Positions 1 through 64,000 of a DNA stretch of 64,000 bases are shown in pieces; positions within the stretch are counted from its first letter, which is position 1; every line of letters starts with the position of its first letter. The notes below the pieces were generated by a model. It saw only the letters and a list, made by a program, of their open reading frames with translations. It was not told the origin of the DNA and did not search any database. This stretch comes from Microthyrium microscopicum (Eukaryota), in contig MU004234.1 in the NCBI GenBank assembly GCA_010405405.1, forward strand, positions 1,267,275-1,331,274, read 5' to 3'. Position numbers and translations under genes: made by a program.

Positions 1-1116
1 GAGCGAGCTGTAACACAACCTTCGGCATCAAAGTACTCGTCTTCTTCCTCGTCCCAGTACTCTTCGAGCTCCGTTATGGCTGATGGTACGAGAGCTTGTT
101 CATCTAGTGCAGGAGGAATAGAGTGGCGGACTTGAGACTCCAGCGCGGGGAGATAGAGCTCTGGTTCAATATTTTGATCCAGATAGAGTGGTTCGATGGG
201 TGCAAAGTATTCGAGGGGTGGTAGTATACTCGCAACTGATGATGTGATTGACGAAATCAACGGCTGTAATGTTGATTCCGTCTTTTCGGACTTTATGAGT
301 GCGGAAGAGAGGGACGGCTCTACCGTCAGGAGTGGGGCTGGTAAGTTATGTGCAATTGATAATGGCTCAATGTCTTCAGGCTGAGAGGCTTCTGAGGTCG
401 GAAGGTTGGCAGGAGATGCTTGTTGAATGTCCTCGGTCACGACTGCCTTTGTTTCATGGCTTGACACTGCAGGTGCAGCTGTTGAGCCTATCGATGTCTC
501 TCTGAATATAGTTGTATGGCGTTTGATCAGGGTTTTTCGCACTGGCGCAACATCGGTAGTTATGTGGTTTTGAGGCGCGGCCACGATATTGCTATTCACT
601 GGCGCAGCTGGTAACGCCTTGTGAATGTTTGCCCCAAGTGGCTTTTGCGCTGGTCTAAGGAGTGTTTTAACCTTTGTGTTGATATCGACGCTCTCCAAAG
701 GCTTCAAAGCAAGAGCTTCCTTCTGAGTTGTACGAATTGGCTTGACGTCTAAGAGTGTCTTCTTGGCTTTGCCATTGAGATCTCCTTGACCATTTGCAAC
801 ATTGTGAGTATTGGAGACATCGGCGAAGGCGGCACGTCGAGCAGGGTTGGTCGATAGAGCGTTGGAGGATACTAGACTAGACAAGGCTGGAGTAGACTTG
901 TTGCGCTGGTGTAGAGTCTTATTCTTTTGGCTTGGGAGGTTAACAGCGTTCTCGTCGCGTTGAACGGCAAAGCCGCGCAGTCTGAAAGGCTAGACAGGTC
1001 AGCAATTAGATCAATAATAAACGCGCCGGAAGCAAAGAAGGAATTTCAACACTCGAAAAACTGTCGATAGTCTTGTTTGCCAAGAGCAGCGAGAATAAAC
1101 ATACTCTAGAGTCCAT
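1..1116 (-). CDS. B-type (G2/mitotic) cyclin, Clb3-like; N-terminal part only, continues past the window start
   Basis: ATG at 1116 (MDSR), GT-AG intron 1104-990, then an open frame PFRLRGFAVQRDENA...HQRNKSTPAL...RRAAFADVSN (destruction-box-like)...EEYWDEEEDEYFDAEGCVTARS, typical of Pezizomycotina Clb3-type cyclin N-termini. The cyclin box lies outside the window. Confidence 0.8.
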
Positions 1117-1492
1117 TGTTTGTATCGGAAGAAGTTCAGGCAATGTTGATTCGGAGATCCTAGAAAAGGGTTTCCAAGAGGAAAGGGCGCGAATGAAGCC
1201 CAATGGATCGTGCTGGCGTTCAGCGAGGCAAGACTCTAGATCCAGCTTGACGCAAGATGTTTTTGAAAGCTTCAGAGCTTTGCAGAGCTAGGCTGGCGGC
1301 GCGTGATAGCAAGGCAGCGATGAGGCACGATCAGATTGATTTGGAGGATGGAGATGCAGCTAAATGATGCAAAAGCATGTTCGATTGCTCACAGAGCTAA
1401 GAAGTTGGGAGCGGGTGGAGAGAGAAGTTGTTGGTGCAAAGATGCAAAGGAGCTGTTGTTTGTTTTGTCCCGAGAGCATTGAAGATGTTGAC

Positions 1493-2887
1493 TGTTTACT
1501 CTCACCCCAGGAGCCAACCAGCAGCCTCAAAGGTTTCACGAGGTGACTTTGTCAGCAGCTAGTCACTTTTGAGGCTCACGCTCGAGCCTATGATTGACCT
1601 AGTCGCTCAACGCTAGGACTTAAACAGTATCTTACCATACCGCCAGTCGTTGCTGCTCTCTGATCCACTGGGAATGTAACATTTCAACACTATTACCTCT
1701 TTCTGCACCTCTTCATACTGTTTACTATTATCTCTTCAAGCTTTCATTTGTTTGTCGCACACTACCCGCCTGAACTGCGATCGATACCACAGCTAGAAAT
1801 CGCGAAACTGGTTCCTCACCGAAGACTTTTCTGTCGCGGTCGCGTTGTTTAAGACGCGCTAGTCCAGCCTGATTCAGCGCCACTATTTCTATCCACGCTT
1901 TTGAGCCAACTGCTACTGCCGACTCACGAACTTCTTGTTCTTTCCCCAGTCAAGACTCAAGGGCCTGCTGCGCTGTCAATCGTCAAACCCAATCACTCAT
2001 GTCCCGAACACGGGGAATATCACATCCCAATGAATTCCAGCTGAATTATCTTTGCTAGTACTTCTTTGCGCAAGTTGCGACAATGGGCTCTTGAAGTTTG
2101 AACGTTGATCCGTGTTGCTTCTCGCATTGCAACCCGGCAGAACCGGAAGCACTATTGACTCGTTATCGCTCACTGTAGCGGTTGATGTGCTCTGACCAAG
2201 ACTGACTTGCTTGAAAATACGCAGGACCGTGTCTGTTTTCACCAATTTGATATTTGAAAGAGCGATGCGCTCAAACCACATGCTTGTTTCATATTGAATT
2301 GAAAGCAGTTACGTCGCGTGGTTGCTTGCAGCTGTGTAGAACTTATTCCTCCGGTTACTTCTTTTACAGATTAGCGATATCTTGCATATCTCATGAAACG
2401 ATCATTGACAACCACCAATTTATTGTTCATCTACTAGGAACCTGCAAAATCTTACGAGTCCCGATTTGTGCTGACAAGCGGAGAATATGGAAGACTCCAC
2501 AGTCCAGAGCCACGTGCAATGTGCTGCGGCCAACAAGTCAACAACTCAATTTATCACAATGATTCAGTACTCGGCATGGAATGGAAAATACCTATTTCAT
2601 CCCTACTCATGCGATGCGACGGCGCCAAATAAGATAGGTAATATATCAAGTCCAGAGTCCAACCAACCCAATCGGGGGGTTTGTTGATAGCCTGATCATG
2701 ATGTTTGTTTACAGGTGAAGGTGTTGGGCCAATCGGCAGCCTGCAAGGAGGTCCATACGTCATAATCAGGGCTAAAAAGTTCTTAACGCGTCTTCAAAAC
2801 CAATGGATAAATGAACTTCTCCGTCGTAACATCAACAACTTGTCAAATAAATTCGCGAAAACCAAATCATAACATTTGGTGTAAACA
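1493..2887. promoter_or_regulatory. Candidate cell-cycle elements upstream of the cyclin gene (forkhead and MCB/SCB-like motifs)
   Basis: TGTTTAC/GTAAACA at 1493, 1719, 2706 and 2881; CGCGAAA at 1801 and 2854; ACGCGT at 2786. Motif matches only. Confidence 0.35.
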
Positions 2888-5698
2888 TGCGACTCTGACC
2901 CCCTATTTATTTCACCTCAATTCGCCTTGTTGAGGTGTATTCGAGAATAGGTGATAAAGAGACGCGAGCGTGGCAAAAACGTCGCGGTTTGACACGAAGT
3001 CACATGACTATCTTTGTTAATTGAAGATTGAATCTCAATGTTGTATGTATCTCTTTGCGCAACCATAATCTGTCTCCGCATTCTGATATATATGCGCCAT
3101 TTCAATACTTGTCTTGATGGTCAATTATCTTGCAACAGCTGTTATATTTCGAGGGTTGAGGGGTTTGCGTTGCCTGTCGACCAATGAATAATCCAACGAC
3201 AAGGCGGGTCCGAAACACACTATGGACGACGCAAGGCACTTTCAACCACTATCTGACAATCGTTTGAAGCCATTGCCAAAACTTTGCGCCGTGATATCTA
3301 CGGGCCCATCGATTTATTTTAACTCAAATCCGTCCTGTTCTTTGTGCCTGGGAATGGAGGGGACCAACCATATCTGCGCCGAGAGTGTGGTTGGTTCCAA
3401 CTAAAATGCTTCCACACTGGTCAATGTTCTGGCCCTCGGATTACCAAACTTACATATCCGGGCCCTGATCGACTGGACGTAGCAGATTGTTAAATGGCTG
3501 CTGCGAACTCGACATTGTTTTGACAGCAAACATTGCACAAGTGGACCATATTCCTGGTCGCATTGGACTTGGCCGTCCCATCCCATCACGATTGGAGGGC
3601 GAATAAGCGGTTCGTTGGGTTTTCTTCACCGCATAACCTCGTCCGATTACGGTGGTGGTTTTGAGGGTGTGTGCCAGCCAGCAGTTGCAAAAGGGTAAAT
3701 ATCTGCACATCATCGTGGGTAGCTGCAGTTGTTCTTATCGTCCTACTTTGTCCAGGGCCTATGTTAAAGTTGCCAGTTCTGATTGCGCTAGACTTCAAAT
3801 GTTGGTACGCAGCCATCGTGATTCTTGCTTTGCGCCATTCTGATTTATTAGCATTGCTTCCACCCCTCACAGCTGACGTCGGTTTCAATATCGTCGGCCT
3901 ACGCCAGGCCTACCCAGCACTCCAGACCCAGCAAATGAAGCCTGATGATCCTCCCAACAAAAACCCTGACTGCTGTCCGCGGAAACCGCGCTGCCAGGGT
4001 GGTTTATTGTATCTAAAGCTTAGTCTTCCCAACATGGTGTGACGGGTTCTCTCTTCCTGCCGGAGTGAAGAAAATGTTGCAGAGACTACGGCTCGATCCG
4101 CGAGCAATGGGAAGCGCAGTTCCTGCAAGACCTGCATGTGGCCAACAGGCCCATGAATTATCAAAGGGCTAAGAATCCCAAAAACCATGGTTCGTTTGCG
4201 CTTCCTTTCAAGCGATTATGCAGCGCTTTTGGACCATACTCTACCAAATGGCAAAGCAAGGTAGCTTGAACCTTTTGATAACCTGCCAAATAATGCGCGG
4301 GCCGAGCGTTTTCACCTTTGTAAGACGGTGCTATGATGCTTTACGACGATTGGGCCGCTTCAAAGTGCAAGCATCGGCGTGGTGGTGGTTCTCCACTCAC
4401 GGCGCTCCACAAGCCAGTCCCATGCAATCCTGACTGCTGCTCGCAGCCGCTGCGCAAGAGATTGGAAACGAGACCATTTCCAGCGCAAGCTATCTCTGTA
4501 TTTTTAATGGCAGAGATAGAAGCGATCCCAATGATTATAGACTAGCTCTTTGTGGGCTTTGCGCTCCATCTTTGCGCTCGGGATTGACGACGGCGCGGTA
4601 CGGTTATGTGTTGGCAGTTAAAGGCGCACTGACATCGAGTGGGCGGTATCTGCGACAGACTGCCACACGGGGTCTTGTTACAGAACACTTTTCTTCACCA
4701 CCAGTAGACATTTTTAACAGGCGCAAGCGGTGGGATGGTTGATGGAAGAATAGACAAGGCCTTTTACCGGTTTTGCAGAATTGGTTGTATGTATTCATCC
4801 TTCATTTGGTGATGCGCCAAGGGGGTGGATGGACTCGAAAGCTGGCTTTATATAGCAAAGAACTGGAACATAAAATACAACTTTTTACAAAATACCAAAC
4901 TTCGAATGAAAGAATAGGACTAAATAAACATATTCTGCACTTGGGGTTGTCTTGTTTGGTTGTAAGTGGGCTGGTGAAGCACGTTGACGGGATCTGGCTG
5001 GGTCGTCCATCAACTCCGCTCTCTGCCATCTTCACCCTCCTTCTCTTCTTCCAGTCCACACACTCAACATCAACACCGTCAAATTCTTCCTTGTTTGGCC
5101 GGTAAGCTCATTCAAACTCTTCTCAATCCATCCACTTGCACTTTTATTCATTGCCTTCACTTCCTGCACCCTATCGGCCGCTATCCGTTGCGTCGAAATC
5201 AAAGCACGCACATCGCCCGTCAAGGAGGCCACACTTCCATCAAAGGTCCATCAAGGCCTTCATTGGTATGTGATTCCCTTTATCAGAGCCCAGCGACTCT
5301 GTCCATTTCATCTACAACCTCTCTGAAGCCCTTTGCGTGGACAAATTGGGACACCAATCAGTGCCGCTGGGCGACCTTCCAGTCCTGACCAAGTGTCGCA
5401 CTCACTCCACAATCGGCATTACTGCCCAGTCCCATGTTTAATCGGCATCAACCATCATTTCGAGCGATAGAATATACCATATACTAACTGTTATATCCTA
5501 GAAATACCTTGAAGGCTACTTCCCCCTCCCTACAAAGTCCTGCCATCATCGCCGTGCTTGGCATCAGGGCGGCGTGATCGGTTGCTTCGGCTCGACCAAA
5601 TCCCATTTCGGCCTCCGAAAAGGCTCAATATCTCTCGTAACTCGAAAGCATTCGAATCGTACATCCATACATACTGTCCAAGCAGCTCAAAGGCTGTG

Positions 5699-7683
5699 AT
5701 GGAACTCTCCCGTCTGCTCTCTGCTGAGGCGCCCAAAGAGCCAATTAGGGAGCTGACGATGATCGACGCCCCAATGTCGCACATGCGTACTACGCAAAGC
5801 CCAGTTGGTAAGTCCTCAACCACTTCTACTACTACTGTTGTCATGTTCATGTATAACTAACACCTTACTAGTCTCTCAAACAATGTCTCATACTCACACT
5901 CCCACCGCGAACCCCAACTCGCCCTCGAAGTTTGTCATCTTCAACCTCCTCCTTCAAGATGAGCTACAGAACCGTGTATTGGCCGGTCGCTTGCCTATGC
6001 GAGTGAATATACAGACTCATGATAGTACCGAGTCCATCATCACTACCGCCAAAAACTTTTGGGGTCTCTACGATAGCAGTAGCCTTGTTTTCGAGGACAA
6101 AAGCGGTAATACCATGATTGCTCGCTATGAGAACTTTGAAGACAACATGACTGTCTATGTTCGAAGCGTTGGCGATGTCAACGGTCAATCTGCCACTCCT
6201 CCTATCACCAACTCTCCTCGTCGTCCTCGTCTGCAGGCACCTTTTGACCCACAGTCATTTCACTCCAATGGCCATAGTATCTCGAGGCCATCGTCGCGTA
6301 CAGCCAAGAAGCGTAGCACGTCTCCACAGAGCATCGCAGGCCATCGTAGTAACTCGGTTAGCACCGTCAAATCACGACAGAAGAAGAGTCGCATGGGTAG
6401 TGTCCAGGGCGACGGCGAATACGACAGTGATAGCGACGGCGGTAATGCCTCGATTACTAGCTCTCGCCGAGGCAAAATCGACGTTGTTGCCAGTGCAGAG
6501 ATTAGCGTTGACAACATCGTGGAAGGTGGCCGAAGAAAACGTGCTCGTTTCGACAGTTCGGTAAGTCGCTCCTTCCATCTCAACATTGACTCGACTAATA
6601 TTTCTCTAGGAACTTCCTCTCTTCGTTCCTTCCCAAGTACCAATGACCACCTCAATCTCTTCAGTATCACCACAACGTCGTACTGGTCCTCCAGGTGCAG
6701 CTGCATCTCCCTTCCAGCCCTCGAATCAACAGACATTCTCGTATAGTCTTGTTCCATCCCCACAAAGCTTCAGCCATCCAGACTCTGGATACCGTACTGC
6801 CACCTACTCCACGAGCGGCAGCAATTACAATTCTGGTGGGAATGGGAACCGACGCTACATTGGTCACCGACAGTCAATTAGTGGACCGGCTGGCGGCATC
6901 TTCCCTACTCCAGATCCCACAGTTGGCAGTGTCATTAGTGATGAAGATGTTGCACTTCAACTTATGAGATTGGGAGATGCCAACTATTCAACTCATGGTC
7001 GTACCTCGACATCTACACTTGATGATGGCTTCAGTGGCAAGGCTGACGCAAGCTCTGCTGAAGAGTCTGATGATGGTAATGGTCCTGACGGAGAGCTTCC
7101 TGAAGGCCATTTCCACTCTGATGAGAGCGAGGACGACTATGAAGACCGAGGCGACGGCTCATTCAAGGGTGAGAGTGATGGACTTCTCCCAGAAGATTAC
7201 CTCAAGCTCAAGAAGTCAAAATCTGGCAAACACAAGGTGGGAAAGTGGAAGGTGTCCAAGTCTGGCACTCAGCCATTATCTCCTTCTGCCATGGCTATGC
7301 CTGGTCAGCTCCAGCGCAAGAACTCTGCGTCAAGCCTCAGCTTCCAGCATTTCCAACAACCACTTGGCGAGGACGAGGAGGATCTCTCTACCAAACCTCG
7401 TTGCCAGCGCTGCCGCAAGAGCAAGAAGGGCTGCGATCGCCAGCGTCCTTGTGGTCGCTGCCGCGATGCTGGCATTGGTGCCGATGGCTGTGTCTCCGAA
7501 GATGAGGGCAATGGGCGTAAGGGCCGTTATGGCCGTCATATGGGCGTGCCTGTCAAGAAGGGCGCGGATGATACTCCTTATGCCTCCATTGAAGCTGCTT
7601 CACCACAAACCATTATGAGCGCTCCGTTGAGCATGGCTCCACCACCACCAATTGGCGACAAAAGCAAGAAGCGCAAGCGGTAG
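5699..7683 (+). CDS. Zn(II)2Cys6 transcription factor with a C-terminal binuclear cluster
   Basis: Exons 5699-5807, 5872-6560 and 6611-7683 join in frame. CQRCRKSKKGCDRQRPCGRCRDAGIGADGC lies near the C-terminus, followed by terminal KSKKRKR (NLS-like). Probable 5'UTR intron(s) between about 5102/5266 and 5501. Confidence 0.85.
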
Positions 7684-8934
7684 TGGATCTCTTGAACTCT
7701 GTTGTCGTAGTTTATCTACACCTCGTTACGCTACGTCAACTCGGTTCTTCCAACCATCCTCTTCCGACCTCCTCATACACCACATATTACACTTTGCTAA
7801 GGCAACACAAACGACGCGATCGCCTCTACCAGCCTATATCGCACAACAGTTTCCCCAGTTTTTTTTTGGCTTGTCGACGATTGCGTTCCCGCAACGTCCA
7901 ATCTCGTTATCTCCAGGCCCATAATGTCCAACCCACGACTTTCCTTTATTACTTGGCCTTTTGCTTTACTGCTTTTTTCCTCCGCCTTTCCTCCAATTGC
8001 TGCGGCGAATCATCGAATTATCGGAATTACTCGAGTATCGGCGTCATTAGGAGTTCACCACTTGCTGGATAACTATGCTGCTTTTTGCTTTACAGAATTT
8101 GCTATTGCGATACCTTTTCGAATCCAAATTGCAAACATTGATCTGCTTCTGATCACACAATGGTGGGACTATCTATCGGCATCGATCCATTTCGGGACTG
8201 CTCACACACTTCCCTTGTTTGTTTTGGGCCTTGTCTCAACAACGAAAGATCGTCATATGCTGAGAAAATTATACAAATACGCTTTGTATTGAGAGAATTG
8301 TTTAAGGACCAAAAACATTATATTTAGCTGATCCGGGAAAAACACTCGTATGGAATGGTGGCCTGGATGCTGGGAGTTTTTAGGGGATAGATTGGCAATG
8401 GTATGGTCAATCGAGGCAGTGATTGTGATTGTTTTTGGTTCTAATGTTGATTGAGGCTCAATGTTACTTATGATATCTTGCTCTTGTGTCCTCTGGCTTG
8501 TTTGTGATTCTTTGCGCCGACTTGATACGCTTGTGCTTTAGGTTACGCTTTTCTATGATTATCGAACTGGACGTACGGCGCTGACCGGGCGTAGTTGACG
8601 CAAGGGGTACATCTACCGTAGCTATTTGAAGTAAATCGCAATTATTCTTTACGCTTGCGATTCGTGAAACAGACTTTGGCTGCTATGCTGGTACTAGACT
8701 AATAGTATATGCCACAATCGTCATACATTCGTGATCTATCGCAATGACCAGCCTGGCCTCGCCAGCCATCCACCAGTTGCGACTAAACTCTCAAGATTCT
8801 CTATGCCTCCTCTCTCCTGTACTTCCTGATGGCTATGTACCCTCGACTAGACTCGACATCCTCGTCCATCTTCAAGTCATCACGATCCGTCCGCACCCGC
8901 CGCACCAACCCGCCATCATCTTCTCGATCCTCAA

Positions 8935-8957
8935 CCTTCCTTCCTTCCTTCCTTCCT
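8935..8957. repeat. (CCTT)n microsatellite
   Basis: ccttccttccttccttccttcc is directly visible. Confidence 0.7.
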
Positions 8958-9752
8958 CCCACGCATCTTCACCACTCCATCTTCACCATCTCCACACCTT
9001 ACCGCCCCTCAGATCCTTAATCCCACCGCGCCATTCCCACCGAGCCACTTAATCATCGGCCACCGAAGACGTCCGAAGAGCGGCTAAAGCACGAGCCCGT
9101 TCGCGATCACCCACCTGTCGTCAAAAATAACTCCGGGCGCGCCCGCGTCTGTCGTCTCGCTGATTGGTTGCGCAGGCGGCTCGCAAGGATCAGACAGGGA
9201 ACTGGGCGCACGCAATTGATGTTGCAGGGCTAGAACAGGGATGATCGCTGTGTCTGGCGCGTTGGCCGCGTGGGCGGCTCCCTGCGGTTCCTTTGCGGCT
9301 ACCGGCTAGCGCGCGTGGGGCTGAGATTGTGGGGAAGTGACATGGGTGTGTAATTTGTGGTGGTTCGCGAACGCTTTTGATGCGTTGAGAAGATAGAGAG
9401 TTTTTGGGAGTATTCTGATATATCTCAAGGGTATTGGTCTTTGATTGTAGATTGTGGATGATGGTGTGGTCTTTTGGATGGTTTTGTATTTTGGAACTCG
9501 GGGGGCATGTTGTCGCAGCATTCTTATGAGGTATGAACATGGGCAGTTCCTGGGTGTCGGGATAAGTTCATCGGGTGCGAGACTATGGAATAGGATGGGC
9601 TTAATAATTTTTCTGTTTAACAAGCATCGCGGCAAATATCGAGGCGGATGGGAAGATATATCCAGACGACTTGCTTAGTTTGGCGCCAGAGAAGCTACGT
9701 CTTAGTTACAATTTGCTCCGATTTCGAATCTCTATCATCTGCGTCGATTTGG

Positions 9753-11921
9753 CTATACCACTTTCAAAGTCCTTGCAGATGGGATCCAGTCTGCAGGCGG
9801 CTTGAACTTCGCTACACCTACCACAGTGCAGTCATCGTCTCGCTCTTGTAAAATGAGGAAGAAAGATCGCAACGAGTCGTGGAATAACTCCACGGCAGTC
9901 AATTCACAAGGAAGAGTCCTGCCGCCTTTGATATCAGATGACGTCCATTCCTCATAGAAGTGTACACGTGGAGAACGAGTTTTCGCATGTTCTTTCGAGC
10001 ACTCGACTTCCAGTGAGCAATTACAGCACAAAGGGATCATCTGTTTCCAAATCTGTACTTTGATCCTGAACGTATTTCGTGCCTGCATATATAAGATTGG
10101 AAACGTCCAACCAAAATGGGGACCTAGTCCTTCTGGTAGTCGTACAATATCGTCCAAGGAGACTTTGCCACGCTGTTCGCTCTCGAGCCAGAATTCCGTA
10201 TAGCAATGCGCGCTATAATTGCAGAAATTGTCTCGCTGCTGTAGCTTGGGAGATGCAGTTCTGGGATTCATTTCGCCAGTCCATCCGGCCCATGACCAGC
10301 TTGGAAAGTGGGTCTCTCTCGTATAGGAACAAGACCGATAGGTTTCGTCTGCTGGGTCGGTCCACAAAAGACCTCGTACGACGCCGGTTGCTGGAGTATC
10401 TCTGCCCCAGCAAGGCTCTTCTCTGGTCCCAGTAATCGGGACCCCGAAAGCGGATGCAGTCTTTGGGATGCCCCAGTTTTTCATAGCGATTGGAATTCCG
10501 CAGATTGTGATATATGGGAATTGTGCAAGGATGCCTCGGAAAGCATTGAGATTATCGGCTGGATAGGATAGAGTCCGGCGCTTGTAGTGATAGAGGTGGT
10601 CGAAGAAACTCCAAAGACCTATTCTTTGTTTCCCAGCAGCACGGAACTCAGTGTCGAAGATATCGGTTTGGAAGTTTGATGTCGTCTGCGTAATGTCTTC
10701 TTTGCCAGTCAATGATCTAATGGTTTCACACTGGCTGGAGTGACCACAATTGAAATAGACTTGGTAGTCGGTGAAGAATAGGCAGCGTTTGGACAGTATG
10801 GCTTCTTGATATGTCCATCCTCTAGTGGCCCATTTCGTTTCGGCGAGCACTATAGGTAGCTGGGGAAGGCTAGAGATTAATGAGACACATCCAAGCTCTG
10901 CTGTAGGCTGTTTCTTCCGTGACTTTCCATTCACTCCGGGTAGACCATAGCTGGCATCATCTCCAGCCGCGGCGACGATTGTTGCTATTGCGCCCTCATA
11001 GATGCTATTCATATTTTGGATCTGGCGATGTTTTTCGTCTGTATTCCACTGGTGTATACAGTACTTGTCCACCCACAAGTATCGTACTTGCAGTTTCAGA
11101 ACAACAACGATGCTGTCTTCAATGACTTGCGCAGTTCTGGGTGGTAGTTTGTTACTCTGCAATTCTGTAGCGTCAACTTCATCCACAGAAGTATCGCCCC
11201 ACACGTAACTGAGTGCGAAATATTCAGATCCTGCTGGAAGATCGACTAATTGACGCGTTTGACAATCGATAAATCTCCATGTTGGTGACAGATCTGGGGG
11301 TTTTGTGGCACTTCCGCACCTGGACCCATGGCCAGTATCACAGTTCGTCAACCAGGATTTGATCTGCTCAAAGTTTGCAGATGATATGTCGATCCTCTGA
11401 ATGGGGCCGTTTTGATACTGTGTCCCGTGTAATCCAATCACGCCTTGTGCAAGACATAGTCTGCGAGAACGTGTTTTTAGATTGGCAGCATTTCCTCTTG
11501 GAACTCCTAAAACGTAGCTAGTGTTTTTGGACGGTTTGATCTGATTTGATAATTGCCTCTGATTACCTTGTGAAATCTTTAGAGCTGTACTGGGAATTGA
11601 CCTGAGATGAAGAGTATGCTTTACTCGTCTCATGTTAGGCTCGGGTTGTTCTCGCTTCCTTGGGCCAACTGCGCTCAATAGTTGACAAAGCTGGCAAGCA
11701 AGATCTCTCTCATAGGTGCTCAAGTGGGACAGGTCACATAGCTTTTGTCCATTGACTTCGTCTGTCAAACTTTCCAAGGCTCTTTCGAGATCCAGCTTTC
11801 TGCAAAAGTCACACAGCTGATCATTTGTATTTGCCTGCGTTGGTGAGGTGACAACGGTAGGAGACATTGCTTCGAACTTCCGTTTCCTCGAAAAGGCGGC
11901 GGCTGTTGAAAGTTTTGACAT
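9753..11921 (-). CDS. HET-domain (heterokaryon incompatibility, PF06985-type) protein, 722 aa, intronless
   Basis: Hallmark HET blocks YFALSYVWG, YLWVDKYCIHQ...QIQNMNSIY and WATRGWTYQE, plus PSWSWAGW downstream. Confidence 0.92.
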   Translation of the reverse strand: MSKLSTAAAFSRKRKFEAMSPTVVTSPTQANTNDQLCDFCRKLDLERALESLTDEVNGQKLCDLSHLSTYERDLACQLCQLLSAVGPRKREQPEPNMRRVKHTLHLRSIPSTALKISQGNQRQLSNQIKPSKNTSYVLGVPRGNAANLKTRSRRLCLAQGVIGLHGTQYQNGPIQRIDISSANFEQIKSWLTNCDTGHGSRCGSATKPPDLSPTWRFIDCQTRQLVDLPAGSEYFALSYVWGDTSVDEVDATELQSNKLPPRTAQVIEDSIVVVLKLQVRYLWVDKYCIHQWNTDEKHRQIQNMNSIYEGAIATIVAAAGDDASYGLPGVNGKSRKKQPTAELGCVSLISSLPQLPIVLAETKWATRGWTYQEAILSKRCLFFTDYQVYFNCGHSSQCETIRSLTGKEDITQTTSNFQTDIFDTEFRAAGKQRIGLWSFFDHLYHYKRRTLSYPADNLNAFRGILAQFPYITICGIPIAMKNWGIPKTASAFGVPITGTREEPCWGRDTPATGVVRGLLWTDPADETYRSCSYTRETHFPSWSWAGWTGEMNPRTASPKLQQRDNFCNYSAHCYTEFWLESEQRGKVSLDDIVRLPEGLGPHFGWTFPILYMQARNTFRIKVQIWKQMIPLCCNCSLEVECSKEHAKTRSPRVHFYEEWTSSDIKGGRTLPCELTAVELFHDSLRSFFLILQERDDDCTVVGVAKFKPPADWIPSARTLKVV

Positions 11922-12571
11922 AACTTGTGATGGACATGTTTCGGTGAATCTAGCCTGTTAGGATTCTAGTAGCAAAGGCACTGCGATGTAATCTACTCAC
12001 CCTTCGCAATGTCGTCTCCTATCATCTCCTTGGCGTGACCTGATGCATTAAGATGCTGGACGTGATCTAATGAAGGTACAAATCCGCCCGCTGGTGACAT
12101 ATCTGGCACATCTATAAAAGGTGGCGATGTATCCGTTTCAGCATCAAGTTGGCCCCCCTTTTCGAGCAAGTTGTACTGCAAACAGGTATTTTCGGTATTA
12201 TTAGCATCATTGCGTGGGAAGGAATTTTACTAAAGTTTAGTAAGGTAGATCTTGAACGAAGGAGCCAGATTTAGATTAAAGATTAACGACTCCAAAATCC
12301 TGGTACCTCTTACCAAACGGGCAGCCCACCCACCTATACCTGCACCTTTTTGCTGCGCCGCCTTTGGGCTTGGCCTACCTAGTCCAATGCTTCTCATATA
12401 TTCCCACGAGGCTGGCCACTGTGGTCTGTCCGATATTCTTCATCTCCTTCTTTTCTATTCTCTAATATTATAATTCCCATAGCCCCACGAGTGCATTCTG
12501 TTCAACCACCTAGCTCGTCTTGCCACTCCACGATACCACAGAATCCCACGAAAACTCGAGACATCTCCGCC

Positions 12572-14494
12572 ATGAGCAACAACTCGATACAGGCACGCAT
12601 AGCGGCCCTGAACCTGAATCAGGTTGCGAAAACGCCTATGAGCCCACCTCCTTCGTACGAAGAAAACGTTCCTATACAACCAGCACGAAACCCAAAAGGC
12701 CCACCCCCTCCTCTTCCATCGAGACCTCCGCGCCCAAGCGGCACAGCACCGAGCAGTGTTGCTTCTTACAGCAATGTAAATAGCCCGCGAATATCCTTAC
12801 ATCCTCCTCCTACACCGAGTAGCGTTTATGGCTCCGATGTGGGGGAAGACCGTCCACAATTACCACCGCGCCGGCCGTCTGCTGCAAGCACGGAAGGTTC
12901 TCCAGCTTTACCACCACGACGACCGTCGCGGCCAGGTTCGACAGTCAGTAGACCTTCTTCGACCTTTCATCAAAGAAGAAGTTCAATCGAATCGAATGCT
13001 TCGGTGTTCTCCGCAACTTCAGGAGTTAGCACGGCAAGCAAACGACGCGTTCTGGCCCCAGACTATGATCCTTCAAGTCTTCCACCCCTACCTGTTCGAC
13101 GGCCAACAGAACCGGTGGAAGAGACTCCTAGATTACCCTTGAGGCCGACAATATCTTCGCCGAACGTACCCTTACAACAGGAGTATGGAAATGGCCAGAG
13201 TCAACCACCGCCGCTTCCTGGAAGACCTCGCTTGCCCGGTCGGCCTAACGCGCAGTCAGCTCGCTCTGATACAGCATCGCCCCCTCCAGTTCCGTTATCT
13301 TCACGACCGAACCTCGCCGGTCTACAAGCCTCAAAACCAAAGGCTACCGCCAATGGTAATGGCAATCGCGGTGACGCTCACAACTCGTGCTTGATCTGTC
13401 GCGACTTTTCCGCACCAGACAATCACGCTGCTCAATACCCTCGCCAATCTTTAAGGTCGCATGACATTGGCTGGCTAGCAAATGAACTGTGTGCTCCGTT
13501 TCCAAGTGTTACGGACAAGGCGCGAGCAATCTTCACCTGGCTCCATCACAACATCTCCTATAACACGCAAGCGTTCTTCTCCAATAATGTGAGAGGCTCC
13601 ACTCCAGCGAGTACTCTGCAGACTGGTTTGGCTGTATGTGAAGGTTATGCTGCACTATTTGCCGCCTTGGCCGTAGCAGCAGGAGTGGAAGCCATTATGG
13701 TGACTGGCCACGGCAAAGGTACGAGGGCGAGTCGTCTTGGTTGCGATAATATTGGCTAATTTCCAAATCTCTTAGGTATCGGCTACGACTCACCGAGCCG
13801 CAATAATATACCTCCTGCTAATCCTACGGGCCACGCCTGGAACGCTTTCAGACTAGACACTGGCGAATGGAAATTGACTGATCCTTGTTGGGGAGCTGGT
13901 CACATAAGGTCTGGCACACAGGCATACAACAAATCGTTTAATGCCATGAGGTTCACTCAGTCGAACGAAGATTTCGGTATCGATCACTTCCCCGATAAGC
14001 CGGGCTACTTCTTCCGTGCGGACGGTCGCTCTCTCACGTGGGCTGAATATATTCTTTCTGATGTGGATATGCCCAAAACAATGGGAAGTTGGGAGAGCGA
14101 AGGCTGGCGACGACTGAGCATTGAGCCTCAGGCCAAGGTACTACGTCCAGGTGGCAACGATACTATTCGCTTTGCATTCACGGATGTGTGTGCTCACTGG
14201 GATAACGAACGCATTGGTCCAGGTAAACGGTATTTGCCATTCCTCGAATACCAGGGGCGAGGAGACTCGAAAAAGGAGCAAAAGCCATTTAACCAAGACG
14301 GCTTTAATTACTGGCTTGATATACCAAGATCAGAGCTCGGTAGACCAGGCCAAGAAGTCAAAATAATCTACATGAGTGAGACCGACGGCAAAGACGCCAG
14401 AGGACTCACGAAGGAGGCATATGAGCGATGGATGGCAGCGCCAGTTGGAAAGAGTTGGGCGTGGTCTATCATCTGTGCCTGGAAACTAGTCTAA
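12572..14494 (+). CDS. Transglutaminase-like (Cyk3/kyphoscoliosis peptidase-type) domain protein with a Pro-rich N-terminus
   Basis: ATG at 12572, intron 13719-13775. Triad motifs AVCEGYA, HAWN and DPCWGAG; many PPLPxR (SH3-ligand-like) motifs. Confidence 0.85.
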
Positions 14495-14568
14495 ACATCT
14501 AACGTTTTTGGAGAAACACAGCTTGACTGCAGTTTCTTTACTAATGAATATACATGGCCTAATGTTTC

Positions 14569-15304
14569 TCAACTGCTTTCCTTCAGTATCTGTCCCAGCG
14601 CCTTCTCATACTCTTCCACCTCCTTGGCCCCTTCAAGCGTAATATCTCGCTTCTTCCCTTCAAAAATGATATGCGGCACCGAATCGATCCCATTACTCAC
14701 CGCTTCCCTTATCTCTTGCTTCGCTTCCATCAATCCCTCATCCTGGTCTTCAACTATCCGCTTTGCCACATCTTCTGGTACGCCTCCTTCTGTACATGCT
14801 TTGAGTAGCGTCTCTTCACTGGATGGATGTTGCTCCTCTTCGAAATACATTCGATATAACGACTCCACCACCGCCAACGCTTTCTCTTCTCCCATGCTCC
14901 TTTGCACCACGCCCACTACCCGATGCGCTTGTAATGTATTTGCCATAATACCACCAAATTTGAAGTCTAAGCCTGCTTTGCGCCCATAGCTGCCCATGAT
15001 GGCCATGTACTGGCGCATCTTATCATCTGGGTAACGCTTGGAGTACCACGCGTGTTTGTCTTCACCTTCATGTGAGAATTCGGGGTGTAGTTGGTAGGGA
15101 AAAATGCGCAGGTGGAATGTTATTGGTGCGGAAGGGTTGGCGGCGCGGAAGTTAGATAGGGCGGTGGTGAGGCGGCGGAGCGCCAGGTATGTCCTGTTTA
15201 GGACAGTTGTTTAGTTCGTGGTATGTATGGATGGGGAAAGGAGAGGCTAGGTACCAGGGACATATCGTGTCCAGAGTGAATGATATTGTTGAATTGTATG
15301 TCAT
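14569..15304 (-). CDS. DsbA/FrnE-like thioredoxin-fold protein
   Basis: MTYNSTISFTLDTICPW|TY (intron about 15254-15194), PYQLHP, NTLQAHR and GIDSVPHIIF motifs. Confidence 0.85.
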
Positions 15305-16534
15305 TTTGGAAGCTCCGTAAGGGGTTGTATTTGGTATATGGTGTCGAATCGCCTGGAATATATCGCGAGTTTGAATGCTGGCGGGCTGATGGTGTTGATC
15401 ACTGAATAGTACTAAACACTCTCAGTTGCGCCGATCCAATCAATTACAGGGTCTAGAAACGTCATCATGCATGTTTACAATTTATATCAAAAGGGACTAC
15501 TCCTCCGTAACTGTACTTGTGCCCCTTTTCACCATTTGAAATATCTTCCAAGTTTGCGACAAATCAACGGGTAGATGAATTTGCACTGCTAGGCGACTGA
15601 ATGGTATGCCTCTATCACTCTTGGTGTTGCTGGCCCTATTTTGGAGACACCGACAGTGTAGAGACATTGTTTATCCTATCACGGTAAAGCATAAGAAAGT
15701 TGAAAAAAGACTGTTCTCTACATGACGGTACGAGAGAAGCAATGAGAACAGGTTATGTTATGCCATCTCATTCCTATCAGGGCTTGAAAAGGGTATGGAG
15801 GTCAGTGAGCATGCAGTCATAATCCGCTCAGTCGTGTATCTCCAAAAATACAACCTGAGGCAGCTATCAATTTCGATAGCCGTATCTTAGAGGATATCCT
15901 CGCATCAATAAAATTTGCAACAGAAATGTCTGCGAAAGCCGCATTTGGAACTTGGCATAGCCTTACTCAGTTTATTCAGTTGATAACCTGCTTCCATCAA
16001 GCATACCCCTAGGTATACCTCATGTCTGGCATTTGGAGTTCCTCAATTGGCTAGGTAGTGTTCTATCAGCGCCAATTCAAAATTCTTTCGGACTTGGCAG
16101 ACTATAATACGTTCTCCTATTGTATCCCTTCCACGACAATTATTGTTACACTGCCGATTGGATTTCACGATCTTAGCCCCCGAACCTTGTCAATCATTCA
16201 CCTTGTCCGATGGTTTCATGTTCAGCCTTAAGAGCCAAGAAAGCAAACTTTAGCTTTGGCTGCATGTCATCCAATGAGCTTCTTATTCACTTGACCGGAA
16301 CTGGAACATTCAACAGCTTTGTGAAAACAAACCTCGTGCGAAAAATTATATGGCTTTGCTTGCTCTTGTTGCTTGCTCAGCCTCTCTACACGCCAATTGA
16401 AAAGATGACATGGAACTCTTTTCCGATGCTATAGATGCAGGAAGACCTTTCTGGCCCATCACTTCAGCTTTTTGTCAGAGACGTCACTTTCTACAGTCTT
16501 TTCTATTGCTCCGTATTTCTTAGGTACTACCATC

Positions 16535-16953
16535 ATGAAGTTTGAAATTGTTCTACTCGTCAGCCTGAACGCCATCGGCATCTTTGCAGATTCCATGGTC
16601 GATATTTCTAAGCGTACAGCTTATAGGGAGCTCAACGACATCATGAAACGTTGCGTTGGCAGTTGCACCAGCTGCTTTGGACCAAATGCAGTCCAATGCA
16701 GTGCTAGCACCTGCTATATACTAGCAGATGGCGAGTCTTGCTGTGCATCAGGCTGTAAGTCACCCAAACATTACTCAAGCTACAGTTTGTGACAAATTGA
16801 GGGTACTGTCCTAAGGACACTTACTGTATTGATGGCAACAGATGCTGCCCCAATGGAAAGAGTCTGGCCGAATGCAAAGCCGTGAGCTCGGTTTCAGTCA
16901 TTACCCCTGGACGGTTCAACAATCGTCCGCTAATGTTCTTGTCATTCAACTGA
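16535..16953 (+). CDS. Small secreted Cys-rich protein, possibly truncated or degenerate
   Basis: Signal-peptide-like MKFEIVLLVSLNAIGIFA, KR sites, then CVGSCTSCFG..QC..TCY..ESCC. After intron 16755-16801 (non-standard GAG acceptor) it reads WYCPKDTYCIDGNRCCPNGKSLAEC. The 3' end is uncertain. Confidence 0.5.
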
Positions 16954-17348
16954 TCTTTGACATCGAGGAAGGTTTTCCTCCAGACAATTGGCCGATAGAG
17001 ATTTTCTGGAGATGGCACTGGCTAGAAATCAGCTCATAATTGGTAGTTTTCTTTTACAAAAAGGGAGGGTGTTCAGCCAGCGCTGCCAACGCAATTGCGA
17101 ATGCACTAGGATTTCGAAATCAACGACGACAAGGGAAGGACCCAGAGGACCGTTATATTTTCAGACAACTTTTACAACTATACCAATCGCCAATATGTAT
17201 GTGATCAAAAGGTGGCCATTCTAAGCTTCAAAGAAACTCAAGCCATTACAGGAAGAGAACAACATCCAACCCGCCATCGACATCATCGACCATGTCCCAC
17301 CATTGTCAAATCCAATTGACTGTGGACTTGTGTAGTCAAGCCCATACT

Positions 17349-17822
17349 CTAGGTGCGGTAGGTAATTGGAGCAGCGAGGTTGGCAGAGCAGCTTTGGGAC
17401 TGGAGAAGATGTCAGCACTGGAAACCATCCGAGTGGAAAGGGACTTACACCGCTGTTATCGACACCGGCAACGTTGTTGTTGCAGCAGACGACGACGCTG
17501 TTGCACTGAACAGAGCTGCCCTTCATGGCAGAGCAAGTAGTACCTGTTTTTATCAATGTCAACTAAGCTCCGCTTGAATTCACCCGAGTCGAGAATATCA
17601 CTTACCCTTGCCAGTCTGAGCGAAGAGGTTGTCAGAGTTCTGGTCAGTTGGAGAGCAGCAGAACGGAGCGCCGGAGCTGCACTGGATGTTCTGGACATTG
17701 TAGGTTGGCACAGTGGGGCGCTGAGGAGGAGCTGGGGCTGCTGGGCGAGGAGGAGCGGCGGCGGCGGCGGCGAAGCCTGTGAAGGCGAGGTAGGCAACGA
17801 TGGAAGCTTGAGTGAGTTGCAT
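17349..17822 (-). CDS. Hydrophobin, class I cysteine spacing
   Basis: Signal peptide and Pro/Ala linker; introns 17605-17544 and 17448-17400. The spliced product has 8 Cys spaced C-X6-CC-X19-C-X9-C-X5-CC-X14-C and ends SQSCSANLAAPITYRT*. Confidence 0.85.
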
Positions 17823-18971
17823 GGTGATGGTTGATGGGTGAGATTGGAATGAGTGGTTGAAGGTAATGTTGTTGGTTTGGAAACGATTGTGACGTTGTAG
17901 TGAATGGCTTGGTTGGTGATCTGACTGAAAAAGTGGGAGAAGAGCCGCGCTTTATACAGACGGATCTCACACTTCTTCCCCGATAAGCTGGCAATATTGC
18001 ATCGAAGACACTTTTAGATCCTCCTGTTTCTCTCCAGGGCTGGAACGGAGGAGGAGGCTAAAGCAGGCCTGTTGCAGACCATATTTTTCAGCTCTGTTGA
18101 TGTTTTATTTACTTTTCAGGGGGGCCACAAAGAACATAAACCCACCATCTTCAGCAGGTTCTGATCTTATTGCTTCCTGATCAGCCTTCCCATCAAGTAT
18201 TGGCGAGCTGAGGTCATGTAATGAGGGGATACAAAGAGTTTAATTGTGCTTTTTGTCAGCTACAATGTTGGCTCTATTGGTTTCACACCAGCTTATGGTA
18301 TACCGTCAGTATAAGTCACTGAGACCTTCTCGAATGGGAAGAACGATGTCCATCCACTGAACACTGGCAATGTCTTCGAGAATTGATCTTCTTCTGTATT
18401 CAGTTGCAGCAAATCATTCTACTCACTATTCGTACAGACCACCTAGCATTTCTCAACAGCAGCTAGCTTCCCGAGACATGGAGAAACCAATCCATTAAAC
18501 AGACCTTGACAGACACATGGAAGCCAATAAACTATGTAGTTTGGATTGATAGCTTAACGGACGTTGCGAACGAAGGAACGATGAAATCATTCGATTCTGA
18601 AAATAGCTCGAGCTGGAAAGCCGAAAGCAATGAGGAGTTGCGATCAATATTGCAATATTGGGCTAGCAATTCAATATCCAAGGGTTGGAACCTTCAGCTG
18701 AGGCTCACATACTTTTATGAAAGATCCAAACAGGTAGCTAACTTGCGAAGGATCGGCAATCCATTTTGAAGAGCTGCGCAAAGCAAAGTCGCTGTTTCTG
18801 CGATAAAGATTGTAATATATGGCACTGCTGCCCGCCGTCTGCAAACAGTTACCATCACTTCAAATAGAGACGTTACCCTCCCAGCTATTCAACGAATCAT
18901 TCAAGCTTGCATCCTCATTCGCTTTTGCTGTTCATCAAATCAGCACCTTCCAGTCTTTACTTTCATTCATC

Positions 18972-19570
18972 ATGTCTTTCTCCATCCGCGTTCTCTCAGT
19001 CACTTTCCTCTTGGTCATCAGTGTCACGGCACTTCCCGCCGTCAACAACACCGGTCTTGCCCAAGTCAACATCACCATCCCCGAAGTCGTTGTTCCAAAG
19101 CTCAGTATTCCCAACACTGCCGAAGTGGAAATCAACAAGCGCAAAATCCCAGCCATGCCCTCCATGCCACCAATTACCTCTCTACCTTCGATTGTCAACG
19201 GCGTGAACCCAAGCTCAGCAGCCGGTTGCTCCAACAGCTCTAACCAGCAGAGCAACCAATGCTCGAGTGGTGTTCCATACTGCTGCAGCCCAGATGGCGA
19301 TGGTGGTACGTTTGCTTCTAGGTAACCAAGGGGCGACCGCTAATGTATGTTTGACAGGACACAATTGTGAGAATAGTGCGGTCAACTGCAAGCAGACTGT
19401 CATCTGTTGCAATAATGGCGGTGGAGTGAGTGTTATTCATCGAGGAGAAGTCTTGTTTGCTAACAATAGTGCAGATGCAATTGTGTTTGGGAAACATTGA
19501 CTTCAACATGCCAATCACACTGAATGTCAATATGAAGAAGCGTCGTAGCGTTGCGCCCCCTGATTTGTAG
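18972..19570 (+). CDS. Hydrophobin-like secreted protein with a long N-terminal extension
   Basis: Signal peptide and KR site; introns 19306-19357 and 19426-19474. Cys pattern C-X6-CC-X9-C-X6-C-X5-CC-X8-C plus one extra upstream Cys. Confidence 0.8.
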
Positions 19571-21528
19571 ACTTCTCAAATGACCTTGCGTTGGAATCCA
19601 TCTTTTTTACTATACCTTTTAATGCATATTATCTTCATCTACTTCAGTCATTTGATTTGTCGCACGGCTGGAATTTGATACTTCCACTGCAAGAACTTGA
19701 GGTGGTACAACGTTGTCCCACATTCAGCAGATATCAGTTTGTTTTTTATCAAAAGGTTGTTTGTAAGATTTCCTGTAATACCAAGAAGTTTGTACATTTG
19801 TTATCTGTAGCAACCAGCGGCGCTATGAAAATTCTCTTCTGCCACACTTGATCTTGATAATAAGACCCCAAACTTGCACCTCAGTTCTGGCCACTGAGGT
19901 ATCGCTTCGTGGACAAAATAAGTGAGCCGTTTCGACAACTACTCCCATCGATTGTGGTGGCTGCCATAACACTTCTTAAAGAGTCATTGCTTTAGTTCCC
20001 ATTAGCGTCGAAAGATTTATATCTAATTATTAAATATGATGGTAATTAGCGTAGCCACTCTTTAAGAAGTGTTATCGTAGCCATTGCAGTCAATGAGAGT
20101 AGTCGTCGAAACGGCTCACTCGTTTTGTCCGTCGAAAGGGTATGTACCTACGGTGGATATATTGACCGGTAGAAAGCCATTGGGATTGCGACCTATCGCA
20201 AAGAAATATATCCAACATCAGTCGCAGATAACCCAGGTGTCTTGTTCTAGTAGGGCTCGATGCCTGAAAGATCCTTCGCTGTATCCCTTTTTTACCTGAC
20301 TTGCCCTCCTGGGCGCTCGCAGAATGATAGTCTGTGGTGATTCAGGAGTTGACCGTTGCAGGCATAATACTACACCTCCATGAAGAATCGCAGTTTCCAA
20401 ATACAGCCTGCACCTACCACGTTCCAACCTGCGACAACCTAAGTATGGCAATTTTGAAACTCTATTAGACATTACTGTAGCTCTACTACACCTCTACCGC
20501 ACAGCCGCAGAGCGTATCGCTCTTGCTTTCCTACACCTTAACGGGAATTAATGAGCTCGAGAGCTTCATTGACGTCTTTGCGATCTTGGATCGAGCTCTA
20601 GACTCTTTCGCATCAAGTCTTCTGCTCGATATACCGATTTAGCGATTTTTGTTTCTTCTGAAAACTTCTATCCTCGCCTCCACAAATCCAACAAATTATA
20701 CATCCTCATCATTTTTAGACTATTATATCGTGATATTTTTCCAGATTTATACTTGCCCAATCTGCACATGGTGTAGCGTATTGTTCTTTATCGGTAGCTC
20801 ACCTCAACTTTTGATATCATGGATGGCAGGTCGTGTTCTTTCTAGGTGCTGATAGAGGTGCCCGGTACGTACTACGTACCTTCCTTATACTACATACCCG
20901 GACAGGAGTAGCGAAGTCTCAGTTCACTTTGCGCCTTCCTTTTCTTGGGGCGAGCTTCAAATTGCCGCCTTTCATGCGCTACAGCACCTTTACAAGATGA
21001 TACTGCTCGCCTTCGCCTTCATTCCGGTGTTCGAAAATGGGCTAGTGCAGTTTCGATGTCACCTATTGTCCTCGATATGTTGGACCAAGCTCGAAACTCT
21101 GTCGCATTTAAGCCCACGGAATCTTCTCAACCATCTCCCTCAGCAACCTCCTTCCTTACCGCAATTCCATCACATCGTCCTTCATTGTAATTCTGTTCGC
21201 TGATCACGATCATACCATTACTTTACGTCAACCGCATAATCAGTTTCGCAAAGCCGACCATCGAAACTGCTCTGTCTTGAGTTTGCTTGGAACTGTGTTC
21301 AAGGGGCCTGACGCAAGTCAATTTCATTCTTCAGCAATATAACTCTTTACACGGAATTTTACAAAACCGTTGCTCACATTTGTCGCGGAGAGAACTAGCA
21401 AGACATGTGTGCCAATCGTCAGGTGGGCATTCCTCTCATAGGTCTTTGTATTTCTGCCTCTGGCTATTAAGACTAACTGAATTTTGTAGGCAGCACCAAT
21501 CGAGGCCCTTCCACTAGAGCTCCTCACT

Positions 21529-22461
21529 ATGGTTGTGAGAAAGCTTGATGGCATCGTCGAGTATTACATGCTTGAGGCTAGCTCTCCAATTCTCAAATAC
21601 AAGATGGCTGGCCTCGCCGACGACATCATGGAAGATTTTGAAAAGGAAGATCTCGCTGAAGAGATTGCCCAACTTCCTTTCAAGCAACGTCGAAAGATCC
21701 TTGAGCAATGCGAGGAACTTCGAGTCTTGAAACGAATCGGAGATTGGGTCTTCCTTCCGCAAGATAACGAGATGTGCGACGAAGAGCTTGCCGAGCTTTG
21801 GAACACCTGGTCTTTCTTCCAAGAGAAAGCTCGCCCACCTTTAACAAATGGCCCTTACTCTAGTTTTCTGCTTTGCTACAACTGCGAAGAATATCTTGCT
21901 TCGGAACGCTTCTTGTGCCACATTGGACAAGCCATGACAGATCATGATGATGAAGACTACTGTATGGACGAATATGACAATGGCTTCGCTTACTTCCAGA
22001 GCTGGAAAGCGCAATGTGACACTGAGTTCAATTATATGAGCGATGAAGACTGGGAACAACAAGTGTTCTATGAGTGCAAGGAATATGCAGTTACGTATGT
22101 TCATCTGCTTACTCGTGTGGAACCAATAAATGCTAACTTGAACCAAAGTTCGTTCTGTTGGGACATAGGTATGCCAGTACCTCTAACGGCTTCAGAGCTA
22201 GAGGCGAGACGGGTCAAGCATTTGGGCTGCCCCAAAAATCGTTGTCGATTCTATGCCAAGGAGGAACTTGCTCACTATGGCTATCCGGGCCGCGGCTATC
22301 TAGTGGAGCCATGTAGTGGAGTAGCCGCCCCGTTGATAGATATCGAGGACAATGACGAGGGTGACAGTCACAATGGTGAAGATTGCAATGATGGTGATAA
22401 TAGCGGGGACGACGATACGGAGAGTGGTGGTAGCAGCAGCGAGAACGAGGATACCTACTGA
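21529..22461 (+). CDS. Hypothetical acidic protein; true 5' end probably upstream, possibly a damaged F-box-type gene
   Basis: 310-codon ORF with coding-like composition, CxxC and an Asp/Glu-rich tail. An intron-like segment at about 21423-21490 precedes it. Confidence 0.5.
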   Translation: MVVRKLDGIVEYYMLEASSPILKYKMAGLADDIMEDFEKEDLAEEIAQLPFKQRRKILEQCEELRVLKRIGDWVFLPQDNEMCDEELAELWNTWSFFQEKARPPLTNGPYSSFLLCYNCEEYLASERFLCHIGQAMTDHDDEDYCMDEYDNGFAYFQSWKAQCDTEFNYMSDEDWEQQVFYECKEYAVTYVHLLTRVEPINANLNQSSFCWDIGMPVPLTASELEARRVKHLGCPKNRCRFYAKEELAHYGYPGRGYLVEPCSGVAAPLIDIEDNDEGDSHNGEDCNDGDNSGDDDTESGGSSSENEDTY

Positions 22462-22473
22462 GGGTAGTGATGC

Positions 22474-22551
22474 CAGCGGCATGGCAAATTAAATGGCGTA
22501 CTCCCATCAACTCTGATGGCTACCACCAGTGCTGTTAACCAAAAGGTGCTT
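22474..22551 (+). repeat. MITE-like family copy 1 (left-arm fragment)
   Basis: cagcggcatggcaaattaaatggcgtactcccatcaactctgatggctaccaccagtgctgttaaccaaaaggtgctt matches the left ~80 bp of the element at 24336. Confidence 0.75.
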
Positions 22552-22750
22552 CAAAATTGATATGGCAAATGGTACAGTACGGAGCGAAAGCTCAGAGTGA
22601 AAGCCTCGCCCCGCCTTTACCTCCTGCTCACGTTTGACGAAAATCACATCCAGTCTGTTGATCCTGACCTCCAAACTGTTCTTTGATCCGCATGCAAGAC
22701 TAGCGCTTGATAGACTTGAGAAACTAGCGCATTCTAGAATCAAAGCCTTC

Positions 22751-24035
22751 ATGAATCGGTTGCTGGCTACTCAGAATCGGAGGGTGGTGGACCCCAATTT
22801 CACACATCAACTCCCCAAGATTGAGGTGAGATCATTCCTATGAGCGTTAGAGCTGAATGTATCCGCTTGAGACTGAGGAGAGGCTACGAATTGCGCCATG
22901 TCACTCAAAACTAATTCGATTTAGCTACATGCCCATTTGACTGGAAGCATAAGCCCACAGATTCTGCATCAAATATGGGCACAAAGGAAGACCCAAGACT
23001 CAAGTTTCATTCTCAACGACCCGTTGATTGAAATGTCGACAGAATTGGAACATTTTAATGTATCAGCGTGAGTTTTGCTTTCTTGTGAGGCGGCCATGAA
23101 CTAATCCATGTCTAGGTTCTTTCCATTGTTTGATACTTACATATACCTACGCCCTCGTCGATAATGTCGCGGCAATCAGAGTCTCTACGTTGTCCGTTCT
23201 CAACGGATTTATGGATGATGGAGTGCGATACCTTGAGCTTCGAACAACTCCGAGGGTTGTCCAAGCAAGTGGCATCACCAAGACAAGTCATATCTCTACA
23301 GTGCTTGACTGTATAGCGAATTTTAGATTGTCTACCAAGGATATCATGCCAACATATCTGATTTTGTCCATCGATCGCAGAAATACTCTTACCGAGGCCA
23401 TGGAGACAGTTGACCTCGCTATTCAATTTCGTTCTCAGGGCGTTGTAGGCTTAGATCTCTGCGGCAATCCTAGCAAAGGCAATATATCAATCTTTCGGCC
23501 TGCATTTGAAAAGGCCAAGGCAGCTGGTTTGCAGATAACACTACACTTTGCAGAGATCCCGGCATCATCAACCGAGGAAGAGCTTAGAACTTTGCTCTCT
23601 TACGAGCCAGGAAGACTAGGTCATGTAATCCATGTTCCTACCAGCATCATGCAAGAGATCACAACAAAGAGAATTGGCCTTGAACTTTGTCTATCATGCA
23701 ACGTCAATGCAAAACTTATATCCGGAGGATTTGGAGATCATCACTTCGGACAACTGTGGGCAACGGAAAGTCCCGTAATTCTTTGTGTATGTTGAATGAT
23801 CAATGATTCATTCTGTTCTATATAGTTACTGAAAAAGTTCCAGACTGACGACGTTGGCGTCTTCGGCAGTCCACTGTCGAATGAATGCTTTCTTGCAGCA
23901 AAGCATTTCGATCTCTCCAAAGAAGATCTTATTCAGCTGATGCGTAGATCTGCAACAGCAATCTTCTCTGGAGAAAGTGAGAAGAAAAAGCTTTTGCATA
24001 TCTTAGATGAGTTTCAAAAGAGCATGCAGCTGTGA
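22751..24035 (+). CDS. Adenosine deaminase-like protein (ADAL/Aah1 superfamily)
   Basis: LPKIE|LHAHLTGSI, DGVRYLELRTTPR, GLDLCGNP, TLHFAE, RLGH, ELCLSCN and C|TDDVGVF. Introns at about 22826-22924, 23068-23115 and 23788-23843. Confidence 0.9.
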
Positions 24036-24335
24036 CATTAACATGTTAGTTGACTTTGTGATGATGAATTACACGTTCAACGATTACATTTTTTGGCTGG
24101 AATGAGGCATGTTCTTCTTGAAATTCTATTGATTTGTTCAATAGAACATTAAATGCTAGCCTAGCAAGTTTTAGAGATAAAATTTCGAAAAGCCTTTTGG
24201 AAAATGATTTCTTGATGGCTTAACAGTAGGTCTAGAAGTCTGGAAACTGAGGACTAAAGAAAGCTGTGATTTGTTCTTGATACTGCTCCGTGTAGGGTTA
24301 TAGTAATATTACTAGTACTTATGTCGTATACATGG

Positions 24336-24552
24336 CAACGGCATGGCAAAATAAATAGCGTACTCCTATTAATTCTGATGGCTATTACTAGCGCTACTAA
24401 CTAAAAGGCGCTTAGATTCCTATCGTATTTAATAAGTAAATACTCCTAATCCGAACGCCCTTTATGGCAAATAAAGTACTTAATAACAGACCGTAGCCTT
24501 AAGGCGCCGTCAGAGTTGATGGGAGTACGCCATTTATTTTGCTATGCCATTG
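24336..24552. mobile_element. MITE-like element copy 2 (~217 bp, ~47-bp imperfect TIRs, RIP-like mutations)
   Basis: Left arm caacggcatggcaaaataaatagcgtactcctattaattctgatggc versus the reverse complement of the right arm caatggcatagcaaaataaatggcgtactcccatcaactctgacggc; AT-rich non-coding core. Confidence 0.8.
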
Positions 24553-24771
24553 ATGTGGGTTTCTTAATGTATGTTTTGAAGCAAACTCTTTGTGGAGTAA
24601 TCAACACGGGCCGGGGTCCAGTTTGCGGACCACCACGAAGACTCGAGTTACCCTGAGTGCTCACTTCTGTCGTCAACTTCAACTTCAAACCCTACCAGTC
24701 GTCCCATAACCTCAAAGCTATATCGCGTAACCATCCAGAACATTGGCTGGAGAAGTTGTTGAGCTGCAGAT

Positions 24772-27031
24772 ATGCCAGATCGAAAGCGACGTGTCAAGAC
24801 AGGCTGCCTGAGCTGTCGACAACGACGCGTGAAATGCGACGAGCGAAGGCCGATCTGCCAACGATGCGAGATAGCGAACATTTCATGCGAAGGATATCAG
24901 CCTGCACGAAGACTGCCACCAAAAAGACCTGAGAAAAAACAAGGCGGCAGTAATGGGAACGACATAGCCTCCCGAGTTCACGTCGATGTCGACGACGAAA
25001 GACTGGATCACCCTCTATTCAATTTTCCGAACGACTCCGAGACGTCACGAATACCCCATCAACGCGGCCGTGAGATTCTTGGTCAAATGCAGTATGCGCA
25101 TCGAACGGCCAAATTGCTTTTCAGAGAAGATCAGCTGTATTTCTGGCGGGATTATCTCTCGGGATGCGCCATGGGTGCAGAGTATGTGTATGATGCGATA
25201 ACCGCCATAGGTCTTATGCACAGGGCGGCTTTAATGCTTTCTGATGGCCAATTGAGATCACAGGTATGTTAGTCATGCGGTTCCAATTCAATTTGATATT
25301 TGTTCCCTCTGTATGACCTTAGTTGCAATGAATTTGATGGGCAACGACCTTCCAAAGGCGGACTCGGATCTCGCTTATTGTCTTACTTCCTGAATTTTGC
25401 CGGTTAAGATCAATCATTCTTAAGCACGCGAGTCCAGCTAGTTTTCTAGGTCAATCAATTATGATTCTAACTGGCATCAGGGACTAGACTACAAGGTGGC
25501 CGCATACCAGGTTTATGCCAATACATTAACGCGGTTGCACGACGTGTGCATTCAAGCTCCTGAAGCGCAACCAGAGATTTTGATCGCAGTCCTTCTAATC
25601 TTAACATATTTTGAGGTTAGTCAGAACCCATAACGGATTCAATTTTTCACTGAAAGTATTTAGTGTTTCGCTGGGAACCATACCGCCGCATTTCAACACC
25701 TAAGAACGGCGCAGAGCCATTTGGATGAGGCAAATTTGCCTGGACTCCTACATAGCGCGGCACTGGAAGCCTGTATCGGTGAGCTGGGACTCGTAGTTCA
25801 AGTTGTTCTTCCGCTGCCACTGATCGGCTTCCCTCTCATCAAGACTTTGACTGCTGTAGACTCAGTACCAGCTCCGTGTACATTTAAGGGCGCAAGAAAC
25901 TCGTCCCAAGATCTAGCAGCTCTTATCGAGTTACTCTGCAGCTATAAACGAATTAACGTTGGAGTCTGGTGCTTTCTCTCTAACACCGAAGAAACACTGG
26001 ATCCATATGCCCTGGCTGGATTTCAGGCCAGCATCTTATACTGGAGAAGTCAATCTGGGAGCACATTCGACCGCTGTGACGAAAACCAACATATCACGAA
26101 ACACACCGATCTAGAAGACCTCTCCATTCCACCAAAAGCCAAATCGTTTCGATCTCTGGAGGCAGCGTTAGGGGCCGCCGTTTTTCACTGCTACATGGGA
26201 CGTAGTGACTGTCTTATTTCAACGGCAATGGGGGGCAATGAACAACGCGAAAAATCGGCACAATTGCACGCCTACCATATTCTATGCATCGCTGAGGGTA
26301 TACAACAAGAACTAGAGAAAAGCCTGAATGATCGAAGTTATCTGCCATGCAACGCAATTAAAATGGGTCTCATTCCTCTGTTGTTCATGGCCTCTCAGTT
26401 CTGCTACGATGCATCATGGGTGGAATTCATTATCGAAAAGCTCGGATCTTTAGGACAAGAAGGCTTATATAACGGCACTCACTTCGCTCGCGCCTTGCAG
26501 GTACTACCTCTCTTTCAGAGTCAAGCCAAAAAGCTTGAGTCTAAGCAATCTGCGACTGCCAAACCCAGGACGTCGCCTCCGTCCCTTAGGTTTAACGTCG
26601 TTCCTATGCTCTTTCCAGGCACTGAGGAAGACAAAGCTGTTGCATACTACATAAGAGCTCTGAAACATAATCAGGTTGACAGGACACAAGGTCGAAGAAA
26701 TGTCGTTCAAGTTGTGGGCCGAGTTAGGTGGGAAAAGTCCACGGATGGTACATCCACCACTGCCGCAATGGACTTCTTTGATCCTGGTCATGCAATCAAC
26801 CAAGGTTTGAACGATCGGTGCATGTATCTACAGATTGCGAGGAACGAGCCCATTGCACTAGAGTGGGAGACTTTACTTGGCACAGATGCTCTCGGGCGGT
26901 ATGGTTACTTTGTTCATTTGGCTGCTGAACGGGACGCTCTGATTGAGCGAGTTCAATCGGGTGTTGATGATAGGCAACTGATAGACAAAATAAATGGCGT
27001 GCCCCCATCAACTTCGATGGCTCCCACATAA
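24772..27031 (+). CDS. Zn(II)2Cys6 transcription factor (N-terminal cluster plus fungal-specific TF domain)
   Basis: RVKTGCLSCRQRRVKCDERRPICQRCEIANISCEGY. Introns at about 25264-25480 and 25616-25663 link to the 25721-27031 ORF. Confidence 0.85.
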
Positions 27032-27187
27032 CGCGCTCAGATATTGAGTGCTTTATTTACCATATAGAGCGTTCAGGCTTAGTCACTTTATCGAATGCGA
27101 TAGAAAATATAACACTTCTTGATTAGAAGCGTTGGTGGGAGCCAGCGAAGTTGATGGGAGAACGCCAGTTATTTTGTCATGCGGTTG
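26976..27187. mobile_element. MITE-like element copy 3 (diverged), overlapping the TF stop codon
   Basis: Left arm gacaaaataaatggcgtgcccccatcaacttcgatggctcccac versus the reverse complement of the right arm gacaaaataactggcgttctcccatcaacttcgctggctcccac; same TIR core as copies 1 and 2. Confidence 0.75.
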
Positions 27188-27611
27188 ATAGGCCGATGAT
27201 TGGAGAAGCGGACAGCCCGACCTGATGTATGACAAATACACACTATAAAGTACATGCTCTGTTTACCCCGATTTTGACATTTGTGTACTTCGGAGTTCAA
27301 AGTATGATGCTCGGCAATCTCGCTACTCGGCTATCTCGCCTAGCATCCTCAAGCCCTCTCGCGTATCTCGCCTCTGAAGAAGTAACGACAAGCGAGCCAA
27401 AGTTGATCGATTTCCAAGTCGCCAGGCTCGCCTGACTCGGTACTCATTAAAGACTACGATGGCTTCGGATATGTATAGTTCAAGGCTAAGGAGACTTAAA
27501 TAGCGCTGAAGATTCCCTATCAATGGGTTGAAACTCATCGATCCAGCTCTTCATTCAAAAAGATCAGTCCAACAAGGCATAACTCTACCTGCAATAATTA
27601 CAAACACCAGC

Positions 27612-28306
27612 ATGCCTCATATCAGACTTTGGTTTTCTCCAGGTGCTTGCTCACTTGCTCCACACGTTGTAAGTCCAGGTCGCACAACTTTGTCCCGTGA
27701 CGAGAAACAGAACTGAACATATGTGCTCTCTAGGCTCTGCGAGAGGCTGGAATTGATTTCGAACCTATCGAGGTTACTTTCGAGTCAGTCTCCAGCGAGT
27801 TTGTAAAGCTCAATCCCAAGAAACGCATCCCGGTCCTGGCAATAGACGATGAAATTATCACTGAGATACCTGCAATCATGACAGCCATTTCACAGCAAAA
27901 ACCAGATTCGAACCTTTTAGGGCGCAATGATCTTGAAATTGTTCGGACCTACGAATGGATGAACTGGTTGTCTGGGACCTTGCATGGACAGTGTTTTGGG
28001 ACGCTTTATCGACCAGCACGCTTTACCAGCAAGCCGGAGCTCCATAAAGATCTTCAGGAACACGCCATTGTTACTATCAAGGAGTGTTTTGACAGCATAG
28101 AGCACCAGCTATCCGACATACATGCCGTTGGACAGGGATTCACTGTGGTAGACGCATATCTCTTGGTGTTTTGGCGATGGGGAAACAAGACTCAGGGGAT
28201 AGATATGACGGACTATCCCCGGTACTCTGCTCTTGCGTCGGCAGTTCTTGATCGAGCATCTGCCAAGACAGTCATGGATGTAGAGAGACTGTCAAGCAGA
28301 ATTTAG
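27612..28306 (+). CDS. Glutathione S-transferase (beta-class-like)
   Basis: MPHIRLWFSPGACSLAPHV|ALREAG (intron 27669-27732), LNPKKRIPVL, ITEIPAI and FTVVDAYL. Confidence 0.9.
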
Positions 28307-29044
28307 TGATGGAGCCGACTGGAAGGCAGGTTGAAGCTCAAGCCTGGATAATGTTGGAAGCCAGAGGGTGTGGGTTTGACCATAGCTGCGACATGGAGCG
28401 CTAAACTGATAAAAACGAATTGAATTTCCTTCCAGAGAAAGCTGCTTGCTTTATCAGAGTGATGTTTCTAAGAGAGGTGATGAACTAAGGCGGGCAGAAT
28501 AGGTGACGCGCTTTCCATCAACTTCTATAGCCCATCAGCGTCTATGAGAAAAGGTGCTGGATTTTTCATCGAGTTGGATTGACCGAAAGGTTGAAAACTC
28601 AATCTGGGAATGTACCCAACGCTCGATAAGAGAACGTACCTAGCGTGCTAGGTAGCTGATGATAGACAATGCACTCGATGGGAATGTTATGGCATGAATA
28701 GTGCATCGGCCCGACTATAGATATCGGCATGCCGAGACAGCTGCAGGTCCTAGCTCCTTAGCGGCTGTTGGGTTGTGCTTGCCAACTGTCGCAGCCGCCT
28801 TGTGACATCAACACATCATACAGCTCCAAGTCTTCATCTTGATCCTGCGTCCAGACCCGTCCTACCTGTACGCAACGTTCTTCGCACAGGTCCCACCTTT
28901 GAGAGCCTCTACACAGATCCGTCTACCTACAAACCTGCCAAACCTCTCCAGAACGCATTACAAAATATCCGCAGCGCCACCAAGATACGACCGCCACACG
29001 ACTGAGATCCTCGCTACTCTTGCCACTGAGGCGCGCCGAGAAGC

Positions 29045-32000
29045 ATGCGGAATCCGAGCCTACCGCGATGGAAAAGTATATACCTGATCTGGGTGTCAAC
29101 TGCGTTACCTCTTCTTATATCCGCTGTCACACACGAGGCCGGTCGATGTGCCATACGCGGCAACTGTGGCAAAGAGGGCCTATTTAGCCCACAGCTACCA
29201 TGTCCAGACAATGGCCCAGCTGAAGTACCGGATGATAAAACAAGAGCGTCGCTTATTGAGATATGTGGCGACGACTGGAAAGATTCGAAGGTGTGCTGCA
29301 AGCCGGAGCAGCTCGAAACACTACAGACAAATTTGAAAAGAGCGGATTCCATCATATCTAGCTGTCCAGCATGCAGAGCCAATTTTGTCAACCTCTTTTG
29401 CACCTTTACATGTTCTCCGGATCAGTCGCTTTTCGTGAACGTCACGCGAACAACAGAAAAAGCTGGGAAGAGTTTGGTGACCGAGCTTGATCATCTCGTG
29501 TCAGATAAATATGGCGAAGGATTCTACGACAGTTGCAAAGAAGTGAAATTCGGAGCTTCCAATGGCAAGGCCATGGATTTGATTGGCGGCGGGGCACAAA
29601 ATTATACCGATTTTTTGAACTTCTTGGGCAAAAAGAAGTTTCTAGGCAGTCCATTCCAGATGAACTTCAACCGATCGAACGAGGCAGACTTTCCCGGAAT
29701 GAAGCCTATGGATAAAAAGACAAGGAGCTGCAACGACGAAGACGAGCAATACCGATGTGCTTGTGTCGATTGTCCACAGTCATGCAAAGCATTACCCGAA
29801 GTGGCAGATGAAGGGGAGTGCTATGTTGGCATTTTGCCTTGTCTCTCCTTCGCAGTGATTATAGTATATTCTGGCTTGTTACTGATGCTTGTCATGACCA
29901 TTTCCGGTCATGTCGCATATCAAAAACATGCCCAGCGAAAGAATGAACAGCTCAGACTTCTCCACGATGCCGCGCAAAGCGATGATGAAGATGAGGGTGA
30001 CATTGTTCACAATGCTGGTATGCTGGAACGCCCTCAAAGACACTATTGGCTTAACACACTATGCGATAAAGCCTTTAGCAAATTAGGCATGTTCTGTGCC
30101 GAGTTTCCTGCTATCACCATTGGCCTGAGTCTCTTCGGAGTAGCCCTCCTCAGCCTAGGTTGGATTCGTTTCGCAGTAGAGACTGATCCTGTCCGATTGT
30201 GGGTCTCTCCCGACTCTGCAGCAGCAAAAGAAAAGGCATACTTTGATGACAACTTCGGACGCTTTTACAGAGCCGAGCAAGTCTTCATTGTGAATGACAC
30301 CGATGTATCAAAAGCCCCAGTTGTCAGCTACGATACACTGAGATGGATGTTTGACATTGAAGGTCGAGTCAACCGACTTAGAGCGCCAGGTGGTATCACT
30401 CTTGATGATGTCTGTTTCAAGCCAGTAGACAATGTTTGTGTTGTCCAGTCCGTCTCTGGATACTTCCAAGGGGACGTCAACAACCTTAGTCCCAAAACCT
30501 GGGAGGATGATCTCCAACATTGCGCGGAAAGCCCGGTTGATTGTCTTCCAGAATTCCAACAACCACTCAATCCCAACATCGTGTTCGGTCGATACGGTGA
30601 AGATGTTCTTGATGCTCAATCTCTCGTTATAACGTGGGTTATCAATAATCATCCTGAGGATTCGGAAGAACTGAAGAAGACCATGGTGTTTGAGAACGCT
30701 TTGAAAGATACTCTTCTGGGCATCCAGATGGAAGCTAAAGAGAGAGGTTTACGCCTATCTTTCAGTACCGAAGTCAGTCTCGAACAAGAGCTCAACAAGT
30801 CTACCAACACAGACGCGAAGATTGTCGTCATCAGCTATATTGTCATGTTTTTGTATGCCTCTCTTGCGTTGGGCTCGACATCATTGGGCATCAGGTCGAT
30901 CCTCAGCGACCCAACCAGTCTCTTAGTTCAGTCGAAGTTTATGCTTGGTGTTGTGGGCATTGCCATCGTTCTCATGTCGGTTTCAGCATCAGTTGGACTA
31001 TTTTCGGCCATGGGTATTAAAGTTACACTCATCATCGCTGAAGTGATTCCATTCCTGGTTCTTGCTGTGGGCGTGGACAACATCTTCCTGATTGTCCATG
31101 AGTTTGAGCGTGTCAACGTTAGCCATCCGGATGGTCCTGTCCATGTTCGCATGTCCAAAGCACTAGGCCGCATGGGACCAAGTATTTTGCTGTCTGCATC
31201 AACCGAGACTGTAGCATTTGCGCTTGGTGCAGCGGTTGGTATGCCGGCGGTGAGAAATTTTGCTGCATACGCTGCTGGTGCTGTATTCATCAATGCCATA
31301 CTACAAGTTACAATGTTTGTATCTGTTTTGGCACTCAACCAGCGACGAGTCGAGGCTGGCAGAGCCGATTGTATCCCGTGCATCAAGGTCACTAATCGTG
31401 ATCCCATGTCGGGCGGACATATGATGTACGGTATGGAAGACGAAAGCGCATTGCAAAGATTTATTCACAAGCGATATGCTCCCACGCTCTTGCGGCCAAA
31501 AGTCAAAGTTGGCGTTGTTGCTTTCTTCTTGGCACTATTTACTGCGGGTCTTTCTTTGTTGCCTGAAATCGAGCTGGGTCTGGATCAACGAATCGCAATC
31601 CCAAGCGACTCTTACTTGATTCCCTACTTCAATGACCTCGAAAAATACTTTGGTGTTGGACCACCAGTTTATTTCGTTACTCGAGATCTTAACATTACAC
31701 AACTCGAACACCAAAAGGAACTATGCGGCCGATTTCTTGCATGCGACGATTACTCGTTGTCAAATATTCTCGAACAGGAGAGAAACCGACCAAATGTCTC
31801 GTACATTGCAGATGCTACTGCATCCTGGATCGATGATTTCTTCCTTTGGCTCAATCCTGACTTTGAGGACTGCTGCACAACAAGAGGCAAATCTTGCTTT
31901 GAAGGCCGCGATCCGCCATGGAACAGAGCACTAAAAGGGATGCCGGAGGGTACAGAATTCATTGATTACGTCCAACGATGGCTCAAAGCTCCTACTACCG

Positions 32001-32986
32001 CGGAGTGCCCAGTCGCTGGCGCTGCTGCATACGGCACCTCTGTTAAGGTTGACGCTGATAATACCGCCATTCCAGCATCAGCCTTCCGAACTTCACACAC
32101 TCCTCTCAGAAGCCAGCGCGAATATATCGCGGCATACAAAGCTGCCCGTCGTATCGCTGCGGATATCAGTGAACGTAACGGCATTGACGTCTTTCCCTAC
32201 TCAGTCTTCTACATATTCTTCGACCAATACACCACTATTGTTTCTCTTGCTGGTAAACTCCTTGGCTCCGCAGCTGCCATCATCTTTGTCCTCACCACCG
32301 TCCTCCTTGGCTCGCTGCGAACGGGTCTCGTTGTTACTGCAACTGTCTCCATGACCATCGTCTCGATACTTGGCTGCATGGCGATTGCCGGTGTCTCCCT
32401 CAACGCGGTATCTCTCGTCAATCTCATCATTTCCGTTGGTATCGCACTCGAGTTCTGCGCTCATATTGCTCGAGCGTTTACTTTTCCCAGCACATCCGTC
32501 ATGGAACGTGCTCCCCGGCTTGCTTTCACCAGCAGTCAAGCTATGCGGAATGGCCGTGAAGAACATCTCATGTCACACCGTCTACCATCAGTGCAGACAA
32601 GTCGGTCAGCAAGCAAAGACGTTCGTGCATGGGCTGCACTGGCGAACGTGGGTTCTAGTGTCATCTCTGGCATCACCATCACCAAAATTCTCGGTGTAGC
32701 CGTGCTAGCGTTCACACGGAGTAAGATATTTGAGGTGTATTACTTCAGAGTGTGGGTCGCCCTGGTCATCATGGCCTCTACTCACGCTTTAATATTCTTG
32801 CCAGTGGCCTTGAGTCTATTTGGTGGTCGAGGTAAGTCTTTCCCCACAGACATGCTGACTTCTGATACTAATTGCTGCATAGGATATGTTGACCCCGAAT
32901 CAGAGGGGGGCTTAGAGCAAGACCTGCGGAGCAGAAGATATCCAGCTCTGCTAGGCGATGAGGAGTACGACTCGGATGAGTACTAG
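29045..32986 (+). CDS. NCR1: Niemann-Pick C1-like sterol transporter (Ncr1)
   Basis: Signal peptide, Cys-rich NPC1 N-terminal domain (SCPACRANF..LFC.FTCSPDQS), ETDPVRLW, sterol-sensing domain EVIPFLVLAVGVDNIF and C-terminal TM bundle. A likely 51-nt in-frame intron lies at 32832-32882. Confidence 0.95.
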   Translation: MRNPSLPRWKSIYLIWVSTALPLLISAVTHEAGRCAIRGNCGKEGLFSPQLPCPDNGPAEVPDDKTRASLIEICGDDWKDSKVCCKPEQLETLQTNLKRADSIISSCPACRANFVNLFCTFTCSPDQSLFVNVTRTTEKAGKSLVTELDHLVSDKYGEGFYDSCKEVKFGASNGKAMDLIGGGAQNYTDFLNFLGKKKFLGSPFQMNFNRSNEADFPGMKPMDKKTRSCNDEDEQYRCACVDCPQSCKALPEVADEGECYVGILPCLSFAVIIVYSGLLLMLVMTISGHVAYQKHAQRKNEQLRLLHDAAQSDDEDEGDIVHNAGMLERPQRHYWLNTLCDKAFSKLGMFCAEFPAITIGLSLFGVALLSLGWIRFAVETDPVRLWVSPDSAAAKEKAYFDDNFGRFYRAEQVFIVNDTDVSKAPVVSYDTLRWMFDIEGRVNRLRAPGGITLDDVCFKPVDNVCVVQSVSGYFQGDVNNLSPKTWEDDLQHCAESPVDCLPEFQQPLNPNIVFGRYGEDVLDAQSLVITWVINNHPEDSEELKKTMVFENALKDTLLGIQMEAKERGLRLSFSTEVSLEQELNKSTNTDAKIVVISYIVMFLYASLALGSTSLGIRSILSDPTSLLVQSKFMLGVVGIAIVLMSVSASVGLFSAMGIKVTLIIAEVIPFLVLAVGVDNIFLIVHEFERVNVSHPDGPVHVRMSKALGRMGPSILLSASTETVAFALGAAVGMPAVRNFAAYAAGAVFINAILQVTMFVSVLALNQRRVEAGRADCIPCIKVTNRDPMSGGHMMYGMEDESALQRFIHKRYAPTLLRPKVKVGVVAFFLALFTAGLSLLPEIELGLDQRIAIPSDSYLIPYFNDLEKYFGVGPPVYFVTRDLNITQLEHQKELCGRFLACDDYSLSNILEQERNRPNVSYIADATASWIDDFFLWLNPDFEDCCTTRGKSCFEGRDPPWNRALKGMPEGTEFIDYVQRWLKAPTTAECPVAGAAAYGTSVKVDADNTAIPASAFRTSHTPLRSQREYIAAYKAARRIAADISERNGIDVFPYSVFYIFFDQYTTIVSLAGKLLGSAAAIIFVLTTVLLGSLRTGLVVTATVSMTIVSILGCMAIAGVSLNAVSLVNLIISVGIALEFCAHIARAFTFPSTSVMERAPRLAFTSSQAMRNGREEHLMSHRLPSVQTSRSASKDVRAWAALANVGSSVISGITITKILGVAVLAFTRSKIFEVYYFRVWVALVIMASTHALIFLPVALSLFGGRGKSFPTDMLTSDTNCCIGYVDPESEGGLEQDLRSRRYPALLGDEEYDSDEY

Positions 32987-33283
32987 CGATTACTTGGTCA
33001 TTCAAGTTCGCGTGGAATGACTATATGGGCACAGCCTGTAAACTAGTTATACGCTATCACAATATACGCACCACAAGGTTCATACAAGATGACTTATATT
33101 CATGAGCACATGTAAGACTGAGTTCAAGATCAGATTAAGGCTATTCTCCCTTCATGTTCTACAGGAGTTCTTTAGACTGACGCCACAGTGCCCACGTAGC
33201 TAAAACTGGACGAGATCTCGCGTTTCTATGACCTCCATTTTCCATCTCTTCTCGCTTGAACCAGAAGTGGTGACTGGAGTCAT

Positions 33284-33562
33284 TTACTTCTTATAGGAGT
33301 CGTAGTTGCTGCAAGTGGTTAGGAGCGGGAAGAGGCCACTGACAACTGACGAGGCTACTTACCCATAGTCTCCGTATTGTCCATAGGTCTTGTATGGATT
33401 GTCTGGTGGTGGTGGTGGTGCGCCATAGCTACCATAGCTGGCATAGCCCTGGGGTTTGGCTTCTGGCTCTGCCACTGGTGCTGGGGCGGCTTCGGGCTCA
33501 GCAACTGGAGCAGCCACGGCGAGGCTCGAGAAGAAGAGAGCAACGATAGTGATGAAACGCAT
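33284..33562 (-). CDS. Small secreted Tyr-repeat peptide 1 (74 aa), candidate RiPP precursor
   Basis: Exons 33562-33363 and 33308-33284: MRFITIVALFFSSLAVA-APVAEPEAAPAPVAEPEAKP-QGYASYGSYGAPPPPPDNPYKTYGQYGDYGNYDSYKK*. Confidence 0.85.
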
Positions 33563-35757
33563 GTTGAGTGAGTATCTGTTGATTGAGTAAGTGAAAGTTG
33601 ATTGAATCTTGGGTATGAGTGGAAGAGATTAGGAGAATGGGGCAATAAGCTCTTCTTTAACTACTTGTCTGGTTGGTCTTGTCTGGTTGGTCATGCAAAT
33701 GTCATAGCTAGGTAGCTATGCTTGTTTGCGTCTGCAAGCGGCGGTGTGAGCGTGTCAGATTGTGGGTAACGGAACCTGCCATATTGATGGTACACTGCCG
33801 GGTGCATGCAGCACTACTTGCTAATGTTTCAATGCTCTGTGTTCCTGGCGGAGGGTCACTTGCCAGCCTCGTCGTTCAGCAATCGGTGTAAATCGATAAC
33901 TAGTTGTGCAGCTGAAGCCGTGATCAATTGGGACCCTCAATACTTGCATGATCACGTTTGCAAAAACAAATCTTTCAGATGATATCTGAGCACTAATCCT
34001 TACTGGCTAAGAAATTCATTTGGTTCTAGTAGGTACTGGCAATCGTTCTTTGATATGGCAAAACTCTCTAGAGCTCAAGTAAACCTGCCCCGCGAAGCAA
34101 GACTCCAAATCAGATGTCGGTATGGTAGCATGGGCTCCCGCCAGGGGGTGAAGTGGATTTGCAGATCGGCACTCTGTTACCTTGAATATTGAGTGGACTC
34201 AGCGGAGAAAAGGCTATCAGTCACGAGCTAAAATTGCTAGCATAATAGGATGTACTTGATATTGTCAACTGACGAGAACCAGACATAGAATGAGATCTAG
34301 ATGCTGGCCATTTCTTCATTGAAAGACGCAGCTGCAGCCTTTATGCAGCTGCAAGTCTAATAGATCACGGCCATGTATGCCAAGCCTAAAAAGCAAGCAC
34401 CCGAGCAGTCATAATTTCTAATGCGGACCCAACATATGCTTACAGTAATCTACTTTGCTGGTTCAAGTATCGACATGCCTATCCTCAATCCCCGGTATTC
34501 TAGCATCATAGTTGGCACGTCATTGTTGCACTACGCACAAAAATGGATTCCTCGGGATAGATTGGGATTTCATCATGTCAGCCTTCAACAAATTTGCATT
34601 GTTTCAGCCAACGACAAGTGGCTAAATTTGCACAGTCCAGATCAATGGATGTGGCGATCAATCATTGGCAGAAGCCAACACTCTTGAACCTGAACCGAAG
34701 AATACATCGTAACCAGTGTCGATTTGCATCATAAAGCCATGACCAGAAGACAGAAAGTTGGCAGCGTTATAAAGTACCATATGGATCGATCAGCCAGTGA
34801 CCACCCAGGCATATCCAGCCTTGCCAGCGCAGGGATCAAGCTTTCCCCACAAGGCTGAATTGAGAGGAACGCTGACACGCTAAACACGCTAGGAAGACTA
34901 TATCTACCTTCATTGGTCAGCAAGCGAGACGCTAACTCCATTTTTCCACGTAGGCTTGGCGCCGGCTTTTCTTTATTCAGACTTCACATCGTCTCAAAAG
35001 TGGAATGACTTCTCCAATCTTCCAACATCTTTACTATTGTCTTATATTGCGCTCATGGAGTCACAGCTATCGTAGCTGCCGGGTTAGATTACCATCCAGT
35101 CCTATCCGTGTGGTACAGATACTGCTGCTTTCCACATCTGCTTTGCGCAGCGGCCAGCCCATCTGATCTTGTTGGGCAAGTCCACCGTTCTCACCCAACC
35201 TGTCTGCAAAGGCAAAACAGCTCCTTTCAGCTCTTCCAAAGCACATTATTTACCCCGCATTCATGGCCAGCCTCTTATGATATCGTGGGTTTGTCTAGAC
35301 CAATGCTAAGCTTGACGATGGAGCTACGGATGCCGCACGCCCAGTCGCTTATTGACACTTGGTGGTAAAGCCAAGAACATAGCCACGCCTTGCTTTGCGG
35401 CTACATACTCTCTTACTGGCTGTGTTATCGGTGTGCATTACACGACCGCGATGCCATAACCTGCGTGATTTGATCTAGGCAACCTTCGCACTGGCGTTAC
35501 CTGGCTAGCCTGGGATCAAAGCACTATTGAACGTCTCTGGGTACCCTGGAGCTGATCTAATCCCGCTGTTCTGGGAACTTGCATTGATGTGTGGTACCGT
35601 AAGACAGTACTAAAGAGCTAGGTTGGAGTATTGAATAATTCCATTCTTAGGTAATATTTGACAATTGGGCTGTATTGCATTATCGTCTCCTCTTCCAGTT
35701 ATCTCGTCATCCACTCTTTATTACTCCTGATGCAATACAGACCACCCCGAAATCTGC

Positions 35758-36213
35758 TTAGTTGGCTTTTCCCGCGGCTTTGGCAGCCTTCTCAGTCTCC
35801 TTAGAGTACCTTCCATAGGTGCCGTATTTCCTGTCCTCGTTAGTCACGACATTTCACGAAGTTTCCGGGCCAGAGAGCAAGCATCATAGAGAAACCCCCG
35901 ATTGGAGACGAGCTTTTGCGGAACACTACACGTACCCATAATTGTCATATGGAGCATATCCTGCTACCTTATCGGTGTTTGCGACAGCTCGAGCCTGGTG
36001 GCTGTGTGCCTTCTCTGGCTTTGCCGCTGCCTTTGGAGCTTCTTTTGCAGCTTCTTTGACGTCTTTCGAGTATGTGCCATACGTAGAGTATGTAGGGCCA
36101 TAGCTACCGTAGGTGGCATAGGTCGTCGGATAATCTTTGTAGTTTGCATAGCCTGGAACGGGTGCGGCAATGACCGTCGCCGCGAGCGCAAGAACAACAC
36201 TTGTAAAATGCAT
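35758..36213 (-). CDS. Small secreted Tyr-repeat peptide 2 (116 aa), candidate RiPP precursor
   Basis: Exons 36213-35936 and 35830-35758: MHFTSVVLALAATVIA-APVP-GYANYKDYPTTYATYGSYGPTYSTYGTYSKDVKEAAKEA...VAGYAPYDNYGKYGTYGRYSKETEKAAKAAGKAN*. Confidence 0.85.
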
Positions 36214-37668
36214 TTTGAAGATATTAGGGATATAACTGTGAGTGCTGGAACAAATATTCGACTGAAAGAGCGAGGACTTGATTGTGGATTGCAAGAAGGC
36301 TCAGGTCTGTTATATGCGCAACTGTATTGCATCATCTGGTCGTATACATTGCTCCAATATAGTTGAGCTAATCCTTCCGAGCTTACAACTTACCATGCCG
36401 CCTGTAATGGTAACTATTCTTCCCATATTGGTCTCTTGCAAGCTGCCGATGCTAGGTCGGACAGACCCTGTATAGGTTCATATACCCTAGCTGGGCTGAC
36501 TATTCGCCTTGAACATTTCCCCAGTAGAGGAGCACGGGGAAAGCAACCCGGGGACCTTCGCTCTCCCAATCACCTTCAGTTCTGTAGAACATGGACGAAG
36601 TTTTCGTCATCTCTATAACTTGAAAGGAGGCCCAGCAGAAGAAGGATTCCGCACGGCCTACTTGAAAGACACATCGAGGGCTCCAATATCTGAAAGTCAT
36701 GGATCAATCCATATAATCAACTCAAATAGCCCGACTTATGTTTATCCGCCTGGATCGAAGCTACAAGCTTGACAAACAGTGTGATGAACGAAATGGCCGT
36801 GCCAAGAACATTATTGCCTATATTCTCCCTGCGGGAGAGCAAACGAGAATTTGATGGCATGGCTTATTAGAACCCAATATCTATAGAAGCTAACCGAATC
36901 CGTGGGATTTCTACAAATTCATTATTGACTACTAGTTACTCTCGTGCCTGCCAAGCCTGGTCAAAGGATTCAAAACTATAGTATTATTCCTGATCATATA
37001 TTACACATTTATAACATCCGAAAATAGCCCCCAACCAGATCTTCGGAACCCATGTAGTGCTACCAGTCGCTTTCTCTAGGAACATGGTGAAGTTAGCAAA
37101 TTCCCTAGACTACTTAGATTCAAATTGTCGGTCAACATGCCGTGTTACACTTCCGGGCTTTAAACTTTGGGCAATGTTACAATTGAACTCAATGTAGTCT
37201 ATTCATCCGCCTCGTTGCCCGTGCTGACCCGCAGTGCCCCGATCATGCGATCGATATCTGTTTTTGTACTACATGTAAGAGCGGGCTTTTGAACGGCGTA
37301 GGTTATTATTGCACTTTGTAGAGGGTCAAGCTTGTGGTGTGATCGAAATCTAGCCACTTTCTGTACCTCAAGTGCTCTGCTGATCCGCACATGCAGGCTT
37401 GATGTACAGCTGAACTTAGTGTACCTGGCCAGGCTTTCTATCTTTCTCATTTGACTTTATTTCCCTCCTTATTCTTTCTATACTGTAGCTTGGAAAATAG
37501 TACCGGTTTTTTACTCCCATCGCCCCCAATGTCCACACATTCTATCCAGAGCTAAAATCAAAAGAGCTAAGCAACTTGGATTTACACATGCCGTCGTCTA
37601 ATGTTTCTACATAATACAAGCCTCGAAAGACGTCTCATAATTCCTAATACAGCCATTCCCACGTCGAA

Positions 37669-38706
37669 ATGAAAGACGAACACTACGAAGACGCCGTCGA
37701 CGCAGAATCCCTCCTCTCTCACAGCACATCCACCGACGACCAACAAAAACGCATAAAACGCAACAAAGAAAGACGGAAACTGCCAGCATGTGCACTCTCC
37801 GCCGGTCTTCTGGCATCACATCTACTCACAGCCCTTGCGGCTGCTTGGGCAGGTAGTCACTGGTGGAGATATGCCGGCGACGTAGACGATACATGCGCCA
37901 AATGGACCACTCACGCCTGTAAGACTCTATACCCTTCTTTCTCACATGCTCTTCATCGTTGCAAGACTGACAGGATATAGCGCCGGTCACGCAAGAAGTC
38001 GCCGTCAAATACTCGAACGTTGCATATAACGGCTCTTTCTTCCACCAGACTATATACCGCGGCGACGCATCTCCTGAAGTTGACGCCGCCTGGTCAGCAC
38101 TCGGGGTGGATTATCGCGCCATGCGGATACCAGAGGAATATGCAGAAGCAGCAGGGCTCACAAAGAACCATGTTAAGATCCGTGATAAGTATGGTGGTGG
38201 ATATCCGGCAAATATGGAGGGACTGCATCATCTGCACTGCTTGAATCTGTTAAGAAAGAGTTCGTGGTATAACTTTGAGTATTATAAGAAGATGGGAGAG
38301 GGACCGTTCAAGAATGAAGAGCATGTTGTTAAGGTTCATATCAGTAAGTTGACATCTTTCCATTATCTACATCTATATCGGTCGTCTATATGATGTTCTG
38401 TCTATGTTGATTCTTTTTATATGTAAGACTTTCAGTTTGGCTAACGAGGTTGTATTTACAGCGCACTGTTTGGATATCATTCGCCAACAGCTTATGTGTA
38501 CGGCGGACACAGGCGTGCTGGGCCAGGTGTGGTGGAACACGGAGAAGCCGACGCCGTTCGTGGACTTTAACACGGAGCATCGGTGCAAGAATTTTGATGT
38601 GTTGAGGCAGTGGGCTGAGAAACACCAATTGCCGGAGGCAGATGGGCATTTGCCCAAAGATTACTTGGAGCCGCCGGCGGGAGTGGTGTATCCTGAGATC
38701 CCTTAG
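37669..38706 (+). CDS. DUF3328 / UstYa-family oxidase (285 aa)
   Basis: Exons 37669-37918, 37981-38343 and 38462-38706. N-terminal TM anchor, SPEVDAAW, HHLHCLNLLR, HITHCLDIIRQQLMC.AD and terminal HRCKNF: two HxxHC motifs. Confidence 0.92.
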
Positions 38707-38890
38707 ATATCTTGAATGCAACTTATATTGGAGTGCACTCGCTGACGACTGTGTGTATCTATGTCATGAGAACGTGATTTCGTCATGCTGTGAGATGTGA
38801 GATTCCCTCTTAAAGCTTCCTAGTAGCGCTTTCGTGATGATCTATATGATCGTTTCGATGTTGATGCATGGCTGGGCATGTTCAATCGCT

Positions 38891-40014
38891 TCATTGACTG
38901 AGGAGATGCTTGAACTTTTCAATCTATCGGGTTTGATTAGCATGCTAGATATCCAAAGAATGGCGACAGAACTCACCTTTGTCGACAAATACTTCTCAAC
39001 CTCGTCGCCCTGTACGCCCTTCTGTCCGCCAGTCTGCCACGTCAACGGTATCATCGCTACCCTCTCTTTCACCACAACCTCACGGTTTGGACCCTCCACC
39101 GCCCTAATCTTATCCGGATTATTCGTCAACAGCCGAATTCCGCGCTCCCCACCAAGCCCCAGATCAACCAACATCGCCGTCGCCAGCCCATAGCTCCTCG
39201 CATCCGCCGGATGTCTGAGCAGAAGATTCGCCTCGTATGTGTCATGGCCAAGATCTTGCAGGTTATACGCCTTCAACTTCTCACCCAGTCCAATGCCCCG
39301 TCCCTCCTGCCGAAGGTAGATAATAGCTCCGCCAGCGCTCTCATTACATGGCAAACACATCAGCCGCTGCGCCTCATCGAGTTGTTCTCCACAGTCGCAT
39401 CTTGCGCTCCATACTGTTTCGCCTGTATAACACTCGCTATGAATGCGTACCAATGGCGCCCTCTCCGCCTCAATCTGCGCTGGCGATGACGACACACCCG
39501 CCTCACGCCGTATCTGTTCCACACGACTACTCGTCCGCCCAGGATGTAGTCTTCCCACATAAGCACCTCGAATCATGCGATCTCGCTCCGTCTCGCCAGT
39601 CCTTTCAGCATCTAAGCTCGCGCTGCGGATATGTTCGCCAAAGACGATTGCCAAGTGTTCTTTCGCGTCTGCGTCATTCGTATACAAATACAAGAACATT
39701 TGTGCGCCGGTCGTGGTTGGGATACGGGCGCGGACTTGGCACCTCACATTGGGAAGTTTTGGCAGGAGATTTGGGCCGGGCGTAGAAGATGGAAGGACGG
39801 GTATGCTTTTCGCATCGCGAAGGGTTGCGGGCGTGGGTGTGTTGGTGCCGGGTGTGCTGGGCGGTGTGAAGGCTGGTGAGAGGAGGGATGGCGGTGGATC
39901 GTTAATGTTGTGGTTGGATGATAGGAAAGGGTTGCGTTCGGGAGAGTTGTGCGGTGGGAGGGCGGGTGAGTAGTGGGCGGGGAAGGGATCGTTGGTGGGT
40001 GTATCTTGAGGCAT
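38891..40014 (-). CDS. RIB1: GTP cyclohydrolase II (riboflavin biosynthesis)
   Basis: [46 protein letters not shown] and LLTNNPDK. A terminal intron after YLSTK gives [10 protein letters not shown]. Confidence 0.95.
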
Positions 40015-40683
40015 TATGGGAGGTATTTTGAGTCGCTTGGTGAATGTACTATGGTGGTGAGGTTATAGATAATGGTTATGAGAACTGTGGTGGTTGATAT
40101 GAGGATTCGGAGTGGTGCGGAATTGATGCCGTCGAAGATTTGATATCCGGGGTTGGACTCGATGTCGTGCGAGATGCGTAATGACAAAGCGGCGCACGAT
40201 GATGATAGAGGGATCAGAGTATGGATGAGTAACAGGTACACTCCACGGTGTATAATTTCCTGCTGCTGGTGTTTTTTAGACCTCGGCGAGGACAGTGGAG
40301 ATGTTGAGCGATGGTGTCGCGATTTCATGCTCGGATGTCGGTTCGCGGTCAAAAATGTGATCATCGCTACTACATACTATTTTACCCTGCCGAAATGCGG
40401 AGACCCTGAGCTTTGCTTCTTCGGCTTATCCATTGGCCTATGTGAGTGGCAAAAACATCCTTATCAGTATTATAATATGGGTCAAGGGGAATATTTGTTA
40501 AGTGAAATAAAAATAAGATATTTGGGGTATCTCAGATGTCGCTATAAAAATGCAAGCTTTAGTGAAGCCCACTGACCAATCATCAATCCATCATTGAACC
40601 ACAATTGTACATGAGAAATTCGAACTCATCAAATTCAAAGAAAATTGCAAACTCCGGCCCAATGCTTTCAGACTTTGCGTATA

Positions 40684-42227
40684 CTAGTCTATCCGCTCAT
40701 TTGGGATTCTTCCCCAAACCTCATCCGCACTGTTCTTTCCCTTTGATTCGGGCACGTAAAAGGCCACAAAGCTGGCAAAGAAAGCTGAAATACCGGCAAA
40801 GACAAAGTAGATGATTCCCTTTCCAAGCGCATTGTTGACGACTGGAAAGAACTGCGCGATGCAAAACGTTGAGACCCAATTGAAGCACAGAGCCCAGGTC
40901 TGGGTGGAGCTGACTGCCTCGGCGTCTACCAATTCACTAGCAAGAATGAATGGAATTGGGCCTAGACCAAGACCGAAGCTGGCAACAAATGTAACGACCG
41001 CTACTGCCGAGACAGCTGAGATGGAGTAGCGAATGCCAAAAGCCAGGAATAGAGAGCTGATGCCCATTCCTCCAATGGAGCCAATCAAGCAAGACTTGCG
41101 ACCGAGTCTGTCGACTAGAGGAGCGCATCCTGCTGTGACTGCAATGTTGAGACCAGAGACTGCCAAGTTGAGAAGTGCCGAGTTGGATTCGAGGAGATCA
41201 GCCAGGAGTGTGACACCATACATGATAATGGAGTTGATGCCTGTAAATTGTTGCGCAATCATAATCATGCATACAGCAAAGACTGCCTTGCGATGGTGAG
41301 GATGACGAAGAACATCAATCATTCCGGCATGCTCTGGCCGGCTCCTCTTAATAGAGGCGGCGGGCGAAACATCCTCTTCGTTACTGAGAAGGCCTGCGGA
41401 CTCGCCGACAGCTTCTTCATCGTCATCATCGCTCGAGTGACCCCAGCTATTGACCTCATGCTCAATATCGAATTTGGGACCTCTGATCTTTTGCAGGAGC
41501 TCTCGAGCCTTGCGTCCCTTGCCGTTGTGTGCTAGCCATTTAGGGGATTCTGCTGCAAAGAAGAGTCCAATGGCGTTGATGACTGCAATCGCACCACCAG
41601 CTGCGAGGACGACTCTCCACATTTGACCATAGCTAAGAAGATATCCCAACAATTGAGTGACGAAAATGCCGCCGTTGACCATGACTTGAGTGAAGGATCC
41701 AAAAAAGCCGCGCTCAGCAGGTGGCGAAATTTCTGAGACGTAAAGTGGCACCACCACTACCGAGGCTCCAGCACCAAAGCCAGAAATCAATCGGCCGATA
41801 GCCATAACTGCAATGCTGGGAGATAGTGCTTCAAAGACTGGGCCGATGGCAAAAAAGATGGTGGTGAACAACATGGTCCGGAGTCTGCCTTGAGAAGCTG
41901 AGATGGGTCCAGCTGCAAGAGCACCGAGAAGACCGCCCAGGGTAAAAATACTGCTGACCATACCGAGTTGAGCTGGTGTCATAGGTATACATTGTGGGAG
42001 AGTTGATTCCAAGTCCTGTGGTCCAAACAAGGACTTTCTTTTGCAAGTGATGACATCTCCTGGGGTGTTAAGTTCAGCCTGACTAAAGTTAGCTTCAACA
42101 CTGAGACAAGGAAAATGGGTTTAAATCGTACCAGATGGTAGCCGAATAAAAGAGGGCCTATCGTGGATATGAACAATAGGTACAAAAAGTACGGGGTAAG
42201 GTCCCGAAGCCAGGTTCGGGGATCCAT
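40684..42227 (-). CDS. MFS sugar-porter family transporter (Vps73/Ybr241c-like)
   Basis: MDPRTW...LLFGYHL|AELNTP (intron about 42131-42079), ESPKWL, QQFTGIN, DRLGRK and PESKG sugar-porter motifs. Confidence 0.9.
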
Positions 42228-43184
42228 GCTATGTGGTTCGCGGTATGATGGTTTGACTTCAACAATGTCAGTTTGAGAAACAGTTCCATAATGCTTGAAG
42301 AGGCCCATTTTGGCAGATCACAGAGGAGAGAAGTTACGGGGAAGAAATCGTGTACAAGCAAAAGTGGTGAAAAGACGTTGCAAAGGGGCTTTTATCTTAC
42401 TTTCCTATCTGCGCAATGATGGCATTGTTTTGCAACGCGTTCGCCTCAAAGATAACAGCACGACGTCATACCAATCAATATAGGCAGTATACAACAGGCA
42501 GACACGAATTAGATGGCCTAAGTCGGTGCAAAGTGGGAGATGAAGAGAGAGATGTCGTCGGAGGTCGCCGACACGATAGCAGGGGCTGGATGTTATTTGA
42601 TATTGAGGCACTAAGGCTGCCACAAGTTTCAGATCTGAGGCAACAAACCATGCGAGAATTCGCCGCTAATCCATTTGGGAACTAGAATATATCAACTTCA
42701 ATGTTGTCAACATCGGGCACTCACAGCAATGATGCATGCAGTACATGTAATAATACATTTTGATACTCATGAAGATAGCCTGATAGGTGTCATTCAGGAG
42801 AGGAAGGGACGAAGGATTGCTTTGCATAGCAACCGCCCATTGTGGAAGCGACACCCGTGCAACCCCTTGCCCCTCCAAGCCCCCTGCTTCCTAGAACAGC
42901 TTGCAGGGTCGCTTATTTTGGACATCAAGATACCCCACTAGCACTAAATTCAAGGCGGGAGCTACGGTACCTTTTACCGGTTAGCACTTTCCTTGTTCCT
43001 CAAGCTCACTCACACCTCATTTTCAACTTTCCTTGGCAAATAATTGCTACATCCCACCTCTCTGCCTCTACCACGACATCAAAATCCTTTGTTTGCCGTG
43101 AACGTATCTTCTTTGTGCGCCCCACCATCCTAACCTCAAACCCTGACAAGCTCTCATCACCTTCACTTCTCAACATTGAATATC

Positions 43185-44644
43185 ATGGCTGACACCGAGC
43201 CCGTTCCCCTCGATGTCCCTGGCCTCGCCGAGCCTGAATATGATGTCCAGGTCTCCCTCGCTGACCTACAGGCCGATCCAAACAATCCCCTATACTCGGT
43301 TCAGAAGTTTGAAGATCTTAAACTGTCAGAAGAGCTCCTCAAAGGTCTTGTAGCCATGAACTTCTACAAGCCATCAAAAATACAAGAGCGCGCCCTTCCT
43401 CTATTGATGGGCAATCCCCCTCAGAATTTGATCGGTCAATCGCAGTCCGGCACAGGCAAAACTGCTGCCTTTGTGCTCAATATTCTCTCTAGAATTAACG
43501 TCCAGGAAAATCACCCACAAGCTCTTATACTTGCTCCATCCCGTGAACTGGCGCGCCAGATCCAAGGAGTGATTTTGACTATGGGTCAATTCATGGACGG
43601 CCTGGTCGTCACTCCTGCCATCCCAGATCCTTCAAAGAGAGGTCAGCGTACCACGGGACACGTTATTGTCGGCACCCCGGGCACAGTCATCGACCTTCTA
43701 CGTCGGCGGTCGCTGGAGTCTCGCGGCCTTCGAGTACTAGTTCTTGATGAGGCTGACAGCATGTTGGACCAACAAGGCCTTGGTGATCAATGCAAGCGTG
43801 TCAAGTCGTGAGTAGTATTCTTATAATTTGAGTGAAATGTACTAACCCGGTAATTAGTATGGTCCCACCAAGCATCCAAGTCGTCCTATTTTCTGCTACA
43901 TTCCCAGAAAAGGTCATCGAGTTTGCCGAAGCCTTTGCACCCAACTCCAACAAACTTACACTCAAACACGAAGAGCTCACTGTCGAGGGGATCAAACAGT
44001 TCTTTTTCGATTGCGATTCCGAACAATCGAAATACGAGACGCTTGTCAAGTTTTATGGCCTTCTTACTGTCAACTCTTCCATTATCTTCTGCAAGGTGAG
44101 GAGTGCCCAATTTACCAAACTCTATTTGCTAACATTACTGTAGCGTCGTGATACCGCACAAGAGATTGAGAAGCGCATGCTGAGCGATGGTCACGAGGTG
44201 GCTCATCTTTCTGCTGCTCTGGAAGGATCTGATCGTGATACTGTCATTGATCGATTCCGTCAGGGTGGTGCCAAAGTTCTCATCACCACCAACGTGTTGG
44301 CTCGAGGTATCGATGTTTCCTCGGTCACTATGGTCGTCAATTACGATATTCCGGAACTAGGAAATGGTCACGCGGATCCGGAGACATACCTTCATCGTAT
44401 CGGCCGTACTGGACGTTTCGGTCGTGTAGGCGTTGCCGTCACTTTCATCAGTAACAAGAAACAGTGGGAGCAACTTAGTGAGATTACTGCCCATTTCAAT
44501 ACTGAAATAAAGAACCTCAACAAGGACGACTGGGACGACGTGGAAAAGACGGTTCACGAAGCCATCAAACTGGCCAAACAGGAACAAGCCAAGGCCATTA
44601 CATCCAGAGCCGCTGCTCAACAAGCTGAACCATCTACCTCGTGA
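43185..44644 (+). CDS. DBP5: DEAD-box RNA helicase Dbp5 (mRNA export); may extend to 44888 by splicing
   Basis: [49 protein letters not shown] and [11 protein letters not shown]. Introns at about 43808-43857 and 44096-44142. Confidence 0.95.
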
Positions 44645-45923
44645 GAAAACATACGGACTGGGATTTGCGAAGACAAGTTGTTAACTTTTGCTTTCTAATA
44701 GGATCTCGGGCCTACGTGATGGTGGCTACAGCACAAAATGGGACCGCGATATCGATGGCTCTGCTCAACCGTTTCCTGAATCGCAGAACGGCATGGGTTT
44801 AGGGGGCTTCGGCAACCATCATGAGCCTCGATATGGATTCGGATACCAGGGCGCGAATGCACAACAACCACCCCCTGTTGGTGCTTAGGGAGCTCCAATG
44901 CAGGGTGGCTTCGACCGTGCTCCGCCGCTCTCTGTCCAAGATCACGCCTGGTGAGGAAGTGCAGGAAGAGTTTGAGAGTGTCACTCTAATGTTGATATGA
45001 CTGGCCTTGTCTGCATGCTGAGTTGATTAAAAGTTCGGGTACTGGAATGCATAGATGGCGTTTCAATGATTGTCTGGGCTGCTTCAGTGTTCAGGATTCC
45101 CAAAGATGTAGGATTGGAGCCATTGTATTCTGAAAATCGGCTGTATTCCCCCTTAGCTTAAAAGCATAGCCAAACGGATTTGGCGTAATCAAAACTCGAC
45201 TTCCAACACAACTGACTTCCATCGATGGTGATGGCACCCACCACCTCCTCTGGTTATTAACCGCACGATACGACTTTTCCCATCTTAATTGTGAACAACA
45301 TCCAAGTCTGCAAGGCTGCCGTAGCAGATAGACCTTGCGATTTGGTAACATGGCCAATAAAGACCATCGTACTTCATGCATGTGGATAAAGCCATCAAGA
45401 TCCCGTTGCCTGATACCATAAATCACAAGTTCGAAACACGCCAGGCAACGAACCATTCTATGGCCAAGGCTCGATTAACAAAGCAGATGTCTATCGAGTA
45501 AGCACGGCCATTTCCATCAGCGACTGCGAAGAAAAAATGCACGCCAGTCACTTATCCCACACGGCACGAATATGACGTCGCTGGACATATTTTCACCAGC
45601 AGCCGCGTCCTGAGGCCTAGTTTACCGGGCTGGCAAAAGATCGATAAAAGATTAGTTTGTCTATCGGAGCACGCCGGCGATATCTTTGAAATTTAGATAA
45701 ATAAACTTAGTGAAGTGAATGGGGAAGCGATCGTCGCTGTTGAAGTTTTGCTGGTGGGCAACTCCGGTGTGTAGAGATCTCTACAGATTTGTCGATCTGG
45801 AAGGCGCATGAAATGCTTAGCGGCATAAAATACAAAAGAGACATCGGGCATAAGAATATAGAGAATAAATAAAGCTGGAGTAAGTAGAAATCTTTTCTTT
45901 TGTTGTCTACTCCTTTAAACGGC

Positions 45924-46578
45924 CTATTCTACCCTTTTGATCAACCCAGTATGTGTATCCATGTACAATCCAACGGCAGTATCAATCAGCTCCTTCCTCA
46001 AATAAGTCTGCTTCTTCAACAGCGCTAGATCGTCTCGCACACTCTGCTCCCCATTGTGCACTTTATACTTGATCACATCGTCCCTGATTTTGACATTCTC
46101 GCTATCGTCTGGCTTCACTGACTCCCCGAATTTCTTGACAATGAGGGATTCGTCCAGATAACTTGTCCCACAGTCACTGTGCTGAAAGATAATGATCTGG
46201 GAAATGTCGAAGCGCGCATCGATTGCTAGAATATCTGGTAATGCTGTCCAGATTCGGCCACCCGGGTTGCGTAGGACGATCGATTCGATGGGTTTGATCT
46301 TTAGAACGTCTACTGGATTTGAGCGAGAGTCCATGCATGCTACTAAAATACATGTTAATGCTGTTGGAAATTCAACGAGGAACGTGTTTCGTACTGATGA
46401 CTTTGTGTGGGCCATTGGAGAAGGATCCGCCGAAAAGATGGATGAGTTTTGGAAGGGATTTGTGCGATTCGGCGACGTATTCTCTTGAACATAGTTAGTT
46501 TGGTGGTCATGAATGGGGAAATGGTACGAACTTATTGCGCTCGAGCAGTTGGTCAATCGTGGGTGGAGATTCGGCCAT
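45924..46578 (-). CDS. Beta-class carbonic anhydrase (clade D-like)
   Basis: Spliced model MAESPPTIDQLLERNK|EYVAESH...KVI|IACMDSR...RNPGGR...HSDCG with two short introns; Zn ligands CxDxR and HxxC. Confidence 0.85.
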
Positions 46579-47620
46579 GTTTGGAAATTGTATAGTCTGA
46601 AGTCGGTGCTGAGTTCCTCAAGGAAATATATATTCACAATTTTATATACAGGTATAGATTATGTCTGCCTAGAGAGACGTTGTATCAAACTATCCTCTTA
46701 ATAGTGGGTAATATGCAGGCTAAAGTGCGGAATTGTATAGTAATCAGGCCCGGGGCCAGTGATTTGCGAAAGCCAAAGGGATTGGCAGGTAGTGGACAAT
46801 TAGCGCGGCGAGTTCAATATCAAACTTGAAGTGAAGATGTTGATCTCATTGTGTAAAATACGATATGCCACGCCTTCGGTTCAGCTCAGGTATCTGTTGA
46901 GATGGGCAGCATTAGCTTCAAAAATATAAGCACGGTTGGAAACAAGCTCTTCTGATAATATCATCTTCTCACTCAAGATGCAATAGTTTCCCACATTCTT
47001 TGTCCCATAAAGCATTGATATTATTACCTTGTAATAGAAGATCTCATCGTTGGTCAGCTGGAAAGTTCCAACGTGTGATTTTATATACATACTACGACGA
47101 ATCGATCATGAACACAAATTCATAGCCAAGCAATTGCCCGATGTTCTATCAGTTCAATGTTCATGTAGAACGGTGTGTCAAAGCATTCTAGAGAATAAAC
47201 GACATTGTCGAGAGGGCGAGCGGTTCGTTATTGTTGTTGTCGCCACACTTGCGCCCACACACCATATGCAAGGTAATATCCACACAAAAAGTAGACTCAT
47301 TGCTGATACGGATCTTCCATCGGGTTCAAGAGATGGAGTTACGAAAAAGATGAGATTCCAGCAGTATGGCGTTGAGTCCGCGACGGATTTAGGATTTAGA
47401 AGCTCGCCCTCGCGGAGTGGTAAATTCCGGATATAAGGGAGTAATGATGTATAAATCAAGCGAGTTTAAGCACTAGAGACGTAAATTTTGATTCATATCT
47501 CAACACAAAACCCTTTTTCCTGCTTCCACATTCATACCTAGGAATCCACACTTTACCTCGGCCTTGCCAAGGTCAGCCTTATCCCACCCCACCCCAATCA
47601 ACCTACAAGCACATATCAGA

Positions 47621-48760
47621 ATGTCATCCAACCGCGCAATCGTCATCACCTCCATGCCAAGTAAAGGCAACCCGGCGCCATTCAGGTGGACCCTCGAAGA
47701 CCGGCCCATCCCTATAGCAGTCACCGGCTCCGCTGTGCTCGAAATACTCCATGCCCCGGTCGTACAATACGCCAAAGAACGCTACAGCGGTGGAGCCAGC
47801 TACCCCATGCCAGTACCAATCGTACCTGGTGCCAACGCCGTTGCGCGCATCCACGCTGTCGGCAACGACGCAACGGTACTTAGAGTCGGCGATTTGGTGC
47901 TACTCGACTGCACGATCCGGGCTCGTGATTCATCCGCAAACATCCTGTTGGGCTTTATGGCAGGCTCGCATCTGAGTGCGAATGTGCTGTGGGACGACGC
48001 TTGGCGGGACGGTGTCTGGGCACGCTATGCCAGGGTACCGTTGGAGAACGTACACAAGCTTGATGAGAAGCGCCTCGTGGGTGAGCTGGGGTACGAGATT
48101 GCTGATTGCACGCTCATCCAGACCTGTGCCATTGCGTACGGCGGCTTGGACGATGCGGGAGTGCGCGCGGGCGATACCGTGATTGTTGCGCCGGCGACAG
48201 GACGGTTCAGTGGAGCGACAGTCCTGACAGCGCTCGCGATGGGCGCCAACGTCGTTGCTGCTGGCCGTCGACAAGCCGCGTTGGATGAACTCGTCAAAGG
48301 GTTGAATAACAACCCAGCGGTCAAGACCGTTTTGCTGGCAGGTGATGTGGAAAGAGACTTCGAGTCTTTCCGAAACGCCGTTGGGCCAAATGGTGCTGAT
48401 GTATACGTTGATTGGTCCCCTGGAGCGGTCACCGAAACCCCAGCTTATATGACGGCAGCTTTCGGTGTGCTTCGAAGAGGTGGAACAGTAATGGTTATGG
48501 GAGGAATTGGTGGGACAGTCAATATGCCATATAAGCAGATAATGCTGGCTAACTTAGTGGTTCGTGGACGATTTATGTACGAGCGCCAGCAGCTAGAGCA
48601 GGTCATTAAGCTAGCAGAATACGGTCGGCTACCACTTGGAAAGCATTGCGGGCTGAAGACCGTGGCGAGTTTTGGCTTGGAGCAATTCGAGGAGGCCTTG
48701 GACGAAGCCAAAAGATATCCTGGATGGGCTGGTATCGTGAATATTGTGCCAAGTTTGTAA
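47621..48760 (+). CDS. MDR-superfamily (GroES-like) alcohol dehydrogenase/oxidoreductase
   Basis: Intronless 379 aa with PIVPGANAVARIHAVG, VGDLV, IAYGGL...GDTVIVAPATGRFSG and GTVMVMGG. Confidence 0.85.
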   Translation: MSSNRAIVITSMPSKGNPAPFRWTLEDRPIPIAVTGSAVLEILHAPVVQYAKERYSGGASYPMPVPIVPGANAVARIHAVGNDATVLRVGDLVLLDCTIRARDSSANILLGFMAGSHLSANVLWDDAWRDGVWARYARVPLENVHKLDEKRLVGELGYEIADCTLIQTCAIAYGGLDDAGVRAGDTVIVAPATGRFSGATVLTALAMGANVVAAGRRQAALDELVKGLNNNPAVKTVLLAGDVERDFESFRNAVGPNGADVYVDWSPGAVTETPAYMTAAFGVLRRGGTVMVMGGIGGTVNMPYKQIMLANLVVRGRFMYERQQLEQVIKLAEYGRLPLGKHCGLKTVASFGLEQFEEALDEAKRYPGWAGIVNIVPSL

Positions 48761-48853
48761 GAGCGTTTACCAAAAAGGAGGAGCATGGGAAGCCGGTTTA
48801 GTTTGGCCAAGTCGTAATTTTGTAATTGATATCGATCTTAGCTTACTTGTTTT

Positions 48854-50576
48854 TCACCAGCCGTCGAAATTGCCGAAACCACCAGCTTTGACCTTTTTCT
48901 TCACCGGTTGCTCTTCCATTTCCTCTTCAAATACTTGTGCTTCCGCTGGTTCATTAAGGGATTCCTCGATGGCAGAGGTAAGGTATTTTCCAACACCAGC
49001 TGATTCTTCTTTCTTGTCCCCAGCCCGTATCCGCTTGCCAGTCCATGTCACTTTGTCATCATCTGTTCCACCAGACTTTTGGATCAAAGTTTCCGTTTCT
49101 TTCCCAGCTTCTTTCTCGGCTCTCTGTTTCATAAACTCCTCGAATGGGTCAACAAAGACTACAACATCCAACAATTTGATGTCCTCTATCGGTCGATCTT
49201 TCTCGTCCCCTTTGATGTTCTCAAGTTTTGATAACGTGTCCATGCCATCAACCACTCGTCCAAAAATAGTATGCTTCATGTCGAGGTGCTTAGTGGGTCG
49301 GTATATTATGAAGAATTGTGATGAGTTGGTGTTCTTTCCCTTGTTCGCCATGGACAAGATCCCACGGGCGTCGTGTTTGAGTGGACCTTGTATTTCATCC
49401 TCAAAATTCTTGCCCCATATCGATGAACCACCTCTACCCGTCCCAGTCGGATCACCACCTTGTATCATAAAATTTCGGACGTTCCGATGAAAAACCAGAT
49501 TCCGATATTGACCAGCTTTGGCGAGCTGAACAAAGTTCCAAACTGCTTTAGGCGCAAATTCAGGATACAGTTCAAGGTTTACATCGCCATGGTTCGTTTG
49601 CATTCGAGCATAACCTTTCATTTTTATGCGCTTCGGTCTGAGCATATATTCTTCGTCTGTGAGAACGGCACGTTCTGCGCCAGTATGTGGTGTAAGGCCA
49701 GTGCTCGTGAATGACGCGGCTGCCTTTCCGGTAGTGTGCTGAGCGGAGTTGTACGCTAGTGATTTCTTGACAGGTGCAGCCATTGGTTTGCCATTACTCG
49801 TGGATGAAGTTTTGGTGATAGGCGTCCTATTCGGATTGGCAGCCTTTTCTCTTTCTGCTCGAGCGCGGGCTACAGCCTCCTTTGCCTTTAATATCTTTGC
49901 AGTACTTCCGAGAGCTCCAGTGTTGACGGTTGCAGAAAGTTCTGCCTCTTGCTCATCTGTGCGAGTGCTTGTTCCATCCTTGAGGAATTTGAAGGAGCTC
50001 AAATTTCGCGAGCCGATGTTCTGTGGATCTTGAAGAGTAATGATGTCTTTTCTCGTAAACTCATCATTAGACACCAGATCGCGCCAATTCTTGCCTTTGA
50101 TATTCAAGCGTTCAACAGTATCAAAAGTAAAAGTATTGCCCGTGTTCTTGAGGGCCACAATATGGGTGTTATCTGTAAAGACTTTGAAAGTTACAGGATC
50201 CACAAACTCCCCATCATCGTTTTTGATAAAATTGAGTTTGATCAAGTCGCTGCTCTTCAATGGCTGTCCATCCACAGGGTTTGTCTTGTGCTTCGTCAGC
50301 CACGCCAAAATATTTTCGTAGTCGAATATAGTTCCTGCCGCAGTGCAGACCGGGTTCGTAAAGGGTTGTAGGGACACAGCGCAGTAATTAAAGGGTAGGC
50401 GTTTGAAAGATGAGTCGACTTCTGATGCTTTTGAGCTTGCAACCCCAGCTCCGGCGCTCGCAGAATGGGCATCGCCTGAAGCCCACTCCGAATGCGTGAT
50501 GTATAGTTTGTCTGTGCCTGAAGTAATGATTAGTATGCCTTGTTTGACCTCGAGCACAAGACTTACCTTTCCCCAT
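48854..50576 (-). CDS. Cyclophilin-type peptidyl-prolyl isomerase-like 2 (Cyp60/PPIL2) with U-box
   Basis: MGK|GTDKLYITHSEW (intron about 50566-50518), U-box-like LPFNYCAVSLQPF, FHRNVRNFMIQGGDPTGTGRGG and SMANKGKNTNSSQFF. Confidence 0.95.
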
Positions 50577-51210
50577 AGCTGTGGTTGCGATATGAACGTG
50601 AGTTATTGAAAAATCGCAGCTAGACCTAGGAGGCTCGGAATATGTTTCACTAGGTCTTTGGAGTACTGTGTTTCTTCGAAAGTGGGGTCAAAGCCAGTTG
50701 ATGAGGTAGAAGATGTGATCTCTGGAAAATGTTGACGATAGACAAAGTCAATTATTCGCGCTAGGCTCATTTGGAGAGATGGATGCTTGCCAGGCGGCCT
50801 CAACAACTTTTGGCGGCAGGCGCTTAACTGATGTTCCAGGGATATCCTTGCTTACAATGCTTAGCGACAAAGTGGCTTGAAAGTCTCCCAAAATAGATCT
50901 TGAAATCTCGAAATACAGAATGCCTCGCAGTGACGATTTGTGGAGCTGCTGAAGGGCCTTTTTTGGCAAGTCTTTATCACGCCCCGCTTGATTGAGGTTG
51001 ACCAATCCAAGTCGAGACCAGTGATTAGGATCTTAGATTTTGATGTCCAGTACCAGTATCTTGCACTTATTGCCTTCATATTTCGGCGTTAGCAATAGCA
51101 TAACGGATTGACTAGGAAGAATAATTTTTTATGCTTTTAAGTTCCTTGCAGAATAGTGCTTATTGAACGTGAGACTCTAGACAGCTCTATAATAATCTTT
51201 CTTTGGGACT

Positions 51211-51558
51211 TCAGGACTGCCAAATCCTCTCTTCATAAAACAAATCGCGATCAAATTCGTCCCATAGCATATCTTCCTGCCCTTCCCCGCCAGCATGTGT
51301 TTTCAATGTACGGTTGTCTATGCGGTCGGTTTGCTCGCTATCATGCTCCGCTTCGGCTCCTGCAGCTGTTACATCTTCGGCAGGAACGCCTTTTGCTCTC
51401 CTGCATGGAATACATTCTCGAGTGACATATCGAAAGACGTTTTCGAAATTAGCGCATTCACGAGCACTGACTGCGTCACGATTCGGACAGCACTCTAAAC
51501 TGACCACTTCGCATGTTTGACAGCAGTTGTAGTGGAGGAAGAAAAGTTGCGTACACAT
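51211..51558 (-). CDS. Small Cys-rich hypothetical protein (115 aa)
   Basis: ATG-initiated ORF MCTQ..CC..C..CC..C..CIPC with an acidic tail, resembling fungal 'MC...' Zn-ribbon-like orphans; no family recognised. Confidence 0.45.
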   Translation of the reverse strand: MCTQLFFLHYNCCQTCEVVSLECCPNRDAVSARECANFENVFRYVTRECIPCRRAKGVPAEDVTAAGAEAEHDSEQTDRIDNRTLKTHAGGEGQEDMLWDEFDRDLFYEERIWQS

Positions 51559-52035
51559 CCTCTCTGGATGATACCATGAGAGTTCGGCGCTTCTAGTTTT
51601 GTGCGCAGTTATGAGCGAGATATCGAATGGAAATAGTGAGCCGTCTACAATTTTAGTTGGACAGCATTCGAATTAAGGCTCCATGTTGTCCGAACAATAC
51701 GATCTCTCAATATTGCGACAGGAAGTTTTATCAAGTTGAGCTCGTCCTTTGTTAATCACATAAACAAAGAAAACCCCAGAACGTTTTAGTCAGACTGCAG
51801 GATTCCCAACATCTCTATCTCTTTGTTTGTCTTGACCATGGATGGGAAGGGATAATGTATAATTTCAATCAAGCTGTACTTTTAAGCGAGAACACGAAAA
51901 TTGTGGCTGGACTCCGCTTGAGCAAAAAAAAGGCCTCATAAATGCTAAATCTAAATTTCCGGTTTCTACGAATGCTGAAATGTGGCAAATGGGGTATCAT
52001 ATAGGACCGCTTCTCAAGGCAAAATCCTTCTAGCT

Positions 52036-53254
52036 CTAAAAAACATCATTCCACGTACCGGCATGATACATGGCATACCAGCCAGCACAACTAATTGCTA
52101 GTGCCAGCCCAGCGTAGCCTGGCATCTCAGTCCAGTTTTGACCTGGCGAAGGCCGCAAACCCAGGCGATCCAAGAGCCCTGGTTTGGCTGCCTGTCGCTC
52201 AATCACAGCTGTACTTTGACCCAGCTCGTCATTCGCTCTCGACTGGCTCTTCACGCTCTGTATAACAACACCTTGCCGACCAACAGCCTCGTCCAGCTCG
52301 CCAACAAGCCCTTCACATCTGATAAAAATCTCTTTGGCCTCCTCTATGACATCTTGTCTCATCTCTTCGGTCAGCACGCTCTCGAAGCTATCCAGCCGAC
52401 GCTTAAACTCTGCCTTGATGTCTACACCATCATTCATGCCGGACCAAAACCAGAATGACAAGCCGGCGGCCTCGAAGCGCTCTTGCTGTGCCGCAGTGAA
52501 TGTTCTCAATTTCTCATGCACGCTGCTAGTCGGGCTTAGTGCTGGACTAGCTGGTGGACTTCCTGGTTTTTCGCTGGTAGCCCAGAAGGATGCGCCAGGA
52601 GCGGCTAAGACACTGCGGATCCAGCGGCCTCCGGAGAATATGGCCATATACATAACAAATGCATAGGCAATCAGGAGCTGTGGCTTTTCGGCCACTGCGG
52701 CCTCAATATGCTGCGTAAATAATGTGCTCGAATCGGATTGATGTTTCTCTAAGAATGCTGGCACTTCGTCGCGTGAGATGCCGACAAGGATGGCGATGTC
52801 CCGAATCAGTCTATCAGTTCTTGCAAGACCATTAGGGCGTAGGGTGCGTAGTAATGTAAGGACTGCCATTTCGGGGGGAGGCGCAAGTGTGCTCGCGCCA
52901 AGCAGCTGGGTGGCGGCGGAGTCTTGAGATTCGGATGATGGGTGGGCTAGAGGTACATCTACCCAGAGATCTTCGCCGCGAATGTGATTAAAGGGAGTGT
53001 GACGTGTACATATTTCGCTCCAGGCCTTTTCAAAGGCAATATAAACGTTGGCAAATGGCAAGAGGCCGGTGAGATAAACATCGGGAGATGAGGAATGAAG
53101 CGGGAGCGCCAAGGGTAAACGGGATGTTATGAGAGCATTCAAACGTGTATGTTGTGCTCTGGTCTTGATTAGCAGTACGACCGAACAAGTACAATACGCG
53201 TACAGACCTTGTGAATGAGTTGATCTCTGCGGGAAGTTTGATACTTGACGTCAT
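52036..53254 (-). CDS. Heme oxygenase-like protein with a C-terminal membrane anchor
   Basis: MTSSIKLPAEINSFTR|AQHTRLN (proximal His region), LLIAYAFVMYMAIFSGGR distal helix motif and hydrophobic C-terminus YAGLALAISCAGWYAMY. Confidence 0.85.
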
Positions 53255-54820
53255 CTTGTGTGAGGCTCTCTAGCCGTAATTTAGGCGTATGTGCAAATGC
53301 GAGTATGTCGGTAGATAGCAGAAGGAGAAGAGAAGGAACGCTTTCAAACAGAAATGGCGGCGCAGGGAGATATATGGGCGCAAACGAGGTGATGTAGTGG
53401 GCGTGATCGGAACTCCTGATCGCGATTACTACAAAAAGACAAGTCAAATGCGATTGCCGAAGCCAGGTTTTTAGATTGCTGATTGGCTACGCCTGACTAG
53501 TGGCTCGCGTGGGTCTTAACGCCACCAGAGCGGCGCATGCGCTCATTGGCGACCACGCGACTGCAGGTGGGTTCCTGCTGCCTGCCGTTACAGCCTTATA
53601 CCCAATGAGGAACAAGTTTCACATGTGCAAGGCTGCGCATAAGGCTGTCTTGAATGGCCTCCAACATAGGCTCCAGTGCCCAGCGCCTGCTGCTAGCTGT
53701 CTACCAGAGATCAGAATATAACGTATGTTCATGTGACGTTGACTAGGTATGACTCAGTTCAACCTTCAAATGACTTGACTCTCCATATACTTCCGTAACT
53801 GATATTAGACATTGCTGGACTTATGGGAAACACCACTTTTCGACTACTAGACAAGTACCTGGTTGTTAGCAAGCTTCAGGAACATGCAAGAACGACTATA
53901 ATGTACGGGGCTTGTAGAACAGACTATACGATATTCTGCCGAGGCCATAGTCACACCTATAGATCGGAGGCTCTGTGCGCTAGTAAATGCCGACTTACCG
54001 AGAGAGTGCAGATCTGGGGAAAGTTGCGATCAGACACAGATTGTGCAGGGCAGGATTAGGTATCGTAAGTTTTCAAGACCCACGCTTTACAAAAGAATAA
54101 CTTGCTTTACATCCATTCTTAAAGATTACACTGGCAAAATTGTCAATGTAAAGAAAGTGATAAGCAAGTTCCATCCCTTGGTATTGGGAATGAAGATACA
54201 TATATACATGCAATCGGTTTATACTAATTGTTGTAGCAAGATCGCGGATTCATATTTCTTAGTGTGCAAATTGTTCTAGATCTTGAAGCGCTCCATGGTA
54301 CTTTTGGTGTAGTATAGTGATAATAAACAGTCAAGGAACAATTCCGTCGAAGAAGAAAGTAGGCTAATCTATTAGATGTCGCAGTGTCTGATATTCCAAG
54401 GCTAGAAACAGCAATTTATATTATAATAGTGGACGCTGTTATGGAGTCTGTAAACGGTTTCCAGCTCGCCAATATACGTTAATAACCAAATGTCTATCTC
54501 ACTATTAGCTGTACTATTAAAACCTTAGGTCTTCTCTGTTGTCCAGAAGTTCTTTCCACACTCACACAGCTTGAAAAGTTTCTACTTCGCAGCAGAGTTC
54601 CATCATGCACTACTTACTCGCCCTCACGGCTCTGGCCGCAACGATCGTAGATGCCGTTCCTCAAGCGCCAACCGCGCCAGCAACGCCATCTGCTCCTCCT
54701 GCAGCACCAAAGGGAATATGTAGAAAAACAAACGAGACCCAGTCTGGTCCTGACCCACTCAAACAGTTTGTCCCTGGCTCAGCTGTTTTCCCCTGCGATA
54801 TGGGTGTAGCAATTCCGCTA

Positions 54821-56443
54821 CCTGTGAACCCGCGAAAGTCTGTCCGGTCCGTGCGTCCAGACCCCAACATCGCGACCTTGAAGCGATCCCCTATTAGATT
54901 AAATCCTACATAATAATACAACCAATGGCTCAAATTCCTCGCGATTAACGTGCAGTTATTCTCCAATACCGATTCCATGACGGTCTAACCTTTGATGAAA
55001 TTGCGACACGTGTGGGTAACGTTAAATCAGACTCCGCGCGCAAGTTCTGTAAACGCGCTCAACAAAGAGCTAAATCTACGGATCTAGCAACCATCCTACG
55101 GTATATCGATTCCGCGCCTAGAATAGGACGTCCCCGTCGAGTCGAACCTAATTCGAATCTATCTCAACGAATACGAAGTGAAATTCGAGGCAAACGACGA
55201 GCCTAGAATCAGGTTGAAGCAGCCAATGATGTCCTTCAAGAGTAAAGAAACCTGCGATCGAATTCATAACGGAAGCTCCTTAGAGAGCTGAACCATCATC
55301 AGGTTCTTAATATTATGAAGCATCCTGTCTACTGTGAAGCAGATAAGATTGATAAAAGGCCAATTTCACGCGTAAAGCCATAACAACGTCCTCACATAGA
55401 GAAGGCAGATCCTGCCAAAAGACAACCGTTTATCGATTGGATTATTGATTTGCCTGAAGATACTATTTTAATAGGTTGTGACGAGACTTGGATAGGCTTT
55501 AGGGGGTCTTATTTAACAAGAATTTCGGTTCCTTAAGGCACAGAAGTTTACATAAACCAGGCCGAAGATCCTCGCTTTTCAAAGATGTTATGGGCCGCCG
55601 CTTCACCTGAAATACGTGTTAAAAGGCCTTATATTACTTGGAATAAAGAGGAAGAGACTGACGCTTTGATCCTGATTGAAAAGCTCAACAAACAAGTCCA
55701 AAAAATGCGAGATACGGTAGATTTCAAGAGAGCTTAATGTTTGATCCTAGGAACCTCTGAATATGCAGAATTACAGGCTGAAAACGAGCGAATTCAGAGA
55801 GAGAATAAAGCTCTACCAAAGGGCCAAAGAAAGGGCTTTCAATATTGACTTACACCTGAACGTCTCTTCAAATATGAGCGACTTGAGCGAGAGCACAAAA
55901 AGGGTGGATTGGATTTCGTGTGGTATGCTTTTAACGCTTATGAAAAAGGCCTGTTTCCGTATTATCTCGAGATCAAACGTCTTAACCCTCATAAAGACGT
56001 CTTCATCGTTGAAGATAACGTCCCTCTTCATCATAAGGCACGGCGATTACTGCAAGACCAAATCGACCTTCTTGGGATCGAATTCAGACCAACACCAGCC
56101 AATTCACTAGATTTATATCCTATTGAGACGCTTTGGAACGATCTTGGCGACATTATCAAGAATTATCGCCTTGGAATTCGAAGTGCTGCGAAATCGGTTC
56201 AGGATGCGGCCGAAGAAGAGATGAGAGCGATTTGGCAAGACAACGAACACTTCAACCAAAAAGCATATTATAGGATGCAAACCAAATATTTTCAAACACT
56301 AGCAACAAGATCAAGAGACGCTGATATTCCCTATTCAAACCACTATCCAGACAGACAAGTAGTTATTGAGATAGATTAATTTGAAATTCACCTCTTCTTG
56401 AAGTTGCGTGCACGGACCGGACAGACTTTCGCGGGTTCACAGG
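54821..56443 (+). mobile_element. Tc1/mariner-superfamily DNA transposon, 1,623 bp
   Basis: Perfect 34-bp TIRs (54821-54854 and 56410-56443, cctgtgaacccgcgaaagtctgtccggtccgtgc) flanked by TA at 54819-54820 and 56444-56445. Confidence 0.95.
54925..56379 (+). pseudogene. DDE transposase inactivated by in-frame nonsense codons
   Basis: Single frame of 485 codons with 8 internal stops (6 TAA, 1 TAG, 1 TGA). HTH-like N-terminus, GRPR, CDET, EDNVPLH and SLDLYPIETLW (SPDLNPIE-like). Confidence 0.9.
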
Positions 56444-57656
56444 TAGGACCGGTCCCTACAGGTTGCGCCAAGCTCGAAATCATCGTTGGTAATTGACGTT
56501 CATCGACGCAAGGTTTCGTTTTTTTGCTAATAAAGGAAAAAGGCCGTGGCACGAGTGAGGGTGGCAAGCTTGGAGTGGTTGTTGGCGACCCTCTCGTAGC
56601 CCGCGTAGCACGCGACTTGCCTGGTGTGCAGGTACGCGGGTATCCAGTCCAGGCAAGTCTTTTCGCATCATACAAAGTTGATAAAAAGACTGACAGAAAC
56701 GCGTATTAGTACCCAGCATCCTTGACTGGCTCTGCAACTGGTGTTGAGGATGTCACAAAGCGAATTATTCAACAATCCAAAGAGTGCCCCGACGAGAAAT
56801 TTGCGCTGGCCGGATACAGTCAAGGCGGCGGAGTTGTCTCAAGTGCGCTGAAGAATATCCCCGAAGAGCTTAGGTCAAAGGTGGTTGCTGTCGCATTGTA
56901 CGGTGCTGGAGATGGAAGCAAGACCAACGAGCTGTTCAAGAGCAAAACTATTGCCAACTGTGCAGTAGGAGACTTTGTAAGTCACTTTCTTAGACCGTGT
57001 GCTCGAATCGGAGGCTAACTTTGTTGCTACCGAAGGCTTGTGCCACATATGTAGGACCTGGACATGTTTCATACAACGATGAAGGAACGAAGTGGCACGA
57101 TAGAACTGCCCAATATATTTCTGCGGCATACAATAACAAGGGAATGGGATTCAGGTTGATGAGAGATCCAACTGCTCCACTTGTCGCGGCTTGACGTTCT
57201 TTCAAAATCTCATTCCTAACATGTGTCTCTTGGACGACATAATTTGAAGGTTTTCGGAAGGTTCGGTATCGGAATAAGAAGTCAATACATACAATCAAGC
57301 CTAAGATTTGAATCGACTTGAGAGTGAAGGAACAGTGACAAGGGTTTATAATGTTCTCGTGAGCGAAGCATAAAATAGTAACAGGTAGCTAATTTCATAG
57401 CTGAGAACATCCCAGTACATATAATGCTGTAGATAATTTGATCATGCCCTGACACCCACAATGCCCCTATACTCCGCGGTAAAGGATTCAACAGTAATTT
57501 GCCCTCAACTCCACTTTCATTCCTCTTTAACCACTTGATCGTACAGTGTCTTTATTCTCGCAGATTTGGACTATCATTCTGTACATCTAACCTTCTGTCA
57601 AAGCATCTGGGGCGGTGGAGTAACTTGAGCTACAGTCACTCCTGATATTGACCACC

Positions 57657-58350
57657 TTAGATCATGAGAACAGCAGCAAGTACGGATAGAACCAAGGCAC
57701 CAGTGCCAGCAGCTTGAATATGAGAGCCACCGTTCTTCTGTTGCTTAGCGCCTAAATCATGTTAGAGTGTCTTCTATGTATCAAGGGATGTCGGTTGAAA
57801 ACTTACCCTTCTTGCTGTCCTTGCCATCCTTCATCTTCTTGCACATATCCACCAGAGTCTTGTTGCTTTGCAAAGTCTTTACATGGTCGACCTCCTTCTG
57901 CCACTTTTGCTTGACCTGATCCGCAGTGCGATTCTTATGTTTCGAGGCCTCATCAACTGCTGTCTTGTTCTTGATATTGTTGCTGATCTTGTCGACATGG
58001 TTGATCTCATAACACTGGTGCTTAAGTTGCTCATGGGCATGGTAGACGCCACAGAATTGCTGAAGAGTAGCATTGCTTTGTAGTCTGCTGACCTGGGCCT
58101 GCGCTTTGGCTGCCTTCTCCTTGATCTTGGTGACACGGTCTGGATGATTGCGTTCGATCTCGTCCATCTTGGTTTGGTTGTTGCTGGTTTCAATGATGTT
58201 GGTGAGCTTCCACATCTTCTTGCAAGATCGTTCCTGTGAGGTGAGATTGCCATTCTTCTTGTGGCCGCCTTTCTTGTGCTCTTTATTGTCGTTATCCCCC
58301 GCGATGACGAAGCCGACGAGGGTGGCGAGGAAAAGTGTGGTGAACTTCAT
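57657..58350 (-). CDS. Secreted, probably GPI-anchored Lys-rich helical protein of unknown function
   Basis: Signal peptide and duplicated LQSNATL..FC / LQSNKTL..MC motif. An intron after KDSKKG gives the hydrophobic tail GAKQQKNGGSHIQAAGTGALVLSVLAAVLMI*. Confidence 0.75.
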
Positions 58351-60633
58351 GATGACGGTTGCTTGGTGTTGAAGGAAAACTAAATTTACTGGAGGATGAT
58401 TAAGATGTATGGCTGGACACTTGGACGCAATCGGATTGTTCGTTGACTATTGAGTTTTTATGGCGATATATGATCTTGAAAACTGTTGAACTGTACTGAA
58501 AAAGTGTAGAAAAGCTGACAGTATTGAGCAGCGTCTTAGTGAGAGTAAAGAAGTTGCCTTTATTTGACTGATGAGATCAAACACAAGGAAGAATCAAGAA
58601 TATATACTGAACAGTCCCCTCCTTTGCCAAAGCTATGTTTGTCTGGGAAACAGAGGGTGCTCGAGCGTTGTTGTCCACTGAAGTGGTAGGGCCCAACTGG
58701 AGAATCCATTTATCTATCGCATTTGACTCAATTTGGAAAGCCGCTCCTAGTCATTAGCATATTTGTCTTGAGAATAAAAATAGCCCGAGTGCTATTTCCT
58801 AGTATCTAGGAAGGCTACCTGTTAGATACGCCCTCAGAATGTCGGCTCTGTTTCAGAGAGTTTCAAGACCTTAGGGTAGGAATGATCACTTAAGCCATAG
58901 CGTCAGTGAACTATGATTCCTATGGGATTGACAGTCGGGGTTATGTTTTGGTTACATTCAATACTGAGTTAGTATTGATAATTGAGGAGTAGCATAGAAT
59001 ATGACCTTCAGATATGCTTTCCTATACTATATTGAGTATGAAAGAACTATGATTCAACAAGATATCATACTAGTGAGGGTATCAGTGGAATTGTCAGTAT
59101 TATAGCCCTACGAACAACAGCAAATATATTCTTTCTAGCCGAACAAACTGCATAATGAAGAATACTGCATGTCTTTCATTTTGATGGTTGATTCATTTTT
59201 ATCCTAAAGGTAAGATGTGTCATAATGTGGTTCAGCGTGTAATGAGGTTGGTAAGTATGAAGATGTTCAAACTATCTTCGAAGACGGAAGTCAAACAAGC
59301 TTCAGTACTTCGCGAAACCCTCGATATCCTAGGCATAACCTGGTCGTTCATGCCGGGTTCAATTCTATTCTAGGTCTGATGGCCAGAACAATACCCGCCC
59401 CACACATCATGCAGCTGTATATTCGTAGCGTAGATCTAATCCTCCATGTCCAGCCAACCACATTTGAAAGGATCAAAACACGCGTACGACTGGCTTGGCC
59501 TGACCATAACTCCTGCTGAAAATCATCTGCATAAGAGTCCTCACGTCCCTCATGGCGGCATACTGCCCTACTGACACTTTGGTGAACGAGGAATATATTG
59601 GTAGGTTTTAAAGTTTTGGTTTACACTTACCATCCTCACATTAATTGATTGATGTCCTCTCCATGCTTGATCCACAAACCCGTGCATGTAAGGATGCTCA
59701 ACCCTGAAGAAGCTGAGAGAAGGACATGAGCGACCAAAATTTGGTCGGCCATGCTACGAGACGTGGTCTCGTCCATTAACTCAATGGTATATTTTGAGAC
59801 TGAAGATCAGTTTCCCGAGGTTTTTGACCGCTGAATACTATTTAGAATCTTATGCCTGACTGTATGATATTACGCGTATCAGGAGACTGAATCGATAAGT
59901 AGGGTTTTCTTTGTGGGCCATGAAAATAAGTAGCTGGCTTCTGATCAACTTTACAACGATTCTTTGAGAAGACAGCTCCAACATTCAGTCTTAAACATGA
60001 CATGCTTCTACTCTTACATTTTTACTACATCTACCATCGCTCAAGAGCTTGATAATCACCCAATAATTCAGACTTGAACCTGAAAATATCGTGCTTTGAT
60101 CGTTCGCTACTTCTAAACGTAGTGGCGTTCGCAATTTCAGCAGACACCATGTTTTTCATCCTCAGCAACTCTGGTGATGAACAGAGGGAAACCGCAATGA
60201 AAACAAGCTAAAAGAGGTGCAATAGGCTTTTTGTTTGTGATGTTAGAAGGAAAGGATCCATAGAGCACCACAACGTCTCCCATGGTCGCAATCGGCATGA
60301 ATATTGGATTCCATATTTTACCAAACTAACTTCCATCCGGCACATCAAATTGTATCTAAACCTTCGCAATGAAAAAATATACTGATTTCTAGGCTTATGG
60401 TATTGACCCTAATAGAGTCGTATCTTAAATGTAATTCTAGCTGCGCGATGCATCAGCATAACATCAAGTCGGTGCAACTTCTATCCGATGGCTGACTTGC
60501 TGAGGAAAGCAATCTACACAGCACACAATCCAAGGCTATCGAGCATCTATAAATTCTATTGATTTCCTGACATGATTCTGAAGCCACCTATACTCAGATT
60601 TGGCATCACGCATCTTTCTATTCTTTAAAAGCC

Positions 60634-61653
60634 ATGTCTTCCTACGTGATTACCGGTGCCTCTCGTGGTCTTGGGGTCAGTATTGATTAGAATACTACGC
60701 AAATATCGTCGACTGACTTGAACAGTTTGAATTTCTTCGACAACTCTCAGCTGATCCATCAAATACTGTAATTGGACTCGTGCGAGGCACAGCTGCCACG
60801 GAAACCAAAGTTGCAGAGCTAGGAAGAAAGAACATTCATATTCTCAAAGGCGATTTGACTGAGTATAGTTCATTGAAGGTGGGCGATCATTGAGGCTTCT
60901 TGCACGAGAGTGTACTAAATATTCCACAGAGAGCTGCCGAGGAAACTGCCAAAATCACAGGTGGCAGTTTGGATTACTTGATTGCCAATGCAGCTTTTGT
61001 TTCGCGATGGTCGGCTTATGATCCCATTGGAGTGCTGTATGTTTCATGATCTTCTACGAAAAGCAACATACTGACCATCGGTCTTGAGACAAATAGAGGC
61101 AAAGATTCTTCAAAACTCGAAGAAGATCTCAAAGAGACATTGAACGCTAATGTGGTCGGAAATGTCCACCTCTTCAATTTGTTCACACCATTGATCCTGA
61201 AGGGCAAAGTGAAGAAAGTGATCTCCATATCCACTGGTTTGGCAGACTACGAGCTGTTGTCCAAATTTGAGATCGAAGGAGGAGCACCCTATTCGATCAG
61301 CAAGGCGGCTCTGAATGCTGCCGTCGCTCACTTTAGTGCTCAATATGCCAAAGATGGTGTTTTGTTTATCAGCATCTCCCCGGGTGTTGTCGAAACCGGA
61401 CAGCATGCCAATGGTGAGCCCCGTCACTCTCCACAAAGACCGATATACTGACATAAGTTCAGCCACCCCGGAGCAACTGCAAAAAGCGATGGCAATGGGT
61501 GGAAAATTTGTGGCATATGCGCCTCATTTCACTGGGCCAGCTCAGCCAGAGTCTTCTGTTAAAGATGTGATTTCTGTCTATGAAAAAGCCAGCGTTGCAG
61601 CAGGTGATGGTGGCTCGTTCATATCTCATCTTGGAAACAAGCAATGGATTTAA
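60634..61653 (+). CDS. Short-chain dehydrogenase/reductase (classical SDR, CsgA-like)
   Basis: MSSYVITGASRGLG, LDYLIANAA, ISISTG, catalytic YSISK and ISPGVVET; four short GT-AG introns. Confidence 0.9.
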
Positions 61654-63573
61654 AGGCTTTTTGGGTGTTTGTTTATGTTGAATCAGTTTGGTATTCCGAA
61701 ACATCGCTGATAGATGACAAGACGTCAATAGGGTCGTACCTTTTGTTCGTGAACACTTTGAACTAGTCAGGTTGACTCTAATATTAAGTTCATGCCATAT
61801 TGTTACTGCTTCACCAACTTCAAGCCTCAATTTAGTGCTTAAAAAGATGACCTCTATTTGTCCAAAATCATGACTCCTGCAAGAATCTCTCCGTCATGCC
61901 TCAAACCGATATATTTGCTTACAATCATAATTATCTGTATTTTCGATGAGTTTGACTCAACCACATTATAGTGTTCGGCAAGTTCCGTCGTGTCCTCTTG
62001 GCAAGGCTGAGCAAGGCTGAGATGTCTAACCTCATCTCTTCTCAAGAAGCTCGACAAAAGATCCAAAAATACCACATCTTCAGGCTGGAAACATAAATGA
62101 ATTCTGGCAGGAACAGAGATTAACTTAAGGTAAACGGCGTCGTTCATAAGTACTCTCATATTCTTCCATATAACAATGAATTACTAGCACTTACATCTTA
62201 TTGCAACTTTGAAAGCATCCATCGCCTGTCATGATGTTCTCAGAACCGAAAGTTTCAGCAACCAAGTAAATTTCCAACACATTCACCTAGAAGTCTTGTG
62301 TTTTCTTTGAACCATTATGCTGCTAGTTGTCATGTCGCTAACTAAAAATGGCTTAAGCATACAAACAATCGTACACACGAAATAGCTTGTGTTCAAACCC
62401 GGAAACATCGCGGTATATAAATATAAATAATGGTTTTGTCTGTAGCATTTTCAATGTCCGTGTTATCAAGAATCTGGGCTTGCAAGCTAATTCTTACAAT
62501 ATTTGGGCTCAAATTTTTGCCCAGAGTACTCGTAGAAAAGCTTTCAGTTACTTCGTGGGAGGATAAAATGTTCTCTAAGCGCCCAATCGAAGCGCCTAGA
62601 TACCCGAAAGCATACAGCGAATCAATAAAAGCAACTAAACGATACATAAAAATGATAAAGACGAGTGATTATGTTCCTCCCAGTTCAAGACCTCCAAAAA
62701 GGAAATCCGGATATATCTGCTGCAGCTCCGAACGTCAGGTTCGAACCCGTAGCATCTAGCCAGACTTACCACCTCAGCTGAGCAGGTCAAAAAAATGGCT
62801 CGATCAGTCTAGCGTTCTGTTCGTAATATTCGAAATTACTAGCTAACCCAATCAGGGGTCCTGACAAGACTGAAATATTGACTGTGCCAATATGTTGCTT
62901 CCTCGCCCTGAGCCACAATAATCTGCAAACTCCACAGCACTTGAATATATACAGCAGTTTATCAATTTGCTTCCAACAATTCAACTCTTTTCAGCTCTTG
63001 GAATCTAGACGTTTCATAATCCAGCTCTTTGAGATTATCAACGCTTACATATCATCAATAATAAATAAGTCCTTTTGTTAAACGTTATCTTGGTGGCTTA
63101 TGCTCAGTTCTCTTGTAAGAAAATCGGACAACTTGAGCTGGGGGCTCAGTGACACAATCATTTCTTCTGAATCGAGAAACCCTCTGCCCATTCAGTTTAA
63201 AGTAGCACCAAGTGAAACTTACTTTGCACGTAATCCATAATCCATCTCCACGCTCCTTTCAACATGTCGCGGTCATTAAAGCTGCCATCAGCTTAGTAAC
63301 TAGTAACATAAATTGAAGAAAGCGAACGAAATTCAAACCAATATTGTTAGAAAGTTTCTGAACCAAGCTTATTTTGCATTGTATTGTATATTCACATCAG
63401 CCATCCTTAGCCTTTCCCCATTTCATGATAAAGACTTATGAAAAAAAAACTATTGGCATGGAAATACATCGAAGACTGTGATTCTGTGAAAATTCTACGA
63501 TAATCATGGAACAACCCTGAACGTAACCCAGAGCTTAGCCGCTATCACTGCAGTGCCATCCGTAATAAATGCT

Positions 63574-64000
63574 TCATCCACTCTCATTCTTTCGGAATTT
63601 CTGGTATAGCAAGGCTCCAACAATAACCGAGCATCCGGAGATGAAGCCACGACTACGAACTGCCAACTCAGCCGCGTCATAGTCAATCTTCCATTGCGCA
63701 AGTTGATTTGGGGTAGGGACACGGAGTTGTGAGTCAGAAGCATCAACAGCCAGCTCGACATCCTGAGCCGTGACAACTTCTATGCAGTCGCGAAAGTATC
63801 CCTTGCCATTGCCGAGACGTTTACGGTAGCGGATTGCGCTCTGGATCAATATCATTGCATATTGATCACCATTTGGTGTCAAGTATGCGAGCGCGGCAAG
63901 TGCGACTTGCAATTTTGGGTCGTACTCGAAGAATTGGTAGTCTCGCATGCGAATGCATTGAACTGTAAGTGGATGATCGACGGGAAGCTTGAGGTAAGAC
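63574..64000 (-). CDS. 3' end of a hypothetical protein (5' end outside the window)
   Basis: The frame is open from the window end (SYLKLPVDHPLTVQCIRMRDYQ...) to the stop at 63574, with a hydrophobic segment followed by a basic tail at the C-terminus. Confidence 0.45.
   Translation of the reverse strand, partial: SYLKLPVDHPLTVQCIRMRDYQFFEYDPKLQVALAALAYLTPNGDQYAMILIQSAIRYRKRLGNGKGYFRDCIEVVTAQDVELAVDASDSQLRVPTPNQLAQWKIDYDAAELAVRSRGFISGCSVIVGALLYQKFRKNESG

Follow-up and report, generated by a model that had tools for sequence, protein, structure and literature searches.

A divergent UstYa/DUF3328 gene beside two Tyr-periodic peptide genes in Microthyrium microscopicum: a candidate dikaritin-like module

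The locus and its three genes

The window analysed here, a stretch of 64 kb from the leaf-dwelling fungus Microthyrium microscopicum, contains two small genes for Tyr-periodic peptides and one gene for a UstYa/DUF3328 protein, whose features are collected in Table 1. A sequence-only reading of the same DNA had claimed two secreted peptides with 9 and 15 Tyr, the second divergent from a DUF3328 gene carrying HHLHC and HITHC motifs, the whole block being inserted between NCR1 and RIB1. These claims are borne out: both peptide genes lie where they had been placed and are spliced and transcribed, the enzyme is recognised by its sequence and by the Pfam profile PF11807, and the flanking genes encode an NPC1-type protein and a GTP cyclohydrolase II. 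The peptide 2 and UstYa genes are divergent neighbours separated by 1455 bp, an intergenic region taken to be a shared promoter region, and peptide 1 is found another 2.2 kb away. No k-mer excess common to this intergenic region and the region upstream of peptide 1 was found.

Table 1. Features of the locus (positions in the 64 kb window)
Feature	Position	Strand	Remarks
NPC1-type (NPC1/NCR1) protein	29030-32986		flank of the block
Peptide 1 gene	33284..33562	minus	74 aa, 9 Tyr, spliced
Peptide 1 exon 1	33363-33562	minus	
Peptide 1 intron	33309-33362	minus	
Peptide 1 exon 2	33284-33308	minus	includes stop
Peptide 1 hydrophobic N-terminus	33512-33562	minus	by hydropathy
Peptide 1 pro-region	33452-33511	minus	10 consecutive X-Ala/X-Pro dipeptides
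Peptide 1 Tyr run 1	33425-33445	minus	3 Tyr
Peptide 1 PPPPP tract	33404-33418	minus	
Peptide 1 Tyr run 2	33293-33394	minus	6 Tyr, spans intron
Peptide 2 gene	35758..36213	minus	116 aa, 15 Tyr, spliced
Peptide 2 exon 1	35936-36213	minus	
Peptide 2 intron	35831-35935	minus	
Peptide 2 exon 2	35758-35830	minus	includes stop
Peptide 2 hydrophobic N-terminus	36166-36213	minus	by hydropathy
Peptide 2 Tyr run 1	36070-36150	minus	9 Tyr; Lys/Ala/Glu-rich spacer after
Peptide 2 Tyr run 2	35806-35958	minus	6 Tyr, spans intron
Intergenic region	36214..37668	.	1455 bp, between divergent peptide 2 and UstYa genes
UstYa/DUF3328 gene	37669..38706	plus	285 aa; PF11807 and HxxHC motifs
UstYa exons	37669-37918, 37981-38343, 38462-38706	plus	
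UstYa hydrophobic segment	37780 to about 37845	plus	residues 38-59, by hydropathy
UstYa HHLHC	38226-38240	plus	residues 166-170
UstYa HITHC	38337-38343 + 38462-38469	plus	residues 203-207, divided by intron 2
GTP cyclohydrolase II (riboflavin gene)	38842-40062		flank of the block
Sugar-transporter-type MFS gene	40684-42120		nearest transporter, past the riboflavin gene

Spliced contigs of run X1 confirm each of the four introns, one in either peptide gene and two in UstYa. The peptide 1 intron, whose ends read CT..AC on the plus strand, is skipped in contigs of X1, X2 and X3, the 105 nt intron of peptide 2 is skipped at joints in X1 and X2, and both UstYa introns have GT..AG ends at X1 joints. 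An X1 contig spanning 36114-36875 reaches into the intergenic region. The spliced transcripts of both peptides and of UstYa occur together in one run, an expression result that concerns one library only.

The Kyte-Doolittle maximum within residues 1-21 reaches 2.25 in peptide 1 and 1.87 in peptide 2, and this hydropathy suggests N-termini of the hydrophobic type directing entry into the secretory pathway. The Tyr residues follow one another at spacings of 3,3,11,3,3,3,3,3 in peptide 1 and 3,3,4,3,3,4,3,3,38,3,3,3,3,3 in peptide 2. When each mature peptide was shuffled 20000 times and scored for Tyr(i,i+3) pairs and YxxYxxY motifs, no shuffle (0/20000) matched either observed count for either peptide. 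A six-frame scan of the whole window returned six ORF segments containing YxxYxxY; three or more copies were present only in exon 1 of each peptide gene (3 and 4 matches, with 7 and 9 Tyr per 30 aa in peptides 1 and 2), and the other four segments, among them the last exon of peptide 2, have one match each. The exon-1 products share 41% identity over 64 aa (BLASTP, E 4e-6) and both genes have a phase-2 intron immediately after a Tyr-Gly, so that peptide 2 is probably a paralogue of peptide 1. The KK at the C-terminal end of peptide 1 is the sole dibasic site in either peptide, none being found in the 116 aa of peptide 2.

The spliced UstYa protein matches PF11807 well above the cut-off of 25 bits, as the check proposed with the sequence-only reading had demanded: exon 2 scores 108.6 bits (E 5.6e-31) and exon 3 77.6 bits (E 1.6e-21), the two jointly covering positions 54-220 of the 220 in the profile. 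The protein is identical to a database entry from Microthyrium microscopicum (P0001). In an alignment of 30 orthologues, H166, H169, C170, H203 and C207 are invariant and H206 is at least 90% conserved. A Kyte-Doolittle value of 1.6 or more over 19 residues is reached only by windows beginning at residues 38-41, and the same single N-terminal hydrophobic segment is predicted by hydropathy in 26/29 orthologues; a single N-terminal membrane anchor followed by the catalytic domain is thus indicated by hydropathy alone. Judged by its sequence, the enzyme is a true member of the UstYa/DUF3328 family.

As had been claimed, no tyrosinase or methyltransferase lies nearby: neither domain was detected when the 18 ORFs of 140 aa or more in the interval from 18 to 52 kb were scanned, a search that genes with short exons may escape. 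Beside the block, the same scan likewise reveals neither a peptidase nor a reductase nor a dedicated transporter.

Conservation of the enzyme-peptide pairing

Metagenome loci (80) were retrieved by UstYa patterns or similarity alone and merged at a nucleotide identity of at least 95% into 59 groups; among these distinct loci, 23 extend 2.5 kb or more upstream of UstYa. Linkage was scored as at least three YxxYxxY on the divergent strand, no more than 4 kb upstream of UstYa. Such a cluster is present in 19/23 distinct loci, a count to be read with a motif threshold and a 4 kb window that were set after the data had been seen and with loci whose phylogenetic independence is not assured. In the controls the count was 1/23 on the opposite strand of these windows, 0/22 downstream and 0/13 far upstream. 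Among the four misses, L030 and L077 have, in the same place, an ORF with a signal peptide and Tyr repeats of another kind. The pairing of this UstYa clade with a Tyr-periodic secreted precursor is conserved in many other fungi, and the predicted linkage of the homologues is thereby recovered in loci fetched by the enzyme alone.

No other conserved neighbour gene family emerged from a scan of 15 related loci (125 long ORFs) and of the window flanks, and tyrosinase and methyltransferase are absent among the same 125 ORFs, where short-exon genes may again escape. The idea of a minimal cluster holds because no tailoring gene is kept beside the UstYa-peptide pair. The clade displays 46-56% full-length identity between 30 orthologues from several classes, and 267 UstYa homologues were found, a figure that reflects abundance across species only. 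Conservation of this degree is as compatible with a physiological or structural function as with a metabolite. We observe that the clade is unusually conserved for secondary metabolism. We also observe that the precursor genes are mostly absent from, or mis-framed in, public protein sets, and cluster-mining tools that rely on annotation will therefore miss this peptide family.

In the relatives, the partner of the enzyme is mostly a Kex2-type repeat precursor. Its units contain (Y-G-x) runs, which often flank a polyproline tract; KR closes each unit, and X-Ala/X-Pro dipeptides come next. From one KR to the next, a unit measures about 28-40 residues and has two Tyr runs, with 8-9 Tyr. A (K/R)R no more than 6 residues after a Tyr is present in 18/23 Tyr-run loci; there are 42 such sites, and at least two X-Ala/X-Pro dipeptides come next in 27 of them. 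Over 99 Tyr runs, the residue following Tyr is Gly in 65% and the second one varies (K, T, S, N, D); polyproline tracts occur in 8/23 Tyr-run loci. Only the position of Tyr and the Gly after it are kept, a pattern that fits Tyr as the functional residue. A signal peptide followed by several similar units with dibasic separators, the multi-unit KEP layout, characterises L007, L017, L023, L025 and L032 and is lacking in both window genes.

The heptapeptides YASYGSY, YATYGSY, YSTYGTY and YGTYGRY, which had been proposed as cores, are all present in the window peptides. Their status as cores is not supported, since they have no flanking processing sites and the KR-to-KR unit of the relatives is far longer; the window genes therefore do not have the canonical repeat-core architecture of dikaritins.

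Relation to known peptide systems

Dikaritin clusters are recognised by several features (Ding et al., as quoted in an excerpt of PMC12048977). Where a leader or signal sequence with repeated core motifs is expected, the window peptides have a hydrophobic N-terminus and no repeated KR-flanked cores; the window contains one UstYa gene where multiple DUF3328 genes are expected; tyrosinase and methyltransferase genes are found neither in the window nor in the related loci; and no transporter or peptidase belongs to the block. The repeated-core feature is present in the relatives, by the (K/R)R sites after their Tyr runs. The two peptides of the window fall outside the canonical type of dikaritin precursor.

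The asperipin-2a cluster of Aspergillus flavus (precursor aprA, AprY, AprR, AprT) is, like the window, small, Tyr-based and devoid of tyrosinase. In the sections available of PMC6514808, AprY alone is essential for both Tyr-to-beta-carbon ether rings of the core FYYTGY, so that a single UstYa-family enzyme beside its precursor makes all rings; this layout is shared by the window and by the 19 related loci with a linked precursor. By its published description the asperipin core also contains the Y-x-x-Y spacing of the window peptides. The systems differ in that asperipin cores of 6 residues are repeated between KR, whereas this family has its long units and strict (Y-G-x) order; the window genes are single-unit, without internal KR, and have no adjacent AprR-like reductase or AprT-like transporter. 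The ustiloxin, phomopsin and victorin clusters resemble the window by a UstYa oxidase with two HxxHC motifs, a precursor entering the secretory pathway and Tyr as key residue, according to excerpts of PMC7329392 and PMC9233826. They differ by cores of 4-7 residues, Tyr-Ile or Phe-Leu links, two to five UstY paralogues, and tyrosinase, methyltransferase and peptidase genes, extra genes that the window does not have.

KEPs, including the yeast alpha-factor precursor, share with the relatives a signal peptide, repeated units, KR sites and X-Ala/X-Pro spacers; the window genes, by contrast, are single-unit and have no internal KR. In the data seen of Umemura 2020 (PMC7329392), Tyr-rich KEP types are mostly accompanied by DUF3328 (46/49 for type G-6), and the types G-6 and G-5/P-1 may overlap with the window peptide family.

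The cyclochlorotine hydroxylase CctR is a biochemically characterised DUF3328 enzyme for which excerpts of PMC12435403 describe a binuclear copper site, O2 dependence and a disulfide-linked homodimer. The same source gives it the domain, the HxxHC(x)nHxxHC pattern and the N-terminal membrane anchor that the window UstYa shares, the anchor here by hydropathy. CctR differs in that it hydroxylates a non-ribosomal cyclic peptide and belongs to an NRPS cluster, whereas the window enzyme lies beside ribosomal Tyr-periodic peptides. Among plants, extensins offer an analogy of function only, namely oxidative Tyr crosslinking in secreted, Pro-rich repeat proteins. The same limited analogy holds for burpitides, secreted repeat-core peptides with copper-dependent or oxidative Tyr crosslinking (PMC12186524, in part). 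The enzymes (BURP domain, peroxidases) are unrelated, and the comparison implies no homology.

Proposed model and its alternatives

The model we propose, and which we regard as reasonably probable, is a two-gene dikaritin-like (UstYa) RiPP module in which the enzyme acts on the entire Tyr-run unit, about 30 residues long, and not on the heptapeptides. Here it would comprise one UstYa enzyme and two paralogous substrate genes. By analogy with CctR and AprY, the enzyme would be a lumen-facing, membrane-anchored, O2-dependent homodimer with binuclear copper, acting in the Golgi or endosomal lumen, and its substrate would be a run of Tyr placed three residues apart, (Y-G-x)n. Following asperipin-2a, the probable crosslinks would join the Tyr phenol to the beta-carbon of a neighbouring residue and so generate a series of small cyclophanes along each run. 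DUF3328 enzymes are copper- and O2-dependent and also hydroxylate, halogenate and isomerise (PMC12435403, excerpts), so that several reactions other than a crosslink are conceivable, and Tyr crosslinking of the window peptides is inferred by analogy. Processing would begin with a cut by signal peptidase, after which a Ste13-like aminopeptidase would take off the X-Ala/X-Pro dipeptides one after another, 10 from peptide 1 and 2 from peptide 2. Trimming of the terminal KK would leave peptide 1 as a peptide of about 35 residues starting with Gln; peptide 2, having no dibasic site, would remain whole, at about 100 residues, and carry both of its Tyr blocks in modified form; and in most relatives Kex2 cutting at KR would free several units per precursor.

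The main rival accepts the enzyme-substrate pairing as real and places its product outside discrete metabolites: the peptides would be monomers of a structural or adhesive material, oxidised by UstYa in the secretory pathway (Tyr/Pro hydroxylation or pre-formed crosslinks) and polymerised outside the cell into the wall, into an adhesive pad or into the surface of spores or fruit bodies. Such a material would be akin to plant extensins or mussel foot proteins. The composition in Tyr, Gly, Lys and Pro, the polyproline tracts, the unprocessed length expected of peptide 2, and a clade conserved across classes among housekeeping rather than cluster-like neighbours all agree with it, as does the existence of a DUF3328 enzyme proven to be a hydroxylase (PMC12435403, excerpts). 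We nevertheless judge it unlikely, for the KR sites and X-Ala/X-Pro spacers that come after the units in 18/23 loci are the signature of the release of discrete short peptides, and inspection of both window peptides reveals neither a GPI signal nor Ser/Thr-rich stalks.

It is quite improbable that the peptides are of an unmodified, Kex2/Ste13-processed pheromone or signalling type and that UstYa, sharing the promoter, has another substrate. Processing signatures in themselves need no modification, and in the available part of Umemura 2020 (PMC7329392) 6120/7878 Kex2-processed repeat proteins have no nearby DUF3328 gene, many being thought unmodified; against this, the pairing persists in the 19 distinct loci while all other neighbours change, and Tyr periodicity, the one thing kept in the peptides, concerns the residue on which known UstYa cyclases act. 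Chance adjacency to functionless low-complexity Tyr-rich ORFs is hardly conceivable even in Pezizomycotina, where DUF3328 genes are numerous, since it is already contradicted by the spliced transcripts of both ORFs and by a linkage that recurs elsewhere with clean controls, the periodicity moreover surpassing all the shuffles.

Beyond the two-gene module, we put forward, tentatively and with appreciable doubt, a wider reading in which a UstYa clade spanning several classes of filamentous ascomycetes would be conserved together with dedicated substrates, secreted units of about 30 residues in which a proline-rich hinge separates two stretches with Tyr at every third position. One enzyme would close each run into a succession of small rings, and the resulting product may serve the fungus itself. 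The position of the module among housekeeping genes and its core-gene-like conservation suggest that this product may have a part in the fungal surface, in adhesion or in development, and that it need not be a toxin. If such a Tyr ladder exists, it would greatly exceed all known fungal RiPPs in size and in repetitiveness.

To our knowledge, few peptide products of UstYa/DUF3328 enzymes are known, all with cores of 4-7 residues. The pairing of UstYa with Tyr ladders suggests a family of enzyme-modified peptides not characterised so far, at a time when the copper-enzyme nature of UstYa/DUF3328 proteins has been shown only recently (PMC12435403, excerpts). The locus is a clean two-gene system without accessory enzymes, with an unusually long and regular substrate, and it could show whether one UstYa enzyme acts processively along a periodic motif. 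It may thereby yield a new peptide scaffold or a new fungal surface material.

Gene structure and expression of the locus

The locus (33284-38706) comprises three genes, in which UstYa and peptide 2 are divergent and separated by 1455 bp, peptide 1 lying 2.2 kb past peptide 2. All three are transcribed and spliced. The public sequencing run X1, which contains 66% of the sampled words of the region, was taken as RNA (recorded as a guess only) since its contigs are spliced at GT..AG in five genes; they skip exactly the predicted introns listed below, with canonical ends, and the gene models are therefore correct. Introns in both genes flanking the locus are skipped as well. Contig depth does not rank genes, and X1 shows presence and splicing only.

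Genes of the locus and a nearby regulator gene, in window coordinates
Feature	Position	Strand	Exons	Introns	Product
Peptide 1 gene	33284-33562	-		33309-33362 (one, short)	74 aa
Peptide 2 gene	35758-36213	-		35831-35935 (one, short)	116 aa
UstYa gene	37669-38706	+	37669-37918, 37981-38343, 38462-38706	37919-37980, 38344-38461	285 aa
Zn(2)Cys6 transcription-factor gene	24763-27031	+			

The summed X1 word depth over peptide 1 (33370-33643) exceeds that of the NPC1 and riboflavin genes by orders of magnitude, which is a hint only, as contig depth cannot rank genes. Further X1 contigs, whose strand is not deducible, cover the intergenic stretches 33572-34301 (upstream of peptide 1), 35050-35784 (downstream of peptide 2) and 36114-36875, the last spanning the start of peptide 2 into the divergent promoter, where it departs from the window at 36217 and 36240 (both G>T). 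Long UTRs, read-through or independent non-coding transcripts could each explain these contigs. Runs X2 and X3, of the same year and filed under other organisms, also contain the three genes as spliced contigs (33093-33607, 35772-36270, 37634-38574); the listed pieces show zero differing letters and low depth. They likely come from library carry-over or a close relative and were not counted as independent support. An odd X2 contig links 38230 to 38512 with unlike flanks.

The assignment of the protein encoded at 37669-38706 to the DUF3328/UstYa family, made by the sequence-only reading, is borne out by Pfam PF11807, matched by exon 2 at E 5.6e-31 and exon 3 at 1.6e-21; the two exons together cover profile positions 54-220 of 220. 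The protein is identical to the database protein P0001 of Microthyrium microscopicum, a dothideomycete, contains both HHLHC and HITHC motifs, and has residues 38-59 as its sole strongly hydrophobic segment by hydropathy. Identity among 30 aligned orthologues is 46-56%, and no sequence relative of the enzyme was found in the PDB. UniRef names many orthologues among P0001-P0120 'Tat pathway signal sequence', and one after cyclochlorotine protein O; these names look like annotation transferred by similarity, not tested function.

The two Tyr-periodic peptides that had been described beside this enzyme are present, and their periodicity is real and beyond chance. The 9 Tyr of peptide 1 are spaced 3,3,11,3,3,3,3,3 and the 15 Tyr of peptide 2 are spaced 3,3,4,3,3,4,3,3,38,3,3,3,3,3; for each mature peptide, 0/20000 shuffles matched the observed i,i+3 Tyr pairs or YxxYxxY motifs. 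In a six-frame scan of the whole window, six ORF segments carry at least one YxxYxxY motif, and at least three occur in exon 1 of each peptide gene only. The two peptides are probably paralogues, as suggested by 41% identity across 64 residues (E 4e-6) and by a phase-2 intron situated straight after Tyr-Gly in both genes. This intron position is not family-wide: phase 2 is found in both window genes, phase 1 in 3/23 of the related loci described below. The 9-12 nt k-mers common to the upstream region of peptide 1 and the peptide 2/UstYa intergenic region show no excess over shuffles. A homology search with exon 1 of peptide 2 gave no match at E <= 0.01 among proteins of 51-165 aa, itself included, and the ESM Atlas held no usable match for either peptide (best score 0.77).

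Conservation of the enzyme-precursor pair

The synteny that the sequence-only reading proposed as a check is kept in other fungi. The 30-orthologue UstYa alignment was used to fetch 80 loci from metagenome contigs, selected on UstYa patterns alone, in which a six-frame scan placed clusters of YxxYxxY 1-3.7 kb upstream of the UstYa match and on its opposite strand. Merging loci of at least 95% nucleotide identity gave 59 groups, and 23 distinct loci extended 2.5 kb or more upstream. Within 4 kb, 19 of these 23 showed at least three YxxYxxY matches on the divergent strand, against 1/23 on the opposite strand of the same windows, 0/22 downstream and 0/13 further upstream; the threshold and the window size were chosen after the data were seen, the controls were run at identical settings and the contrast is very large. 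Among the remaining four loci, two (L030, L077) have, at the expected place, an ORF with a signal peptide and another kind of Tyr repeat, and two (L016, L066) show nothing there. The best named matches of the paired-locus enzymes, a rough taxonomic guide only, are in Pleosporales, Aspergillus and Leotiomycetes, with 84% identity to Hyaloscypha for L022 and 80% to Cadophora for L045.

The conserved unit is the UstYa enzyme and its precursor. In the window, the locus is flanked by an NPC1-type sterol transporter gene and GTP cyclohydrolase II; at the related loci the neighbours are diverse (Paf67, UTP15, Sen15, an amino-acid permease, a copper amine oxidase, a GDSL lipase, HET and a Zn-cluster factor). 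Tyrosinase and methyltransferase genes, already thought to be missing nearby, are indeed absent, as are peptidase and P450 domains, among the 18 long ORFs of window 18-52 kb, and Pfam scans of 125 long ORFs from 15 loci revealed no tyrosinase, methyltransferase, S41 peptidase or P450. The Zn(2)Cys6 gene lies some 6-8 kb from peptide 1, and a Zn-cluster/Fungal_trans gene is found just past the precursor at two related loci (L048:2451-5744, L057:75-3383). It is not seen at the other loci, and its proximity is therefore probably a coincidence.

Most partners of the related enzymes are multi-unit precursors, in which a signal peptide is followed by repeat units with one or two Tyr runs of typically four Tyr each, often with a proline-rich or polyproline tract between the runs (at least four consecutive Pro in 8/23 loci). 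The units finish in KR or RR, and X-Ala/X-Pro dipeptides come next: a dibasic site lies at most six residues after a Tyr in 18/23 loci (42 sites), and at least two such dipeptides follow 27 of the 42. In the 99 runs of the 23 loci, Tyr is followed by Gly in 65% and by Ala in 13%, and the position after that is variable (K 22%, T 18%, S 16%, N 15%, D 8%). Peptide 1 follows this plan with a single unit: behind the signal peptide come ten X-Ala/X-Pro dipeptides in a row and a Gln, then two Tyr runs, of 3 and 6 Tyr, separated by PPPPP, and KK closes the sequence. Peptide 2, which has no dibasic site, resembles a second subtype (L011, L038, L048, L057) whose Tyr block gives way to a spacer rich in Ala, Glu and Lys.

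In many multi-unit precursors (L009, L015, L020, L023, L025, L032, L044, L070), on the minus strand and 1.5-3 kb upstream of the UstYa match, each repeat unit appears to contain its own short intron; these introns seem to have been duplicated along with their units. Automated annotation misses them and translates straight through out of frame, database protein P0121 being one example. Public protein sets mostly lack the precursors or give them in a wrong frame: a long repeat precursor from L007, used as a query, gave 12 matches only, among them several mis-framed gene models and two entries named as hypothetical proteins (Pseudogymnoascus australis and a Trichoderma species).

Proposed processing and competing readings

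DUF3328 enzymes are described as membrane-anchored, lumen-facing, disulfide-linked homodimers whose binuclear copper site is formed by two HxxHC motifs and which require O2 and electrons (PMC12435403). The same source credits other workers with the reconstitution of the asperipin cyclase AprY, and a review presents AprY as essential for both Tyr side chain-to-beta-carbon ether links of asperipin-2a, core FYYTGY (PMC6514808). In the mechanism we propose, the window UstYa would act on the Tyr runs in the Golgi lumen and would probably join residues three apart. The action of signal peptidase, of a Ste13-type dipeptidyl aminopeptidase and of C-terminal trimming would then release the mature peptides, with additional Kex2 cutting for the precursors of the relatives, in keeping with the specificities of signal peptidase, Ste13-type aminopeptidase and Kex2. 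A predicted complex of two UstYa lumenal domains with the pro-region and core of peptide 1 scored 0.58, but one unrelated control reached 0.45, and the score speaks neither for nor against binding.

The idea that 7-residue strings form separate cores is abandoned, as these strings are not bounded by cleavage sites; the unit would be the whole module of about 30-35 residues. As for the proposed dikaritin locus (dikaritins being RiPPs of the UstYa type), one part of the proposal stands, namely that the locus would work like a UstYa RiPP system, because the linkage is conserved. The other part, a canonical dikaritin cluster, is rejected: the window peptide genes are single-unit genes and not repeat precursors, and for this reason several features that define such clusters are lacking.

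The main rival keeps the UstYa-precursor pairing and supposes that the Tyr/Gly/Lys/Pro-rich peptides are oxidised and then polymerised as a material at the wall or surface. It is favoured by the strong conservation of this UstYa clade, by the housekeeping nature of the surrounding genes, by the lack of processing sites in peptide 2 and by the existence of one DUF3328 enzyme that is a proven hydroxylase. Most relatives, however, carry KR and dipeptide spacers, which point to discrete peptides. Unmodified signalling peptides and a chance adjacency of UstYa and peptides are both much less likely in view of a linkage kept in 19/23 loci with near-zero controls.

Part of this picture is already known from large surveys, which report that DUF3328 is enriched beside Kex2-processed repeat proteins (KEPs) and that Tyr-rich KEP types exist: Umemura (2020, PMC7329392) gives a nearby DUF3328 gene for 1758/7878 KEPs and for 46/49 of type G-6. 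The latter may overlap the Tyr-run precursor family of the window. The searched motifs are absent from the readable supplementary tables of PMC7329392 and PMC6339444. In the text and readable tables of the literature searched, we found neither (Y-G-x)n nor polyproline precursors described next to UstYa, and no report of a product or of a tie between such precursors and one conserved UstYa clade. The pairing of UstYa with Tyr-run precursors is no surprise in principle, and it constitutes a well-supported and easily testable lead.
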